Shown one piece after another: positions 1 through 64,000 of a stretch of 64,000 nucleotides of DNA. The stretch comes from Patescibacteria group bacterium (GTDB lineage: Bacteria > Patescibacteriota > Microgenomatia > Levybacterales > UBA12049): assembly GCA_038064195.1 (NCBI GenBank), contig JBBTTO010000002.1, forward strand, positions 269,356 to 333,355, given 5' to 3'. The position numbers and the translations under genes were made by a program. How positions within the stretch are numbered: the first letter of the stretch is position 1; the number at the start of each line of letters is the position of its first letter. The notes under the pieces are model-generated. The model ran no database searches and was not told the DNA's origin. It saw only the letters and a program-made list of their open reading frames with translations.

Positions 1-428
1 TGTTTACTCTCCCTGAGAAAAGCAAGCGGCCACTGGTTTTTTTAGCAGGCGGAATCGGGATTACGCCTTTTCATAGTATGCTTGTCTCCGCAGCTGCATC
101 AAATATAAAGCTACCCATCACACTTTTTGTTTCATTCAGTTCCCCAAGTGATGTTATATTTCATGACGAACTCATGAGGGTGTCACAAAACAATTCCCAT
201 ATTAAAGTTGTTTATACCATCACTCACCAAGAGTCTGCTGAGACTTCATGGAACGGGGAGACAGGAAGAATTAATGCTGAGCTTCTCAAAAAATACATAC
301 CTGATGTTTCAGCAGTTGAGTATTACGTCTGCGGACCATCAGTGATGGTCTCATCGATGCTTGATATGCTCCATGATATGAAAATCCCTTTTCAGCAAAT
401 ACGGGAGGAACAATTTACTGGATACTAG
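1..428 (+). CDS. FNR-type oxidoreductase FAD/NAD(P)-binding domain protein, C-terminal part (5' end outside window)
   Basis: The frame is open from position 3 (FTLPEKSKRPLVFLAGGIGITPFHSMLV...). GGIGITPF is a NAD(P)-binding motif, and the C-terminal YYVCGPxxM is typical of ferredoxin-NADP-reductase-like modules. It overlaps the stop of convergent rmuC by 4 nt. Confidence 0.55.
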   Translation, partial: FTLPEKSKRPLVFLAGGIGITPFHSMLVSAAASNIKLPITLFVSFSSPSDVIFHDELMRVSQNNSHIKVVYTITHQESAETSWNGETGRINAELLKKYIPDVSAVEYYVCGPSVMVSSMLDMLHDMKIPFQQIREEQFTGY

Positions 429-1468
429 TTGTCACCAAGGAGGGTAGGTTGTTTGCTGTCGTCCTCGATCTTTTCCTCCAGTGTACGGGTGGAGGAGAGT
501 TTGTTCCCGATATGGTTAAAGCCGGTTGAGACATTGGCAAATTGGCTACTTGCATTGCCGATATGTTTGCCTAGGACTCCCATACTGTCATTTACCTTGT
601 CATATTCAAGTTGAATAGCGCGGAGTAACCTGAAAACTTCTTTAGAGCGGGACTCGATTTTTTTACCTTCAAAGGAGAGAAGAATTGTTTGGAGATGTAC
701 GTAGAGTGTGCTGGGTGAGACCATGTAGACACGGCTCCGTCTGGCATACTCAAGCATGTCAGTCATATTACACAGTTCGTAGAAAACTGACTCGCTGGGA
801 ATATACATCAGCGCAAAATCCATCGTTCCCTCATCAGGCAGGATATATTTTCGAGCGATTGTATCAATATGTTTTTTGACGTCCCTGGAGAATTCTTTTT
901 GAAACTCACTTTTTTCTTTTGGATCTTCAGATTTAACCATTTTTTGATAATTTTCCATCGGGAATTTGGAGTCAATGGGGAGAATACCGGCATCGGTTTG
1001 GATTGCGGCATCGACTTTTTCTCCGGATTTGAATTGGTACTGCAGATGAAAACTGTTTTTGGGGAAAAGTTGAGCAATCAGATCCTTGAGAATTTCCTCT
1101 CCGATATTGCCGCGCATTTTAGGGCTTTTGAGAAAATCCTGCAGTTCCTTCATGCTTCGTCCTATCTCACTCATTTGGCCGACTTCTTTCCCGACCCCTG
1201 CGATCACCTGTGCTGCCTTGTCCAAACGATCATTTAGCTGTTTGGAGTTTTCTTGTAACGTACGGACCATGTGGTCAGTATTTGAGGATAAAGCGGTATT
1301 GAGAGTTTTATTAGTCGACTCAAGTGACGTCTGCATGCTTTTCAGCCATTCAAGCATAGTAGCGTCAGATGAAGTTTTTTGCAGATTGCTTAATTTTCGG
1401 TTGAGGATAAAAATGATTACCCCGAACCCAACAAGCAGGAGAAAAAGGATAGGCAGTAGGTCTTGCAT
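425..1468 (-). CDS. rmuC: DNA recombination protein RmuC family
   Basis: 347 aa with an N-terminal TM helix, a long coiled-coil and a conserved C-terminal RmuC-like region (..YIPSESVFYE.., ..YMVSPSTLY..). Confidence 0.75.
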   Translation of the reverse strand: MQDLLPILFLLLVGFGVIIFILNRKLSNLQKTSSDATMLEWLKSMQTSLESTNKTLNTALSSNTDHMVRTLQENSKQLNDRLDKAAQVIAGVGKEVGQMSEIGRSMKELQDFLKSPKMRGNIGEEILKDLIAQLFPKNSFHLQYQFKSGEKVDAAIQTDAGILPIDSKFPMENYQKMVKSEDPKEKSEFQKEFSRDVKKHIDTIARKYILPDEGTMDFALMYIPSESVFYELCNMTDMLEYARRSRVYMVSPSTLYVHLQTILLSFEGKKIESRSKEVFRLLRAIQLEYDKVNDSMGVLGKHIGNASSQFANVSTGFNHIGNKLSSTRTLEEKIEDDSKQPTLLGDN

Positions 1469-1620
1469 ACGTGGTCACCTATTGTAGCATATGTCTGCAA
1501 ATATGTTTTAGGGTTTAGGTATGGCAACCGGTAAAGATGTAGTTCTAGGTTTGGGGTAATTTCCCTATTACAAAACCTTATAACCAAACTGGCGGCTATA
1601 CCCACAACTTATGATTTGAT

Positions 1621-2688
1621 CTAGTAATACAGCTCGGGATCGGCATCGACGTCTTTCCACGAAAGAGCCGGCTTGGCAAAAAAGGCAGCTGATGCAATCA
1701 TTGCTCCGTTGTCTGTGCATAAATCTTTTCGGGGAACGAAAAGATTAGTCGGAAGTCGAAGGTCGGAAGTCGCCTCTTTAAGGGTGGTTTGGAGTTTGGC
1801 ATTAGCGGCAACTCCTCCACCGAGGAGTATTGATTTAACGTTATATTTGCCAGCTGCTTTTACTGTTTTGCGGACAAGAACATCCACTATTGCCTGTTCA
1901 ACACTCGCACAAAGATTAGCAAGGAGTTGTTCATTTTTTATTTTAAAATGTTGGTCAGCAAAGTCCCATTTGTTTTGTTTGACTAAGTTAAGAGTTGCAG
2001 TTTTCAGACCGCTAAAACTAAAATCGAAATCATCACTCCCGATCATAGGTCGGGGTAAAACAAACTTTTTAGGATTACCTTTTATTGCCAAGCGGGAAAT
2101 CGTTGATCCTGCAGGGTAAGGGAGACCTAAAAGTCGTCCAATTTTATCAAAAGCCTCCCCAGCTGCATCATCACGTGTCCCTCCCAGTACTTGAATATCG
2201 CTATGTGAATTCATAAGGAGTAGGTCAGTATGATTGCCGGAGACTATGAGTACAATTGCTGGAAAAGGAATAGTCGAAGGTCGAAAGTCTGAGGTCGTAA
2301 TCCAGTTGGCATAGAGATGTCCATACATATGATTGATAGGGATAAGCGGCTTATTCCATAACAGCGCGAGAGTTTTGGCTGTTTCAACTCCGACCAAAAG
2401 TGATCCGATCAAGCCCGGGCCGTACGTGACAGCAATAGCATCGATGTCAGGTGTTTGCTTAGACGCTATATCAAAATCCAGACCAGTCTTTAGTGCTTCT
2501 GTGAGTGTCGGGAGTATGAATTTTACCTGCTCACGGGCAGCGACTTCAGGAATAATACCGCCAGTTGTCGCATGAAGAGATAAGGATGAGGCGACTATGC
2601 TTGAGGATATTTGGATTGTGCCTTTTGCATTATCCAAAAGAGCGACTCCTGTCTCGTCACAGGAGGTCTCAATGCCTAAGATTTTCAT
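1621..2688 (-). CDS. tsaD: tRNA N6-adenosine threonylcarbamoyltransferase TsaD (Kae1/YgjD family)
   Basis: MKILGIETSCDETGVALL N-terminus, the HMxGHL metal-binding motif and an ASKH-fold C-terminus. 355 aa. Confidence 0.9.
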   Translation of the reverse strand: MKILGIETSCDETGVALLDNAKGTIQISSSIVASSLSLHATTGGIIPEVAAREQVKFILPTLTEALKTGLDFDIASKQTPDIDAIAVTYGPGLIGSLLVGVETAKTLALLWNKPLIPINHMYGHLYANWITTSDFRPSTIPFPAIVLIVSGNHTDLLLMNSHSDIQVLGGTRDDAAGEAFDKIGRLLGLPYPAGSTISRLAIKGNPKKFVLPRPMIGSDDFDFSFSGLKTATLNLVKQNKWDFADQHFKIKNEQLLANLCASVEQAIVDVLVRKTVKAAGKYNVKSILLGGGVAANAKLQTTLKEATSDLRLPTNLFVPRKDLCTDNGAMIASAAFFAKPALSWKDVDADPELYY

Positions 2689-3149
2689 AGAGATACTTTA
2701 ACAGTATCACCTTGGTGGAGGTTATAGGTATCGGCTGCTCCTGCTTTCAGCTCAATGACTTTATCTGCCGGGGCGGTGGGTTGATAATAAATATTCGGGA
2801 TCTCGGTAGTTGTTGCAGGTGCGGGAACATTTTTAAAAATAGTTACAATTTTGTCGTTATTTAAGAAAATAATATCTATTGGAAATTTCATCCCTTTCAT
2901 CCAAAATGACGGGATACCGGGTTCGTCAAAAAGAAAAAGCATTCCCTGCTTATCATTTAAAGAATTTCGTCCTGATAAACCTGTCTCTCTCTTTTGCTCG
3001 TTATCAGCCACATCGAGGGTAACAACCGTTTTATTGAAGGTGACTTTTGCTTTCTTGCCCAAAATACTATTACCATTCGCTCCGAAGAGAATGAGTGCTC
3101 CCAGAGCGATGATAATGAGTGCTACAAAACCGAGAATAAGTTTGTTCAT
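2685..3149 (-). CDS. DUF192 (COG1430) family secreted/membrane-anchored protein
   Basis: N-terminal TM/signal, then the typical DUF192 pattern (..MLFLFDEPGIPSFWMKGMKFPIDIIFL..). The start overlaps the tsaD stop by 4 nt (operon). Confidence 0.6.
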   Translation of the reverse strand: MNKLILGFVALIIIALGALILFGANGNSILGKKAKVTFNKTVVTLDVADNEQKRETGLSGRNSLNDKQGMLFLFDEPGIPSFWMKGMKFPIDIIFLNNDKIVTIFKNVPAPATTTEIPNIYYQPTAPADKVIELKAGAADTYNLHQGDTVKVSL

Positions 3150-3613
3150 AATGTATTAATTAGCTGTGTCGTTGAGTGGTTGGGCAGGCGGTCGATTACC
3201 TCAACAACCTGTGCCCCGATTTTTTTTGCCTGTCGTATCTTATGGTGAATGGACGGATCACCTTTTGTAGTTGCGATTATAGCAGGTTTGATTGAAGTTA
3301 CAAGCTGATCGTAGTCGTTGTCTTCAAAAGGGAATGGGAGAAGAATGACAAGTCCTGTTGGTGTTGATGATAAAAGGTTCTGTGCTCGCGTGAGTTGCGT
3401 ATTGACGGGGCGTTTTGGACCTTTGCGTTTTGACACTGCCTCATCTGACTCCAGAAGTACTACCAGAGAATCACCTTGTCCCTCAGCAGCTTTGAGAAAG
3501 CTACGATGTCCCGGATGCAGTACATCAAAGCATCCGCCAACAAGGACGATGGTTTTGTCTTCTAATTCTTTTTTAATTTGAGAGACTTGGTCGCTTTGAA
3601 TGATCTTTTTCAC
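3146..3613 (-). CDS. HxGH cytidylyl/adenylyltransferase, RfaE domain II (HldE C-terminal)-like
   Basis: GGCFDVLHPGH nucleotidyltransferase motif, and SDEAVSKRKGPKRPVN matches the heptose-1-phosphate adenylyltransferase / TagD-like pattern. 155 aa. Confidence 0.6.
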   Translation of the reverse strand: MKKIIQSDQVSQIKKELEDKTIVLVGGCFDVLHPGHRSFLKAAEGQGDSLVVLLESDEAVSKRKGPKRPVNTQLTRAQNLLSSTPTGLVILLPFPFEDNDYDQLVTSIKPAIIATTKGDPSIHHKIRQAKKIGAQVVEVIDRLPNHSTTQLINTL

Positions 3614-3676
3614 AATTTTTAATTATCAGTTTTCAATTTTCAATGAAAATTCAAAATTTTAAATTGAAAATTATAC
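3614..3676. promoter_or_regulatory. AT-rich spacer with nested inverted repeats (ttttcaattttca / tgaaaattcaaaa / aaattgaaaatt)
   Basis: Lies between the stop of the VanW-like gene and the start of the adenylyltransferase gene (both minus strand). Imperfect palindromes could form a terminator and/or promoter hairpin. Confidence 0.3.
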
Positions 3677-5110
3677 TTATTCTTGTTTGGTTCCCCGCAG
3701 GAAAACTGCTTGCCATGGCTGGTAATGAGATGAGTATTTATCCGAAATAATTTCTTTGCCGTCTCTTATAACACGATAAGTAAAATAGACATTGGCTCCC
3801 GGTGCAGCGAAATCTATTTGTTTGATCTGCCCGAGAGGCAAAGTTGGGTCGTCCTGATACAGCGGCTCTGGAGCGGGTGATTGTGATAAAATTACCGGTT
3901 TTGAAATCGTGGCAACTCTTCCATCCGATGTCCCGTATAGTTCAAAAGTTAATTGTTCACTGGCTTCGTCAACACTTGACTGGATCAGAATATAGTGACC
4001 AGTATCATTTTTGAATTTCAAGTCGACAGTTGGGACATAGACGGCTGCGTCAATCCCCGGGCCTAAATCTTCCTCGTAGTAATGAACCCGATAAGCATGC
4101 GGGTGTCTCTCAATAATAGGCAGACCCGCGTTGAGAATAGCCCTGAATAAGGTTGTGGAGACTTGGCAGACACCACCTCCGTCACCAAGTACTGTATGCC
4201 CGCCTTGGATAACGTATGCTTGCTTATAGCCTGTCAGTGAAGAAACATCACCGACCGCTTTATCAAAAGAAAAGACCTCATCAGGTTTGATAAGGATACC
4301 GTTGAGGCGGGAAGCGGCGAGGTGGATGTTAAAAATTCTATTGATAATTGAACCGTGATAGAGGGATGTTCCGATACCGATTCGCTCATTGATACCATAC
4401 CCGTTAACGGCTTTATCCACAGCGGGTTTGAGTGTGCGTACGGGGACGGTAACAAGGATTGTTGCCTGGTTACTGGCTAAAAGCTTAGGAGCTCCTTTTT
4501 CCCGGATATATAATGTTAATTGTTGTATATCTACCTGTTTGCCGTCCTTGGCGGTGCGAAATTCGGTAACTCTGCCGTTTGCGTAGGTAAATCGCGCGTC
4601 CACGGGTGCTACGTCAATTGCGGTCTGAAATTTCCTCATTATGCCTGCCAATTTTATGTCAGAGTAACGATATGCAGGAGATAGAGTAACGCCGTGGAGA
4701 TATGATTCAAAACTGAGATAACTATCTGAGAAGAAGTTGTTACTTCTGCCGATACTATATGCTTGTGACGCGAGCAGGTCAGCGTCAAATCCCAGGTCGA
4801 TTTGCCTGGCTGAGACTGTGGCAATAAGTTTACTAGACGTGAACTGAACATTTTTCTGCTGGATGATACGATTTTGACCAGCGAAATAATCCCTGACGGC
4901 GTCTTTAGTCTTACCGCCGAAATCGATACCTGTGATAGTTACTCCGGGATAGACTTTGTCTTTGTATGTTTCTTTATAGTAAATATAGACAAAGCTACTG
5001 AAAAAGAATAAGCCTATAGCCGCTCCCAGGAAAAACCAAAGAAGCGTCTTGAAAAAAGAAGCAAAATTAAATTTATTGATGAAAGACCTCAGGGATGATA
5101 ATAATTTCAT
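3677..5110 (-). CDS. VanW domain protein (YoaR-like) with N-terminal TM and C-terminal G5-like domain
   Basis: VanW core (..LKPDEVFSFDKAVGD....GGGVCQVSTTLFRAILNAGL..), N-terminal hydrophobic helix and a C-terminal G5-like segment. Confidence 0.75.
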   Translation of the reverse strand: MKLLSSLRSFINKFNFASFFKTLLWFFLGAAIGLFFFSSFVYIYYKETYKDKVYPGVTITGIDFGGKTKDAVRDYFAGQNRIIQQKNVQFTSSKLIATVSARQIDLGFDADLLASQAYSIGRSNNFFSDSYLSFESYLHGVTLSPAYRYSDIKLAGIMRKFQTAIDVAPVDARFTYANGRVTEFRTAKDGKQVDIQQLTLYIREKGAPKLLASNQATILVTVPVRTLKPAVDKAVNGYGINERIGIGTSLYHGSIINRIFNIHLAASRLNGILIKPDEVFSFDKAVGDVSSLTGYKQAYVIQGGHTVLGDGGGVCQVSTTLFRAILNAGLPIIERHPHAYRVHYYEEDLGPGIDAAVYVPTVDLKFKNDTGHYILIQSSVDEASEQLTFELYGTSDGRVATISKPVILSQSPAPEPLYQDDPTLPLGQIKQIDFAAPGANVYFTYRVIRDGKEIISDKYSSHYQPWQAVFLRGTKQE

Positions 5111-5153
5111 TGAGTAGAATTGCTATGCAGCTTCTAATCATATTATACTATAC

Positions 5154-6653
5154 TTGCCTATTTCTATGGACGAAAAAGTTATTTATTCAAGCAAACCAGC
5201 CCAAGCTAGGCCTGAAGCGGCACAACCAACCAATCCTGCTCCGGTCACCCCGCCCTTGTCAGTTCCTCCCTTGCCTCCTTCTTCAGCCTCACCGATAGCT
5301 CCTGCGCCGCCGGTATCACCCGGAACCGAGTTACTGCCTAAGCCGCCTAAAGGGTCTCCCTTAGGCGGTATTCTTAAAATCGGTGGTATTGGAGTGGTTT
5401 TTCTTCTTTTGATTTTCTTAGTGATTCGCTTTGTGGTACCTCTTTTTCATAAGGGACAGACAGAAGAGCTGGTTACTTTGACCTACTGGGGATTATTTGA
5501 AGACAAGAATGTGATGAGTACGATTGTTAATGATTTTCATCGGGAACACCCGTTGATTACGATAAATTATGTCCAAAAAGACATCAAGCAATACAGGCAA
5601 AGCCTGGTTACTCAAATTAATGCCGGCAGCGGTCCGGATATCTATCGCTTTCATAATTCATGGGTGGGGATGATGAAATCTTTCCTATCACCTATGACCT
5701 CAGACGTTATCTCCTCTGAGGAATTTAAGAAAAATTATTATCCCGTGATCCAACAGGATCTCATACGAAACGGAGCTCTTTACGGAATCCCTCTTGAGAT
5801 CGATACGCTCTCACTTTTTGTTAATACAGAACTGTTTGAAGCAGGAGGCAATGCCGTGCCGACTACCTGGGACGAATTTATCCGTGTCGCTAAAGACCGT
5901 GTTGTGAAAGACGGAGACGGAAAAATTCAGACAGCGGGGGCAGCATTAGGCACCTATGACAATATTACTCATGCTGCCGATATCGTTGCTTTACTCATGG
6001 CGCAAAACGGCACGAATTTCAGTAATTTTAGTTCTACCCTCGATAATACCAGTCAAACTCTTCAGTTCTATACTGCTTTTGCGAAAGATGAGGGTAGTGT
6101 TTGGGATAGTACACTTGATCCCTCAATTGTCGCTTTCTCAAAAGGCAACTTAGCGATGTATTTTGGTTACTCGTGGGACATTTTTGCGATTAAAGCCCTC
6201 AATCCTGACCTTAAATTCAGCATTCATCCGGTTCCTAATCTGCCTTCCCGCAAAACGGCAATGGCAAGTTATTGGGTAGAGGGAGTATCAAGTAAAAGCA
6301 AACATCAAAAGGAAGCCATGCTTTTCATGCAATACTTAACTAAGAAAGAAACTCTGCAGAAGCTTTATAGTGAAACAGCCAAAACCAGGCTTTTTGGTGA
6401 GCCGTATCCAAGAGCTGATTTGGCAGGTACTGTCAAAAATAATCCTCTTGTCGCGCCTTTTTTGGAGCAAGCTCCTTACGCAGTGTCTTCATATTTTGTA
6501 AGCGATACCTATGATGACGGAGTTAACTCGCAGATGGATGCGTATCTGGGAAATGCCGTAAGATCAACTCAGGGTAGTGATAGTTCTGTCAAGACAGCCG
6601 TTGATACTCTTGCCCAGGGTGTCAATCAGGTACTCGGAAAATATGGGCAGTAA
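5154..6653 (+). CDS. Extracellular solute-binding protein (ABC-type, family 1), membrane-anchored, Pro-rich N-terminal tail
   Basis: Pro/Ala-rich N-terminus, a single TM (IGGIGVVFLLLIFLVIRFVV), then an SBP-like fold (..LTYWGLFED.., ..AMYFGYSWD..). No permease or ATPase genes are adjacent (orphan). Confidence 0.65.
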   Translation: MPISMDEKVIYSSKPAQARPEAAQPTNPAPVTPPLSVPPLPPSSASPIAPAPPVSPGTELLPKPPKGSPLGGILKIGGIGVVFLLLIFLVIRFVVPLFHKGQTEELVTLTYWGLFEDKNVMSTIVNDFHREHPLITINYVQKDIKQYRQSLVTQINAGSGPDIYRFHNSWVGMMKSFLSPMTSDVISSEEFKKNYYPVIQQDLIRNGALYGIPLEIDTLSLFVNTELFEAGGNAVPTTWDEFIRVAKDRVVKDGDGKIQTAGAALGTYDNITHAADIVALLMAQNGTNFSNFSSTLDNTSQTLQFYTAFAKDEGSVWDSTLDPSIVAFSKGNLAMYFGYSWDIFAIKALNPDLKFSIHPVPNLPSRKTAMASYWVEGVSSKSKHQKEAMLFMQYLTKKETLQKLYSETAKTRLFGEPYPRADLAGTVKNNPLVAPFLEQAPYAVSSYFVSDTYDDGVNSQMDAYLGNAVRSTQGSDSSVKTAVDTLAQGVNQVLGKYGQ

Positions 6654-7518
6654 ACAAGAAGCAATTTTCAGAACTCTCCTCTATAGTGACCTCTTTAACT
6701 GTCCTTTACGTGAAGACGAGCTTTTTTATTATTTAAATACTAAGGAGAAAGTATTGCAAAAAGATATTAGTAAAATTGCCCTCCAAACACCAGGTGTCTA
6801 TAAATGGGAAAGCTGGTATTCGTTGAGGAGAAGTCATCAGGACATTCGAAAACGCCAAGAGAGGATGAGAATATCCCAAGCGAAAATTGCCCTCGCCCAA
6901 AGACTTATCAGGTGGATAACATGGATTCCTTCCCTGTTATTTGTCGGTATAAGCGGAAGTGTCGCAGCCGGGAACGCTCAGCTTAATGATGATATCGATT
7001 TTTTTGTTATTACCCAGAAAGGAAGTTTGTATACTACCCGTTTGTTATTGTTGCTTTTGCTTCAGATTCTTAGAAAGCGACGCAAGCCTCATGAGCAGGA
7101 GGCTAGGAACAAGATTTGCCTCAACATGCTTATTGATGAATCTTCTTTAGCCATACCTGAGAGTAAGCGTACTGTATATACTGCCAGAGAAATAGGTCAG
7201 CTTATGCCTTTATTTGAGCGCCGGGGAACCTATCAGCGCTTTCTGAAGGCCAATGCCTGGGCTAAATCATTTCTTCCTCATATTGGGCGTAAAGGAGATT
7301 GGATATCTTCCAAGGGTAAAGTTTCTCAGAGAAAGACCTTTTTCACTCTTGTGGAGCCACTTACGCGATTTATCGAAATTCGTTATATGAAGAAGCGTCA
7401 GACAGTCGAGCAGGTAAATACTCACTCCATTGCATTTCACCTTAATGATACTGCTGTACGAATTTTACGTCGATATGAGGCGAGACTAAAAACTCTTGAA
7501 TTAACTATGTCAAGGTAG
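6643..7518 (+). CDS. Pol-beta superfamily nucleotidyltransferase domain protein
   Basis: GISGSVAAGNAQLNDDIDFFVI fits the G[SG]x9-13Dh[DE]h NTase signature, with a later acidic LIDES. The internal ATG at 6643 was chosen because the 6577 start would overlap the SBP gene. Confidence 0.5.
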   Translation: MGSKQEAIFRTLLYSDLFNCPLREDELFYYLNTKEKVLQKDISKIALQTPGVYKWESWYSLRRSHQDIRKRQERMRISQAKIALAQRLIRWITWIPSLLFVGISGSVAAGNAQLNDDIDFFVITQKGSLYTTRLLLLLLLQILRKRRKPHEQEARNKICLNMLIDESSLAIPESKRTVYTAREIGQLMPLFERRGTYQRFLKANAWAKSFLPHIGRKGDWISSKGKVSQRKTFFTLVEPLTRFIEIRYMKKRQTVEQVNTHSIAFHLNDTAVRILRRYEARLKTLELTMSR

Positions 7519-7572
7519 CTGACGGAATGCATAAGACTAGGCAATCTGACTACAGGATCTAGTATCACCAGG

Positions 7573-7601
7573 TTGACAAATGTCGTTGTATTCTCTATAC
7601 T
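7573..7601 (+). promoter_or_regulatory. sigma70-like promoter (TTGACA-17 nt-TATACT) upstream of greA
   Basis: TTGACA at 7573-7578, a 17-nt spacer, TATACT at 7596-7601. Confidence 0.5.
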
Positions 7602-7630
7602 TTTTCTGAATTACTCGATAGAGTAGATCT

Positions 7631-7666
7631 CTCCAGATATGTATCAATACATGGAGATTTTTTTTT
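7631..7666 (+). terminator. Intrinsic terminator-like hairpin + T9 in greA leader
   Basis: ctccagatatgtatcaatacatggag forms a stem-loop (CTCCA...TGGAG with inner ATGTAT/ATACAT) followed by nine T's. It lies 12 nt upstream of the greA ATG and downstream of the promoter-like element. Confidence 0.55.
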
Positions 7667-7677
7667 AGAGAACAATT

Positions 7678-8151
7678 ATGGACAGTAAAAAAATTTATCT
7701 TACAAAAAGCGGCCTTGAAGACCTTAAAAAAGAGCATGAAGAATTGACTAAGGTCAAAAGGCCTGAGGTAGTTTCACGCGTATCCGACGCGCGCAACCAG
7801 GGTGATCTGTCGGAGAACGCGGAGTATGTGGCGGCACGTGAGGAGCTATCATTTATTGACGGCAGAATTGATGAGCTCGAAGAGCTGTTAAAACAGGTCT
7901 CACTTATTGAAGAAGGTGCGGGTACTAGGGGGGGGTATTTGGTCGAACTTGGTTCCAAAGTAACGTTGAAAATTGATGGTAAAGAAGAAGTCTATCGGGT
8001 TGTAGGGGAATGGGAAGCAGATCCGGCAGAAAAGAAAATCTCGCATGAATCTCCTTTAGGGAAAGCACTTTTGGGGAAGAAAATCGGCGAGAGTGTTGAG
8101 GTGGAAGCTCCGGCCGGTAAAATCAACTATACCATTGTCTCCCTTAACTAA
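7678..8151 (+). CDS. greA: Transcription elongation factor GreA
   Basis: 157 aa with an N-terminal coiled-coil bearing conserved acidic residues and a C-terminal FKBP-like domain (..VSLIEEGAGTRGGYLVELGSKVTL..). Confidence 0.9.
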   Translation: MDSKKIYLTKSGLEDLKKEHEELTKVKRPEVVSRVSDARNQGDLSENAEYVAAREELSFIDGRIDELEELLKQVSLIEEGAGTRGGYLVELGSKVTLKIDGKEEVYRVVGEWEADPAEKKISHESPLGKALLGKKIGESVEVEAPAGKINYTIVSLN

Positions 8152-8177
8152 TAGGCGTACAATAACGCTTATCATCC

Positions 8178-9137
8178 ATGATTGTCTTAGAAAACTCCCC
8201 TCTGTCCGAGATTACTTACTACCGCATCGGAGGAATTGCTGATTATATTCTCAAAATCGAATCTCTAGAGGAAGTTAAGGAAGCCCTTATCTTTTGTAGA
8301 CAAAAAAATATTACCAGGCCACTTGTTCTTGGCCTTGGGTCAAATGTTATTCTTCCGGATTCTCACGTTAAGGGAGCTATTCTTTGGCTGGAGGGGAATG
8401 GGTCGTCTTTTACTATTAAGGATACTTCTATAAAAGCTTTTGCAGGGGAGAGTATGGACTCACTTATCAAAGAGAGTCTGAGTGCATCACTTGTCGGTCT
8501 GGAATGGGCGGGAGGGCTTCCAAGCACTATCGGCGGAGCAGTACGCGGAAATGCCGGAGCGTTCGGACATGAAACGAAGGATACGTTTTTTGAGGCAGAA
8601 GTGATTGATATGGACGATCCTGCCTACGCGATAAAAACATTTGCTCACCAAGAGGCTCAATTTGGCTATAGGAATTCATTTTTCAAACAACATCCCAATC
8701 TTATTATTGTCTCGGTAACGTTTCAGCTAAAGATTGGAACGCTGCAAGAAATTGCAGAAGCAGAGGCGGTCTATAAGAAGAACATTAATTATCGTCAAAC
8801 ACACCACCCTATGGAGTATCCGTCATGCGGCTCTGTCTTTAAAAATATTGTTAAACCTGAGGAAGTAGAAAAGATCCTGAATGTCTGGCCGGATATCAGA
8901 GAATTATCGGAGAAGAAATGGCATAACAAAATCTCAATGGGGTATGTTATTAATCGTCTTGGCTTTAGTAATAAAAGAGTAGGCGGGGCTCAGGTTTCGA
9001 GCAAACATGCTAACTACATAAGCAACGTCGATCATGCAAAGGGTGAGGATGTAAAAGTTTTAATTAAAGAAATTCAGGCTACATTCAATGAAATATTCGG
9101 ATTTGTTCCTGAGCCGGAGGTAGTGGTAACTGCTTGA
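8178..9137 (+). CDS. murB: UDP-N-acetylenolpyruvoylglucosamine reductase MurB
   Basis: FAD-binding GLGSNVI, the GGLPSTIGGAVRGNAGAFG motif and the MurB C-terminal domain. Confidence 0.85.
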   Translation: MIVLENSPLSEITYYRIGGIADYILKIESLEEVKEALIFCRQKNITRPLVLGLGSNVILPDSHVKGAILWLEGNGSSFTIKDTSIKAFAGESMDSLIKESLSASLVGLEWAGGLPSTIGGAVRGNAGAFGHETKDTFFEAEVIDMDDPAYAIKTFAHQEAQFGYRNSFFKQHPNLIIVSVTFQLKIGTLQEIAEAEAVYKKNINYRQTHHPMEYPSCGSVFKNIVKPEEVEKILNVWPDIRELSEKKWHNKISMGYVINRLGFSNKRVGGAQVSSKHANYISNVDHAKGEDVKVLIKEIQATFNEIFGFVPEPEVVVTA

Positions 9138-9250
9138 CAACTTTTTATAAGTCAGCAATAATACAAATCATAATTTATGAAAACGAATTCTTTATCAATT
9201 GTTAGTAAGAAGGACAACTCGTAAGAGGGTCCTTTTCGTAGTTTGAAATA

Positions 9251-9274
9251 GACCCCTTACGAGAGGGGTTTTTT
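9251..9274 (+). terminator. Rho-independent terminator after murB
   Basis: gACCCCTtacgagAGGGGTtttttt forms a 6-bp GC stem plus a T-run. The upstream segment ctcgtaagagggtc (9218-9231) could alternatively pair with it. Confidence 0.55.
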
Positions 9275-9325
9275 CATGAGTAATACTTAATAGCTAACGA
9301 AGATCAACTATTATATAATACGCAT

Positions 9326-10849
9326 ATGTTCTGGGCAGATAAAGTAGCACAACAAATTATAGAATCCGGCAACTATAAACCATACTGGGTTGATGATATG
9401 AAAACTCCGTCCGGGAGGGTGCATGTGGGTGCTCTTTTGGGTGTGGTTATTCATGATTTGGTTTTTAGAGCCTTGACTGACGCCGGGGTGGAGGCAAAGT
9501 ATACGTATGTATTTGAGAATCACGATCCGATGGATGATATTCCTTCATATCTTCCCAGAGAAAAATTTGAGAAGTATCTGGGAATGCCACTTTTTGCCAT
9601 ACCGTCTCCTGTTGAAGGGTATAAAGACTTTGCAGAATACTATGCATTTGAGTTTAAAGAGGCTTTTAATGCGATCGGTAGTCACCCTGAAATACTCTGG
9701 ACAAAGGACCTTTATACAAGCGGTAAGATGAATGAGGGCATAAAAAAAGTTCTTGATAACGCTCAGGAAATCAGAAAAATATATCAGGAGATGTATAAAA
9801 AAGAGATTGCAGCAGATTGGTATGCGTTTCAGGTTTATTGTGAGTCCTGTGGAAAAGTCTCAACAACCCGTGTCTATAATTGGGATGGAGAAAATGTCCA
9901 TTATCGTTGTTTAACTGACGGGGTCAATTGGACAAAAGGTTGTGGCTACGAGGGCAAGACCTCACCTTTTAGTGATGAATCAGGCATGAATGGCAAAATG
10001 CCTTGGAAAGTCGAATGGGCAGCTAAATGGCAGGCAATCGGAGTAACGGTTGAGGGAGCAGGGAAAGACCATATGAGTCGTGGGGGATCACATGATTTGG
10101 CAAGTATGGTCGCAAAACGTGTTCTTAATTATCCGGTTCCCTATCCTGTCGGATACGAGTTCATGCTTATCGGAGGAAAAAAAATGTCTTCTTCAAAAGG
10201 GAGAGGTTTTGCCGCCTCAGATATGCTGACAATTCTTCCGCCTGAACTCGTCAGATTTTTAATAGTGAAGATGAATATTCAACAACAAACAAATTTTGAT
10301 CCCACTGAAGGGGATACTATCCCTCGTCTTTTTGATGAATATCAGGAGTACGCCAATCATTATTTTGCTGGAGAAAAAGATGATGAAGCACGCATTTTTG
10401 AGTTGTCACAAGTAAAAGAGGTCAAAAAGCCATTGGACGTGCGTTTTACAACGCTTGTTCAGTGGGTGCAGATGCCAAATATGGAAAAGGAGATTAAGGC
10501 GCAAGGTCTAGAAGAGTGGGCGAAATATGCACGCATTTGGGTGGAGAAATTTGCACCCGAGTCTGATAAATTCACAATCCAAGAACGGCTTCCCGATTCG
10601 GCACGCCTTCTCTCGCAAGCACAAAAAAAATATCTTGCAGCAGTTGCTGAGTTACTAAACAGGATCTCAGATCCTGAAGATCTGCAAAAAGCTATCTATG
10701 AAAAAGCAAAAGAGATGCAGATCCCATCAAAAGATGCATTCGGTGCTATTTATACGGTACTTTTAGACAAGAATTACGGACCAAAGGCCGGCTGGCTTAT
10801 TTTGTCCTTGGACAAAGATATGGTCCGGGAACGCTTCTCTTCGCTCTAG
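9326..10849 (+). CDS. lysK: Lysine--tRNA ligase, class I (LysK-type)
   Basis: Class I HIGH-like region (RVHVGALLG) and the class-I-LysRS-specific KMSSS motif (GGKKMSSSKGRG). 507 aa. Confidence 0.75.
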   Translation: MFWADKVAQQIIESGNYKPYWVDDMKTPSGRVHVGALLGVVIHDLVFRALTDAGVEAKYTYVFENHDPMDDIPSYLPREKFEKYLGMPLFAIPSPVEGYKDFAEYYAFEFKEAFNAIGSHPEILWTKDLYTSGKMNEGIKKVLDNAQEIRKIYQEMYKKEIAADWYAFQVYCESCGKVSTTRVYNWDGENVHYRCLTDGVNWTKGCGYEGKTSPFSDESGMNGKMPWKVEWAAKWQAIGVTVEGAGKDHMSRGGSHDLASMVAKRVLNYPVPYPVGYEFMLIGGKKMSSSKGRGFAASDMLTILPPELVRFLIVKMNIQQQTNFDPTEGDTIPRLFDEYQEYANHYFAGEKDDEARIFELSQVKEVKKPLDVRFTTLVQWVQMPNMEKEIKAQGLEEWAKYARIWVEKFAPESDKFTIQERLPDSARLLSQAQKKYLAAVAELLNRISDPEDLQKAIYEKAKEMQIPSKDAFGAIYTVLLDKNYGPKAGWLILSLDKDMVRERFSSL

Positions 10850-10915
10850 CCAAAATCATTCTCAATGTTTGTCAGGTAGCTAAGTTCATGCTATAGTATC
10901 AATCTATTTCCATTC

Positions 10916-11767
10916 ATGAAAAAGACATTAGTTATCCTTATCCCTTCAATTATTGTCGCAATTATCGTATTTTTTCTTGTCCAGTCATTGCTGCTTACGG
11001 GTAAGGATAAAGGCGCCCTACAGGTTACAGCAAGCCCTCAGAGTAAGGTTTACCTTAACAATAAATATATCGGTCAAACACCTCTCTGTCGGTGTAACAG
11101 TGATGAAATGGTCGCAACTGGTGACTACACCATACGGGTAGTTCCCAATACCGGAACTTTTAATGAGTTCCAGGAAAAAATTACCATTGGGAAATCAATC
11201 TTAACTGTAGTGGATCGTAAGTTTGGGAATGGTGCCACTTCTGAGGGAAGTATAATCACTCTTGAGCCGTTAAAAGACGGTGCTAAGCCACAGCTCCTTA
11301 TAACTTCAATTCCTGATAAGGCAGAGGTGCTTTTAGATAACTCTTCATCAGGTTTTACGCCGCTTTTTTTACAGAATCTAACGGATTCAGACCATGAGTT
11401 GATTCTCAGAAAGAGCGGCTATACGGACAAGAAAGTCAGGATACGCACTCCAAACGGTTATAAACTGATTGCTACGGTATTTTTAGGAATTGATGAGGGA
11501 GGTATCCCTTCCCCGACTCCGACACCAAGCGCTTCCCCGTCTGCAACCCCGACACCTGTTGTCAGTAAGATCGTGATTCTCCAGACACCAACAGGCTTTT
11601 TGCGGGTACGCGCAAGTAACAGTGTCGCTTCAACTGAGGTCGGACGGGTGACCCCCGGGCAAATTGTGGATCTGATCACTGAAAGTGAGGGATGGTATCA
11701 CATTAAGCTGGAGAGTGGAGTTGAAGGCTGGATCAGTAATCAGTATGCCAAGAAGCAAACTCCTTAA
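10916..11767 (+). CDS. PEGA domain / SH3b domain surface protein
   Basis: N-terminal TM, PEGA-like repeats (..VTASPQSKVYLNNKYIGQTPL..), a Pro/Ser/Thr linker and a C-terminal SH3b-like segment (..GQIVDLITESEGWYHIKLESGVEGWIS..). Confidence 0.6.
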   Translation: MKKTLVILIPSIIVAIIVFFLVQSLLLTGKDKGALQVTASPQSKVYLNNKYIGQTPLCRCNSDEMVATGDYTIRVVPNTGTFNEFQEKITIGKSILTVVDRKFGNGATSEGSIITLEPLKDGAKPQLLITSIPDKAEVLLDNSSSGFTPLFLQNLTDSDHELILRKSGYTDKKVRIRTPNGYKLIATVFLGIDEGGIPSPTPTPSASPSATPTPVVSKIVILQTPTGFLRVRASNSVASTEVGRVTPGQIVDLITESEGWYHIKLESGVEGWISNQYAKKQTP

Positions 11768-12708
11768 ACCTGAATGACATAGGTAATAATAATTACCAGA
11801 AATATCCAGAGAAGAACGGTTAGGAGGAGCGGCCGATCGGATAAAAGGACTTTTTCAGGGCTTTCTCCTTCGTGTTTTTCATAGATATCCTGGAGGTAGC
11901 GCATCAGTCCATAGACGACAGGGATGATTGTGATCATGAGCCATTTACGTTGGAGGTAGGCAGGGAGAAAATCAGGAAAGAAAAGATCATTGGTGATTGT
12001 AAAACGGCGTGAATTCTCAAGGAAAGTAAAGAATGAGTAGGTAATAAAGGTAGAGGTCGCAAAGATTGAGGCGTAGACATCAAGAAGTCTTTCTGAATAA
12101 TGAGAAAGCGTTTTGCGCATCGCCGCGATTTGAGCACTTGAGGATGTCGAAACAAGCGTTAGCTCTGAACGTCTTTTACCAATTGCCAGGAAAAGAGAGA
12201 GTGAGATAGCAGTCAGAAGCAACCAAACGGAAATATGATAGCTGGTCAAAAATTCTCCCGCGTAGACCCTCAGAATATACCCGCCAGCTAAAGCTAAGAT
12301 ATCTATGACAGCGATATTTTTCAAAAGCATAGAATAAGATATTTGTAAAAGGAGATAGACTATCGTCAGAAGAAAAAAGGCCGGGGAGATAACAAAACTC
12401 CCGGTCAGTGCTATAGCTGTTAAGATGCAGGCAACGATTATTCCTGAGGTAAGTGAAATATCTTTATTAGCTAAAGGTCTGAATCGTTTGAAGGGATGGA
12501 TGCGATCTTTTTTAACATCAAAGATATCATTGATCACATAAATTGCGGAAGAAAGGCAACAAAAAATAATAAATCCGAAAGCAACAGTGAGGAGGATCGA
12601 CGGAACAAAAAGCTGTCCACCAAAAGTGATGGCCGCAAAGACAGCTAAATTCTTTATCCATTGTCGCGGACGAAGGAGCCGCAGATAATTACGAAACACT
12701 TTTTTCAT
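11764..12708 (-). CDS. UbiA prenyltransferase family protein (decaprenyl-phosphate phosphoribosyltransferase-like)
   Basis: The N-terminus LRPRQWIKNLAVFAAITFGG is typical of UbiA/DPPR-synthase-like polytopic transferases, with conserved Asp-rich loops. Confidence 0.65.
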   Translation of the reverse strand: MKKVFRNYLRLLRPRQWIKNLAVFAAITFGGQLFVPSILLTVAFGFIIFCCLSSAIYVINDIFDVKKDRIHPFKRFRPLANKDISLTSGIIVACILTAIALTGSFVISPAFFLLTIVYLLLQISYSMLLKNIAVIDILALAGGYILRVYAGEFLTSYHISVWLLLTAISLSLFLAIGKRRSELTLVSTSSSAQIAAMRKTLSHYSERLLDVYASIFATSTFITYSFFTFLENSRRFTITNDLFFPDFLPAYLQRKWLMITIIPVVYGLMRYLQDIYEKHEGESPEKVLLSDRPLLLTVLLWIFLVIIITYVIQV

Positions 12709-13765
12709 GCTGATTTCTTACTATAAAGTGGAGGAAGAATATCGCTCCTCCAACAATTGCCAGTAACATGAGAAGTGCGAATAATTTGCCCTTACTATGG
12801 ATAGTAAGTGCAATTGTGCCAACTATAGCAGAGATAATCCAATAAAACAACGCAATTTGTCTTTGGGTATACCCGAGACGCAGGAGGAGGTGATGAAGAT
12901 GTTTGTTGTCATGCCAGAATGGTGAGCGCCCTGAGAGGATACGTCTTATTATGGTAAAAAGAGCATCAACTGTGGGTACTCCCATCACCAAAATAGCGGT
13001 TGCCAACTTGGCGCTTGAGAAGATCGAGACAACCGCAAGTAATAAATACATCGAGGTAGCACCATATCCGGGAAATATTTTCGCGGGGTAGAAATTAAAT
13101 ACCAAAAATCCCAGGGCTGCTCCGGTAATGATAAATGACAGCTTGGCATCTATAAGATTTGTCCCGCTGAGTACGGGGAACCGCAGACTGAGAATGCCGA
13201 TAACAAGAGCCGAAATGGCTACTATGCCGGGCATTTGTCCGTCTACTCCCTTACTCCAGTTAAGCATATTCATCACCCAGACAATCCATACGCCTGCCAT
13301 AACATCTCCGAAGGTGATTGGCAAAAAGGGTAAAATAAGCTGGTTGAGATGGAGAATCCCGCCGAGTGGATTGGTAATAAAGGGAATTGTTACACCAGAA
13401 CCAACTACAATCCCGGCACAAAGAATATTTGATAGAAAACGAAGGTAGGGAGAGATATCCCGTGACGAGGCATTGAACTTATCATCAATAACTCCTACAA
13501 CCAGTGCGATAAATGCAGCCAGAAAAATTGCCAGTGTACTTGGTGTTAAGGGAAGAAAAATAAGACTTGTTAAGAGAATTCCAATGAAGATGGGAATTCC
13601 TCCACCTCTGGGGATAGGCCTGGTATGAATTATTGCCGGATGTTTGTGAAGTTTGGGGTCATCAACCAGGCCGAGTTTTTTTATGACAGGTATTAACAAA
13701 TACGTACTTATGACAGTCAGTACTGTCGCGACAAAAAGAGGTAAAAGTATAAATAGAGCAATCAT
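12689..13765 (-). CDS. Glycosyltransferase family 4 polyprenyl-phosphate sugar-1-phosphate transferase (MraY/WecA-like)
   Basis: Polytopic protein with VDDKF and NMLNWSKGVDGQMPG motifs (NxxNxxDGxDGL pattern). 358 aa. Confidence 0.65.
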   Translation of the reverse strand: MIALFILLPLFVATVLTVISTYLLIPVIKKLGLVDDPKLHKHPAIIHTRPIPRGGGIPIFIGILLTSLIFLPLTPSTLAIFLAAFIALVVGVIDDKFNASSRDISPYLRFLSNILCAGIVVGSGVTIPFITNPLGGILHLNQLILPFLPITFGDVMAGVWIVWVMNMLNWSKGVDGQMPGIVAISALVIGILSLRFPVLSGTNLIDAKLSFIITGAALGFLVFNFYPAKIFPGYGATSMYLLLAVVSIFSSAKLATAILVMGVPTVDALFTIIRRILSGRSPFWHDNKHLHHLLLRLGYTQRQIALFYWIISAIVGTIALTIHSKGKLFALLMLLAIVGGAIFFLHFIVRNQHEKSVS

Positions 13766-13766
13766 C

Positions 13767-14120
13767 TTAAAGGACTAACTGAATAATTCTGAAAATAAAA
13801 ATAAGGGTAAGGGTACTTACTAAGAGTGTGGTGAAGGTCAGCATGCGGGCAGCAACCTGCATTTTTTCATAGACCATATTACTCACTATGCTGTTGCCGA
13901 CAACTATGCTGAAGGCTATTCCAACCGGAATAAGCAGAGCGAGTCTGCCGGCAAGTCTATCAGTACCCCAGGGAAGCTGATTAAATGCGGGAAGTACTGG
14001 AGGAAGTACTCGATAAAAGAGTGCAATAAGAACCAGACTGAAAAAGAGGATGATAAGTGAGAGAACGGTCCCCCAAAGAATGGTTTTGTCAGCGAACAAT
14101 TTATCAGTTAATTCTTTCAT
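13767..14120 (-). CDS. Hypothetical small membrane protein
   Basis: 117 aa with 3 predicted TM helices. It overlaps neighbouring genes within the glycan cluster. Confidence 0.4.
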   Translation of the reverse strand: MKELTDKLFADKTILWGTVLSLIILFFSLVLIALFYRVLPPVLPAFNQLPWGTDRLAGRLALLIPVGIAFSIVVGNSIVSNMVYEKMQVAARMLTFTTLLVSTLTLIFIFRIIQLVL

Positions 14121-15594
14121 AGATTGTTGCTTCTCTGGTGGTCAGGACTTGTCTGCCTTTGGTAAGAGGGAAGGTAAGATTCGGAGCATTTTTAAAAACA
14201 ATAGTGAAATCGGAAGGATTGTCCTTGAGTGCCCTAGCTGTTTCTTCTTCATGATTTTTTAATCCGGCAATATGATAGGCAACAGTGAATCTGCCTGGCG
14301 GCAATGTGCCTGTCTGGTAATAAATTTGAGCAGCGTTGCCCCAGATAAAGAGGGTTTTATTATCCTTCCCGTGAGTATTGAGATAGTGAACCAGCTCCAT
14401 ATCTTGCGGGACTCTCCTGTCAAAGAATGCTTCATACTCCGTAACCGATTTCTCACCTGTAATAAAACTCATAAAATTAGTATAATAACCGACCGTTTTC
14501 TGAACACTCCAATGATTAAAGAAAAATAACGACGTAAAAGATAGAAGAATACCTGTTAAGAGGCTCACTATCCGAAAACGGTTTTTAGTAATAAATATAG
14601 ATCCAATCACCAGAGAAAAACTCGGGAGGAGAACAAGAACATAATGTGTATAAGGCCGTTGAGAGAAGAAACTATTGAAAAGAGAGAATGCTACCCATAA
14701 AGAGATAAAAAGTGTTTGACGGGAGACGGACTGCCTTTTGCTGAATAAGTACAAGACAAATGCTGCCAGGACGAGTAGTTTGCTGATCAAGAGTCCCTGG
14801 GGGATAATAAAAGTATTGCCATACCCGACATAGCCGACAGTACTGAGAAAAACTGCCTGTATATATGCACCCAGAGCACCTTGACTGAGAAAGTAAAGCA
14901 CACTTATCAGAAAAGGCAAGACAAATCCCAACGTAAATAGAGATGCAGTTTGTAGGAATTTTGTAACGTAGGTGAAGATTGCCTTAGCCGTAAAAGAATT
15001 CGGAGAGGCGGTTATTAAGAGAAAAACAAAAAGCGCAGCAAAGTCAAAAATTCCGACAATTTTGTAGAGGAAGGCAATACCCAGCAGAAAGCCTGCGATC
15101 AGGAGTTGTCTGATACGGCCGTCTTTTTTTGGATAAGTATAAATAATATAAGCAGCAGTAATAATCGGGAGCAGCATGAAATTTTCGGCATTGGCAATAT
15201 TGCCCTCAATAAACGGGAGACCGAAAAGAATTGCAAACGTTGCCGTAGCTATAAACGTTGAACGTTTTTGGGCATTAAAAATTCTTTGACAGAGCGCAAA
15301 GAAAATAAGAATACAGCTGATACCTACGAAAAGAGAAAGGAGCCTAACAAGGAATTGATCTCCATGAAAGAGAGCATATGTATAGTAGAGGAGCGGGGGC
15401 TTGTTATCCCATATTTGGGTATAGAGTACCCGCCCGCGACTGATCGCTAGACCGAGTGTCTCATAGATGCCTTCGTCCCCATACCAGAATGGCTCAAAAA
15501 GTGAAGGCAGTCTAAGGAGAAAAAAAAGAAAAGAAATACCGAGTGCGTACCAAAAATGATGCGAGCTTTCAATTTGACGTAATTTATCTTTCAT
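14104..15594 (-). CDS. GT-C fold glycosyltransferase (ArnT/PMT family 39/83-like)
   Basis: N-terminal FEPFWYGDEGIYETLGLAI motif and a long polytopic membrane domain. 496 aa. Confidence 0.65.
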   Translation of the reverse strand: MKDKLRQIESSHHFWYALGISFLFFLLRLPSLFEPFWYGDEGIYETLGLAISRGRVLYTQIWDNKPPLLYYTYALFHGDQFLVRLLSLFVGISCILIFFALCQRIFNAQKRSTFIATATFAILFGLPFIEGNIANAENFMLLPIITAAYIIYTYPKKDGRIRQLLIAGFLLGIAFLYKIVGIFDFAALFVFLLITASPNSFTAKAIFTYVTKFLQTASLFTLGFVLPFLISVLYFLSQGALGAYIQAVFLSTVGYVGYGNTFIIPQGLLISKLLVLAAFVLYLFSKRQSVSRQTLFISLWVAFSLFNSFFSQRPYTHYVLVLLPSFSLVIGSIFITKNRFRIVSLLTGILLSFTSLFFFNHWSVQKTVGYYTNFMSFITGEKSVTEYEAFFDRRVPQDMELVHYLNTHGKDNKTLFIWGNAAQIYYQTGTLPPGRFTVAYHIAGLKNHEEETARALKDNPSDFTIVFKNAPNLTFPLTKGRQVLTTREATIYERIN

Positions 15595-17084
15595 GCTTTA
15601 TCCGTAACCTTGTATTCCATTCGTTTGCCAAGCATAAGCTGCGTATGTGAAATCAATGCCGGGAGTGCCGAGAGGAAAAACCCGACAATCGGCATAAGAA
15701 TAAATTCAAAGGGGAAAAAGATTTTACGTCTGAGAGGAAGAGGTGTATTCTCAGGTCTATTTTTATAGTCAATGAACATTAAGGCAAATAATGCCAAAAT
15801 CGTCGAGGTCAGGATAAGACCCGCAAGTCGGGGCAGGCTGTAGCCGAGAGCAGTCCGGGAGAAGGCGGGATTAATAAACGGCATGATGTTGGCGGCAATG
15901 GTCACGATAAACCAATTGACCGGCCACAGGAAATGATCAAGTAAGACATGGTAAACCATGACTGTTTTGCGCACAAAAGGAACTCCGGGAACAGTAAACC
16001 ACCATTTCAGAAAAAGCGGATCATCTGATACCCCCCATGACCAGCGTCTCTCCTGGTGATATTTATTTTTGAGACTATTGATATAGCCGCGTGAATAAGC
16101 GGCGTCCATCGAGGTTTTAAGAAATATAGGCTCGGTCCAGACCTGCCCTTTGAGTTTAAAAAATGCCTTGAAGAAAATGCGATAATCTTCAGGAATAACA
16201 TCAACATCCCAAAAGCCGATATCCCGCAGCATTTTGAATGAGAGAGAATAGGTAGACTGGGTAATGAGGCGGTCATGCTGCACAAGCATAGAGGTTCTCC
16301 AAAGACTACCAAAGAATGAGATGATACGCACAGGCGCGGGAACGACCCAGATATTGTTATAAAATACGGCTGCAGATTGCCAGAATTTGTGATAGTGTTT
16401 GGGATCAATCAGAAATTTATACGTCAGGCAGGCAAAAAACTGTCGGTCAAAGATCGAATCGACATCGACACTGGATACGGTTGCAAAGTCAATATCCATC
16501 TTGCCTTCAACGAATAATTTTTGATAGGCTGCTTTTCCCGCAAAAGCTTCATTTGAAGACTTGCCTTTAACTTCCCCCGGAGCGTCAATATGGTAGGTTG
16601 CAAAAAAGCTGCCAAAAGTATTTTTGTATTCTTTGATAAGTAGGTCGGCTTTCTCAGGGCCCTCTAGCTCTCTTTCTTCCATGGCGAGTACTATGTGGAG
16701 TTGATCAAGCGGGAGAGTCTGCAGGGCTAAGTGCTCAATTGTGGTCCTCATTTTAGTAAGACTTTCTTTGTAGCTGAGGAGTATGACAACATGCTGTACC
16801 TTTTTAAAATCAGGTAATGCTTTGGCTTTTTCAAGCCAGTTTTGTCGTTCGGCGTGTTTGATCCTTTTGGCTCCGCGATAGGCATTGATGACAAGTGAGT
16901 AGGATTTGTAAAACCAATAAATATCAAAAAAGAGGATAAAGTAGGCAAGAAGCATTGGCGCAAAAAGAGAGCCCCAAATAGGCGAGAGGATGACAGTCCA
17001 GGAAAGTAAGCCCGGCATTAACTCGAGGAAGCGTCTGGTCTTGATCGGGTAGCGGGTAAATACTTTGTCAAAAAAAAGTGTCAT
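15591..17084 (-). CDS. Membrane glycosyltransferase family 2, processive (cellulose-synthase-like)
   Basis: N- and C-terminal TM helices flank a GT-A domain. A QxxRW-like motif (HQERRWSWG) is present, and the start overlaps the preceding gene. Confidence 0.6.
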   Translation of the reverse strand: MTLFFDKVFTRYPIKTRRFLELMPGLLSWTVILSPIWGSLFAPMLLAYFILFFDIYWFYKSYSLVINAYRGAKRIKHAERQNWLEKAKALPDFKKVQHVVILLSYKESLTKMRTTIEHLALQTLPLDQLHIVLAMEERELEGPEKADLLIKEYKNTFGSFFATYHIDAPGEVKGKSSNEAFAGKAAYQKLFVEGKMDIDFATVSSVDVDSIFDRQFFACLTYKFLIDPKHYHKFWQSAAVFYNNIWVVPAPVRIISFFGSLWRTSMLVQHDRLITQSTYSLSFKMLRDIGFWDVDVIPEDYRIFFKAFFKLKGQVWTEPIFLKTSMDAAYSRGYINSLKNKYHQERRWSWGVSDDPLFLKWWFTVPGVPFVRKTVMVYHVLLDHFLWPVNWFIVTIAANIMPFINPAFSRTALGYSLPRLAGLILTSTILALFALMFIDYKNRPENTPLPLRRKIFFPFEFILMPIVGFFLSALPALISHTQLMLGKRMEYKVTDKA

Positions 17085-17089
17085 AGGGA

Positions 17090-17896
17090 TTAGCGCATGC
17101 GAGTGAATACAGTATAGACGTTTTGGGTCGTTTGTTCCACAATTGTCTCGAATGGAACATTTTTAATTTTTGCTATATGTTTGCCTACGTATAAAACATA
17201 TTCGGGCATATTACGCTCACCCCGATGAGGGATGGGCGTGAGATAGGGGCTGTCAGTCTCAGTCACGATTCGATCAAGAGGAGTAAGACTAATCAGCTCG
17301 CTCAGCTCGACTGTTTCTTTGGGTGCCAGTCCGGGATACGTACTATTCCCGTCAAAGCCGATAAAAAAGCCCATGTCGAGGGCGTCTTTAAGCACTTCTT
17401 TAGTCCCTGCAAAGCAATGAAACATCCCGGGGACAGGAAGCAGAAGATGCTGACGCTCCTTAAGCATAGCTATGACATCCTCCCCCGCCAGGCGATTGTG
17501 GATCTGGAGAGGAAGTTTGAGCTTATGAGCTAATTCAATTTGGGAAGCAAAAACTTCTTTCTGCACTGCAGGATCGACGATACCATTGGAGGCGTAGCTG
17601 AAATAATCAAGACCTATCTCCCCAATACCCACAACTTTGTCTTGTTTGGCAATCTTTTCTAAGTCTTTAAGCCAATCATTTCCCAGCTCAAGTTTATCTG
17701 CATGGTGAGGATGCACTCCTACAATTGCGTAAAGCTCAGGGTATTTTTGTGCCAGTTCAACGGCCCATGTTGATGAATCATGCTTGGTGCCGGTATTGAT
17801 AATGCGGGTTACGCCTTTGACAAGCGCACTTTTAATGACAGCATCATAGTCATCTTTGAAGGAATGGAAGTTGAGGTGACAGTGAACATCAATCAT
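17090..17896 (-). CDS. tatD: TatD family metal-dependent hydrolase
   Basis: MIDVHCHLNF start, conserved His/Asp metal ligands and a TIM-barrel length of 268 aa. Confidence 0.85.
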   Translation of the reverse strand: MIDVHCHLNFHSFKDDYDAVIKSALVKGVTRIINTGTKHDSSTWAVELAQKYPELYAIVGVHPHHADKLELGNDWLKDLEKIAKQDKVVGIGEIGLDYFSYASNGIVDPAVQKEVFASQIELAHKLKLPLQIHNRLAGEDVIAMLKERQHLLLPVPGMFHCFAGTKEVLKDALDMGFFIGFDGNSTYPGLAPKETVELSELISLTPLDRIVTETDSPYLTPIPHRGERNMPEYVLYVGKHIAKIKNVPFETIVEQTTQNVYTVFTRMR

Positions 17897-17936
17897 AACT
17901 CAGTGATTAGTAAATAGTTCATAGATAATAGTTGTA

Positions 17937-19358
17937 TTAACTTATCCTCGGGAAAAGCGGGGTTTGGCTTTTGATCTCGCCTGAGAATTGCTCAAGGATC
18001 TTTTCAGATGACTGCGGAAGAAAAGGTTGGAGGTTATGGGCCACAACCATAATTTGCGAGATCAGATCCAGCAGGACTTTTTTGGCCTCTTCGCCTTCGA
18101 GTTCCCATGGTTTGGCCTGATTGATTTGTTGATCAGCTAGAGTAATCCAGCTCCAAATCTCACTTAGAGCTTCATTAAACTTGAAATCCTGAAGAGACTG
18201 TTCGACTTTAGGATTAATGCTTTGTTCTTCAGGAGCGTGATATGAAAGGGCATGCTTCTCAGCGAGTTTGGCGACACGTGCTACTAAATTCCCAAGACCG
18301 TTAGCGAGATCGGAATTATACGCCTCAATAAGCTTTTCTTCAGAGAAGTCCCCATCCTGGAAAGGAGAGATTTTTGCCAGACAGTAATACCTAAGAGCAT
18401 CTGTGCCATATTTGGCAACAATATCCAAAGGGTTTACGACATTTCCAAGCGTTTTAGACATCTTTTGACCATTCACCGTAAAGTATTCATGCACAAAAAG
18501 TTTTTTGGGTGTTGCCAGCCCTGCAGAATGAAGGATAGCCGGCCAATAGACGGCGTGGAACCTGATAATGCCCTTACCTACCACATGCAAATCAGCCGGC
18601 CACCATTTGTTGTAGGATGTTTCATCAGCTCCAAAGCCAATGCCAGATTGGTAAATGTTGAGCGCATCGAACCAAACATAAATACGTTGTTCAGGATCAT
18701 TTGGTACCGGTACACCCCAGTTTTTAGCTCTTTTATTGCTGCGTGAAATGCTGAAATCTTCAAGACCGGATTTGATAAAAGAAATAATCTCATTTTTGCG
18801 GAATTCGGGAACGATTTGATACTCATTTGATTCAATCAGCTTGAGGAGAAAGTCTTGATACTTTGACAGCTTAAAAAAATAGTTTTCTTCTTCAACTTCT
18901 TCCAGCGGTTTGCCAGGGTGCTCGTGGCACTCCCCTTTTTCATTCAACTCACTCTTGGTTTTAAATTCCTCACAACCGACACAGTAGAGCCCTTTGTAGG
19001 ATTTCTTATAAATATCGCCATTTGCGTCACATAATTCCCAGAGTTTTTGACTTGCTTTGTGATGATTGTCGCTACTCCCCTTTTGGAAGACATCAAAGTG
19101 GATATTGAGCTCTTTGGCTAGTCTTTCAAATTCCTCTGCATGTTCGTCAATAAAGCTTTGAATTTCTTTGCCTTCTTTTTCAGCTGCCTGGACGTTTTTA
19201 ATCGCATTTTCATCAGATCCACAGAGATACCAGACATCACTTCCAACGAGGCGTTGATGACGATTAACCACGTCTGACTGGAGGAATTCCAAAGCATGAC
19301 CGATGTGTGGCTGTGCATTGACGTAAGGGATCGAATTGGTAATAAAAAATTTATTCAT
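17937..19358 (-). CDS. metG: Methionine--tRNA ligase (short form)
   Basis: PYVNAQPHIGH (HIGH), KMSKTLGNVV (KMSKS) and the zinc knuckle CVGCEEF...C..H. 473 aa with no C-terminal tRNA-binding extension. Confidence 0.85.
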   Translation of the reverse strand: MNKFFITNSIPYVNAQPHIGHALEFLQSDVVNRHQRLVGSDVWYLCGSDENAIKNVQAAEKEGKEIQSFIDEHAEEFERLAKELNIHFDVFQKGSSDNHHKASQKLWELCDANGDIYKKSYKGLYCVGCEEFKTKSELNEKGECHEHPGKPLEEVEEENYFFKLSKYQDFLLKLIESNEYQIVPEFRKNEIISFIKSGLEDFSISRSNKRAKNWGVPVPNDPEQRIYVWFDALNIYQSGIGFGADETSYNKWWPADLHVVGKGIIRFHAVYWPAILHSAGLATPKKLFVHEYFTVNGQKMSKTLGNVVNPLDIVAKYGTDALRYYCLAKISPFQDGDFSEEKLIEAYNSDLANGLGNLVARVAKLAEKHALSYHAPEEQSINPKVEQSLQDFKFNEALSEIWSWITLADQQINQAKPWELEGEEAKKVLLDLISQIMVVAHNLQPFLPQSSEKILEQFSGEIKSQTPLFPRIS

Positions 19359-19420
19359 GATAGAAGTCCACTAGTGGATTGCTAGATTGTACCAGAGTGA
19401 TTAGCCTCAAGCAACCAGAT

Positions 19421-19801
19421 TTAGACGTGTTTGCTGGTAAAAAGAAGTTCAAGGGTAAGAAAAAGTCCCAGGAGTAAGACTAAAAAAAGCGGGTGAGTGA
19501 GATGAAAAAGTCGAAAGAGAAAAAAACTTGTCACGAAAATCGCGATCAGGACACCGTGTTTTCTGCTTTTTAAGAGAAAGGATGGAGTTGAGAAAGCAAA
19601 AATGACAAGCGGTATAAAAAAAAGCCAAATGAACGGAATAGCCACAAATCCAAGCGATATAGTTGCTGTAGGCTTGAGAAAGACAACAATACCGATAAGA
19701 CTCAGCAAGGAGAGGGTACTCAGGATAAGATATAAAGGATTCCTTTTTTTGCGTCGCATTGTATCAAGCATAGAGATTTTTCCCCATTCTGACAACTCCA
19801 C
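19421..19801 (-). CDS. Hypothetical membrane protein
   Basis: 126 aa with 3 TM helices, downstream of metG. Confidence 0.4.
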   Translation of the reverse strand: MELSEWGKISMLDTMRRKKRNPLYLILSTLSLLSLIGIVVFLKPTATISLGFVAIPFIWLFFIPLVIFAFSTPSFLLKSRKHGVLIAIFVTSFFLFRLFHLTHPLFLVLLLGLFLTLELLFTSKHV

Positions 19802-19873
19802 CAGGATTTAGATTAAGCCCCGGGGTTGACTCCTTCGGTAGGCTCAAGGTCAATACTGAGTTAAATCGAAGTA

Positions 19874-19902
19874 TTGACAAAAAATAGCACTCTTGCTATC
19901 AT
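19874..19902 (+). promoter_or_regulatory. sigma70-like promoter of hrcA operon (TTGACA-17-TATCAT)
   Basis: TTGACA at 19874-19879, a 17-nt spacer, TATCAT at 19897-19902. It overlaps the CIRCE-like element. Confidence 0.5.
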
Positions 19903-19910
19903 ACTGCTAA
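19884..19910 (+). promoter_or_regulatory. CIRCE-like HrcA operator (imperfect)
   Basis: aTAGCACTC-N9-tACTGCTAA, compared with the consensus TTAGCACTC-N9-GAGTGCTAA. The left half matches 8/9 and the right half is imperfect. It lies immediately upstream of hrcA. Confidence 0.55.
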
Positions 19911-19927
19911 CTCTTTTCGGAGACGAT

Positions 19928-20662
19928 ATGCATAATCTCACACAGAGACAAATAGAGATCCTTAAAGCAATTATCGAAGAGTATATCGAGACTGCCGATC
20001 CTGTCGGTTCTGAAACGCTTGAGAAAAAATACAATTTAAGCGCGTCTCCCGCGACTATTCGTAATGAGATGGTACACCTTTCAGAGTCAGGATATCTAAA
20101 AAAGCCACATTCTTCAGCAGGGCGCATTCCTACGCCCCAAGGCATGAAATTCTATGTGACGCAGCTGATGAAGGAGAAAGAACTCTCAACCGTTGAGGAA
20201 GTTGCTCTTAAAGAAAAGGTTTGGGATTATCGTGAGAAGATGCAGCGCTTCCTTAAAGAAGCTACCCGTTCTTTAGCAAATAAAACAGGCGCCTTAGCAG
20301 TGGCTACGACAAATGAAGGAGAGATCTTTATTTCAGGCTATTCAAATATCCTTGAAATGCCCGAATTCTATGACATTGATATTACTAAGACACTCCTTGC
20401 GGCAGTTGATGAGGATGACTACCTTTTTGATCTTTGTCGTCGTATGGCAACTGAGGGTGAGGAAATTCATGTCGTTATGGGGGATGATCTCGGAGCACGA
20501 TTGCAAGGCCCATACAGCTTTGTCTATACTCATTATGAAACACCAATGCACGGAGCAGGTGAGATAGGCGTCATCGGTCCTGTCCGTCTGAATTACACAC
20601 TCGTTGTGCCGACAGTCCGTTATTTCGGCGGACTGATTGAGTCGGTAGCGAAGGGCTGGTAA
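19928..20662 (+). CDS. hrcA: Heat-inducible transcription repressor HrcA
   Basis: N-terminal winged helix (LTQRQIEILKAIIEEYIETADPVGSETL) and the HrcA C-terminal domain. The start was set at the ATG after the CIRCE-like element. Confidence 0.85.
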   Translation: MHNLTQRQIEILKAIIEEYIETADPVGSETLEKKYNLSASPATIRNEMVHLSESGYLKKPHSSAGRIPTPQGMKFYVTQLMKEKELSTVEEVALKEKVWDYREKMQRFLKEATRSLANKTGALAVATTNEGEIFISGYSNILEMPEFYDIDITKTLLAAVDEDDYLFDLCRRMATEGEEIHVVMGDDLGARLQGPYSFVYTHYETPMHGAGEIGVIGPVRLNYTLVVPTVRYFGGLIESVAKGW

Positions 20663-20698
20663 GCATAGTTTAGAATTAAGAATTCAGAGTTAAGAATT

Positions 20699-21199
20699 AT
20701 GGATAAGAAAAAGAAACAACAGGAAGAAGAAAGTTTGGATGTTTCAGAAGAGACAAAAGGGACAGAAGAAGTAGAGAATGATCGCTCGGAACTTGAACAA
20801 AAGTTGGAGGAATCTGAGAATAAGTATAAGAGAGCGTTAGCGGATTATCAGAACCTTGAAAAAAGAATGAAGGATGGACGCATTGAGCTCGTGACATCAG
20901 CCAACAGAGATTTGTTATTGAGATTTTTGCCGATATTAGATACATTAGTATTGGCGCAGCAGCATGCTGAGAATCCGGCATTTAAAGTAGTGATAACCCA
21001 GTTTGAGGAGACATTAAAATCAGAAGGTGCTGTAAAGATTAAGGCAATAGGAGAACAGTTTGACCCTAACTTTATGGAGGTAGTTACAACAGGAGAAGGT
21101 AGAGAAGGAATTGTTATACAAGAAGTACGCCCGGGCTACTTGCTGCATGACAGATTGCTTCGACCGGCACAGGTAATTGTGGGGAAGAAAGATAAGTAA
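20699..21199 (+). CDS. grpE: Nucleotide exchange factor GrpE
   Basis: Acidic N-terminus, coiled-coil (..YKRALADYQNLEKR..) and a GrpE C-terminal beta domain. Confidence 0.85.
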   Translation: MDKKKKQQEEESLDVSEETKGTEEVENDRSELEQKLEESENKYKRALADYQNLEKRMKDGRIELVTSANRDLLLRFLPILDTLVLAQQHAENPAFKVVITQFEETLKSEGAVKIKAIGEQFDPNFMEVVTTGEGREGIVIQEVRPGYLLHDRLLRPAQVIVGKKDK

Positions 21200-21305
21200 A
21201 TTCGAAATAAGAATTTCGAAGCTCGAAACAAATTTAAAATAATTAAATACAAAATAGTTTCGGATTTCGATATTAGATTTTCGAGTTTCTTTTGAAAAAA
21301 GTATT

Positions 21306-23195
21306 ATGGCTAAAATAATCGGTATTGATTTAGGTACAACTAACTCAGCAATGGCTGTTATGGAGGGTGGATCACCCAAAGTCATCCATTCGGCAGAAGG
21401 GCGTAATGTCGTCCCCTCAGTTGTCGATCCAAAGACTCACGTCGTAGGGGATGTCGCCAAGCGCCAGCTTGTCTTAAAGCCAAAAGAGACTGTCTTTTCA
21501 GTCAAGCGTCTTATGGGGAAGAAATTCCACGATGAGTCGGTGCAGCGTGACATGAAGTGGCTCCCATACACGGTTAAAGCAGGCAGAGACGACATGGCAG
21601 TAGTTGAGGTCAACGGGAAGACCTATACTCCTCAGGAGATTTCAGCCATGATCCTGCAAAAGATCAAGGCTGATGCAGAAGCATACTTGGGTGATAAGGT
21701 GACGGAAGCAGTGATCACGGTACCTGCTTATTTTGATGACAGTCAAAGGCAAGCGACCAAGCAGGCAGGAGAGATTGCCGGACTGGATGTTAAGCGTATT
21801 ATTAATGAGCCGACAGCTGCTGCTCTTGCTTACGGGCTTGACAAGAAAAATGCCCATATTATTGCTGTTTATGACTTGGGTGGAGGGACATTTGATGTCT
21901 CAATTTTGGAACTCGGAGAGGGAGTTTACGAGGTCAAATCAACAAACGGAGATACTCATTTGGGCGGAGACGACTTTGATCAGGTCATCATTGATTATTT
22001 AGCAGACGAATTTAATAAAGAGAATAATGTCGATCTGCGAAAAGATCCGCAGGCTCTTCAGCGTCTGAAAGAATCAGCTGAGAAGGCAAAAATCGAGCTT
22101 TCAAGCTCACAAGATGCACAAATTAACCAGCCGTTTATTACTCAAGGAGCTAACGGTCCCTTACACCTTACCCTGACACTCACCCGGGCGAAGCTTGAAC
22201 AGCTCGTTGATTCCCTTGTCCAAAAGACCCTCAAGCCGGTTGAAAAAGCACTCAAAGATGCGAATATGACAGCAAAAGACATCGATGAGATAGTTCTTGT
22301 CGGCGGTATGACACGCATGCCGAAAATCGTTGAAACAGTCTCCAAGTTTTTCGGGAAAGAGCCAAATAAATCAGTTAATCCGGATGAGGTAGTAGCAATC
22401 GGCGCAGCAGTACAGGGTGGTGTACTTTCAGGTGATGTAAAGGATGTCTTACTTCTTGATGTAACTCCTCTGACATTGGGTATTGAGACTATGGGTAGTG
22501 TGTCAACACCACTTATTACACGCAATACGACAATTCCTTCATCCAAGTCACAGGTTTTCTCAACTGCGGCTGACAACCAAACACAAGTAGAGATCAATAT
22601 CCTTCAAGGTGAACGTCCGATGGCAGCAGATAATAAGTCTCTGGGTCGCTTTATCCTGGACGGTATCCCGCCTGCACCGAGAGGCATGCCGCAAATTGAG
22701 GTAACTTTTGATATTGATGCGAGCGGAATTCTCAATGTCACTGCTAAGGACAAGGCAAGCGGGAAAGAACAGAGTATCAAAATTCAAGGGTCGACAGGAC
22801 TTTCAAAAGAGGAAGTTGAGAGAATGACTAAGGAGGCAGAACTTCATGCGGCAGAAGACGAAGAGAAAAAAGCAGCAGTTGAAGTACGAAATCAGGCTGA
22901 CTCACTCATTTTTACGGCTGAGAAATCCCTCAAAGACGCAGGGGATAAGGTCGGAGAAGATGTCAAAAAGGAAGTGGAAGAGAAAATAAAAGCTGTTAAA
23001 GATATTTTGGACTCAGGCAGTAAAGAAGATATTGAAGCAAAGACGAAAGATCTTTCGGATTCACTTATGAAAATCGGTGAAGCTATGAATAAGCAGGAAG
23101 AGACCGCGTCAGACGCGGCTGGCGCAAAAGGGACAGAAGGGGCAAAAGATTCAGACGAACCTGTTGAAGGAGAAGTAGTCGATGACGGAAAGTAG
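21306..23195 (+). CDS. dnaK: Chaperone DnaK (Hsp70)
   Basis: [10 protein letters not shown] start and full Hsp70 NBD/SBD signatures. The C-terminal tail carries the [13 protein letters not shown] element. Confidence 0.95.
23103..23141 (+). repeat. 39-nt element shared with clpC-like 3' end (copy 1, inside dnaK tail)
   Basis: ACCGCGTCAGACGCGGCTGGCGCAAAAGGGACAGAAGGG, with the internal palindrome CCGCGT-cag-ACGCGG. It encodes [13 protein letters not shown]. Confidence 0.7.
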
Positions 23196-23553
23196 TCTTG
23201 ATCAAAGCGAATATGATCGTAAGTTTGACGAATTAGATAAAACTGGCCAATTTGCTGCTGAGCAAATCAGAGCAAAATTAGGTGATCGTCCGAAGTCAAC
23301 TCCATTTGCTGTTGAGCCGACCTCAGAGGATACCCCCACTCCTATTATTGAAAAGCCTGCGATAGATCCTTTCAAAGATTATACGAGCGAGCAATTAGCT
23401 GCGGCTCATGAGGCTCTTGCAAGTGGGGAGATAGATAATTTTAATGGCCTCAATCAAGCTGATATTGCGCGTGAGGTCGATAGGCGGTATGAGAAAGAGC
23501 TTAAATCCAGCAGTACTCAAGCACAAGCTGACAGGGATGACGTTGTCCGCTAG
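23182..23553 (+). CDS. Hypothetical acidic protein inserted between dnaK and dnaJ
   Basis: 123 aa. The ATG overlaps the dnaK stop by 14 nt (possible coupling). No recognisable domain. Confidence 0.4.
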
Positions 23554-23575
23554 GTTAATTAGAAGTGATTTTAGT

Positions 23576-23600
23576 ACCTCGAGCTACTCGAGGTTTTTTT
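23576..23600 (+). terminator. Rho-independent terminator-like hairpin
   Basis: acCTCGAGctaCTCGAGGt followed by a T7 run. Confidence 0.55.
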
Positions 23601-23657
23601 AGCAACCAGCCTTCGCCTACACGTATCTAAATGGTATAATGATGAACTAAACTAATT

Positions 23658-24545
23658 ATGGCAGCTACAAATCAAGATTATTATTCCCTCTTAGGTATCA
23701 CCAAGTCAGCAACTGCGGATGAGATAAAAAAGGCGTATCGCAAGTTAGCACTTCAATATCATCCTGACCGTAACAAGACCACGGAAGGCGAGACAAAATT
23801 CAAAGAAATTACCAAGGCCTACGAAGTTCTCTCAGATCCGCAGAAGAAGCAGACATACGATCAGTTCGGTGCGGCTGCTTTTGAGCAAGGTGGAGCAGGG
23901 GCGGGTGGACCTTTCGGAGGACAAGGGAATCCTTTTGGTGGTTTTGGTGGCGGACAGTATACATATACAACCAATGGTCAGGGGTTTGACTTCGGAGGTT
24001 TTTCTGATCCTTTTGAGATCTTTGAGCAGTTTTTTGGAGGGGCATCGCCTTTCGGGCAGAGGGCAAGGCGTCCCGTCTACTCTTTAAGCCTGACATTTAT
24101 GGAAGCAGTAAAAGGAACTGAAAAAGAAATAACAATTGATAACAAAAAACAAAAAATAAAAATTCCCGCAGGTGTGGATAGCGGGACGAGGATGCGTTTT
24201 GATACGTATGATGTTCTCTTCGATGTTGCAACAGATAAGAATTTCCAGCGTGAAGGATCAGATGTCATCACGAGTGAGGAGATATCTTTCCCGCAAGCTG
24301 CTTTAGGCATGCAACTTGAGGTAAAGACTGTCGAAGGTCAGGTAACTGTCAAAATCCCCCCCGGTACCCAACCTGATACACTGATTCGTCTGCGGGGAAA
24401 GGGAATACAGAGATTGCGCAGTAGCAGTAAGGGTGATCACTATGTGCGTATTAGGGTCACGATTCCTAAGACGTTAAGCAAACGTCAGAAGGAACTTCTC
24501 ACAGAATTCGATCAGGATACCTCACAGAAAAAAAACTGGTTTTAG
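23658..24545 (+). CDS. dnaJ: J-domain co-chaperone (DnaJ/CbpA type II, no Zn-finger)
   Basis: J domain ([13 protein letters not shown]), a G/F-rich region and C-terminal CTD I/II. No CxxCxGxG repeats. Confidence 0.8.
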
Positions 24546-24607
24546 TAATTTTTCTGCTACTTTCTAATTGTATTTTTATTCTATTCTCCCTATACTTTTA
24601 TTAATAA

Positions 24608-24624
24608 GCACCGCTTAGCGGTGT
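24608..24624 (+). terminator. Short GC hairpin downstream of dnaJ / in leader of pilin-like gene
   Basis: gCACCGCttaGCGGTGt with a 6-bp stem, then tatttgtgtt. It lies 10 nt before the ATG at 24634. Confidence 0.35.
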
Positions 24625-24633
24625 ATTTGTGTT

Positions 24634-25047
24634 ATGAAAAATGTGCCTGCCCGCATATCCGGTTTTCGGAAAATAATCCAAGCAACTCTTCTTCTCGGGT
24701 TTGTGATTTTGTCTGTAGCTTCTCCCTATCAAGTTCAAGCTGACGCTCCTTCACCTTGTCCGCCGGATCAGGCCATAACAGAGGTTGGCTGTCTACCTAA
24801 AGACCCGATTCAATTCGTAAGCAGTTTTTATACAATCGGGCTGGGGCTTATCGGTGGTGTAGCGTTAATTTTTATAATCATCGGCGGCTATACGATTTTG
24901 ACCTCTCGTGGGAGCCCGACTCAAATTAATATCGGCAGAAGCTATATATTTTATGCAATTTTAGGTCTCCTCCTGGCAATTTTCGGTTATATCTTTATTG
25001 AGGTCTTTGCTATAGACATCTTGCATTTACCAGGCTTTAGTAATTAG
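24634..25047 (+). CDS. VirB2/TrbC-like two-helix pilin-type membrane protein (candidate)
   Basis: 137 aa. It has a long signal peptide ending ..VQA, then a Cys pair (CPPDQAITEVGC) and two hydrophobic helices separated by a short polar loop, which is the classical T4SS pilin architecture. The stop lies 2 nt before the next ATG. Confidence 0.45.
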   Translation: MKNVPARISGFRKIIQATLLLGFVILSVASPYQVQADAPSPCPPDQAITEVGCLPKDPIQFVSSFYTIGLGLIGGVALIFIIIGGYTILTSRGSPTQINIGRSYIFYAILGLLLAIFGYIFIEVFAIDILHLPGFSN

Positions 25048-25048
25048 T

Positions 25049-28000
25049 ATGAAAAAATTTATAGCTGGTTTAGTCTTCCTGGCAATTGTATGTTTGGCAG
25101 CGAGTTCTTCACCTATTGTTTTTGCGGCTGATCCAATTACTACAGGAGTAACCGGATTAGGCGTGGGAGCTGCCGCGACACTACCGGCCGACGGGTCGTG
25201 GATTACAGACCCTGAGGTAACTAAGGTTGGTAAGAACGCCGCCCGGGCAGGTATGTTACTCGATTGGACATTGCGGGACTATCAATGGTCTTTTGTTAAA
25301 AATGGAGATACCAATCCCTTAATTCCTTTTTGGTTGACGATGCAGCGAATTGTCTATGCACTCTTCCTTTTTGTCGTGCTGGTCACAGCTTTTATTTTAA
25401 TTGTCACAAGAGGCAGGAGCCTGTCAGCCAGACGTTTTCTTCCCCGCTTTTTCATGGTCGTTCTTCTGGTCACGTTTTCATTTTCGCTGGTTCAATTTCT
25501 CTATCAGATTATTGATATCTTCCAAGGGTTCTTCCTTAAAAATCCTCAGGGGAATATTATCTCCTCACGTGATCTTCTCTATGTCGGATTTGACTATCAA
25601 TCTTTTCAGGGGTTACGCGTATTCGGGCAGTCTTTTGATGAGTCAGCTTTAATCTCACTCCTTCTGGTCAAACTTACGTCATTTACGTACTACGTCATGG
25701 TCATACTGCTTATTTTCAGAAAAATCATTTTGTGGTTTTTTATCATTATTTCACCCGTTTTCCCGCTGCTGCTTCTTTTTTATCCTCTGCGTAATACTGC
25801 CAAAATTTGGGTGGGGGAATTCTTCCGTTGGCTGCTCTACGCTCCGCTTTTTGCAATTTTCCTGTCAGGACTTGTTAAGTTGTGGCAGACCAGCCTGCCT
25901 CTTCTTTTTAACTTTAGTAAGGTAAGTGATCCGAGTACTGTTGTTTATCCGACCGCTGTTAACATCCTGCTGGGTGGTCCGCAGCAGCATATTTCTCAGG
26001 TAAATTCGGTTAATCTCCCCGACACATTCGCGTTGTATGTAGTGGCACTCATTATGCTCTGGACAGTAATTATTTTGCCTTTTATTCTGCTGCAAATCTT
26101 TCTTGACTACTTTATGTCTGTAAATTATCGGGATAATCCACTCCTCAAACAAGTCTATACACTCATGAATAACAGGCCGCTTATTCCTCCGCCTCTTCCT
26201 CCGGGATCTCCCGCACCTGCCGGACAGGCCGGACTTGCGAGAACCTTACCGCTTGTAAGAAGGTTTGAAGGGCCTAGGACAACAGGTCTTATGCAGTCCA
26301 TTCCGACGAGTACAAGTATCTCACAGCAGCAACAAATTACTCGTCCGGTGACAACAACGATCAGTAACCAGACGCAAGTATCCCGTTTGACAAATCTATC
26401 TATCCCGACCATGCGGGATATTGCACGCTTTGAGAAAGAAAAATTAAGCAACCGATTGGCATCCCAACAGGAAATAGAGCGTGTTAAATCGACGTTACTC
26501 CAGATTGCTAATCCCCTGAGGACTTCGACTTCAAAAGAGCGTGAGCGATATCAAAGTGTGCGTGAGCGTCTTGTGATTGAGGGGCAAAAAGGCAATCAGA
26601 CAGCCACCAACATACTCAATGCGGCAACTACTTATAATACCTATCATTCAGTCTTTAAGCCAAGTCAGAGCAGTCAGTCAAGTCAACAGTTCATTCAAAA
26701 CCTGGCAAATCCCGAGAAAATCGTTGACAAGACAGAAAAAGAGAAGATTGTCCACATTCGTGAGCAGATACAGTCTGCAGCAACTACCGGCAATGAGCTG
26801 GCAAAAGTAGTACTCAATGCCATTACTCAGACCACGACGACCAGAGTTACAAGCCTGCAGGAGACTCTCAAGGAGCTTTCCCATCCTGAGAAAGTCGTTG
26901 ATGAAAAGCAAAGAGAACAATACACTTCACTTCGCGAGAAAATCAGTCAGGCCAGCACAGCAGGTAACCCGCTCGCACAGCTGGTAGTATCCTCACTTGA
27001 GAAATCAACCTCACCCGTTGAGGTAAAAATGATTCAAACAAAACTCCTTGAAGCACAGGCAGAGGGCAACCCCTTAGCAACAGAGATTCTGACAACAGTA
27101 ACGAGTAAAGAATCAACAAGTCAGGAGCAACTTAAAGAAGTTCAGACCAAATTAGAAGAAGCAAATAGAAAAGGAGATCCGTTAGCAGCTGTTTTGCTAC
27201 CTCTTCTCACCTCACAGAGCGTAAAGCAACAAGAAGCTCCTGTCTCGGCGGCTGCCAAACTCAAGACGGGTGCGTTCCCGGTCGTGAATCGTGTTCAGCA
27301 GGTCTCACTTGACGATTATGAAGCAGTAAAAAAGATGTGGAAAGAGAATTATCAGAATCTGGAAGTCCCCCAAGACATAACTGGACAAAAAACCCGTAAA
27401 CAATGGATCACCTCAGATATTGCAGATATAGAGCAGACAATCAGCCTGCTAACCTCATCAAATCCAACTGAGGTTGAAGAAGGCATGAAACAGGTCTCAG
27501 ATATTTTGCCCTTTCTGTTGATCGGAGGCTTTTCGCAAACCGAGATTATTGCTTATCTTAAAGCGAAGATGGAGGCGGGTAAGCAAGTTGCCGAAAGTAT
27601 CGGTTCCAGAGAGGAGGAAGAAGAGACTCTCCTCAATGCCGCACATGCTGCTAAAGCTGCCACATCACATATGACAACCAGTATGCAAGTAGACGAAGAA
27701 AGTTCGTCAAGCAGCTCAGTGTCTGAATCACCTACGATTACTAATAACTTTACGACTAATAATCATTATGCAACAACAGTTATACAGCCGGTGAGTTCCT
27801 CGACCGGTACGTCTCTTCTCCACTTAGCTCAGCTTCCGCTTATTACTATGCGGGATATTGTCCAATTTGAGACAACTCAGGGTTCGGCCAAAGAAACGAC
27901 TGAAGTAAAAAAGATTCAGGCGACACTCTCCGGGATATCAAATCCCGAGCAGCTGGCTTCAAAGGAGGAACGGGATCGTTTTGTCAAACTGCGACAAGAG

Positions 28001-29872
28001 ATCGTAGCGGAGAATCGCAAAGGTAATCCACTTGCCGAGATGATCCTGGCTGCATCACTCATGAGTGTCTCGGGTAAGAAGCCTAGTACACAACTGCTGC
28101 CCAAGGGTCGGGTCCCTGTTTTGCCTAAGCAGAACAGGCTTCAACAAGTCTCCCTTGAGGATTATGAAGTGGTCAAGAAAATGTGGGAAGACAATTACAG
28201 TTTACAATCTTCCCAAGCGGGCAAGACAAAGGAAGAATGGCTGAAGGATGATCTCAGATCGATAAGTGAGACTATTAATCTGCTTTCTTCAGAGAATGAG
28301 CAGGATATCTCCCTGGGGATGGAGAAAGTCGGTGAGATACTGCCTTTCCTGTTACTCGGAGGTTTTTCCAAGCAAGAGATTGTAGGCTATCTTAAAGCTA
28401 AAATGGAGGCCGGTAAAACAGTTTTGTCCCGTGTCGAGTCAGCAACTGAAGATAATGATCTCCAACAGGTTGTGACAGGCAAACAGGTTAAGACGGTCAA
28501 TGCTGAGGCAGTCGAGCTACCTACGCCTGAATCTGAGGACGCTACTTTTGAGACAAAAGATCTTTCTCAAGACAGGGGGAGTCTGCCTGCGCAAGTGAGA
28601 CTGCCGCTTCCTTCTCTTAAAGATATAGCCGTCCTTGAAACCCACCAAGCCTCAGGATCTCAATCACTGAATGAGTTACTCCAGACACTTAGCAATATCG
28701 TTTCTCCCGAGCGGATCAAAGATAAAGAGGAGAAGGAGAGGACTACTTTATTGCGGGAGTCTCTGGTCAAGCAAGCAAATAGTGGTGATGTGATTGCACA
28801 AACTATATTAAATGCAGCACGAGGGACGGGAAGCAGTGTCAAGCAGTCATCACGAGACGATGTCAGTCAATTTTTGCTTACTCTTCGTAGCGTTTTTGAT
28901 CCATCGCTGGTTGAAAATGTGACTACCCGTCAGGACTATACCACAACGCGGGATATGCTGGCCAAAGCAAGGCAAGCAGGTTCAGACATTGCAGTTACTC
29001 TTATGCGCCTGGTCGATACTGTTTCACATGAAGAAAATGAAGCAATTATGAATATGCTTCATTTGGTAGGCAATCCCGCACAAATCGTTGACGAGAAAGA
29101 AAGAGCAAGGTACACAGAATTTCGGGGAACACTTGAAAAAGAAGCATCCCGTAGTACATTGGCTGCGATGATACTGCAAGCGACAACAGGTGATATCTCA
29201 CCTGTGAGCGCGAATAAAATACGCGTCCAGCTTCTTGAAGCAAGTATGAAACAGGAGCCTCTTGCTACGAGTATTACTAATAATTTTATTACTCTCCCCC
29301 AGTCAACCATACTTGAAGCAAGAAGTACGTATAAAGAGGTGACTAAAAAAGGAAGCAAAGATCCGCTCGTCACAGCTCTTATCCGACTTCTCAATAAACA
29401 ACCGGTAAGTAGCAAAAATAGACGCACGCTTCAATTCCCCCAACAAAACAGAACACAAAAAACGTCAGTTGATGATTATGAAGCTATAAAAAAGCTGTGG
29501 TATGAAATGTACGTTCATGGTCAGGTACCAAAAGATAGTAGTGGGGAAGAACAGACACGGGAGGAGTGGGTCGCACTGGACAAGAAAGACGTTGAGGAAG
29601 TGATTAATTTATTGTCTTCTGATAACCTTGGTAACCAACAACTAGGCATGGAGCGGGTCGGGGACATCCTGCCTTTCCTTTTGATCGGAGGCTTTTCTCA
29701 AGCTGAGGTTATTGATTACTTGAAAGCCAAAAGGGAAGCAGCGGTGATCGCTCTCCAGACATTGACTGCCAGTCAACCCGAACTGGTTGATAGGCCTTCT
29801 GAAAAAAAAGGACCGGTATTGCAAAGCGCTCAGATACAACAATCTGATACGGTCTCAGACAAAGATGAATAA
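25049..29872 (+). CDS. Giant VirB6/TrbL-like polytopic membrane protein with 1250-aa nested-repeat C-terminal domain
   Basis: 1607 aa. A signal peptide is followed by 5-6 TM helices in the first ~350 aa. A hydrophilic region follows with three super-repeats, each containing ~40-aa NPExIVDxxE[KR]E..LRE..G[ND]PLA..IL modules and a ~95-aa [ST]V[SD]L[DE]DYE..KKMW...ILPFLLIGGFS..YLKAK domain. Confidence 0.5.
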   Translation: MKKFIAGLVFLAIVCLAASSSPIVFAADPITTGVTGLGVGAAATLPADGSWITDPEVTKVGKNAARAGMLLDWTLRDYQWSFVKNGDTNPLIPFWLTMQRIVYALFLFVVLVTAFILIVTRGRSLSARRFLPRFFMVVLLVTFSFSLVQFLYQIIDIFQGFFLKNPQGNIISSRDLLYVGFDYQSFQGLRVFGQSFDESALISLLLVKLTSFTYYVMVILLIFRKIILWFFIIISPVFPLLLLFYPLRNTAKIWVGEFFRWLLYAPLFAIFLSGLVKLWQTSLPLLFNFSKVSDPSTVVYPTAVNILLGGPQQHISQVNSVNLPDTFALYVVALIMLWTVIILPFILLQIFLDYFMSVNYRDNPLLKQVYTLMNNRPLIPPPLPPGSPAPAGQAGLARTLPLVRRFEGPRTTGLMQSIPTSTSISQQQQITRPVTTTISNQTQVSRLTNLSIPTMRDIARFEKEKLSNRLASQQEIERVKSTLLQIANPLRTSTSKERERYQSVRERLVIEGQKGNQTATNILNAATTYNTYHSVFKPSQSSQSSQQFIQNLANPEKIVDKTEKEKIVHIREQIQSAATTGNELAKVVLNAITQTTTTRVTSLQETLKELSHPEKVVDEKQREQYTSLREKISQASTAGNPLAQLVVSSLEKSTSPVEVKMIQTKLLEAQAEGNPLATEILTTVTSKESTSQEQLKEVQTKLEEANRKGDPLAAVLLPLLTSQSVKQQEAPVSAAAKLKTGAFPVVNRVQQVSLDDYEAVKKMWKENYQNLEVPQDITGQKTRKQWITSDIADIEQTISLLTSSNPTEVEEGMKQVSDILPFLLIGGFSQTEIIAYLKAKMEAGKQVAESIGSREEEEETLLNAAHAAKAATSHMTTSMQVDEESSSSSSVSESPTITNNFTTNNHYATTVIQPVSSSTGTSLLHLAQLPLITMRDIVQFETTQGSAKETTEVKKIQATLSGISNPEQLASKEERDRFVKLRQEIVAENRKGNPLAEMILAASLMSVSGKKPSTQLLPKGRVPVLPKQNRLQQVSLEDYEVVKKMWEDNYSLQSSQAGKTKEEWLKDDLRSISETINLLSSENEQDISLGMEKVGEILPFLLLGGFSKQEIVGYLKAKMEAGKTVLSRVESATEDNDLQQVVTGKQVKTVNAEAVELPTPESEDATFETKDLSQDRGSLPAQVRLPLPSLKDIAVLETHQASGSQSLNELLQTLSNIVSPERIKDKEEKERTTLLRESLVKQANSGDVIAQTILNAARGTGSSVKQSSRDDVSQFLLTLRSVFDPSLVENVTTRQDYTTTRDMLAKARQAGSDIAVTLMRLVDTVSHEENEAIMNMLHLVGNPAQIVDEKERARYTEFRGTLEKEASRSTLAAMILQATTGDISPVSANKIRVQLLEASMKQEPLATSITNNFITLPQSTILEARSTYKEVTKKGSKDPLVTALIRLLNKQPVSSKNRRTLQFPQQNRTQKTSVDDYEAIKKLWYEMYVHGQVPKDSSGEEQTREEWVALDKKDVEEVINLLSSDNLGNQQLGMERVGDILPFLLIGGFSQAEVIDYLKAKREAAVIALQTLTASQPELVDRPSEKKGPVLQSAQIQQSDTVSDKDE
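26390..29760 (+). repeat. In-frame coding super-repeats (3 units of ~1.2, 0.6 and 1.16 kb) within giant protein gene
   Basis: Repeated ~95-aa domains lie at ~27300-27590, 28148-28425 and 29465-29745. Nucleotide blocks are conserved (e.g. gattatgaagc/tggt..aaaatgtgg; ctgcctttcctgtt..tcggaggcttttc). The ~40-aa helical modules recur 8 or more times. Confidence 0.7.
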
Positions 29873-29947
29873 AGACTTGCTCTTTTTTGGGAATTTGTAT
29901 TAAATAAAAGTGTACCCATATCGGGTGGGGGATTTTATCTATAAAAT

Positions 29948-32734
29948 ATGTTAGGAAATTTATTCAGCTCCCATAAAGACGAGAGGTCAATGCCGACTGA
30001 TCAAGCTCAACCTATGAACGATGATTCAACAGCAACTAATTCTCCGTTCCCACAGGATACAAATACCTCCTCACGAATGGATCCTGTCTTTCGTCAAAAT
30101 ATGTCTGCTCTCTCGCATTTAGACGCGAGGACTACGCAAGTGCTTCATCATGCTCAGGATGAGACAAAAAAGATCAGACAGGCACAAATCGAACCGGAGC
30201 AGCTACTCCTCGGGCTCCTCTACGACGAGGAGGTATTTAAGCTCTTTGAAGGATTTAATGTGGATGTCGCAAAGCTTGCTAAGGAGATTCAGAGTAAAGA
30301 ACAACTCGGTAACAGCACGACGCAGCCAACACTCAGCAACGCGACAACTGAGATCTTTGAGGCAGCATATAGAGATTGTAGAAATAGAAATGTCAGCTTC
30401 ATTTCACCTGAGGATCTTGTCGTCGCTCTCTTTGGTAGTGGCGGAAGGCTCGCGCAAAATCTATCTGAGAAAGGTATTAAGAAAGAGGCAATTAGTGAAA
30501 AACTCTCCAAGTCTGCGACTTATACAACCGGTAAGAAATCTATCCTTCAGGAATACGGCATTGATCTCACTGAGGAAGCCAAAGCAGGTAAACTGGATCC
30601 GATTGCCGGCAGGGACAAAGAAATTGATCGACTTGTTCACATACTTCTCCGTCGAACAAAAAACAATCCGATTATCATCGGTGAGGCAGGAGTAGGTAAG
30701 ACAGCAATTGTTGAAGGACTTGCTGAAGCAATTGCATCAGGGAGTGTTCCCGGGGGTCTCAATGACAAAAAGATTTTTCAGCTCGATCTAGCAGCTCTTG
30801 TCGCGGGCGCAAGTCATCGGGGGGAATTTGAAGAACGCCTTAAGGGTGTTATTAATGAAACAATAGCCTCACAAGGTCAGATCATACTTTTTATCGATGA
30901 GATCCATACATTGATCGGTGCAGGAGACACCGACGGGACGCTTGATGCTTCCAATATTATAAAGCCTCACTTAGCAAGGGGGCATATGCAAATCATCGGT
31001 ACTACAACAACTGCTGAATATCGTAAGCATTTTGAGAAGGATAAAGCCTTTGAGCGGCGTTTTCAGCCAATCTTAGCTGATGAGCCGAGTGAAGAGGCAG
31101 CAGTCGAGATGCTTAAAGTGCTTCGTCCTAAGTATGAAAAATTCCACAGTGTCACCATCCCTGATGATACATTGGTAGCTGCGGTTAAGTTATCAAAGAA
31201 ATATATCGGTGAGCGCTACCTTCCCGACAAAGCTGTGGATCTTATTGATGAAGCTGCAGCTGATGTGAAATTAGGCAGGACTGTAGTTAAAGAACAAAAA
31301 TCAGAGAATAATGATCAAAAAAAAGATAGCAATCTGGACGGTAACGGAATATCTGACTCACAGCAATCATCTTCACGTGCTACCGGTAATGAGGTTGTGA
31401 AATCAGATATAGAGAAAGTGGTCAGCAACTGGACAGGGATTCCCATCACCAAATTGACTGAGGATGAAAGTCAAAAACTCTTAAAACTTGAGGATAAGAT
31501 CCATGAGCGGCTTATTGATCAGGAAGAAGCTGTGACTGCTGTTGCTGAGGCAGTGAGGCGGGGAAGAATCGGCTTGGCTCCTGCCAACAGACCGATTGCT
31601 TCATTTGTTTTCTTAGGGCCGACAGGGGTAGGTAAAACTGAGTTGGCAAAATCTTTAGCTGAGTTACTTTTCGGTCGTGATGATGCTCTTATCAGACTTG
31701 ATATGAGTGAGTATATGGAAAAACATGAAGTAGCTAAGCTCATCGGTGCACCTCCCGGGTATGTAGGATATGAGGAAGGTGGTCAGTTGACTGAGGCAGT
31801 TCGGGCTAAGCCTTACTCAATTGTCCTCCTTGATGAAGTCGAGAAAGCGCATCCTGATGTCTTTAATATCTTACTTCAGCTCCTTGAGGACGGTCGTCTG
31901 ACTGACAATAAAGGCAATACGATTTCTTTTAAAAATACGATTGTTATTTGTACATCAAATATCGGTAGTGCTTTAATCCAACAACAATTAAGCGAGAAGG
32001 ATACAGGAGCAGCAACTACGCAGGAAGCTTTCAATGAGCAATTTGCTGAGCTTGCAGGCATGGTGACGACTGAACTGCGAAAATTCTTCCGACCTGAACT
32101 TCTTAATCGCTTTGATGATGTGGTCATATTTAAGCCGCTTCGCAAAGCTGATATGAGTAAAATTGCTAAGTTAGGGATTGCCAAGACAGCCAAACTTTTG
32201 GAAGAACAGGGGTATCATGTCCAGACGACAGACGGAGCGCTCGCAGAGTTGGCAAAAGAGGGGTACGATCCTGTCTATGGCGCGAGACCTCTTCGCCGCC
32301 TCATCCAGACAGCAATCGAAAACCAAATTGCCATGCTCTTAATTGCCAAACAATTTGTCCCTGGGGACACTATCGTTATTGATTATGACGCTGCAAAAGG
32401 GGCTTTTGCTTTCAGTAAGGGGAGCGGACAAAGTTTGGAAGGGACCGCGTCAAACGCGGCTGGCGCAAAGGGGACAAATGGGAGTGAAGCGGAAGCTGTT
32501 TCAGACGGGATGAATTCAAGCGACGATGCTACCCCTCAGTCTCCCGTTGCCGGAGCTGGGGAAGCGATGGCGCTTCCTGAGGAGACAAATGAGACACAAG
32601 GATCAAATGGGGCTCAACAGTTTGCCACACCTGATTTCAGTCCACCCTTTATGAAAACTGATGATACACAAACGAACGGTAATATGAATGCAGCCTCAAA
32701 CGGTATGGCCTCATCCTCAACTGCGACAAATTAG
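29948..32734 (+). CDS. ClpC/ClpA-like double-AAA+ Clp ATPase (both modules intact) with low-complexity C-terminal tail
   Basis: Clp_N repeats; D1 Walker A GEAGVGKT and Walker B FIDEIH; D2 GPTGVGKT / LLDEVEKAH; a short middle region with no long ClpB M-domain. The C-terminal ~110 aa are Ser/Ala/Gly/Asn-rich. The start codon is uncertain (several in-frame ATGs). Confidence 0.8.
32444..32482 (+). repeat. 39-nt element shared with dnaK 3' end (copy 2, inside clpC-like tail)
   Basis: ACCGCGTCAAACGCGGCTGGCGCAAAGGGGACAAATGGG, 35/39 identical to the dnaK copy and in the same reading frame. It encodes [13 protein letters not shown]. Confidence 0.7.
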
Positions 32735-32938
32735 TCTTAAGCCTCTTATTTGAGTTTTGCCTCGTGAGTGCCTATACTAAAAGTATCTTTATTTTGACTT
32801 GCTTATCAGGGGTTTCACCCCTACTATTAGCTTGTTTGTAGGGTGAAACCCCTCGAGACTGAGGTTTCTGACCTCACCCCCTGCCTTGGCAGGTCCCCTC
32901 TCCTTTAAGGAGAGGGTTATAAGGAATTTGATTATTTT
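32735..32938 (+). other. Highly structured intergenic region with four or more consecutive hairpins
   Basis: AGGGGTTTCACCCCTAC..(12)..GTAGGGTGAAACCCCT (16-bp stem), GAGGTttctgACCTC, CCTGCCttGGCAGG and CCTCTCCtttaaGGAGAGG, between the clpC-like gene and the small membrane ORF. Confidence 0.45.
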
Positions 32939-33271
32939 ATGACTGCCTACCTTTTCTTGCCTATCTATTTTTTGGAGTTTTGGTTTGGTCAGGCTCCTTT
33001 ACGTCTTATCAGCCACTTTATAAAGATAAATCAGGCTTTTTTCCAGTTTTTCTCGGTGCCTTTACTTTTACGGACATTTTTCAGGCCAGCAAAGAACGAA
33101 TACAGAAAAGGTTTAATCGGTTTTTCAATCGGGATCGGCATTTTTTTGAAAAGTTGTGTTATTCTTACGGCTTTACTCCTATTTATCCCATTACTCCTGA
33201 GTGAAGTTATCCTGTTTTGTGGATTTTTGACCTTTCCGCTTATTACGTTAGCAGTCTTGCTTTGGAATTAA
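32939..33271 (+). CDS. Hypothetical small polytopic membrane protein
   Basis: 110 aa with 3-4 TM helices. The stop is 2 nt before the ATG of the membrane-anchored Clp paralog. Confidence 0.4.
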   Translation: MTAYLFLPIYFLEFWFGQAPLRLISHFIKINQAFFQFFSVPLLLRTFFRPAKNEYRKGLIGFSIGIGIFLKSCVILTALLLFIPLLLSEVILFCGFLTFPLITLAVLLWN

Positions 33272-33273
33272 CT

Positions 33274-35685
33274 ATGGATTATCATCTTTTAGCTTTTTAC
33301 AGTTTTTATAGGGCTTCGGGAGTTCGTCTTCTTCGCGCATTTGTTGCGAGTGGACTTTGCCTACTCATCGTCATTGGTATACTCGGGAGATTTTCTCCTT
33401 CATTTCCGCTTTTTCTTCTCAATATTCAAATCATGGTGGAAATTTTCTATCGCTACTATGTCTCAACCAGACAATCGACAAAGACAATTCAGGAAGTAGA
33501 TGAGTCAAATGTACTTCACGCAGTAACACTTCCTGCTATGGCAACACTCAGACAGAGTCGAACAAGTGCCGAGACGTTAAAGCGGCTTTTAACTTTTCCT
33601 CAGGTTGAATTTTTTCTCGCCCGATCAGGTATTAGCAGAAATGAATTGCCAATAAGTGAGATGGGAAATGCAGTTCTCCCGCAATTTGCTTACAAATTAG
33701 CTAAGGAATTGGGCGGTAAATATGTGACCACTATGGATCTTATGGCTGCCTATATATTACTTGAGGAAGAGAGAGCCCATTTACTTGTGAAGAAGAATCT
33801 GCAGGAAAAGGACATTTTGCAGATATTACGTTGGGCAAGATCAGCATATCCCGAGGAAGAACGACCCCGGTCTTTTGAAATAACAGTTGGCGGTGGAGGA
33901 ATTGGAGAATGGTTGGCAGTAGGTTGGACACCCGAGACGGCAGAATTTACTCGCAATTTTACCTATGAGATAACAAGTGATGATGTATCAATTGTCGGTC
34001 GTGAGGAAGAATATGAAAGACTGAAAGAAGAATTATTAAAGCTGGAGAATAATAACGTTGTTCTTATCGGAGAAGCAGGGGTCGGGAAAGAACAGCTGGT
34101 AAGAAAGCTGGCAATTGATTGTTATAAAAATGCTCTTGATCATGCTTTAGGTTATAAAACAATACTGGAGCTATTGGTCGGATCACTACTTGCAGGAGCG
34201 ACCTCTCAGGGAGAGCTTGAAGAACGGGTTAAGGCAATTATTGATGAGATATCTCATGCCGGTAATATTATCCTTTATATTCCCGAGTTCCAGGATATGA
34301 TCGGCGGTAGTAGCTTCTCACTTGATCTTTCAGGGGCACTTGCTCCCTATATGAAAGACGGTCAACTTCCGGTTATTGCCACCATGACTGAGGGGAACTA
34401 TAAAACCTATTTTGAGAAGAGTTCACTTCACGAACTCTTCTCACCCATTACTCTTAATGAGCCCACCCCTCAGCAGGCGGAAATAATGGTGATGGAAAAA
34501 ATAAGTGAGATTGAGAAAAACCAAAATTCGATTGTAACCTATGCTGCCCTTAAGATAGCTACTGAGTATGCCGGAAGATATACTCAAAACCTGTCACTTC
34601 CCGGGAGCGCGATTGAACTATTAGCTGATGCTATAAGTTCCTTACATGATACTAAAGACGCCGGTTTTTATGATAAAACACAAAAGCGTTTGCTGACAGA
34701 TACACTCGTCCTCAAAACAATTGAAGGAAGGACAAAGATAGCCTTATCTGAGCCCTCAGACAGCGAAAAAACATTATTACTGCATTTAGAAGATAGGCTC
34801 CATCAATCAATTATCGGACAGGATGAAGCCATCACTGTCATAGCTGAGGCTATGCGACGTCTCCGTTCAGGGGTTGAATCTGTGAACAGGCCAATTTCGT
34901 TTCTTTTTTTGGGACCGACAGGAGTCGGTAAGACAGAGACTGCCAAAACACTTTCCAAAGTCTACTTTGGCGGTGAGCAAAATATGATCAGACTCGACAT
35001 GAGTGAATATGCTGAACTAGATGGTCAAAAGCGTCTTTTGGGTGCACTTCCCGGGCAGGGGGAAGAACGAGGTGAGTTGACAGAAAAAGTTCGTGATCAT
35101 CCTTATTCATTGATATTGCTTGATGAATTTGAGAAAGCTCATCCTTCTATTTTGAGCTTGTTTCTTCAAATCCTTGATGACGGGCGAATCACCGATAACA
35201 AAGGCCGTACTATCTCATTTATAAATACAATTATTATCGCTACCTCCAATGCAGGATCTGAATATATTCGTGAGGCAGTAGAGAATGGCAAAGCAAGTAC
35301 CCCTACTTTTACCAAAGAGCTGTTAACGTACTTGCAGGAGCAAAATATTTTCAAACCGGAGTTACTCAACCGTTTTGACGGAGTCGTCACATTCCATCCT
35401 TTGACAGAACCTGAGATTGAAAAAGTGACCGCGATACTTCTTCGGGATCTGGCAGAAAAGATGCAGGAGAAGAATATTTCTCTTACCTATGCAAACAGTG
35501 TTTTCAAAAAAATTGCTCATGAGGCATATAATAAAGAGTTCGGTGCCCGTCCGATCAGGAGATACTTACAGGGGACGATAGAAGAACTTCTCGCGCAAGG
35601 TCTACTACAGAACAGTATTCACCATGGTGATCAAGTAACAGTTGACGTTGATAATAACAATAACTTTGTAATTGAGGGGAAATAA
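33274..35685 (+). CDS. Membrane-anchored Clp-family double-AAA+ ATPase with degenerate first AAA module
   Basis: Two N-terminal TM helices and a Clp_N-like domain. D1 Walker A is GEAGVGKE (Thr replaced by Glu) and Walker B is ILYIPEFQ (DE replaced by PE). D2 is intact ([12 protein letters not shown]; LLDEFEKAH; sensor region). The start was set at the ATG after the upstream ORF's stop. Confidence 0.7.
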   Translation: MDYHLLAFYSFYRASGVRLLRAFVASGLCLLIVIGILGRFSPSFPLFLLNIQIMVEIFYRYYVSTRQSTKTIQEVDESNVLHAVTLPAMATLRQSRTSAETLKRLLTFPQVEFFLARSGISRNELPISEMGNAVLPQFAYKLAKELGGKYVTTMDLMAAYILLEEERAHLLVKKNLQEKDILQILRWARSAYPEEERPRSFEITVGGGGIGEWLAVGWTPETAEFTRNFTYEITSDDVSIVGREEEYERLKEELLKLENNNVVLIGEAGVGKEQLVRKLAIDCYKNALDHALGYKTILELLVGSLLAGATSQGELEERVKAIIDEISHAGNIILYIPEFQDMIGGSSFSLDLSGALAPYMKDGQLPVIATMTEGNYKTYFEKSSLHELFSPITLNEPTPQQAEIMVMEKISEIEKNQNSIVTYAALKIATEYAGRYTQNLSLPGSAIELLADAISSLHDTKDAGFYDKTQKRLLTDTLVLKTIEGRTKIALSEPSDSEKTLLLHLEDRLHQSIIGQDEAITVIAEAMRRLRSGVESVNRPISFLFLGPTGVGKTETAKTLSKVYFGGEQNMIRLDMSEYAELDGQKRLLGALPGQGEERGELTEKVRDHPYSLILLDEFEKAHPSILSLFLQILDDGRITDNKGRTISFINTIIIATSNAGSEYIREAVENGKASTPTFTKELLTYLQEQNIFKPELLNRFDGVVTFHPLTEPEIEKVTAILLRDLAEKMQEKNISLTYANSVFKKIAHEAYNKEFGARPIRRYLQGTIEELLAQGLLQNSIHHGDQVTVDVDNNNNFVIEGK

Positions 35686-35735
35686 GGATTTCTTGACAAC
35701 ACGCCTAAATACTTTTAACCTATAACAAGCTAGCA

Positions 35736-36854
35736 ATGAAGAAAAAAAAATCCCAGAGAAAGCACATTAGCCATCGGGCAAAAAAACGATCTCCGCGTCG
35801 ACTCCATCACCGGGTAATATCCTTTTTTAGAGGAGATGGAGGAATATATGTGATCCTCCTTTTAGGAGTCACAATGGCCGGGGCGTTCGCACTTTCAGGT
35901 GGTATCCTGCCCCAACTCAACCCTAATCCATCAAGCGCAGATCAAGTGCAGATCGATGAAGACTCGGCCAAACGAAGCTCAGAAAGCGCATTACAACTGG
36001 TAGATATTAAAATAAAACCGACTGATACTCCTGTCCCCACCCCGACTGAAAATCCTACATCTTCGATTACGCCACTGCTTACCTCCTCAATCACTCCATC
36101 GCCATCAACAATTAAGGAATGTCTTGACAGGAGTGTTATTACTATGATGATTGATCTTTCGGCTTCAATGGGGAATGATCATAAAATTGATGCATTGAAT
36201 ACTGCGCTTGTAGACTTTACAGGCTCTCTTCAATCAACGAATGCTGTCGTAGGAGGTATTGCATTTGGCGCGCCATCCGCAGAATATACCCTGGATAATA
36301 TAGAAGGGGTAAAATTGCTGTCAAACTATACAAGTAATAAAACTAACGTTACCAGTAGGTTTACTAACCTCAAAGTAGGCCCTACAGGTGGTACCTACAT
36401 GCGTAACGGATATAAGGATTCAGTCAGTCGCCTTACGAGCTATAAATCAAACCATCAAACACAAAATAATCACTATATCTCAATTATTTTTTCTGATGGG
36501 GTACCTGAGATACTTGATGATCTTAATCCGACGTGTCTTGGCGGGGGAAAAGTTGATGGAGTTTGTTGGGCACGTCAACAGGATCCCCGTAAGACACCTT
36601 TCGGACTTAATTCAACTGATTATATTACTTTGATGGACGGGCTGGTTAATAAATCCTATGCAGTAGCAATTTATGACAGTAGGTCAGCAGCAAGAGGTGC
36701 GGGTTTGACTGATGAGTTAACAACGCTCCTCCACACTGCTGCGTCAAGTTCAAAAGCACCTTATTATCAAAGTGTTGATCTTAAAAACGGTCCGCTTGAT
36801 CAAGGAGAATTGAAAGGCTTCTTTAATTCCATTGTTAAAGATGCTTGCTCGTAA
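35736..36854 (+). CDS. Membrane-anchored von Willebrand factor type A (vWA) domain protein
   Basis: Basic N-terminus, a single TM, a Pro/Thr-rich linker, then a MIDAS motif (MIDLSASMG ... T ... IIFSDGVPE). Confidence 0.65.
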   Translation: MKKKKSQRKHISHRAKKRSPRRLHHRVISFFRGDGGIYVILLLGVTMAGAFALSGGILPQLNPNPSSADQVQIDEDSAKRSSESALQLVDIKIKPTDTPVPTPTENPTSSITPLLTSSITPSPSTIKECLDRSVITMMIDLSASMGNDHKIDALNTALVDFTGSLQSTNAVVGGIAFGAPSAEYTLDNIEGVKLLSNYTSNKTNVTSRFTNLKVGPTGGTYMRNGYKDSVSRLTSYKSNHQTQNNHYISIIFSDGVPEILDDLNPTCLGGGKVDGVCWARQQDPRKTPFGLNSTDYITLMDGLVNKSYAVAIYDSRSAARGAGLTDELTTLLHTAASSSKAPYYQSVDLKNGPLDQGELKGFFNSIVKDACS

Positions 36855-36912
36855 TTTTTTGCCTATCTGAGTGGTTGATAGCCTCGTTCTAATCTGGTAT
36901 ACTTAGCAAACT

Positions 36913-38136
36913 ATGCCAGCAGTACAACGCTCAGAATTTGCTCTTGCCCTCAATCAGGTCGCTACCGAACGCGGAGTGGATGTCGATGTCGTTTTGGACA
37001 CAGTCAAAAATGCAATCGTAGCTGCCTATCGTAAGGATCACCCGGGGGTTGAGGTAGAAGAATATACCGCCGATCTTAATCCCAATACCGGTGAGGCACG
37101 CATTCTCCATGAGGGGGAAGATGTTACCCCTCCTGGCTTTGGCCGTATTGCCGCTCAAACTGCCAAGCAAGTCATCCTCCAGAAAATTCGTGAGAAAGAA
37201 AAAGAAGCAATTATTACCGATTACCGTGACAAGATAGGACAGATTGTTAACGGGACTGTCTTACGTTTTGCAGGGTCAAATGTGATTGTTGATATCGGAA
37301 AGACCGAGGCAATGATGCCACCCCCTGAGCAAATTCAAAATGAAAAATATTATCAAAATCAACGTTTAGTCGTCTTCCTTAAAGATATTCGTGAAGGAAT
37401 TAAAGGCGAGGAAGTTATTGTATCAAGATCAGATAACGGACTTCTTGAAGGGCTTTTCCGTCGCGAGGTTCCTGAGGTAGCACAGGGAAGTGTTGTTATT
37501 AAGACAATTGTTCGTGAGCCGGGTAATCGCGCGAAAGTAGCTGTCTCATCAACCCAAAGCGGTATAGATCCGGTCGGTAGTTGTGTAGGCCAAAAAGGTG
37601 TCCGTGTCCAGGCAATTATTCAGGAAGTCGGCGGTATTGAGAAAATTGATATTATCCAGTGGCAGGATGATATAACAGCCTATATCGCAGCAGCCCTCTC
37701 ACCTGCCAAAAACGTTAATGTTCATCTTAATCAAGATGATAAAAGCGCAAAGGTTACTGTCCCTCAAGATGAATTATCTTTGGCAATCGGCAAAGACGGA
37801 CAGAATGTACGTTTGGCTTCGAAATTGACAGAGTACCGTATTGAAATTGAAGGTGACCAATTAGAGCCTAAACCAGTAGTAGCGGAAGAAAAGATCGAAG
37901 AGGCTAAAGAGACAAAAGAGCCGGAAGAGAAAGTCGAAAAGATTGAAGACGTTGTTGAAGAGGTTGAATCTAAAGAAGAAGCTGTTAAAGACAGTAAAGG
38001 TGAAGCCCCGACTGAAGCACAGCTTGCGGAAGAGACAAAAGAGATAGTAGACGCAACTGAGGGAGCGCAGGTGGCTATTACCCCTGAGGATGAGGCTCCA
38101 GATAAAGCTACTATCAAGACCGATACAACTGAGTAA
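36913..38136 (+). CDS. nusA: Transcription termination/antitermination factor NusA
   Basis: NusA N-terminal domain, S1 and KH1/KH2 (..GSCVGQKGVRVQAI..) and an acidic C-terminal tail. Confidence 0.9.
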   Translation: MPAVQRSEFALALNQVATERGVDVDVVLDTVKNAIVAAYRKDHPGVEVEEYTADLNPNTGEARILHEGEDVTPPGFGRIAAQTAKQVILQKIREKEKEAIITDYRDKIGQIVNGTVLRFAGSNVIVDIGKTEAMMPPPEQIQNEKYYQNQRLVVFLKDIREGIKGEEVIVSRSDNGLLEGLFRREVPEVAQGSVVIKTIVREPGNRAKVAVSSTQSGIDPVGSCVGQKGVRVQAIIQEVGGIEKIDIIQWQDDITAYIAAALSPAKNVNVHLNQDDKSAKVTVPQDELSLAIGKDGQNVRLASKLTEYRIEIEGDQLEPKPVVAEEKIEEAKETKEPEEKVEKIEDVVEEVESKEEAVKDSKGEAPTEAQLAEETKEIVDATEGAQVAITPEDEAPDKATIKTDTTE

Positions 38137-38175
38137 TCATATGCACTCACCGTTGTTTTTATCAAGAAAAATCAT

Positions 38176-39627
38176 ATGTCAAACGAAAATAAATCACAGC
38201 AGATTATCTATCCTCCTGTCGTAGCCGTTCTCGGTCACGTTGACCACGGTAAAACTTCACTTTTAGATGCAATTCGCAGTACATCTATTGCAGAGCGTGA
38301 GTCAGGTGGTATCACGCAAAAAATAGGTGCTTCCTCAGTTGAGATCATGCATGACGATAAGCCTCGAACTATTACCTTTATTGATACTCCCGGACATCAG
38401 GCCTTCTCACAAATGCGAAGTAGGGGCGCGATCGCTTCCGATATTGGCCTGCTTATTGTTTCATCAACTGACGGGGTGATGCCTCAAACTCGGGAAAGTA
38501 TTGAAGCCCTTAAAGCGTCCAAAATCCCCATCATCGTTGTCCTCACCAAAGCTGATTTGCCGACCAAAAATATCGAGAAAGCAAAAGGCCAGATCTTACG
38601 GGAAGGCATTATGCTTGAGGGGATGGGGGGTGACGTCCCTGTCATGGAAGTATCCGCAAAGACTAAAAGCAACGTCAAAGAATTGTTAGATCTTATTTTG
38701 TTAGTCCAGGAATTGCACGCCAGTAATACGACTGAAAAAGTTTCTTCCACTCACCCAATGAAAGCTATTGTGATTGAATCGCGCCTTGATCAAAAAGCCG
38801 GACCGAGAGCGACACTTATCATCAAGGACGGCACATTAAAAGTGCGTGAACCGGTCTTTATCGATGGGAGTTCATTTAAAGTTCGCTCAGTGATGGACAC
38901 CGAGGGTAAGATGCTCTCCGTTGCGACAATCGGTCAGGCTGTTGAAGTTTTAGGTTTTTTGAAAGTACCCTCTGTCGGCAGTCTAATGACGAGCGAGCCT
39001 ACTGTTCAAGAAGCTGAGTTACCACTCTCCAAAGAAAGTGTTTATTCGCCGGTTGCAAATCAAGAAGAATTGCCAATCATTCTTGCCGCTGACTCACAAG
39101 GGTCACTTGAGGCAATAACTAATGCATTCCCTGAAAAAGTTCATGTTTTGGAGCAAAAAACGGGTGAAATAACAGAAGGAGATGTCCTGCACGCCAAATC
39201 AACAGGCTCGCTTCTTATCGGTTTTAATACCAAGCTTCGACCTGATGTTGTGAAGCTGGCACGAACAGAGAAAGTGCTGATGAAGAATTATACGATTATC
39301 TATGAGCTTTTAGACGAAATAGCAGATGTTTTGGAGGGTAAAAGACTGGCGGGAATCGAGGAAATTTACGGAACAGCTAAGATATTGGCACAATTCCCCT
39401 TTGAGAAGACAGTGGTCCTCGGAGTATCAGTAACTGATGGCCGGGTAGCCAGAGGAGACAAAATACGCGTGATGCGTGGTGATAACGTCATTGGCGAGTC
39501 ACAAATTACCTCACTGAGAGTAGGAAAAGAGCCCACATCAAAAGTAGAAAAAGGCCATGAAGCCGGCATTGTGATCTCACCCATGCTTGACTTTGAGGTC
39601 GGAGATATGCTACTATCCCATGAATAA
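38176..39627 (+). CDS. infB: Translation initiation factor IF-2 (core-only, no N-terminal domain)
   Basis: G domain (AVLGHVDHGKTSLLD, DTPGH, TKAD) followed by domains II, C1 and C2. Only 483 aa. Confidence 0.85.
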   Translation: MSNENKSQQIIYPPVVAVLGHVDHGKTSLLDAIRSTSIAERESGGITQKIGASSVEIMHDDKPRTITFIDTPGHQAFSQMRSRGAIASDIGLLIVSSTDGVMPQTRESIEALKASKIPIIVVLTKADLPTKNIEKAKGQILREGIMLEGMGGDVPVMEVSAKTKSNVKELLDLILLVQELHASNTTEKVSSTHPMKAIVIESRLDQKAGPRATLIIKDGTLKVREPVFIDGSSFKVRSVMDTEGKMLSVATIGQAVEVLGFLKVPSVGSLMTSEPTVQEAELPLSKESVYSPVANQEELPIILAADSQGSLEAITNAFPEKVHVLEQKTGEITEGDVLHAKSTGSLLIGFNTKLRPDVVKLARTEKVLMKNYTIIYELLDEIADVLEGKRLAGIEEIYGTAKILAQFPFEKTVVLGVSVTDGRVARGDKIRVMRGDNVIGESQITSLRVGKEPTSKVEKGHEAGIVISPMLDFEVGDMLLSHE

Positions 39628-39638
39628 TATAGGATACT

Positions 39639-40736
39639 ATGGACAATCAAGCTCTACAAAAAATCCGCGAAACTATCAGTCGCAGCCAGCAGGTCAGCCT
39701 TGCTGTCGGTAAAAATCCGACTATCGATCAGATGGCCTCAGCTTTAGGTCTAGCTTTAACTCTGGAAGCACAAGGAAAAAAGGTCAGTGTTGTTTCCCCG
39801 ACCGCGCCAATTGTGGAAGTATCATCTCTTGTTGGTATTGATAAGGTCAAAACATCAAGTGAAGGATCAAGCGGAGACCTCGTCGTATCATTCCCTTATC
39901 GTGAAGGTGAAATTGAGAAAGTTTCCTACACAATTGATGACGGATTTCTCAACATCGTGGTTAAAGCAGGTGAGTCCGGTCTTACTTTCACTGAACGGGA
40001 TGTGACCTATAAACGTGGTACTGATAAGCCTGAACTTTTGATAACTATCGGTATTACAAGAATGGGTGATGTAACCGGACTTTTCTCAGAAGAGGCACTA
40101 AAAGACGTTATGATTATCAATATCGATAATAGTAATGATAACGAAGGTTATGGCGGTATGGTTTTGGTTTCACCTAAATTCTCATCTCTTTCAGAGCAAG
40201 TCGCTGACTTGATGCTCAACTTGGGATATGACATTGATATTGATGTTGCCCAAAATCTCCTTTCAGGTTTGACAACTGCAACAGATAATTTCCAGAGTCC
40301 CAATACTTCGTATCTGGCATTTGAGATAGCGGCAATTTTACTGAAGCGAGGAGCACGGAGAGATCGATCACGTGCCGTTGAAGCATCTCGACCGATGCAG
40401 CAGGCGCAACAACCAGCGCAGCAGCCCTTTCCCCGCCCGCAGCCACGACCTCAGCAGCAGGTTCAGCAACCACGACGTGAAGACAGACAGGATAGACGAG
40501 ATGTAATCCGCGATGCGTTGAGAGCTCAATCACAAGCACGGGGTACTGCGCAACCGCAAGTACAAGAACCGGTGCAACCATTAGAGCAAGACGTCCAGCC
40601 GATGCAGGTTCGTCAGGAACAACCACGTCCCGATCGGCCGGTAGCACAGCCTCAGGCCCAGAATAGATCCCAGGATCAAAAGCCGCCTTCTGATTGGTTA
40701 ACACCAAAGGTTTATAAGGGTTCTTCAAGCATCTAA
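39639..40736 (+). CDS. DHH-family phosphoesterase (NrnA-like) with Q/P-rich disordered C-terminal tail
   Basis: The N-terminal ~240 aa are DHH/DHHA1-like and sit in the usual nusA-infB neighbourhood. The C-terminal ~120 aa are Gln/Pro/Arg-rich low complexity. Confidence 0.5.
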   Translation: MDNQALQKIRETISRSQQVSLAVGKNPTIDQMASALGLALTLEAQGKKVSVVSPTAPIVEVSSLVGIDKVKTSSEGSSGDLVVSFPYREGEIEKVSYTIDDGFLNIVVKAGESGLTFTERDVTYKRGTDKPELLITIGITRMGDVTGLFSEEALKDVMIINIDNSNDNEGYGGMVLVSPKFSSLSEQVADLMLNLGYDIDIDVAQNLLSGLTTATDNFQSPNTSYLAFEIAAILLKRGARRDRSRAVEASRPMQQAQQPAQQPFPRPQPRPQQQVQQPRREDRQDRRDVIRDALRAQSQARGTAQPQVQEPVQPLEQDVQPMQVRQEQPRPDRPVAQPQAQNRSQDQKPPSDWLTPKVYKGSSSI

Positions 40737-40749
40737 GAGTATTAAGCGT

Positions 40750-40781
40750 CTTGTCATTTGCGAGGATCCGCTAGCTGGCGG
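40750..40781 (+). repeat. Left copy of ~32-bp imperfect inverted repeat flanking gene 40858..41979
   Basis: cttgtcatttgcgaggatccgctagctggcgg. The reverse complement of the right copy is cttgtcattgcgaggagtccgccagctggcgg (~29/32 identical). It contains the palindrome CCGC(C/T)AGCTGGCGG. Confidence 0.7.
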
Positions 40782-40857
40782 AGGCAAAGCAATCTGATAA
40801 AAACTTTTCCATATAACTCAATTTGACGAGTAGCTTCATTTCTGAAATACTAAACTT

Positions 40858-41979
40858 ATGGATCCGCAATCCTCACCACCACCAACACCTATCGCAAATA
40901 CTGAACACTCACCAGTTTCACAACAGCCACCAGTTTTACCTCCCTCAAATCCTCATTCCCGTAGAAAGCTAATAGTTTATGGTTTTATCGCTGTAGTAGG
41001 TTTAATCGCTCTCCTCGTGGGAGCCTATACTCTCGGAGTCCAAAAATCACCAAAAAACGTAATCCCAGCCACTCCCACACCGGTCAAGAAAGCCGCCGAA
41101 ATAGACCCCACAGCAAACTGGAAGAGATATACTAGTGGTCGTTATAGTTTCAAATATCCTCCTGCGGCAGAACTTGAGGAAAAGCTTGACGGTTCTGTAA
41201 AAGTTTCTATGTCCGGTGCTGATTTCAAATCCACGGCAACATTCAGTGAAGTAAAATACACCGGGAAAATTGGAGACTTTGTAAGAGAAAAAGCAAAAGA
41301 TACTTCAAAATACACATTCCAAGGACCAGCTCAACCGATTAATTTTAGAGAAGGGTATGCCTATTCTGAAAAAGATTCAACTGTAAATCATGCTTACATA
41401 TATTTAGACAATACAACCGCTTTGTATATAGAGTATAAAACTCAAGGAATTGATCGAACGCTTGATGACATATTCCTGTCATTAGAATTCACCAACCCAG
41501 ATGAGGCTGTTGATACATCAAATTGGAAAACCTACTCACCTCCAGACAAATATTTCTCAGTTAAATATCCAGCAAACTGGATTATTGAGAGCAATCTAGA
41601 AAAATACCCATCAATACAAGATGCTGAAGAAGTAAGTGGCAATCACTTCTCTGTCTGGAGTACAGACCAGTCAAAATTAGGTAGTCAATCTGTGCCTAGT
41701 GATGAGTTAAAAGTAGAAGCAAATGTATATACAAATATTACACAATCACTCGATAATTGGGCAAAAGCAGCAAATGGAGAAATTTTAAAGTCAGAAAATA
41801 TTACAATAAATTCAAAATCAGCTAAAAAAGTATGGAGGAAAGATGTCCTTGGATTCCAGCATTTATCTATTTATTATAAAGACGGAAATAAAGGTTTAAG
41901 TATTGATTCATGGCCATACAACTCTATATATTCAAAAGAATTCGACGCAATTGCAAAAAGCTTCAAATTCGCCGACTGA
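40858..41979 (+). CDS. Hypothetical membrane-anchored protein with Pro-rich N-tail and two internal repeat domains
   Basis: 373 aa. Pro-rich N-terminus, a TM (LIVYGFIAVVGLIALLVGAYTL) and two copies of an NWK.Y....YF..KYP-containing domain. It is flanked by inverted repeats. Confidence 0.45.
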   Translation: MDPQSSPPPTPIANTEHSPVSQQPPVLPPSNPHSRRKLIVYGFIAVVGLIALLVGAYTLGVQKSPKNVIPATPTPVKKAAEIDPTANWKRYTSGRYSFKYPPAAELEEKLDGSVKVSMSGADFKSTATFSEVKYTGKIGDFVREKAKDTSKYTFQGPAQPINFREGYAYSEKDSTVNHAYIYLDNTTALYIEYKTQGIDRTLDDIFLSLEFTNPDEAVDTSNWKTYSPPDKYFSVKYPANWIIESNLEKYPSIQDAEEVSGNHFSVWSTDQSKLGSQSVPSDELKVEANVYTNITQSLDNWAKAANGEILKSENITINSKSAKKVWRKDVLGFQHLSIYYKDGNKGLSIDSWPYNSIYSKEFDAIAKSFKFAD

Positions 41980-42001
41980 ATAACAGAGATTGCCACGTCG
42001 C

Positions 42002-42033
42002 CCGCCAGCTGGCGGACTCCTCGCAATGACAAG
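42002..42033 (+). repeat. Right copy of inverted repeat flanking gene 40858..41979
   Basis: ccgccagctggcggactcctcgcaatgacaag, the reverse complement of the left copy with 3 differences. Confidence 0.7.
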
Positions 42034-42098
42034 CTACGAGCCACACGCACCCCTTGATACTTGTGATACCCTCAATTATTATGCTATAATACACTCCT

Positions 42099-42368
42099 AT
42101 GCCACTTTCAGTGACACAAAAACAAGATATTATTAAAGAATTTCAGACAGTCGATGGTGATACAGGAAGTCCCGAAGTACAGATTGCACTTCTTACCCAT
42201 CGTATCACAAGACTTTCTGAGCACTTGAAAGATCATGCTCATGATGTCCACAGTCGTCGGGGATTACTCTCGATGATCGCAAAGAGACGCCGACTCCTTA
42301 ACTTTTTAGTTAAAGTTGATAAAACAAGGTCTTCTGATATAAAGAAAAAGATCGGATTGAAAGATTAA
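42099..42368 (+). CDS. rpsO: 30S ribosomal protein S15
   Basis: 89 aa with conserved S15 helices (..GSPEVQIALLTHRITRLSEHLKDHAHDVHSRRGLL..). Confidence 0.9.
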   Translation: MPLSVTQKQDIIKEFQTVDGDTGSPEVQIALLTHRITRLSEHLKDHAHDVHSRRGLLSMIAKRRRLLNFLVKVDKTRSSDIKKKIGLKD

Positions 42369-42371
42369 GAA

Positions 42372-44789
42372 ATGGAAAAAGCCTCCCTTACACTTGATTT
42401 TGCAGGTAAGATACTGACATTCTCAACAGGTCACCTTGCTCCTCAAGCTACGTCATCTGTCCTTGCCCAATTGGGCGATACAGTCGTGCTGGTAACTGTT
42501 GTTGCCGGTAAGATCCGTGATGATATTGATTATTTCCCACTTAGTGTCGAATACACAGAAAAGCTCTATGCAGGCGGACGTATTAAAGGCAGTAGATGGG
42601 TAAAACGAGAAGGCAGGCCGACAGATGATGCTATCCTTATCGGACGACTCATTGATCGTTCAATCCGTCCTCTTTTTCCTAAAGAATATAAAAATGAAGT
42701 TCAGGTAGTGGTGACTGTCTTATCAGTTGACGGTGAGCATGAGCCTGATATTTTAGCACTCAATGCAGTATCGGCTGCACTTGCTATGTCACCGATTCCG
42801 TGGAAAGGACCAATTGGTGCTATCCGTATGGGTACGGTTAAAGATATTGAGTCCGGTAAGTTAGGCCTTATCCACAACCCGACCTCACCTGAGAGTGCTG
42901 TCTCAGAACTTGATATTGTCGTTTCACAGAGTAAAGATTTGACAGTCATGCTCGAAGCAGGAGCACTCCAAGTCCCCGAAGAAACAGTCCATGAAGCAAT
43001 CGTCGCGGCTCACACTGAGACACAAAAAATGATTAAAGCTATCGAAGATCTTGTTAAAAAGTCAGGTCAGACAAAGCATGAAGTTAAGCCAAATACCAAA
43101 CAAAATGACGCCATCGCCATCATTGAGAAGGGGTACAAAAAAGAAGTTGAGGATTTGATTGCGGGCAGAGCTAACAAAGAAGGTTCGGGTTCAGAGACAG
43201 ATGAACTCATTGCTAAGATTTTGGAGCAGGAAAAAATTGATAATCCAGAGACAGAGATTGATAAAAAGATTTTAGGCAAAGCGCTTGAATATGTGATGTT
43301 TAAGATTATCCGTAACAACGTTGTCAAAAAACAGGCCAGACCTGACGGCCGCAAGGTAGATGAAATCCGCACCATTAATGTTGAGTCGGGTATTTTGCCT
43401 CGTACTCATGGCTCAGCGCTTTTTGAGCGTGGCCTCACACAGGCACTCACCATTGTAACGCTTGGTTCTCCCCGCATGGAGCAGCTCATTGAATCAGCCG
43501 AAGGTGAAGAATCCAAACGCTACATTCATCACTACTCAGGGCCACCCTATTCAGTCGGAGAAGCAGGCCGTATCGGTACTCCATCCAGGCGCGAAATCGG
43601 TCATGGGGCATTGGCTGAGCGTGCGCTACAGGCAGTTATCCCAACTCAGGATAAGTTTCCTTACACAATCAGGATTGTTTCTGAAGTCCTGTCACAGAAC
43701 GGCTCAAGTTCAATGGCTTCAACGTGCGGTTCAACGCTTGCCCTTATGGATGCCGGTGTGCCGATTCTTAAACCGGTCGCAGGTATTTCAATCGGTATGA
43801 TGTCAAATGACGAAGACTACGTATTGTTGACAGACATTATCGGCCTTGAGGATTTCTCAGGCGATATGGATTTCAAAGTAGCCGGGACAGATAGTGGCGT
43901 AACAGCAATTCAGCTGGATGTTAAGGTGCCTGGTCTGACTGATAAGCAAATTAAAGAAATTTTTGAGAGAGCTAAGTCTGCTCGTATGAGTATTTTGGAG
44001 AAAATGCTTGCGGTGATGCCTGAGACTCGCAAGGCTATCTCAACTTATGCTCCAAAGATTGAGCAAATTCAAATCCCGGTTGACAAGATCGGTGAGTTGA
44101 TCGGTCCGGGCGGAAAGAATATCAAAAATATCATCGCGACAACCGGCGCGCAGGTCGATGTCGAGGATGACGGTAAAGTTACCATCTCAGGCACTGATCA
44201 GGAAGCAGTCCAAAAAGCAGTTGACTGGATCACAGGTATTATGCGTGAGGTACAAGTCGGGGAAGAATTTGAAGGACCGGTCAAGCGTATCCTTCCTTTC
44301 GGAGCCTTCGTTGAAATACTTCCCGGTAAAGAAGGAATGGTTCATGTCTCAAAAATGGGGCAAGGATTTGTCAATAGTCCTGAAGACGTTGTCACACTTG
44401 GTCAAGTTGTCAAAGTTAAGGTTTATGAGATTGACGATCAGGGTAGAATTAATTTGACAATGAAATTCGGTGAGGCAGAGGGAACTAATGAGCCATCGGG
44501 CAGCGGTCCTGCGGGCGGGAGTGGCCCTCGTCGGGAGTACTCAGCCGCCGGTCCTAGTCGTGATCGCAGACCGGGCGGAAGTCGACCTTTTGAGCGTCGT
44601 TCTGACAGCAGACGTCCTTTTGAGCGTCGTCCCGAAGGCAGTACCTATAATCGTGAACCACGTCCTTTTTCAGCTCCAGCTGCTGAAGGTCCGGGAGCAC
44701 CTGCCAGGCATCCATTATCAGCTCAATTTGAAAGAGAGAGACGCGAGAAGGCTCGAACATCAGGTCCCCGACGTCGAACGCACTATTAA
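42372..44789 (+). CDS. pnp: Polyribonucleotide nucleotidyltransferase (PNPase) with Arg/Pro/Gly-rich C-terminal extension
   Basis: Two RNase PH domains, KH and S1 (..GMVHVSKMG..), plus a ~100-aa basic tail containing the tandem SRPFERR / SRRPFERR repeat. Confidence 0.9.
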   Translation: MEKASLTLDFAGKILTFSTGHLAPQATSSVLAQLGDTVVLVTVVAGKIRDDIDYFPLSVEYTEKLYAGGRIKGSRWVKREGRPTDDAILIGRLIDRSIRPLFPKEYKNEVQVVVTVLSVDGEHEPDILALNAVSAALAMSPIPWKGPIGAIRMGTVKDIESGKLGLIHNPTSPESAVSELDIVVSQSKDLTVMLEAGALQVPEETVHEAIVAAHTETQKMIKAIEDLVKKSGQTKHEVKPNTKQNDAIAIIEKGYKKEVEDLIAGRANKEGSGSETDELIAKILEQEKIDNPETEIDKKILGKALEYVMFKIIRNNVVKKQARPDGRKVDEIRTINVESGILPRTHGSALFERGLTQALTIVTLGSPRMEQLIESAEGEESKRYIHHYSGPPYSVGEAGRIGTPSRREIGHGALAERALQAVIPTQDKFPYTIRIVSEVLSQNGSSSMASTCGSTLALMDAGVPILKPVAGISIGMMSNDEDYVLLTDIIGLEDFSGDMDFKVAGTDSGVTAIQLDVKVPGLTDKQIKEIFERAKSARMSILEKMLAVMPETRKAISTYAPKIEQIQIPVDKIGELIGPGGKNIKNIIATTGAQVDVEDDGKVTISGTDQEAVQKAVDWITGIMREVQVGEEFEGPVKRILPFGAFVEILPGKEGMVHVSKMGQGFVNSPEDVVTLGQVVKVKVYEIDDQGRINLTMKFGEAEGTNEPSGSGPAGGSGPRREYSAAGPSRDRRPGGSRPFERRSDSRRPFERRPEGSTYNREPRPFSAPAAEGPGAPARHPLSAQFERERREKARTSGPRRRTHY

Positions 44790-44869
44790 ATTTACTTTTC
44801 CTTTTGGTTGTATTTTTTTCTCGCTACCTAGTTTTGCTTTAAGCTAAATTGGTGTAAGATAGTACTACT

Positions 44870-45985
44870 ATGCTTGATACTGCCCTACCGACGTCTACTG
44901 TGCCGGCTACTACCGGAACTCCGGCCCAGTCGAGTGATCAGATCCGTAAATTAGGCGAGCGGGTTGAAAAAGCCCAACTGCCTGAAATTCTTAAACAAAA
45001 TCTGCTTGAGCGTATCTCACGTCTTGCTCTTATCCGCGCGAGCGCTGGCTTTATGAGTGCTAATTATATTCTGGAATATGAAAATACGGCAACCTATGTT
45101 AACTGGATTGTCGGGCTTCCCTGGCATCAGGCAACAACTGATCTACTGGATCTTGCTAAGGCCAAACAGATAATGGATCAAAATCATTATGGTTTGGTAC
45201 CCATTAAGGAGCGGATTCTTGATTATTTGGCAACAATTATTCTCAATATGAAAAATCAACGACAGGACATTATTCATCGGGCACCGATTCTTTGTCTTGT
45301 CGGTCTTGCGGGTACAGGTAAAACAACGCTTGCCCATTCCATAGCTGATGCGCTCGGTAAGCATTTTGAGAGGATTCCTTTCGGAGGTATGGCTGATTCA
45401 CGGGCACTTCGCGGTCAATCGAAAGCGTTTCCGGATGCGGAGCCAGGATATGTTGTTAAAAAGTTATTTCATGCCCAGGCGAATAACTCGGTAGTACTGC
45501 TTGATGAATTGGATCGTGTCACCGAGTCGTCGAGAGCTGACATTATGGGTGTTTTGGTCGAACTTCTCGATCCTGAGCAGAATTTTGCCTTTACGGATCA
45601 TTATGTCGACTTTCCTTTTGATCTTTCCAATGTGCTTTTTATAGCAACGGCTAACAACACCAGCAATATCTCAACAGCTGTCCTTGATCGTTTGGAGATT
45701 ATCCAGATGCCTTCCTATACGGATGAGGAAAAAATCGTGATTGCTAAAAAATACCTATTTGGAAAAATCCGAACCGAGACGGGTTTGACTGATCAACAGG
45801 TCATCATTGATGAGACCGTGTGGCCTAATATCATAAGGCCTTTGGGATTTGATTCGGGGATCAGGTCACTTGAGCGAACAATTGAGGGTGTTTGCCGGAA
45901 AGTAGCCAGACAAATTGTCGAGGGCAAAGTCCAGGCAGTTCGCGTGACTGATGCCAATTTTAAAGAATATCTGCCCACCTGGTAA
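44870..45985 (+). CDS. Lon-like AAA+ ATPase module only (no LON N-domain, no protease domain)
   Basis: Matches the Lon segment from the pre-AAA helix (..YVNWIVGLPW..) through Walker A (GLAGTGKTTL), Walker B (VLLDELDR), the sensor and the alpha-helical lid. It ends where the protease domain would begin. The next gene, rnj, starts 20 nt later. Confidence 0.65.
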   Translation: MLDTALPTSTVPATTGTPAQSSDQIRKLGERVEKAQLPEILKQNLLERISRLALIRASAGFMSANYILEYENTATYVNWIVGLPWHQATTDLLDLAKAKQIMDQNHYGLVPIKERILDYLATIILNMKNQRQDIIHRAPILCLVGLAGTGKTTLAHSIADALGKHFERIPFGGMADSRALRGQSKAFPDAEPGYVVKKLFHAQANNSVVLLDELDRVTESSRADIMGVLVELLDPEQNFAFTDHYVDFPFDLSNVLFIATANNTSNISTAVLDRLEIIQMPSYTDEEKIVIAKKYLFGKIRTETGLTDQQVIIDETVWPNIIRPLGFDSGIRSLERTIEGVCRKVARQIVEGKVQAVRVTDANFKEYLPTW

Positions 45986-46004
45986 CAGGTATCACTAACA
46001 ACAT

Positions 46005-47720
46005 ATGGATACAAAGCCAAAAAATTTACCACAGCCTATTTTCATTCAGGACACCTTGTCTGTTATTCCGCTTGGCGGGATAGAGGATGTCACAAAAAAT
46101 ATGTATGTTTATGAGTATAAGGACGAAATACTCATTGTTGACTGCGGTATCGGTTTTGCCGATGCTTCAGCCATCGGAGTCGATCTCCTGCTGCCTGATA
46201 TAACCTATCTGTTGCAGACCTGTCTGCCGGCAGGCACGGCGAAGAAGAAAATCGTCGGGCTTTTCCTCAGTCATGGCCATGAGGATCACATAGGCGCACT
46301 GCCTTTTATCCTCCCGCAACTCCCGAAATTTCCTGTCTTTGCTACCCCTTTCACTGCAGCTCTTGCTAACGCCAAATTAAAAGACTTTGAATTACCGGCA
46401 AATATTCAGTCGGTGTCATTTACCGACAGACCGATAACGCTGGGAAAATTCAGCGTCAATTTTATTCAGGTTACTCACTCAGTGCCTGATACAGCTCATA
46501 TTTTTATCAAGACACCGGTCGGGAATATCTACCATGGCAGTGATTTTAAGATCGATCTGACACCCTATGATAACAAACGGATGGATTTTAAAAGTATTGT
46601 TAACGCTTCACGTGAGGGTGTCCTCATCCAGATGACCGATTCCTTGGGCTCTGATCGACCGGGTCAGACGCCGTCTGAGAACGGTCTTGATCGCACTTTC
46701 GAGCGTATTATGAAGGAGTGCAGTGGAAAATGTATTGTTACGACCTATTCCTCCAATGTCTCACGTATCAATCAAGTCATCGCTGCTGCTCAGAAGTCGA
46801 AAAGAAAAGTATGCTTTGTCGGACGGTCACTGATCAAAGTAACAGATGTCGCACGTCGCTTGGGATATCTCCAAGTTGAAGAAGGGACAATTATTGAGTT
46901 AGCACATGTTCCCAATTATCCTGAAAATCAGATTGTACTTGTGGTTGCGGGGAGTCAAGGTCAGGAGAATTCAGCCATGACACGTATTGCCGAAGGAGAG
47001 CATCGGGAGATCCACTTAGGCTCCAAAGACGTAGTCGTCTTTTCAGCCGATCCTATCCCAGGGAATGAGGAAGCAGTCAATGAGTTGATTGATAGTATTG
47101 CCAAAACGGGGGCAAAGGCCTTCACCTCAGAGAGCGGTCTTTTGCTGCATGTTTCAGGGCATGGCTCCCAGCAGGATCATCTCCTGATGATGTCACTTCT
47201 TAAGGCCAAATATATCATCCCCATCAGCGGTAACTACAAGCACTTAGTGGGGTATAAAGAATTGTCTCGCAAACTTGATTATACCGATAAACAAGTTCTC
47301 ATTCTTGAAAATGGTCAGGAGGTCATCTTCAGCAGCAGCAGCTATAAATTAGGTCGTAAAATCCCGACCAAAAATGTGTATGTCGATCAAATGTCCGGTG
47401 AGGAAGTCGAAGGATTTGTCCTGCGAGACCGTGAGAAATTAGCTAAAGACGGAATCGTTATTCTTATGGTGGAAGTCAGCGCAAATGATGGACAGCTGAC
47501 TAATAACCCGATTATCATCGGTCGGGGCTTACTTCCTAAAGACGCAAAAGCTTTGGAGGTATCTCTCACCCATGAAATTAAGAAAACACTTTCGCAGAAA
47601 AGGGGGCGAATCAGTAACTGGGTACATATCCGTAAGCAACTTGAAGAAACCTCAAGTAAGCATATTTTCAATAAGTTGCGTCGTCGTCCACTCGTTTTGC
47701 CGATTGTTATTGAAGTATAG
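46005..47720 (+). CDS. rnj: Ribonuclease J (metallo-beta-lactamase / beta-CASP)
   Basis: HxHxDH motif (LSHGHEDHIG), beta-CASP motifs and a C-terminal domain. 571 aa. Confidence 0.85.
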   Translation: MDTKPKNLPQPIFIQDTLSVIPLGGIEDVTKNMYVYEYKDEILIVDCGIGFADASAIGVDLLLPDITYLLQTCLPAGTAKKKIVGLFLSHGHEDHIGALPFILPQLPKFPVFATPFTAALANAKLKDFELPANIQSVSFTDRPITLGKFSVNFIQVTHSVPDTAHIFIKTPVGNIYHGSDFKIDLTPYDNKRMDFKSIVNASREGVLIQMTDSLGSDRPGQTPSENGLDRTFERIMKECSGKCIVTTYSSNVSRINQVIAAAQKSKRKVCFVGRSLIKVTDVARRLGYLQVEEGTIIELAHVPNYPENQIVLVVAGSQGQENSAMTRIAEGEHREIHLGSKDVVVFSADPIPGNEEAVNELIDSIAKTGAKAFTSESGLLLHVSGHGSQQDHLLMMSLLKAKYIIPISGNYKHLVGYKELSRKLDYTDKQVLILENGQEVIFSSSSYKLGRKIPTKNVYVDQMSGEEVEGFVLRDREKLAKDGIVILMVEVSANDGQLTNNPIIIGRGLLPKDAKALEVSLTHEIKKTLSQKRGRISNWVHIRKQLEETSSKHIFNKLRRRPLVLPIVIEV

Positions 47721-47784
47721 CCATGCGGTCCAGCGCAGTGAATAGCTATTTGCGCTATGCTTTTTGAACTCCTATAATAGTCTT

Positions 47785-49917
47785 ATGAAGTCGCGGCGTG
47801 GTCACTACCGGAAAAAAGGTAAACTCAAACTCAAAAAAAATACCGTTTATACCCTCTTTGCAGTCGGACTCTTTTTGGCCACCGGACTTGTGTTCCTGTC
47901 ATTTATGGGTAATGGTCCGTCTTCGGATCGTATCAATGAAGTGTTGAGTACAAAATTCGGCGGTCTTTCTATCCTTTTTCCCTTTGTCCTCTTTTTCTTT
48001 GCTTTCCTGATGCTTCGTCTTAAGAAGTTTTTTTTGTCCCGGGCAAATGTAGCCTTTGGGTTTTTGGTCTTTTTTGCCTCCTTACTCGGTCTGACACGGG
48101 CAGGTACGGTTGGAGAGGGAATGTTCAGAATTTTTGAGGAGATCCTGACGACAATAGGTGCGGATCTGGTCTTTTTGGCAGGATTTGTCATCGGAATTAT
48201 CGTCTTTTTTGATACCTCAGTTGACGATATAGTCAATGGGGTTAAGGCGTTAGCTGCTAATGCTCATCGTTTGGTGCCTTTAAGCATCTTCAGGAGAGGA
48301 AGCAAAGATGACAAATCACAACTGGATCGCTCCAAGCCGATTACGATTAAAGGCGGGCAGAAAGATATGGCAATAGCAACGAGTAAAGATGGAAATCAGA
48401 CGCCACTTATTAATAAAAAAGAACCTGAAGAGCTGATATCTGCCAAATTAGTCACCAATGTCTTGGGGGATACCGGGAATGGCATCTGGGAGTATCCGTC
48501 ACTCTCACTTCTCAATGAGTCCCCCGGTGCTAAAGCGGAGCGTGGGGATATCAATAAAATTGCCCGTAAGATTGAGGAGACACTGCAGAGTTTTGGCGTT
48601 GAAGCACGTGTGGCTGAGGTGAATTTGGGTCCGGCTGTCACACAGTATGCGCTCGAGCTGGCTCTCGGAACCAAGGTCTCCAAGATCACCTCTCTTGCCA
48701 ATGACCTGGCGTTGGCAACGGAGGCGCCGACAGGGCAGATTCGTATCGAGGCTCCGATCCCGGGGCGCAATTTAGTCGGTATTGAAATACCTAACCGCTC
48801 CCTTGAAGTAGTAACGCTTAGGACCATGCTGGCTTCAAGCGCCATGCAGAAAAGCAAATCCAAACTAGTTATTTCAATGGGACTTGATGTCTCAGGAAAT
48901 CCAATTATTGCTGATATCGCCAAAATGCCTCACGTTTTGGTCGCAGGTACTACCGGGTCAGGTAAATCGGTGCTGGTTAACTCATTTATCTGCTCACTCC
49001 TTTTCCGTGCGTCCCCACAGGAGGTAAAATTAATCCTGATTGATCCGAAGCGTGTCGAGTTCACTTCGTTTAACGGTATTCCTCACTTATTGACACCGGT
49101 TATTGTGGAAGTCGAGAAGATCCTGTCTGCCCTGAAATGGGCGATGGGCGAGATGGACAGGCGTTACAGGCTCTTTGCCGAGCGGGGAGTGCGCAATATC
49201 GAAAGCTACAATGAGCTCTCAGGCTTTCAGGCCCTCCCATATATTGTTATCGTGGTTGATGAGTTGGCAGATTTGATGATGTTTGCCCCGGTTGAGGTTG
49301 AGGATGCTATTGCCAGAATTGCTCAGATGGCCCGTGCTACGGGAATTCATCTGGTCATCGCTACTCAGAGGCCTTCAGTCAATGTCATTACCGGTCTTAT
49401 CAAAGCCAACATCCCGGCTCGTATTGCCTTTAATGTGTCGTCAATGATTGATTCACGGGTCATTATCGATAGTCCGGGAGCTGAGAAGTTACTCGGAAGG
49501 GGAGACATGTTATATATCCCACCGGATCAAGCCAAGCCAACCCGTATCCAGGGAGCATTCGTCTCTGAGAAAGAAGTAAAGAAGTTAGTTGATTTTCTGA
49601 AATCCAACAATTACCCTGTGGAATACACAGAGGAAGTGACCAATCAGCCATTACCTCTTAAAGGGAGAGGGGTTGGGGGAGCATCAGATGGCGGAAAAGA
49701 TCCGATGTTTGAGGAAGTAGTAAGGCTTGTCTGTCAATTTGATACGGCCAGCGCGTCATTCCTGCAGCGTAAGATGTCGATCGGCTACTCACGGGCTGCC
49801 AGGATACTTGATCAACTGGAAGAGGCGGGAATTGTTGGCCATGCTGAAGGGTCCAAGCCACGAGATGTCTTGGTACGTAACGCTGAAGAGTTCCTTACCG
49901 CCTCCCAGCAACAATAA
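47785..49917 (+). CDS. ftsK: DNA translocase FtsK/SpoIIIE
   Basis: N-terminal TM helices, Walker A (AGTTGSGKS), Walker B (IVVVDELAD) and a gamma domain (winged helix). The start was taken at ATG 47785, after TATAAT at 47773; the ORF track begins at TTG 47764. Confidence 0.85.
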   Translation: MKSRRGHYRKKGKLKLKKNTVYTLFAVGLFLATGLVFLSFMGNGPSSDRINEVLSTKFGGLSILFPFVLFFFAFLMLRLKKFFLSRANVAFGFLVFFASLLGLTRAGTVGEGMFRIFEEILTTIGADLVFLAGFVIGIIVFFDTSVDDIVNGVKALAANAHRLVPLSIFRRGSKDDKSQLDRSKPITIKGGQKDMAIATSKDGNQTPLINKKEPEELISAKLVTNVLGDTGNGIWEYPSLSLLNESPGAKAERGDINKIARKIEETLQSFGVEARVAEVNLGPAVTQYALELALGTKVSKITSLANDLALATEAPTGQIRIEAPIPGRNLVGIEIPNRSLEVVTLRTMLASSAMQKSKSKLVISMGLDVSGNPIIADIAKMPHVLVAGTTGSGKSVLVNSFICSLLFRASPQEVKLILIDPKRVEFTSFNGIPHLLTPVIVEVEKILSALKWAMGEMDRRYRLFAERGVRNIESYNELSGFQALPYIVIVVDELADLMMFAPVEVEDAIARIAQMARATGIHLVIATQRPSVNVITGLIKANIPARIAFNVSSMIDSRVIIDSPGAEKLLGRGDMLYIPPDQAKPTRIQGAFVSEKEVKKLVDFLKSNNYPVEYTEEVTNQPLPLKGRGVGGASDGGKDPMFEEVVRLVCQFDTASASFLQRKMSIGYSRAARILDQLEEAGIVGHAEGSKPRDVLVRNAEEFLTASQQQ

Positions 49918-49932
49918 AGGAAAACACCATGT

Positions 49933-49953
49933 CATGCTGAACTCGTTTCAGCA
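49933..49953 (+). terminator. Hairpin downstream of ftsK (ATGCTGAActcgtTTCAGCAT)
   Basis: 8-bp perfect stem and a 5-nt loop. No strong T-tract follows. Confidence 0.3.
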
Positions 49954-50032
49954 TCTCATTCAAGTAGATCCTGAAATCCGCTAAAGGGACTACCTTTGCA
50001 AGGGGCGTAAATTCAGGATGACATTAATTTTT

Positions 50033-50671
50033 ATGATTAGACTCGGACAGAAACTCAGAGAAGCTCGAATGGCAAAAGGCCTTTCGCTTGAGGAAGTTGC
50101 TCAGGCAACTAAGATCAGGTCCTCATTCTTGGCATCAATTGAACGCAGTGATTACCATAAATTGCCTTCAAGCTCGTACGCGCTTGGCTTTGTGCAAAAC
50201 TACGCAGAATATCTGGGTTTGCCGCGAAAAGAGACTCTGGCTCTTTTCAGGCGGGAATTTGATACTGAAAAAGCGTATAAAGTCCTCCCTGAAGGCTTTG
50301 TCAAAGATGAGTCCATGCCAAAAAGGCGCTTTAAGATACAGCAGGCTTTTTTTCTGGTAGTTGTCGCACTCGTGTTCCTTGGTGGGTTTTTGCTCTATCA
50401 ATATCGGGCAGCTTTTATTAATCCTCCTTTAACTGTGACCTCGCCTAAAGAAGGGAATACAGTCGGTGCAGATGTCTTAGTCAGCGGGAAGACAGATCCC
50501 AATGTAAGTCTGAGTATCAACAATACGCCTGTTGCGGTAAGTGATGACGGAGAATTTTCAAAAACCATCACGACTTTCCCCGGCAAAGCGGCAATTACGG
50601 TGCGTGCACTGAATAGCTTTGGCAAAGAGACAGTCATCATCAGACAAATTCAGGTGCGATCCAGTCCCTGA
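50033..50671 (+). CDS. rodZ: RodZ-like cytoskeleton protein (XRE HTH + TM + C-terminal domain)
   Basis: HTH (LGQKLREARMAKGLSLEEVAQATKI), a basic juxtamembrane segment, a single TM and a C-terminal beta-rich domain. Confidence 0.6.
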   Translation: MIRLGQKLREARMAKGLSLEEVAQATKIRSSFLASIERSDYHKLPSSSYALGFVQNYAEYLGLPRKETLALFRREFDTEKAYKVLPEGFVKDESMPKRRFKIQQAFFLVVVALVFLGGFLLYQYRAAFINPPLTVTSPKEGNTVGADVLVSGKTDPNVSLSINNTPVAVSDDGEFSKTITTFPGKAAITVRALNSFGKETVIIRQIQVRSSP

Positions 50672-50760
50672 CCTGCTTAATCCGGATTTGATCGGGTAAA
50701 TCAGAGTTGACACTCATGTATATTTTGGAGTAATCTAGTCTATATCCTGGAAATAGCAAT

Positions 50761-51051
50761 ATGATTGATTCGGTACAGCTTATCCTTTTTATCGTTATCG
50801 TCGTTCTGACTGTCTTACTGGTTGTGCTTGGCTTTCAAGTCTATTTCATCCTTAAAGAACTTCGCAGAACTCTGCAAAAGGCGAATAAAGTACTTGATGA
50901 TACAGGCACTATCACTGAGGGTATCTCCAAACCCATTTCTTCACTCTCCTCACTGAGTTTGGGTGGGCTGAAGGCAGGGTCGATACTCAGTGTGGCAAAA
51001 GTTATCAAAGGACTGCTCGCAAAAGATGATGACGATAAGCACAAGGAGTAA
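50761..51051 (+). CDS. Hypothetical small membrane protein (DUF948-like)
   Basis: 96 aa with an N-terminal TM, a coiled-coil and an acidic C-terminus. Confidence 0.4.
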   Translation: MIDSVQLILFIVIVVLTVLLVVLGFQVYFILKELRRTLQKANKVLDDTGTITEGISKPISSLSSLSLGGLKAGSILSVAKVIKGLLAKDDDDKHKE

Positions 51052-51054
51052 TAT

Positions 51055-51510
51055 ATGCACGATCGACAAGAGCAAAACGGTAGCTCTTTTAACACGTTCC
51101 TTTTCGGTATCCTCATAGGTGTTCTCGCGACTCTGCTTTTTACGACCAAAAAAGGCCGTAGACTTTTAAAAGTTATCACTGATGAGAGTGTCGATCGCCT
51201 CAGTAAATGGGAAGATATGGTTAAGACCATGCAGGAGCATATTGATGAAGACGTTGAAGATGAATCAGTGATGGGGGAGGAAGTGCCAAAGATAGCTCCT
51301 CCGTCACATACTGAGAAAATCGAAATAGATGACGAAGAACCTACCTCAGAGATGCCGGATGTTGATGAGCTGCCGCACATCAAAATCGATAAGTTAGAAA
51401 CCTCACTTCGCTCAAAGAGCTCCGAGGGGCAAGAAGAAGAAAAAGTTGAGGAAGCATCCGTGAAAAAGCCTCGCCGCCTGTTCAAAGGCATCCGCAAGAA
51501 GTCTGCTTAA
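51055..51510 (+). CDS. YtxH-like membrane-anchored protein
   Basis: 151 aa with an N-terminal TM (FLFGILIGVLATLLF) and an acidic helical C-terminus. Confidence 0.4.
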   Translation: MHDRQEQNGSSFNTFLFGILIGVLATLLFTTKKGRRLLKVITDESVDRLSKWEDMVKTMQEHIDEDVEDESVMGEEVPKIAPPSHTEKIEIDDEEPTSEMPDVDELPHIKIDKLETSLRSKSSEGQEEEKVEEASVKKPRRLFKGIRKKSA

Positions 51511-51521
51511 TTTAAGATTTT

Positions 51522-52013
51522 TCACCATCCACTTGTAGAAAATGCAGTATGTGAATTGTAATTATTTAATGCTTCCTTAATATGTGGTAAGAGATTGTCG
51601 GGTAGATTCTTGAGTGAAAACCAGCTTAAATCGTCACATTTATCAGGCTCACCGATAGACGGCTCACCCTCCCATTCCCTAGTTACATAAAAGAAATCAA
51701 CATATTCGCTATCGGTAGATTTTCTATGAAGAACTGTTGCCGGTATTAGTTGATGGTTATCAATCTTTATATTTGCTTCTTCAAAAGCTTCACGAATCAT
51801 TGCTTCATTTACAGTCTCATTACCATCCAGATGCCCGGATATAAGACTGTACATGCCGTCCATCCAGCCCGTGTTTTTTCTCCTTGCTAGTAGTATCTCC
51901 TGACCCCGCATCGGCATTAGATAGACAGCTGATCTTAGTTCAAATCGAGAAGACTGCATAATCGGAATTATACTACTTAATTCATCCAAAAGCTCACATA
52001 ACTCGGATCTCAA
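51522..52013 (-). CDS. NUDIX hydrolase
   Basis: Nudix box GHLDGNETVNEAMIREAFEEANI. Confidence 0.8.
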   Translation of the reverse strand: MRSELCELLDELSSIIPIMQSSRFELRSAVYLMPMRGQEILLARRKNTGWMDGMYSLISGHLDGNETVNEAMIREAFEEANIKIDNHQLIPATVLHRKSTDSEYVDFFYVTREWEGEPSIGEPDKCDDLSWFSLKNLPDNLLPHIKEALNNYNSHTAFSTSGW

Positions 52014-52016
52014 TAA

Positions 52017-52235
52017 TTACTTTTTACTGATAAATTTAAAACGAGTAACTTTTTCTCCATTAACCACTACTTCTTCTAAAAACATTTTTTTTGGTCTTAC
52101 CCATAGCTTACTTCTTGGATTCTCATAGAGACATTCATAGACAACCAGATCTTCCAGAGTTTCTGAGTGCTTTGCTATTCCAATTACTTTATAAAAGTTC
52201 CTGGTTTTGGAATGCTGATATTTGCCAAGTTTCAT
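52017..52235 (-). CDS. DUF1653 family protein
   Basis: 72 aa matching the DUF1653 pattern (KLGKYQHSKTRNFYKVIGIAKHSETLEDLVVYECLY...WVRP). Confidence 0.6.
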   Translation of the reverse strand: MKLGKYQHSKTRNFYKVIGIAKHSETLEDLVVYECLYENPRSKLWVRPKKMFLEEVVVNGEKVTRFKFISKK

Positions 52236-53188
52236 AGGCCGTATTTGCGGATGTTGGCGTTGTGTTGCTCAAGCGTTGTAGCGTAATGATTGATGAGATT
52301 TTTATCCGTAATGTAATAGAGATAGTTGGTATCAGACGGATTGGCAGCTGCCTGGAGAGAAGACAGACCGGGACTGGCGATAGGGCCAGGCGGGAGGCCC
52401 GGCTGGCGATAGGTATTATACGGAGACGACACTTGGACCTCAGCTAAAGTCAGATTATTTCTCCACCACGTTCCCTGGGATTGATCATAGCCTAAAGCGT
52501 ATTGCACTGTCGCATCGATCTGGAGTGCCATACCCAGATCAAGTCTGTTATGGAGCACGCTTGAGATAAGCGGTCTATCCTGAGGGTGGCGAGCCTCGCG
52601 CTCGATAAGTGACGCGAGTGTCACGATCTGGTTTTGTGACAGGGTAGTGCGCGAAGTATCTACCTGTTCGTATTTCTGGTCAAAGGTAGTTGTCAGGATT
52701 TTAACAATTGTTGCGATATCGGCATCATGGGGTATCTGATAAGTATCAGGGAAGAGATAGCCTTCATGCTGATCCAACTCTGCCTGCCAGGACGGGTCAT
52801 AGTTACTCAACTTGTCTTTAAGAATTTCCGCAACTTCTTCAGCTCTTTTGCCCTCAGGGATCGTGACCCAGGCATCCTCAGTCCCCTTCGTCAGACTTTC
52901 GGCAATTTGCCTGCTTGAGAGTGAAGGAGATAAGCGGAACTGACCTGCCTGGATTTTCTTCTCAAGACCCAGCTGCTTGACCATCAGGGTAAATACCAGC
53001 GTATTTTTGATGAGATGTTGTTTTTTGAGCTCTGTCGCAATGGCTTTGATACCGCTTCCGGGTTGGATGGTAAAAGTGACAGCCTGCGTATTACTGGGGT
53101 CTACGGGAGAGAGGGTATACCCCCACCAGAAAAAGGCGGCAACTCCTAAGATGATAAGTACGATGACCAGACCGCTTACTTTACGCAT
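52232..53188 (-). CDS. mltG: Endolytic murein transglycosylase MltG (YceG family)
   Basis: N-terminal TM and YceG-like domain. An internal ATG was chosen to avoid overlap with the upstream gene; the ORF track extends to 53272. Confidence 0.65.
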   Translation of the reverse strand: MRKVSGLVIVLIILGVAAFFWWGYTLSPVDPSNTQAVTFTIQPGSGIKAIATELKKQHLIKNTLVFTLMVKQLGLEKKIQAGQFRLSPSLSSRQIAESLTKGTEDAWVTIPEGKRAEEVAEILKDKLSNYDPSWQAELDQHEGYLFPDTYQIPHDADIATIVKILTTTFDQKYEQVDTSRTTLSQNQIVTLASLIEREARHPQDRPLISSVLHNRLDLGMALQIDATVQYALGYDQSQGTWWRNNLTLAEVQVSSPYNTYRQPGLPPGPIASPGLSSLQAAANPSDTNYLYYITDKNLINHYATTLEQHNANIRKYGL

Positions 53189-54455
53189 AGTAGAGAAGGG
53201 GGAAGTTAGTCGTTGAGTCTTTTGCTTCCTTGAGTGCATATTCCGACGTCGTATGGAGTGTATAGAGCGCATGGCCTTTCGTCACCTTCTCTCCGATTTT
53301 TTTATCTAAGTAAATACCGGCTTTTTTGTTATCAGGCGCACCTAATATCTTAGCAATAACGGTGGCATTTTTGCTATTGATTTTTTTGACAGTACCGTTT
53401 TTCTTGGCAATCACCTGATACGTATATTTGCCGGGGTGTAGCCTTTCACTGGTGATCGTAGGGTCGCCGTTTTGGGCTTTGATAATCCCCTGCATTTTAT
53501 CAAGTGCCTTACCTGTAGCCAGGAGACTGCGAGCCCATTCATGTCCCCCGCCATATTCTTTCATGATATGATCACGAACTGTCCTGGACGCATCTTCCAG
53601 ACACAGGTTAAGCAAAGTTCCGGCTAAATTAAGGGCGCGCTCCTCAAGGTCAAAGGGTCGATTGGGTTTTTGTTCGAGGACCATAAGGGACTCTCGTGAT
53701 TCAAGCAGTGGGCCTATCCCCCGCCCTGCTGGTTCGTCAGTTTTATGCATAAGTACTCGCAATTTAATCTTAAAACGCTTAGCTAATTTCTCAAATTTCT
53801 CTTTAAGAATTGCCGCGTCAGCTTCCTTGTGCACTTTGACCATCTCACCATACGGCAGATCGATAACGACATGAGTAGCACCAAAAGCGACCTTTTTGGC
53901 CATAATCGAGACAAGGATTTTATCATAACTTTCAAAGGATAGCGGCTCTTCTACTTTAATGATAATGTCATCAGCCGGCGCGATATTGAAGCTGCCTCCC
54001 CAGACAATACAGCCTTTGGTTTTGTCGATGATTTTATAAATCTCTTCTTTAGTAAATTCAACATCAGCTAAGACTTCCATATCATCAGCTGTGCCGCCGG
54101 GAGTAGTTATAGCACGACTGGAGCTTTTAGGTATGGTAAAGCCGGCCGCGGCGATGATGGGGACTACGATCATCGTTGTACGGGTGCCGGGGACACCGCC
54201 TATGGAGTGCTTATCAGCCACAATCCCTTTGAAATGGAGTCGCTCTCCTGTCTCGACCATTGCCTTGGTCAGAAAAAAAATTTCCTCCCCAGAAAAGCCC
54301 TTGGAGTAGCCTGAAGCGGCAAAGTAGGTCGTCAATACATCCCCAAGTCTTTTGTGGGAAATTTCATCCATGATCGCGTAAATCTCTTTGTAGGTGAGGC
54401 TTTTACCGACTAATTTTTTTTGAATTGCCTGTAAGGCAAGTGCCATTTCATCCAT
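53181..54455 (-). CDS. Thymidine/AMP phosphorylase family (glycosyltransferase family 3)
   Basis: ..DKHSIGGVPGTRTT.. phosphate-binding motif. 424 aa. Confidence 0.7.
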   Translation of the reverse strand: MDEMALALQAIQKKLVGKSLTYKEIYAIMDEISHKRLGDVLTTYFAASGYSKGFSGEEIFFLTKAMVETGERLHFKGIVADKHSIGGVPGTRTTMIVVPIIAAAGFTIPKSSSRAITTPGGTADDMEVLADVEFTKEEIYKIIDKTKGCIVWGGSFNIAPADDIIIKVEEPLSFESYDKILVSIMAKKVAFGATHVVIDLPYGEMVKVHKEADAAILKEKFEKLAKRFKIKLRVLMHKTDEPAGRGIGPLLESRESLMVLEQKPNRPFDLEERALNLAGTLLNLCLEDASRTVRDHIMKEYGGGHEWARSLLATGKALDKMQGIIKAQNGDPTITSERLHPGKYTYQVIAKKNGTVKKINSKNATVIAKILGAPDNKKAGIYLDKKIGEKVTKGHALYTLHTTSEYALKEAKDSTTNFPLLYYA

Positions 54456-54621
54456 AATCAGAAAGTTCCTTTAATTTGTTCGATGCTCATTTTGACAATT
54501 GTTTTGACGAGGTTGATGAGAAAATAAACTCCACCATTGATTATCCGGTAGACAGTCGGCCAGATTAATTTGAGTAAGGCGTAAAGTTTTTCTTTCGTCA
54601 TTTGTTTTTAGTCATTGGTCA

Positions 54622-55356
54622 TTAGTTACCGGTTGGCCTTACAATCCGTGCTTTGATAAGCAACCTCTTCCAGGTAGTACCCGGAGGTGTACATGTAACT
54701 AATGTCAGATAATTATCATCGTAATTTTGTTCGAAAACTGTCGTATCTAAGGGACTTGTGATCGTGATAGCGTACACTTTGTAGGTATATTTGAGATGAT
54801 CCACTGTTAACTCAACCTCATCGCCTACCTCCATAGTATGAGCATAAGCAAATATCGTACGATAGTCTCTTTCTTTGTAAAGTTGAGGAAGTGTCGAATG
54901 TCCGAAAATCACCGCGTTGCCTTTGCTCGGCGGTACGGCAGTACCCCCATACTGGACCAGATGAGTCGATAAGTCGTTATCAATCGTTGAGACTTCAGCA
55001 TCAATAATTTTTAATCGGGGGATTGTGATTGCGTAATGAGTAACCGCTACATCAGTATGTGCTTGCTGGATACTGGGGTACCAGTTTTTGGCGTTAGTGT
55101 AATCTACGCCGGTGAGTGAATCAGTCGTGGCCTGGAGAAGATCCCGGAATGAGGATTCATTGAGCATACTTGTCTTAGGGATAGGTGCTGCTATATTAGC
55201 TGAGGCAAAGACCGGCCTAAGATAGATTTGAAAGGCAAGGAGAGGGAACGCGAAGTACGCTACCATCACGAAGCCTATAGCACACATGATAAGTCCAAGC
55301 AACCGGAAATACTTCCGAGCCGAACGGTTATGTCTTTTAGTATAGATTTTACTCAT
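54622..55356 (-). CDS. Sortase family transpeptidase
   Basis: N-terminal TM, catalytic His (AVIFGHS), the TLVTCTP Cys motif and a downstream Arg. The start was set at MSKIYTK. Confidence 0.75.
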   Translation of the reverse strand: MSKIYTKRHNRSARKYFRLLGLIMCAIGFVMVAYFAFPLLAFQIYLRPVFASANIAAPIPKTSMLNESSFRDLLQATTDSLTGVDYTNAKNWYPSIQQAHTDVAVTHYAITIPRLKIIDAEVSTIDNDLSTHLVQYGGTAVPPSKGNAVIFGHSTLPQLYKERDYRTIFAYAHTMEVGDEVELTVDHLKYTYKVYAITITSPLDTTVFEQNYDDNYLTLVTCTPPGTTWKRLLIKARIVRPTGN

Positions 55357-57703
55357 TGGTTTCCAGGACGATAGTGATATTCCTGGCAAAGCGCGGAAGA
55401 AGTGAGGGGAGGAAAGGAATACGGGGCGAGAGAACAATATCTGCACTTGTCACCTGCGGTATGGTCTTTAAGTAATCCTCTGCGTCTGTGAAGGATTTAC
55501 CGACAAGGCTTTCGACAAGAGTGTCTTTTTCAAGTTTGGGCAATAGTCCTGCTTTCATCACTAATGTGGCTGAGGCATCGTTATTTTTGCCCGGTTTTAT
55601 ATCAGTAAGTTCTGCCTGAATGCCTTTATCAGAGATAGCTAAGTCCTGATCATATTTGCCGTTAAGAGCTCCTTTGGCAATTTCATTAAGATCTGACGTG
55701 TCATATTCGATTGTCGTAAAGACGACAGTCCCTTTTATCGTCACTTTTTTGGCTTCTTCTCCTACATCCTTATCAATCGATTTTTTGCTGATCGTGACAC
55801 TCGTAAAGCCCGGGATAATAGTTTGAGTCGAGTCAGCTTTCTCTTTCAGTGCATCGCGTGCCTTATCCTGAAGATCTTTTGGGAGATTGGTGGTGAGTGT
55901 GTCGATATCTTTTTTGGCAACGACTGTAACTGTTTTTTTCGTACCGCCTGAGAATGCACTGTCATTTTTACCCGCCACGCCACTTACGCCCGTAACAGTA
56001 AATTTGGTGTTTGAAGGTAAATTGGATTCGGTTCCGATAGCTTTGGCTGTCACGCCTACCTGTGTAGTTCCTGGTTTGGTACCTGAGAAAATATCCCCTG
56101 ATGCAGATGCGATAATTGCCTCTTTATCTGTTGTAAAATCAAGATTATTAGATGAGGTGAGTACAGTTCCTGCAGGGACTGTGCGTTTGCCATCACTGTT
56201 GTTATAAAGAGTAATTGTTCCTTTGGCTTTGTCGCCAACATCTTTTTTACCGGTAGCATCAGTTGATGCGCTACCGTCGAGTGAAGTCTCGACTTCTTTA
56301 GCTGCCAGAATTTTTTGTGAGAGATCATTGGAAGAATCGGTACGAAGCGTAATCTCAGTTGACTCATCCAGGTCTTTGGTCTGCATATGCAGTGTGACTG
56401 TGGCTTTGAGTGAGTAAAGATAAAAGGCTCCCGCTCCGAGTATGATGATAATGATCAGCGGAATAATGACGAGCCATTTATTAAAACTCATGCCTGCAGT
56501 TTTTTTGAGGGGATTAAGCGATCCGATTACTGACATGACTGATCCTAGGATAGCACTAAATTTGGAATCTCCGGTCTTTTCCTCAGCATTTTCCTCCTGT
56601 CGGACATGAGTAAAGTTATCTATACGGGGAGTATGCGGTGTGTGATGGCTAAAGGAGGCTGTTGCTTCCTCAGTGTTTTTAGTAAGAATGGGGCCGGATT
56701 TTGAAGTTGAGGGAACCGATGAGATATCTTTACCCATCACAAAACCGAAATTGTCTCCATCCCTGGTAATCTCTGCTTCGTCATTTTCTGCCTTCGTAGC
56801 TTTATTATCCTCGCTTTTCTCTCCGTTAGCTTTTTCATCTAAGTCTTTACTCTCTTTTTTTGTCGGATGTTTCCCCCCCTCCGGAACTGATGATGATTTT
56901 TCTTCGTCACCTTCAAGCGTGACGACTTTAATATCGCCAAGCTCCCTTAGTACTGAAAAGCCCATTTGTTCGGCTGCGCCGTAGACCATAGCTTTGTTGT
57001 CAAATCCTTCGGGCAAGACTGAGACTTGGGGTACATGCAGGAAGGGAATACTTTTACTCCAGTGGTGCGCGATAAATTCCTGAGCCTCTTTGTCGACACT
57101 TCCGCCGTTAAAAAGAATAAGGCGTGAAGGCAGGACATCGATTGAGAAATGGTGGAGCAGCCGGTCAACTGTCTTTGGCAGTGATTCTTCGATCGGACTG
57201 CTGTATGTCTCAAGTATTTTCCCGGCGCGGAAGAGGCTGAGGGTGACCTCAGTCTTGCCGAGTTCTGCCAGGATGGCTGAGAGGGGAGCGCCCTCTTCTT
57301 CAGTCAATAAGTGAGAGATTGCCTCACTGATGACCATAAAGCCGATCGGCTCCAGGGAAAGTGAATCACAAATCTTTTTGAGCTTAGAGAGATAGTCTTT
57401 TTTGATTTTTTTCTCTTCAACCCAGCTTTCTTTGACGCCGAAGACTGTTTTTTCAGTCTCAATATTAGGCGGAAGACTGTTCTCAGCTTTACTGATTGTT
57501 TTATCTAGCGTATCGAGTAACTCGTCTAAATCGATTTCCTCAAGTGGAGTTGAAAACGCAGTCTCGTTTTGTCCGACAATTTCGAGCTTGCCCCCTCCTT
57601 CTTTAAGAATCACAGCTGCAGCCTTATCATCTCTCAGGAGGAGAGCTAAATAGTAATTAGACGGACTCTTTTTGCTGAAAAGTGAGGGTACTGGCAGCTT
57701 CAT
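55349..57703 (-). CDS. PilM/FtsA-like actin-fold N-domain fused to TM and large extracellular Thr/Lys-rich domain
   Basis: The N-terminus (LPVPSLFSKKSPSNYYLALLLRDDKAAAVILKEGGGKLEIVG) resembles the PilM/FtsA start. A Ser/Lys-rich linker, a single TM (LVIIPLIIIIILGAGAFYLY) and a ~400-aa extracellular region follow. The stop overlaps the sortase start. Confidence 0.4.
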   Translation of the reverse strand: MKLPVPSLFSKKSPSNYYLALLLRDDKAAAVILKEGGGKLEIVGQNETAFSTPLEEIDLDELLDTLDKTISKAENSLPPNIETEKTVFGVKESWVEEKKIKKDYLSKLKKICDSLSLEPIGFMVISEAISHLLTEEEGAPLSAILAELGKTEVTLSLFRAGKILETYSSPIEESLPKTVDRLLHHFSIDVLPSRLILFNGGSVDKEAQEFIAHHWSKSIPFLHVPQVSVLPEGFDNKAMVYGAAEQMGFSVLRELGDIKVVTLEGDEEKSSSVPEGGKHPTKKESKDLDEKANGEKSEDNKATKAENDEAEITRDGDNFGFVMGKDISSVPSTSKSGPILTKNTEEATASFSHHTPHTPRIDNFTHVRQEENAEEKTGDSKFSAILGSVMSVIGSLNPLKKTAGMSFNKWLVIIPLIIIIILGAGAFYLYSLKATVTLHMQTKDLDESTEITLRTDSSNDLSQKILAAKEVETSLDGSASTDATGKKDVGDKAKGTITLYNNSDGKRTVPAGTVLTSSNNLDFTTDKEAIIASASGDIFSGTKPGTTQVGVTAKAIGTESNLPSNTKFTVTGVSGVAGKNDSAFSGGTKKTVTVVAKKDIDTLTTNLPKDLQDKARDALKEKADSTQTIIPGFTSVTISKKSIDKDVGEEAKKVTIKGTVVFTTIEYDTSDLNEIAKGALNGKYDQDLAISDKGIQAELTDIKPGKNNDASATLVMKAGLLPKLEKDTLVESLVGKSFTDAEDYLKTIPQVTSADIVLSPRIPFLPSLLPRFARNITIVLETNE

Positions 57704-57771
57704 AATATTTGCATAGTGCAAAGCGCGTAGCGCAGAGCGAAAGACCACGCTTTGCTCTTTGCGCTTAGCGA

Positions 57772-59679
57772 TTAACCAACGATTCCATAAAGGCGTTTCA
57801 GGCCTTTACCAAGGTTATCCTGTTTTATTATCTTAAACGATTTCAGCTCGCCTGTAAAATCGACATGCGGTCCGCCGCAAAACTCAATTGAATAAGGCTT
57901 GTCATTACTTCCTTCTTTAGGGCCGATAAAGTAGATTTTGGATTTTTCACCATAGGTATCCATGAAGAGTCCGATAGCTCCCATATCATGCGCTTCTTTG
58001 GTCGGGATGAGTTCAAAATGGACTGGGAGATTGGCCTTAATTTTCTCATTGACGATAGCTTCGACCTGCTTTATCTCCTCCTCAGTCAATTTGCGATCGA
58101 AGTTGAAGTCAAAGCGTACACGCTCAGATGTAATGTTAGACCCACTCTGATGGACATGACTGCCCAGGACATCACGTAGCGCCTGGTGGAGGAGGTGAGT
58201 GGCAGTGTGGCCCATGATAGTTGCTTCCGATTGATCAGCCAGTCCTCCCTTGAACATGCCGCTACTTGCGGTCTTTGAAAGCTCTTTATGTTTGCTGTAC
58301 TCAGCGTTAAATTCTTCAAAACTTACCGATTTACCTTTTTGCTTGACGAGCTCCTCAGTAATCTCAAATGGAAATCCATATGTCTGAAAAAGATCAAATG
58401 CCACCTTACCTGAGATACTTTCTGTTTTTTCCAGGATTTTCAAACCCATATCTAAGCTTTTGGCAAATTTACTGAGTTCTTCATCAAGGAGCGGGGAGAT
58501 ATGCTCACGCTCTTTGTCCTGATTGATTCGTTCATCAAGTCTTACTTCAGTCTCTAAAACTGCATCAATAATTGTTTGAAAGGCCGAGACAGGAGGGAGT
58601 GACCCTTTAAGTTGATGCATTTTGACGGCTGCCCGGCGGAGCAAACGCCTTAGTACATAGCCTTGTTCCTTATTGGAAGGCACGACTCCATCAATCATCA
58701 GGAATGTAGCAGCTTTGAGATGATCGGCGATAACGCGCATATGGGCTTGAACCTTATGATCAGCATAAGATTTACCAGTGACTTCCTCAATCGTGGCAAC
58801 TATATTACTATAGAGATCGGTCGTAAAGACATCCGGATTGTGATTTTTGGCAGCAGCCAGGCGTTCCAGTCCCCCACCAAAGTCCACATTTTTTTGCGGT
58901 AACTCCTTAAACGAACCATCAGACTGTTTTTGGTACTGCATGAAAACTGAATTACCGATCTCCATGAACCTGCCACAATCACAGTTGGGATGGCAGTGTT
59001 CACCAAATGCCTCATCATGGGGAGTACCGAAGTCATAAAAAACTTCAGAATCAGGGCCGCCCGGTTCGCCAACAGGCATATTGTCAGGTACGCCTGACCT
59101 GCTCCACCAGTTTTTAGTAACACCATAAGTAAAGATACGGCCGTCCTGCATACCATTGCTTTCTGCGTCATCAATTACTTCTGCTGTTATTTCCTGCTCA
59201 TTAAAAAGATTTTTCCAGATCCTGATGCTTTCTTCGTCCCTTGGCACCTGATCATTACCGGCAAAGACTGTCACATACAGGCGCTGCGGGTCCAGACCAA
59301 GACCTTTTTCATTGTCGGTTAAGAACTCAAAGAACCAGGGGAGTTGCTTTTCTTTAAAGTACCCGCCTGCATCGCTATGCGAAGCATTGCGGGCAGGGTC
59401 TCCCAGACTCCAGTTCCCAAGCATGCGGAAAAATGTAGTATGGCGATTGTCGCCGACTTCTTCTATATCCTGGGAGCGAATACAATTTTGGACATTGACA
59501 AGACGATTACCCGCAGGGTGAACCTCTCCCAAAAGATAAGGAATAAGGGCCTGCATGCCACTACTGGTAAAAAGAGTTGTTGGGTCGTTGACTAAAACAA
59601 GCGGGGAATTGGCTATGCGGTGGTGGCCTTTTTCTTCAAAAAAAGTAATGTAGCGATTTAAAATTTGTTCAGCTTTCAT
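57772..59679 (-). CDS. alaS: Alanine--tRNA ligase lacking C-Ala domain
   Basis: Class II catalytic core (..NDPTTLFTSSGMQ..) and an editing domain with HTATHLLH and CGGPHV motifs. It ends right after the editing domain, using the internal ATG at MKAEQ. Confidence 0.8.
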   Translation of the reverse strand: MKAEQILNRYITFFEEKGHHRIANSPLVLVNDPTTLFTSSGMQALIPYLLGEVHPAGNRLVNVQNCIRSQDIEEVGDNRHTTFFRMLGNWSLGDPARNASHSDAGGYFKEKQLPWFFEFLTDNEKGLGLDPQRLYVTVFAGNDQVPRDEESIRIWKNLFNEQEITAEVIDDAESNGMQDGRIFTYGVTKNWWSRSGVPDNMPVGEPGGPDSEVFYDFGTPHDEAFGEHCHPNCDCGRFMEIGNSVFMQYQKQSDGSFKELPQKNVDFGGGLERLAAAKNHNPDVFTTDLYSNIVATIEEVTGKSYADHKVQAHMRVIADHLKAATFLMIDGVVPSNKEQGYVLRRLLRRAAVKMHQLKGSLPPVSAFQTIIDAVLETEVRLDERINQDKEREHISPLLDEELSKFAKSLDMGLKILEKTESISGKVAFDLFQTYGFPFEITEELVKQKGKSVSFEEFNAEYSKHKELSKTASSGMFKGGLADQSEATIMGHTATHLLHQALRDVLGSHVHQSGSNITSERVRFDFNFDRKLTEEEIKQVEAIVNEKIKANLPVHFELIPTKEAHDMGAIGLFMDTYGEKSKIYFIGPKEGSNDKPYSIEFCGGPHVDFTGELKSFKIIKQDNLGKGLKRLYGIVG

Positions 59680-59942
59680 CGTGCGTATTATTATAGCACG
59701 AGAGTCAGGTTTTAGGGCATGGGTGTAGCAGCCAGTAAAGGTTAAAGGCATAGTTGTTGGGCTTTTTCCTTTCAACTACACCTTCACCGGAAGCCATAAC
59801 CAAACCCTTGCTTGTTTAGCCTCTTGACAGCCTTAGCTACCTATGATATAAAAGACAAAGTAAATCCCGTTTGAAGATGCAAGGGTATCCCCTCTGCGTC
59901 TTTTGTTTGTTTATTTTAGCTGCCCTGCTGTAAGAGAGTCCG

Positions 59943-62900
59943 ATGCCTAAAAATAGTAAAGAAACCAACATTATACGCCACAACTGGGGCAAGCAATACA
60001 CCACATTGCCTGAGCTAGATCTCCTTGCAGTTCAACGTGCCTCATATCAAAGTTTTCTTGATAAGCAGATCGGCGACATCCTCCAGGAAATTTCCCCTAT
60101 TGATGATTTTACCGGTAAGAACTGGAGTCTGGCTTTCCGCGAATACCGTATGGGACAGCCCACCAATACCCCTGAGATCGCGCTTACTAAAGGCCTCACT
60201 TTCGATTCCCCCCTCTACGTCAAAGTAACACTCACCAATCTTCGCACCAACGCTACCCATGATGCAGAAGTCTTTTTGGGAGATATTCCTCAGATGACTG
60301 ATCGCGGGACCTTTATCGTCAACGGTATTGAGCGTGCAGTCGTCAGTCAGATTGTAAGATCTCCCGGTGTTTTCTTCACTGCGACTCATGATCCTGCCAC
60401 AGGCAAGACTATCTATTCAGCTGAAATTCGTCCGACACACGGCTCATGGCTGGAATTCTCAACTACCCGCTACGGCACTATCACAGTCAAGATCGATCGT
60501 CGTCGTAAGTTCTTAGCAACGACCTTCCTGCGAGCTATCGGTATTTCAGCCAATGAAACTATCAAAGAGCGTCTCGCTAACAGTGAGTCAGGTGAGACTG
60601 ATCCGCTCATTGAAGCCACTTTGCAAAAAGACGAGACAGGTTCAGAGACTGAGGCAGTTATTGAGATCTTCAAGAAAATGCATCCGGGAGAGCCTATCGT
60701 TTATGACAAAGTTCGCGAGAATTTCATGAATCTCTTCTTCAATAATCGCCGCTATGATCTTGGTGCTGTCGGTCGCTATAAAATGAATAAAAAGCTTTCA
60801 GAAATTGAAGGCTTTAGGTCAACAGAAGAGCGCGTTTTGACAGTTGAGGACATTGTGGCAGCTATCAGTTACCTGATCCAGTTAAATCATGGAAAAGGCA
60901 TGGTTGATGATATTGATAGTTTGGCAAATCGTCGTATCAGAAGTGTCGGTGAGCTGGTCGCAACGAATGCTTTCCGTGTCGGATGTCTGAGGCTTGAGCG
61001 CTCAATTAAAGAGCGTATGAGTCTTATGCAGCCTGATTTGCCGATATCTGTTGCCAACCTTATTAATGCCCGCCCGATCATGGCAGCGATTAACGAATTC
61101 TTCCGCACCTCTCAGCTTTCAACTATCCTTGACCAGACCAATCCACTTTCAGAAATTGACAACCTTAACCGTCTGACGGTCATGGGAGCCGGCGGTATCT
61201 CACGGGAACGTGCAGCCTTCTCAATCCGTGATATTAACAGTTCACAGTATGGCCGTATTGATCCTATCCGCAGTCCTGAAGGACCGAATATCGGCCTGGT
61301 CACCTATATGGCTCTCTATTCTCATGTTAATGGTTATGGCTTTTTAGAGGCTCCTTATCGTAAAGTCGTCAAGGAATCCCGTGGGGGTAAGACTAAGGTC
61401 CGTGTTACTGATGAGATTGAGTATCTGGATGCGGATGATGAGCGGGTAAAATATATTACCCATGCCTCACTCGCTATCAGTGATGAGGGAGAGATCATGG
61501 ACGCGCGCGTCCCTGTCCGTTACAAAGGTGAATTTATCGAGGTAGATCGTGATAAGGTAGATTATATTGATGTCGTACCTCGTCAGGTAGTCGGAACCAG
61601 TGCCTCACTTATCCCCTTTGTCGCTCATGATGAGGCTAACCGCGCGCTGATGGGAACTCACATGCAGTGTCAGGCTGTGCCTCTTGTTAAGCCTGACAGC
61701 CCGATTGTCGGAACGGGTATGGAATCAGTTGTGTCTGAGGTCATGAATCGGGTGGTCAAGGCTCCCTTTGACGGCAAAGTTACCTTGGTTGATGCCAATA
61801 AAGTTATTCTGGAAGGTAAGAAAAATGAAAAAGCAAGTTTTGCTATCAGTTCATTCAGACGTACATCTAACGCTACTTCATACACCCAGCGTGCAGTCGT
61901 TTCTGACGGAGATATCGTTAAAAAGGGTGATCTGTTAATTGACGGACCATCATCTCAGAATGGAGAACTCGCATTAGGTCAGAATCTGCTCATTGCCTAT
62001 GCCTCACTTGACGGTCTTGGCTATGAGGACGCTATCGTGATCTCAGATCGCCTTGTGAAAGAGGATATCCTTTCAAGTATTCATATTGAAAAATATGAAG
62101 CCGCAGTTGTGGAGACCAAGCTCGGGCCTGAGGAGATAACACCTGATATCCCCAATGTCAGTGAGGAAGAACTGGCACACCTTGACGCTGAGGGTATTAT
62201 CGTCGTCGGATCTGAAGTAAGTCCTGGTGATATCCTAGTCGGTAAGATCGCACCAAAAGGTGAGACTGAGCTTACGGCTGAGGAGAGATTGCTTCGGGCA
62301 ATTTTTGGTGAACAGGCCCGTGAAGTTCGTGATACCTCTTTGAGAATGCCGCACGGAGAGCGCGGAACAGTCATCAGTGTTCAGATTTTGGATCGTAAAA
62401 AAGGTGATGAACTCGAGCCCGGTACACTCAAGAAAATCCTCGTTGAAGTTGCTCAGTTCCGTCACGTAGTAGTCGGAGATAAGTTAGCAGGCCGTCATGG
62501 TAACAAAGGGATTATTTCACGCATTTTACCGGCTGCCGACATGCCTCATTTGGAAGACGGAACACCTGTTGATATCATCATCTCTCCGATGTCTATCCTT
62601 GCCCGTATGAATTTGGGTCAGATCTTAGAAGCGCATCTCGGCTTTGCGGCTCAGAAATTGGGCATGAAAATCGGAGTACCGGTTTTTGAGTCAATCCATG
62701 AGGATCGAATTGTCGACCTTCTCAAGCAGGCGGGGCTGCCGGTGAACGGGAAAGTACAGCTTTTTGACGGTCGTACCGGTATGGCTTATGAGAATACGGT
62801 AGTAGTCGGTATTGAATACATGATGAAGCTGATTCATATGGTTGAGGATAAGACCCATGCCCGCTCGACAGGTCCTTACTCACTTGTCACCCAACAGCCA

Positions 62901-63362
62901 CTCGGTGGAAAAGCGCAAATGGGAGGTCAGAGGTTAGGTGAAATGGAAGTCTGGGCTTTGGAGTCACATCGTGCGCGACATATCCTGCAGGAAATGTTGA
63001 CTATCAAAGCTGATGATGTCATCGGTCGGGCTAAAGCATTTGAGGCAATCGTTAAGGGTACCGATATCCCGACACCGAAAGTTCCTGAATCATTTAAGGT
63101 GCTTATCAAAGAACTTCAGTCTCTCGGACTCAATGTTGTACCGGTTGGGGCTACCGTCTATAATGAGGTCTCGGAAAATAAAGACGATATAGCCAGTGAA
63201 GAGGTCAAAAAAGAGGTTGCTGAATTGAAAGAAGAATTAGAGGCAGACAAAGAAGTCATGGAGCCGGTTGAGGCAGCAGCTACAGGCCTTGAAATAGCTG
63301 ACAGCGGCGTTGATGTGGCAACGCCTGAAGCAATGGTTGCAGAAGGAGCAAATAATGAATAA
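59943..63362 (+). CDS. rpoB: DNA-directed RNA polymerase subunit beta
   Basis: 1139 aa with all conserved RpoB blocks (..GRHGNKGI.., ..MNLGQILE..) and an acidic C-terminal tail. Confidence 0.95.
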
Positions 63363-63378
63363 TAACGGTAAAAAACAT

Positions 63379-64000
63379 ATGCGTGATTTAACAATTACTG
63401 ACTTTAAGGCACTCAAGTTACTGCTGGCAAGTAAGAGTGATATTCAGGACTGGTCTTATGGTGAGATCACTAAGCCTGAGACGATCAACTATCGTACCCT
63501 TCGCCCTGAGAAGGACGGTCTTTTTGATGAGCGAATTTTTGGCCCAACGAAGGACTGGGAATGCTATTGCGGAAAGTATAAGAGGATTCGCTATCGGGGC
63601 ATTATTTGTGACAAGTGCGGCGTTGAAGTGACTCTTTCAAGAGTTCGACGTGAGCGTCTCGGTCATATCAATCTTGCCTCCCCTGTCTCACATGTCTGGT
63701 ACTTCAAAGGCGCGTCCAGCGCGATGTCCCTTCTTTTGGATATCCCGCAGAAGAATCTGGAGTCAGTTATCTACTATGCTTCGTACTTAGTAGTCGGAGT
63801 TGACGAACAGAAGAAAAAAGATGCTATGGATGTCCTCATGGAGAATATCGATAAACGTAAGAATTTACTTAAAGAGAAGATGCAGACTGAAGAGTCTGAG
63901 ATTAAAGATGAAGCCAAAGACAAGAAAGAAGATACACAGGGGTTAAAAAGAGAACAAAAGCAGCTTATCTCAGATGAGTTAAATCTGGCAAAGCGTCAGC
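63379..64000 (+). CDS. rpoC: DNA-directed RNA polymerase subunit beta' (N-terminal part, continues beyond window)
   Basis: [30 protein letters not shown]... with the zinc-binding [23 protein letters not shown] motif. An alternative upstream in-frame ATG at 63355 would overlap the rpoB stop. Confidence 0.85.

Follow-up and report, generated by a model that had tools for sequence, protein, structure and literature searches.

Inverted TGTC-tagged REP-like hairpins around an inserted surface-protein gene in a Patescibacteria genome

The locus described here, located in a window of 64 kb (the whole stretch of DNA that was analysed), has the appearance of an inserted cassette, of a kind described only recently, in which one surface-protein gene lies between two inverted hairpin repeats (arms). 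As judged from alignments with related genomes, the block of ~1,344 nt that holds the arms and the gene (40737-42080) is an insertion between a 365-aa gene and rpsO, acquired after the split from the closest sampled relative, and a REP-like repeat pair together with an inserted cassette is supported. The best explanation, to which a probability of roughly 0.7 can be given, is that the arms are inverted Ssn-related TGTC-tagged REP-like hairpins in the layout of an ssn unit, with a surface-protein gene as the cargo, and that the block was inserted at this site. The arm length of ~48 nt and the link of the repeats to a GIY-YIG single-strand nuclease are points that the original prediction had missed.

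An inserted block upstream of rpsO

Homology to L130, the closest relative, breaks at the two ends of the block: it runs up to the stop codon of the upstream gene, is then lost, and returns at TGCTATAAT (window position 42081), with a 23-nt spacer in L130 in place of the block and a DNA identity of 85-93% between the flanking genes. Five relatives, with PNPase identities of 96% (L130), 81% (L133), 80% (L131), 80% (L132) and 77% (L134), maintain the order of the upstream gene and rpsO with 40-46 nt between them and contain neither the cargo gene nor a match to R1, the covariance model of the repeat. Because these five relatives have this spacing without the gene and the repeats, the 1.34-kb block is taken as an insertion, and the mobilised cassette proposed in the original prediction, along with the synteny comparison it had suggested, is borne out by this pattern of presence and absence. 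Concerning the neighbouring genes, the assignment of NusA, IF2, S15 and PNPase was confirmed, while the upstream gene called nrnA-like, with a product of 365 aa, is without a match in Pfam even when E values up to 10 are admitted. The host is a groundwater Patescibacteria with a Levybacteria-like affiliation.

The ends of the indel do not coincide precisely with the arms, since the inserted DNA begins 13 nt ahead of the left arm and continues for 47 nt beyond the right one. The 47 nt of new non-homologous DNA beyond the right arm (42034-42080, forward strand) bring a new -35 element to rpsO (TTGATA / TTGTGA), and the first ancestral sequence after the insertion is the conserved rpsO -10 box TATAAT (42085-42090, forward strand), 17 nt upstream of which the relatives carry TTGCGR as the -35 element. 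A relic of the repeat might be sought in the L130 spacer, whose CATTGCGAG is equal to 9 nt of the tag arm of the repeat and could be a scar of deletion, if the gene and the repeats were ancestral at this site and had been deleted in the relatives. However, this 9-mer overlaps the conserved -35 of the TTGCGR-17-TATAAT promoter, which is present in the outgroups too, and such a history, which requires that the sister lineage and each of the four outgroup lineages lost the repeats and a cargo gene with low GC and no close homologues, is highly improbable.

The arms enclose exactly one gene, as had been predicted: a single ORF at 40858-41979 on the forward strand, coding for a membrane-anchored protein of 373 aa that is Pro-rich at the N-terminus and has a hydrophobic anchor and a C-terminal PsbP_2-like domain (residues 219-371, PF18933, E 7e-8). 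The two internal repeat domains that had been claimed for this product find little support, and the TxNWKxY...KYP start motif alone recurs. The cargo gene is a near-orphan, as its best relative out of a family of 890 matches at E<1e-3 is 49% identical, and this solely over the C-terminal domain. The 3' half of the cargo gene has a GC content of 0.34 as compared to 0.42-0.47 in the flanking genes. Neither a paralogue of the cargo in the window nor a donor or a second copy of the cassette was found. A candidate promoter at 40823-40851 (forward strand, TTGACG-17-AATACT), proposed from a consensus match alone that scores 9/12 in the consensus scan, ends 6 nt upstream of the cargo ATG. No direct repeat that could represent a target-site duplication flanks the arms, and an IS, a composite transposon or a MITE was rejected, given this lack of a duplication, the position of the arms off the indel ends and a PsbP-like membrane protein as the sole ORF. 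The window contains no tRNA genes and therefore offers no case for tRNA-linked integration.

Inverted repeats that enclose a surface-protein gene plus its promoter are also what would be expected of a phase-variable cassette flipped by a site-specific recombinase, and an invertible cassette was among the original proposals. This proposal is not supported, since a single orientation was observed in all contigs of the population, drawn from several samples (9 places from 19 contigs, plus 18 contigs with the upstream gene), and none of the nine neighbouring genes scanned encodes a recombinase. Further against inversion, the repeats belong to a family of many phyla tied to a nuclease and not to a recombinase, and no switch in expression would result from flipping a gene along with its own promoter, so that the chance of this explanation is close to negligible. 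No cassette-free allele was found in the same population.

The hairpin arms and their family

The left hairpin repeat covers 40750-40797 with its tag strand on the forward strand (R1 match at 40747-40799, 36.5 bits, E 1.3e-8) and the right one 41985-42033 with its tag strand on the reverse strand (R1 match at 41983-42036, 50.4 bits, E 8e-13). On their tag strands they read CTTGTC-ATTTGC-GAG-GATCCGCTAGCTGGCGGAG-GCAAA-GCAAT-CTGA and CTTGTC-ATTGC-GAG-GAGTCCGCCAGCTGGCGGGCGA-CGTG-GCAAT-CTCT, respectively. Sequence and folding define both as hairpin-forming imperfect palindromes, each with an outer and an inner stem, and both have the form TGTC-ATT...AAT-C, that is an oriented tag, a stem starting with AT and a C right 3' of the stem. 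The inverted repeats of ~32 bp initially recognised at 40750-40781 and 42002-42033 do exist and agree in 30 of 33 columns with two one-base indels (~91%), or are 75% complementary when the 32-nt arms are aligned ungapped; the pair is thus real, while its arms measure ~48 nt each and not 32. Over the full length, aligning 40750-40797 with the reverse-complemented 41985-42033 gives 39 identical columns of 50, among them a further conserved block, GCAATCT, beyond the palindrome. In inverted local alignments of the two intergenic regions the top score is 49, whereas 1000 shuffles average 14.9 and do not exceed 29.

The near-perfect palindrome that had been noted in each repeat is its apical part, perfect in the right arm (CCGCCAGCTGGCGG, 42002-42015) and with one mismatch to it in the left (CCGCTAGCTGGCGG, 40768-40781), which is slightly degenerate also in its outer stem due to an additional T. 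No further copies of CCGCCAGCTGGCGG at up to 2 mismatches occur in the 64-kb window, where 0.04 would be expected by chance. Scanning the window with R1 gave the two arms only, the next best match having 11.5 bits (E 0.5), and none was found in a further 10 kb of this genome, which brings the total to two copies in ~74 kb. Both arms share a central hairpin that is absent from the ~125 copies retrieved from other genomes. Neither arm matched Rfam, whether the whole window was scanned at gathering thresholds or 40600-42200 with E values as high as 10, and literature searches with the raw arm sequence returned only primer coincidences. As the folding energies of the arms are not significantly below those of shuffles with RNA or DNA parameters (z -0.8 to -1.5), the evidence for structure was taken from covariation.

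The arms belong to a family of hairpin repeats dispersed over many phyla, from Chloroflexota to Patescibacteria, with a bipartite stem of the ATTGCGAG type and the general form 5'-(C/T)TGTC-ATTGC-GAG-[variable hairpin]-CGNR-GCAAT-CTC. The original comparison with a REP/MITE-like pair was accordingly correct in kind, and the test of dispersed copies attached to it has a mixed outcome, namely a family dispersed across bacteria, yet just two copies in ~74 kb here. A loose pattern, AGATTGC-N10-40-CCTCGCAA-N0-1-TGACAAG, matches at least 120 stretches in GTDB species representatives of many phyla, as compared to ~4 expected by chance over the whole collection by our own estimate. In these elements the tag (C/T)TGTC, the outer stem ATTGC/GCAAT, the internal loop GAG / CGNR and the C after the stem are conserved, while the apical hairpin differs from copy to copy and the total length ranges from 32 to 62 nt. 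Among 70 family members, covariation in the inner stem is found in 60 cells changed on both sides, as compared to 21 in shuffles, and none of 500 shuffles reaches 60. When read on the tag strand, the mismatches turn into tandem G.A pairs, and GNA triloops are present in 19 of 23 minimal copies.

That the arms act at the level of RNA, as bidirectional terminators or stabilisers of the 3' ends of the upstream and cargo genes, with the family likeness reflecting merely a common type of hairpin, is suggested by their location 13 nt (left) and 5 nt (right) past stop codons and by the known role of REP-type hairpins in other bacteria as stabilisers of mRNA 3' ends (see PMC3733652 for a review). An intrinsic rho-independent terminator was rejected, as no terminator-like site was found in 40400-42400 and no T-run follows either hairpin, in line with the earlier view that the repeats are more than plain terminators. 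Other observations also argue against a role in RNA: conservation extends into the unpaired flanks across phyla, the family has no orientation bias to neighbouring ORFs (49+/50- upstream, 51+/56- downstream), the well-paired strand of the right arm is antisense to the genes, and the Neisseria SsnA does not bind RNA (PMC11893778). Taken together, this explanation is very unlikely, and an effect on RNA could be a side effect of the arms.

Association with GIY-YIG genes and comparison with known systems

The repeat family is linked to genes for GIY-YIG proteins of ~90 aa with a single domain matching PF01541. When 80 GIY-YIG genes were sampled independently, 71 proved to have a copy no more than 200 nt away and 53 to be flanked by copies on both sides, the nearest copy being of minus sign upstream in 44 of 61 cases and of plus sign downstream in 55 of 63. 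A model-free count of k-mers places GTCATTGC in the upstream flanks of 50 and the downstream flanks of 57 of the 80 genes and 8-mers containing GCAATC in 47-51 of 80 flanks, with tag counts of 65 for TGTC and 33 for CGTC. When loci were anchored on the pattern instead, a GIY-YIG gene between inverted copies was present in 3 of ~120 listed, and no other recurrent neighbour gene was found among the 120 listed loci. The link was missed by an all-against-all BLASTP of neighbouring ORFs at 1e-8 and was revealed by phmmer from one small ORF. Since the family flanks GIY-YIG genes whose products are 48-51% identical (E ~1e-27) to that of the NTS-flanked GIY-YIG gene of N. gonorrhoeae, the arms are regarded as a variant of SRM/NTS and of CGTC/TGTC-tagged REPs. 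A search of solved structures found none of an Ssn-like protein, the best match being a UPF0213 protein (E 0.022); no NCBIfam name was found for the repeat-linked proteins, and searches of the literature on GIY-YIG with REPIN/RAYT, or on YhbQ/COG2827, gave nothing direct. Neither the 64-kb window nor a further 10 kb of this genome yielded an ssn gene, and no ssn remnant was found in the cassette.

It could be argued that two separate events took place, the gene being brought by an unrelated horizontal transfer or illegitimate recombination and the new intergenic regions being colonised later by two REP-like hairpins. In the repeat-rich genomes L028 and L055 a copy is present in almost every intergenic region, making flanked genes trivial there; the arms here do not coincide with the indel edges, and degeneration has gone further in the left arm (36.5 bits) than in the right (50.4 bits). 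Against this stand the presence of only two copies in ~74 kb, in adjacent intergenic regions, when a random pair among ~60 such regions would be adjacent ~3% of the time by our own estimate, and the central hairpin common to both arms and unseen in copies of other genomes. The polarity is likewise the minus-to-plus order of ssn units and not the plus-to-minus order found between neighbouring doublets, and an intermediate state is seen in none of the five relatives. A noisy fuzzy-regex scan (303 real matches versus 18 in shuffles), used for spacing and orientation only and cross-checked by eye against covariance-model matches, showed that 87 of 97 minus-plus neighbours are doublets less than 100 nt apart and that, outside ssn units, a minus copy followed by a plus copy at a gap of 600-2000 nt occurs in 2 of 28 neighbour pairs, both weak matches. 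Independent arrival of gene and repeats is on this basis quite unlikely, and a joint insertion of the arms and their cargo is preferred.

Ssn nucleases and their hairpin motifs were first described in 2025 (Chenal et al., Nat Commun, PMC11893778). The Neisseria enzyme binds such hairpins only as ssDNA and nicks a few nt 5' of the tag, and mobility of the Ssn unit has been only hypothesised (Chenal et al. 2025, PMC11893778). Similar to SRM/NTS, the present repeats are hairpins within the 20-50 nt class with an oriented (C/T)GTC tag before a stem starting with AT and a conserved C after the stem, lie on both sides of a ~90-aa single-domain GIY-YIG gene, would have one active strand, and also enclose membrane-protein genes, as in 'NTS-Gene-NTS'. 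However, their stem is ATTGC...GCAAT instead of ATTCCCGC...GCGGGAAT and is broken by the conserved GAG/CGNR internal loop, with an apical hairpin of variable length on top. The published SRM pattern HGTCWYN(0-2)YYVSBRHN(0-5)WNVSBRGN(0-2)RNCYNB, which the canonical NTS matches, finds neither of the two arms and none of 70 family members. Tags point outward in the window and in most units of the present subtype, unlike in Neisseria, where they point inward; in the L025 unit they are inward as in Neisseria, so that the geometry of the family is not uniform. The host here is a Patescibacteria with two copies and no ssn in 74 kb, and a repeat-gene-repeat block that is an indel among relatives was not reported in PMC11893778.

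The CGTC-tagged REPs (Di Nocera et al., BMC Genomics 2013, PMC3733652), with terminal CGTC, TGTC or CCTC tags and including Neisseria dRS3 and Rickettsia RPE-4/6, resemble the present elements in the unpaired CGTC/TGTC tag, A-T pairs at the start of the stem, a short unpaired tail, frequent inverted dimers, intergenic location and lack of a tyrosine transposase. They differ in having a continuous stem of 8-9 bp with a 4-5 nt loop, whereas the outer stem of 5 bp gives way here to an internal loop and an inner hairpin that varies, in their 3-nt tail, which is mostly CCA and not CTC/CTG, and in being abundant per genome. With REP/REPIN-RAYT and IS200/IS605 systems, the family shares short hairpins mostly in inverted doublets, a flanking gene for the presumed acting enzyme, predicted recognition of hairpins as ssDNA and no target-site duplication, but instead of a GTAG tag and an HUH Y1 transposase it has a GIY-YIG nuclease. 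Integron attC cassettes are likewise comparable, as one promoter-proximal gene is delimited by an imperfect hairpin site with conserved outer bases and a variable centre, which in the present case too would be recognised as folded ssDNA, while attC is single and not in two inverted copies, its core sites RYYYAAC / GTTRRRY differ, and neither an IntI integrase nor attI is present here.

A possible mechanism and its significance

Tags of the two arms point outward, with the left tag strand on the forward and the right on the reverse strand as in most ssn units, and the arms bracket a surface-protein gene with its own candidate promoter in place of ssn. Each arm would fold on its own tag strand once the DNA becomes single-stranded during replication, uptake or repair, and a cognate Ssn would nick just outside both ends, at about 40740-40749 on the forward and 42036-42045 on the reverse strand. 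Based on the sequences, the G.A pairs of the tag strand and the GNA triloops are consistent with recognition by Ssn of one strand only. We infer that the cassette could be mobilised by an Ssn nuclease in this way: nicking might move the block as an IS-like unit or, alternatively, might now limit recombination across the surface-protein gene, as in the Neisseria NTS-gene-NTS arrangement.

The host genome is very small and repeat-poor, making a resident population of repeats unlikely, and this suggests that the block was imported in its entirety. The locus also presents a clear comparison of filled and empty sites for a non-nuclease gene in the layout of most ssn units, and a widespread subtype with the ATTGCGAG-type bipartite stem escapes the published SRM search pattern. 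If a cognate Ssn cuts the arms, the range of sequence-specific ssDNA nuclease and site pairs would be wider. A bolder and unlikely proposal is that Ssn-related hairpin pairs are the ends of a true ssDNA-moving, GIY-YIG-dependent mobile element that may carry passengers beyond ssn. If this were true, the window would be a natural filled site and the five relatives its empty sites, giving the first comparative evidence, beyond an IS-like appearance, that the NTS-ssnA-NTS architecture delivers cargo, which here would be a surface protein brought into a minimal Patescibacteria genome.

Structure and distribution of the hairpin repeats

As read directly from the sequence, the two arms sit where the original prediction had placed a pair of ~32-bp inverted repeats, although each extends to ~48 nt (left arm 40750-40797, right arm 41985-42033), with 39/50 columns identical. 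Arm-to-arm complementarity is 75% ungapped and reaches 30/33 matching columns with two one-base indels, a second conserved block past the palindrome (GCAATCT) is also common to both arms, and aligning the two intergenic regions in inverted orientation gives a score of 49 as compared to a maximum of 29 in 1000 shuffles. A covariance model built from the repeat family (R1) detects only the two arms in the window, at 50.4 and 36.5 bits (next best 11.5 bits, E 0.5), and no copy in 10 kb more of its contig. The 14-nt palindrome has no further occurrence in the window and no Rfam family matches the arms. Two short-read contigs of sample ERR3858128, one starting (L007) and the other ending (L258) inside the left-arm palindrome near 40774 and 40803, most likely arose from an assembly error at a palindromic k-mer, not from structural variation.

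Searching GTDB species representatives with a pattern that fixed the two conserved blocks and left the centre unconstrained revealed at least 120 matching stretches, against a chance expectation of ~4 by our own estimate. Among the matches listed, copies are 32-62 nt long (commonest 36 nt) and belong to Chloroflexota, Patescibacteria, Fibrobacterota, Planctomycetota, Bacillota, Pseudomonadota, Bacteroidota, Omnitrophota, Nitrospirota and other phyla. Hence the suggestion of a REP/MITE-like pair holds in substance, the arms being members of a hairpin-repeat family found in many phyla. On the tag strand (+ for the left arm, - for the right arm), the element reads (C/T)TGTC-ATTGC-GAG-[variable hairpin]-CGNR-GCAAT-CTC. 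Covariation of the variable hairpin is strong, with 60 cells changed on both sides as compared to 21 in shuffles, a value reached by 0/500 shuffles, while the outer stem is uninformative in this respect because it is fixed by the search pattern. In the commonest form, what are mismatches on the complementary strand are tandem G.A pairs when read on the tag strand, and the triloop is GNA in 19/23 cases; GCGNAGC is a DNA mini-hairpin of unusual stability. These G.A pairs, GNA triloops and the GCGNAGC stability suggest that one of the strands functions as single-stranded DNA. Copies are not preferentially oriented with respect to neighbouring ORFs, which speaks against any strand-specific function in the mRNAs of neighbours; a reading of the arms as terminators is not supported by the sequence, and termination could be a side effect. 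R1 finds 210 copies in 100 of the pattern-found loci, the extra copies being mostly inverted doublets spaced by under 100 nt (87/97 '-+' neighbours). The same pattern is carried by 37 viral contigs (L216-L252, IMG/VR), many of just 4-7 kb, a length usual for small ssDNA phages and notable for a motif cut as ssDNA, with misclassification as viral being possible.

Relation to Ssn-related motifs and GIY-YIG genes

The CGTC/TGTC-tagged REPs defined by Di Nocera et al. 2013 have stems starting with A-T pairs and a 3-nt tail, have no known transposase and include the Neisseria dRS3 (PMC3733652). Extended dRS3 constitutes the Neisseria repeat NTS (CGTCATTCCCGCG...GCGGGAATC), which together with related 'Ssn-related motifs' (SRM) flanks ssnA, encoding a 94-aa single-domain GIY-YIG protein (Chenal et al. 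2025; PMC11893778). SsnA binds just one strand of its motif, and solely when this is ssDNA, makes its cut a few nt to the 5' side and lowers transformation by NTS-bearing DNA; NTS copies cluster at membrane-protein genes, and the NTS-ssnA-NTS layout was termed IS-like by the authors, mobility not being demonstrated there (PMC11893778). The arms resemble Ssn-related motifs in the defining tag, the AT stem start and the C after the stem, but differ from NTS and Ssn-related motifs in stem sequence, in the interruption of the stem and in a variable apical hairpin. On these features the arms are classed as a non-canonical variant of the Ssn-related motif family, because tag and stem features are common, the stem differs and the published degenerate SRM search pattern matches 0/70 family copies. 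Its single match in the window, at 33325 inside a ClpB-like gene (0.15 expected), is not hairpin-repeat-like and is probably due to chance.

A small ORF beside one repeat copy resembled a GIY-YIG domain, and seeded searches identified three loci with a ~90-aa GIY-YIG gene between inverted copies, confirmed by Pfam (PF01541). In the reverse test, based on 80 proteins related to these and taken from JGI metagenomes without reference to the repeat, an R1 match lies within 200 nt of the gene in 71/80 and on both sides in 53/80, and 179/208 R1 matches are within 250 nt of a GIY-YIG gene. A model-free k-mer count finds GTCATTGC in 50/80 upstream and 57/80 downstream flanks, with TGTC (65) and CGTC (33) as tags. 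The GIY-YIG proteins are 48-51% identical (E ~1e-27) to the product of an N. gonorrhoeae gene flanked by canonical NTS copies; the source, NZ_CP119142.1 (2.17 Mb), is labelled plasmid in PLSDB and is evidently the chromosome. The usual unit order is '-' copy, GIY-YIG gene and '+' copy, with tags outward, a layout matched by the window cassette. Two opposite geometries exist within one repeat family, since tags point away from the ssn gene in most metagenomic units, whereas they point towards it in Neisseria (L215:452-480, 868-895, 941-968, 1024-1052) and in another retrieved locus (L025:6269-6668). Regular tandem arrays of hairpin repeats with periods of ~93, 123, 239 and 250-340 nt and up to 7 copies occur beside some GIY-YIG genes and also in Hanstruepera flava (L159:2338-2921, L143:2436-2840, L139:1107-1866, L035:3335-3981).

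Gain of the block upstream of rpsO

Five relatives, ranked by PNPase identity (L130, 96%; L133, 81%; L131 and L132, 80%; L134, 77%), all have the gene order ClpB-like, NusA, IF2, a gene of 352-373 aa, rpsO and pnp, with a spacer of just 40-46 nt before rpsO and no R1 copy in any of their contigs. As compared to L130, the upstream gene is 85.5% identical at the DNA level, rpsO 93% and pnp 90.5%, and homology ends at the stop codon of the upstream gene and restarts at TGCTATAAT. The stretch 40737-42080 was gained as a block by the window lineage, because the relatives keep synteny with a short, repeat-free spacer and L130 homology breaks at the block; loss of an ancestral cassette in the relatives is unlikely. 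The idea of a mobilised cassette is in substance supported by this absence from five relatives. Invertibility is not, and inversion is unlikely, as every contig of the window's population reaching the site has the block in one orientation. Independent colonisation by two repeats is disfavoured by the rarity of copies in the window's genome, by a hairpin common to both arms and not seen in other genomes among the copies retrieved, by the location of the arms in adjacent intergenic regions and by their unit-like polarity.

The gained block carries a promoter-like site for its cargo, and its sequence replaces the ancestral rpsO -35 (TTGCGR). The 40-nt L130 spacer (L130:1644-1683) holds CATTGCGAG, 9 nt of the repeat tag arm (cf. 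window 40754-40764), overlapping the -35 of the rpsO promoter (TTGCGA-17-TATAAT); possible explanations are a scar, a preferred target and a chance overlap with the -35.

Cargo gene and proposed mechanism

The window lies on a 1.08-Mb contig of a groundwater Patescibacteria MAG, with Levybacteria as closest named relatives. Neighbours of the cassette encode NusA, a short 483-aa IF2, a 365-aa protein, S15, PNPase, a Lon-like AAA protein and RNase J; a tandem pair of ClpB-like genes occupies 29948-32734 and 33217-35685, and the 64-kb window has no tRNA or tmRNA gene. The 365-aa gene (39639-40736, between infB and the cassette), earlier labelled nrnA-like, matches no Pfam family even with the cutoff relaxed to E 10 and is conserved in position in 5/5 relatives. 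As predicted, the arms enclose a single ORF (40858-41979, 373 aa), whose product combines a Pro-rich N-terminus and a hydrophobic anchor with a PsbP_2-like domain at its C-terminus; of the two internal repeat domains proposed, the second has just a short start motif in common. GC content of its 3' half is 0.34 as compared to 0.42-0.47 nearby. A close homologue of the cargo is lacking among 5.8 billion proteins, and by a full HMMER scan the cargo belongs to a large family that evolves fast (best match 49% over one domain). In both the cargo gene and rpsO, a -10-like box ends 6-8 nt 5' of the ATG without a Shine-Dalgarno sequence (40845-40860; 42085-42101), suggesting leaderless transcripts; relatives share this arrangement at rpsO.

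Mechanistically, the arms would fold on their tag strands (left +, right -) while the DNA is single-stranded, and a putative cognate Ssn would introduce nicks immediately beyond the two arms, which would either have moved the block or now limit recombination across the surface-protein gene. Against a simple transposon model stand the lack of a target duplication, the extra DNA outside the arms (13 nt and 47 nt), and the failure to find an ssn gene in 74 kb of the window's genome or a donor copy of the cassette. The cassette is of the kind described in 2025, here in a form that the published pattern misses, and such a layout with a non-nuclease cargo, missing from relatives, bears on the mobility of ssn-type units.
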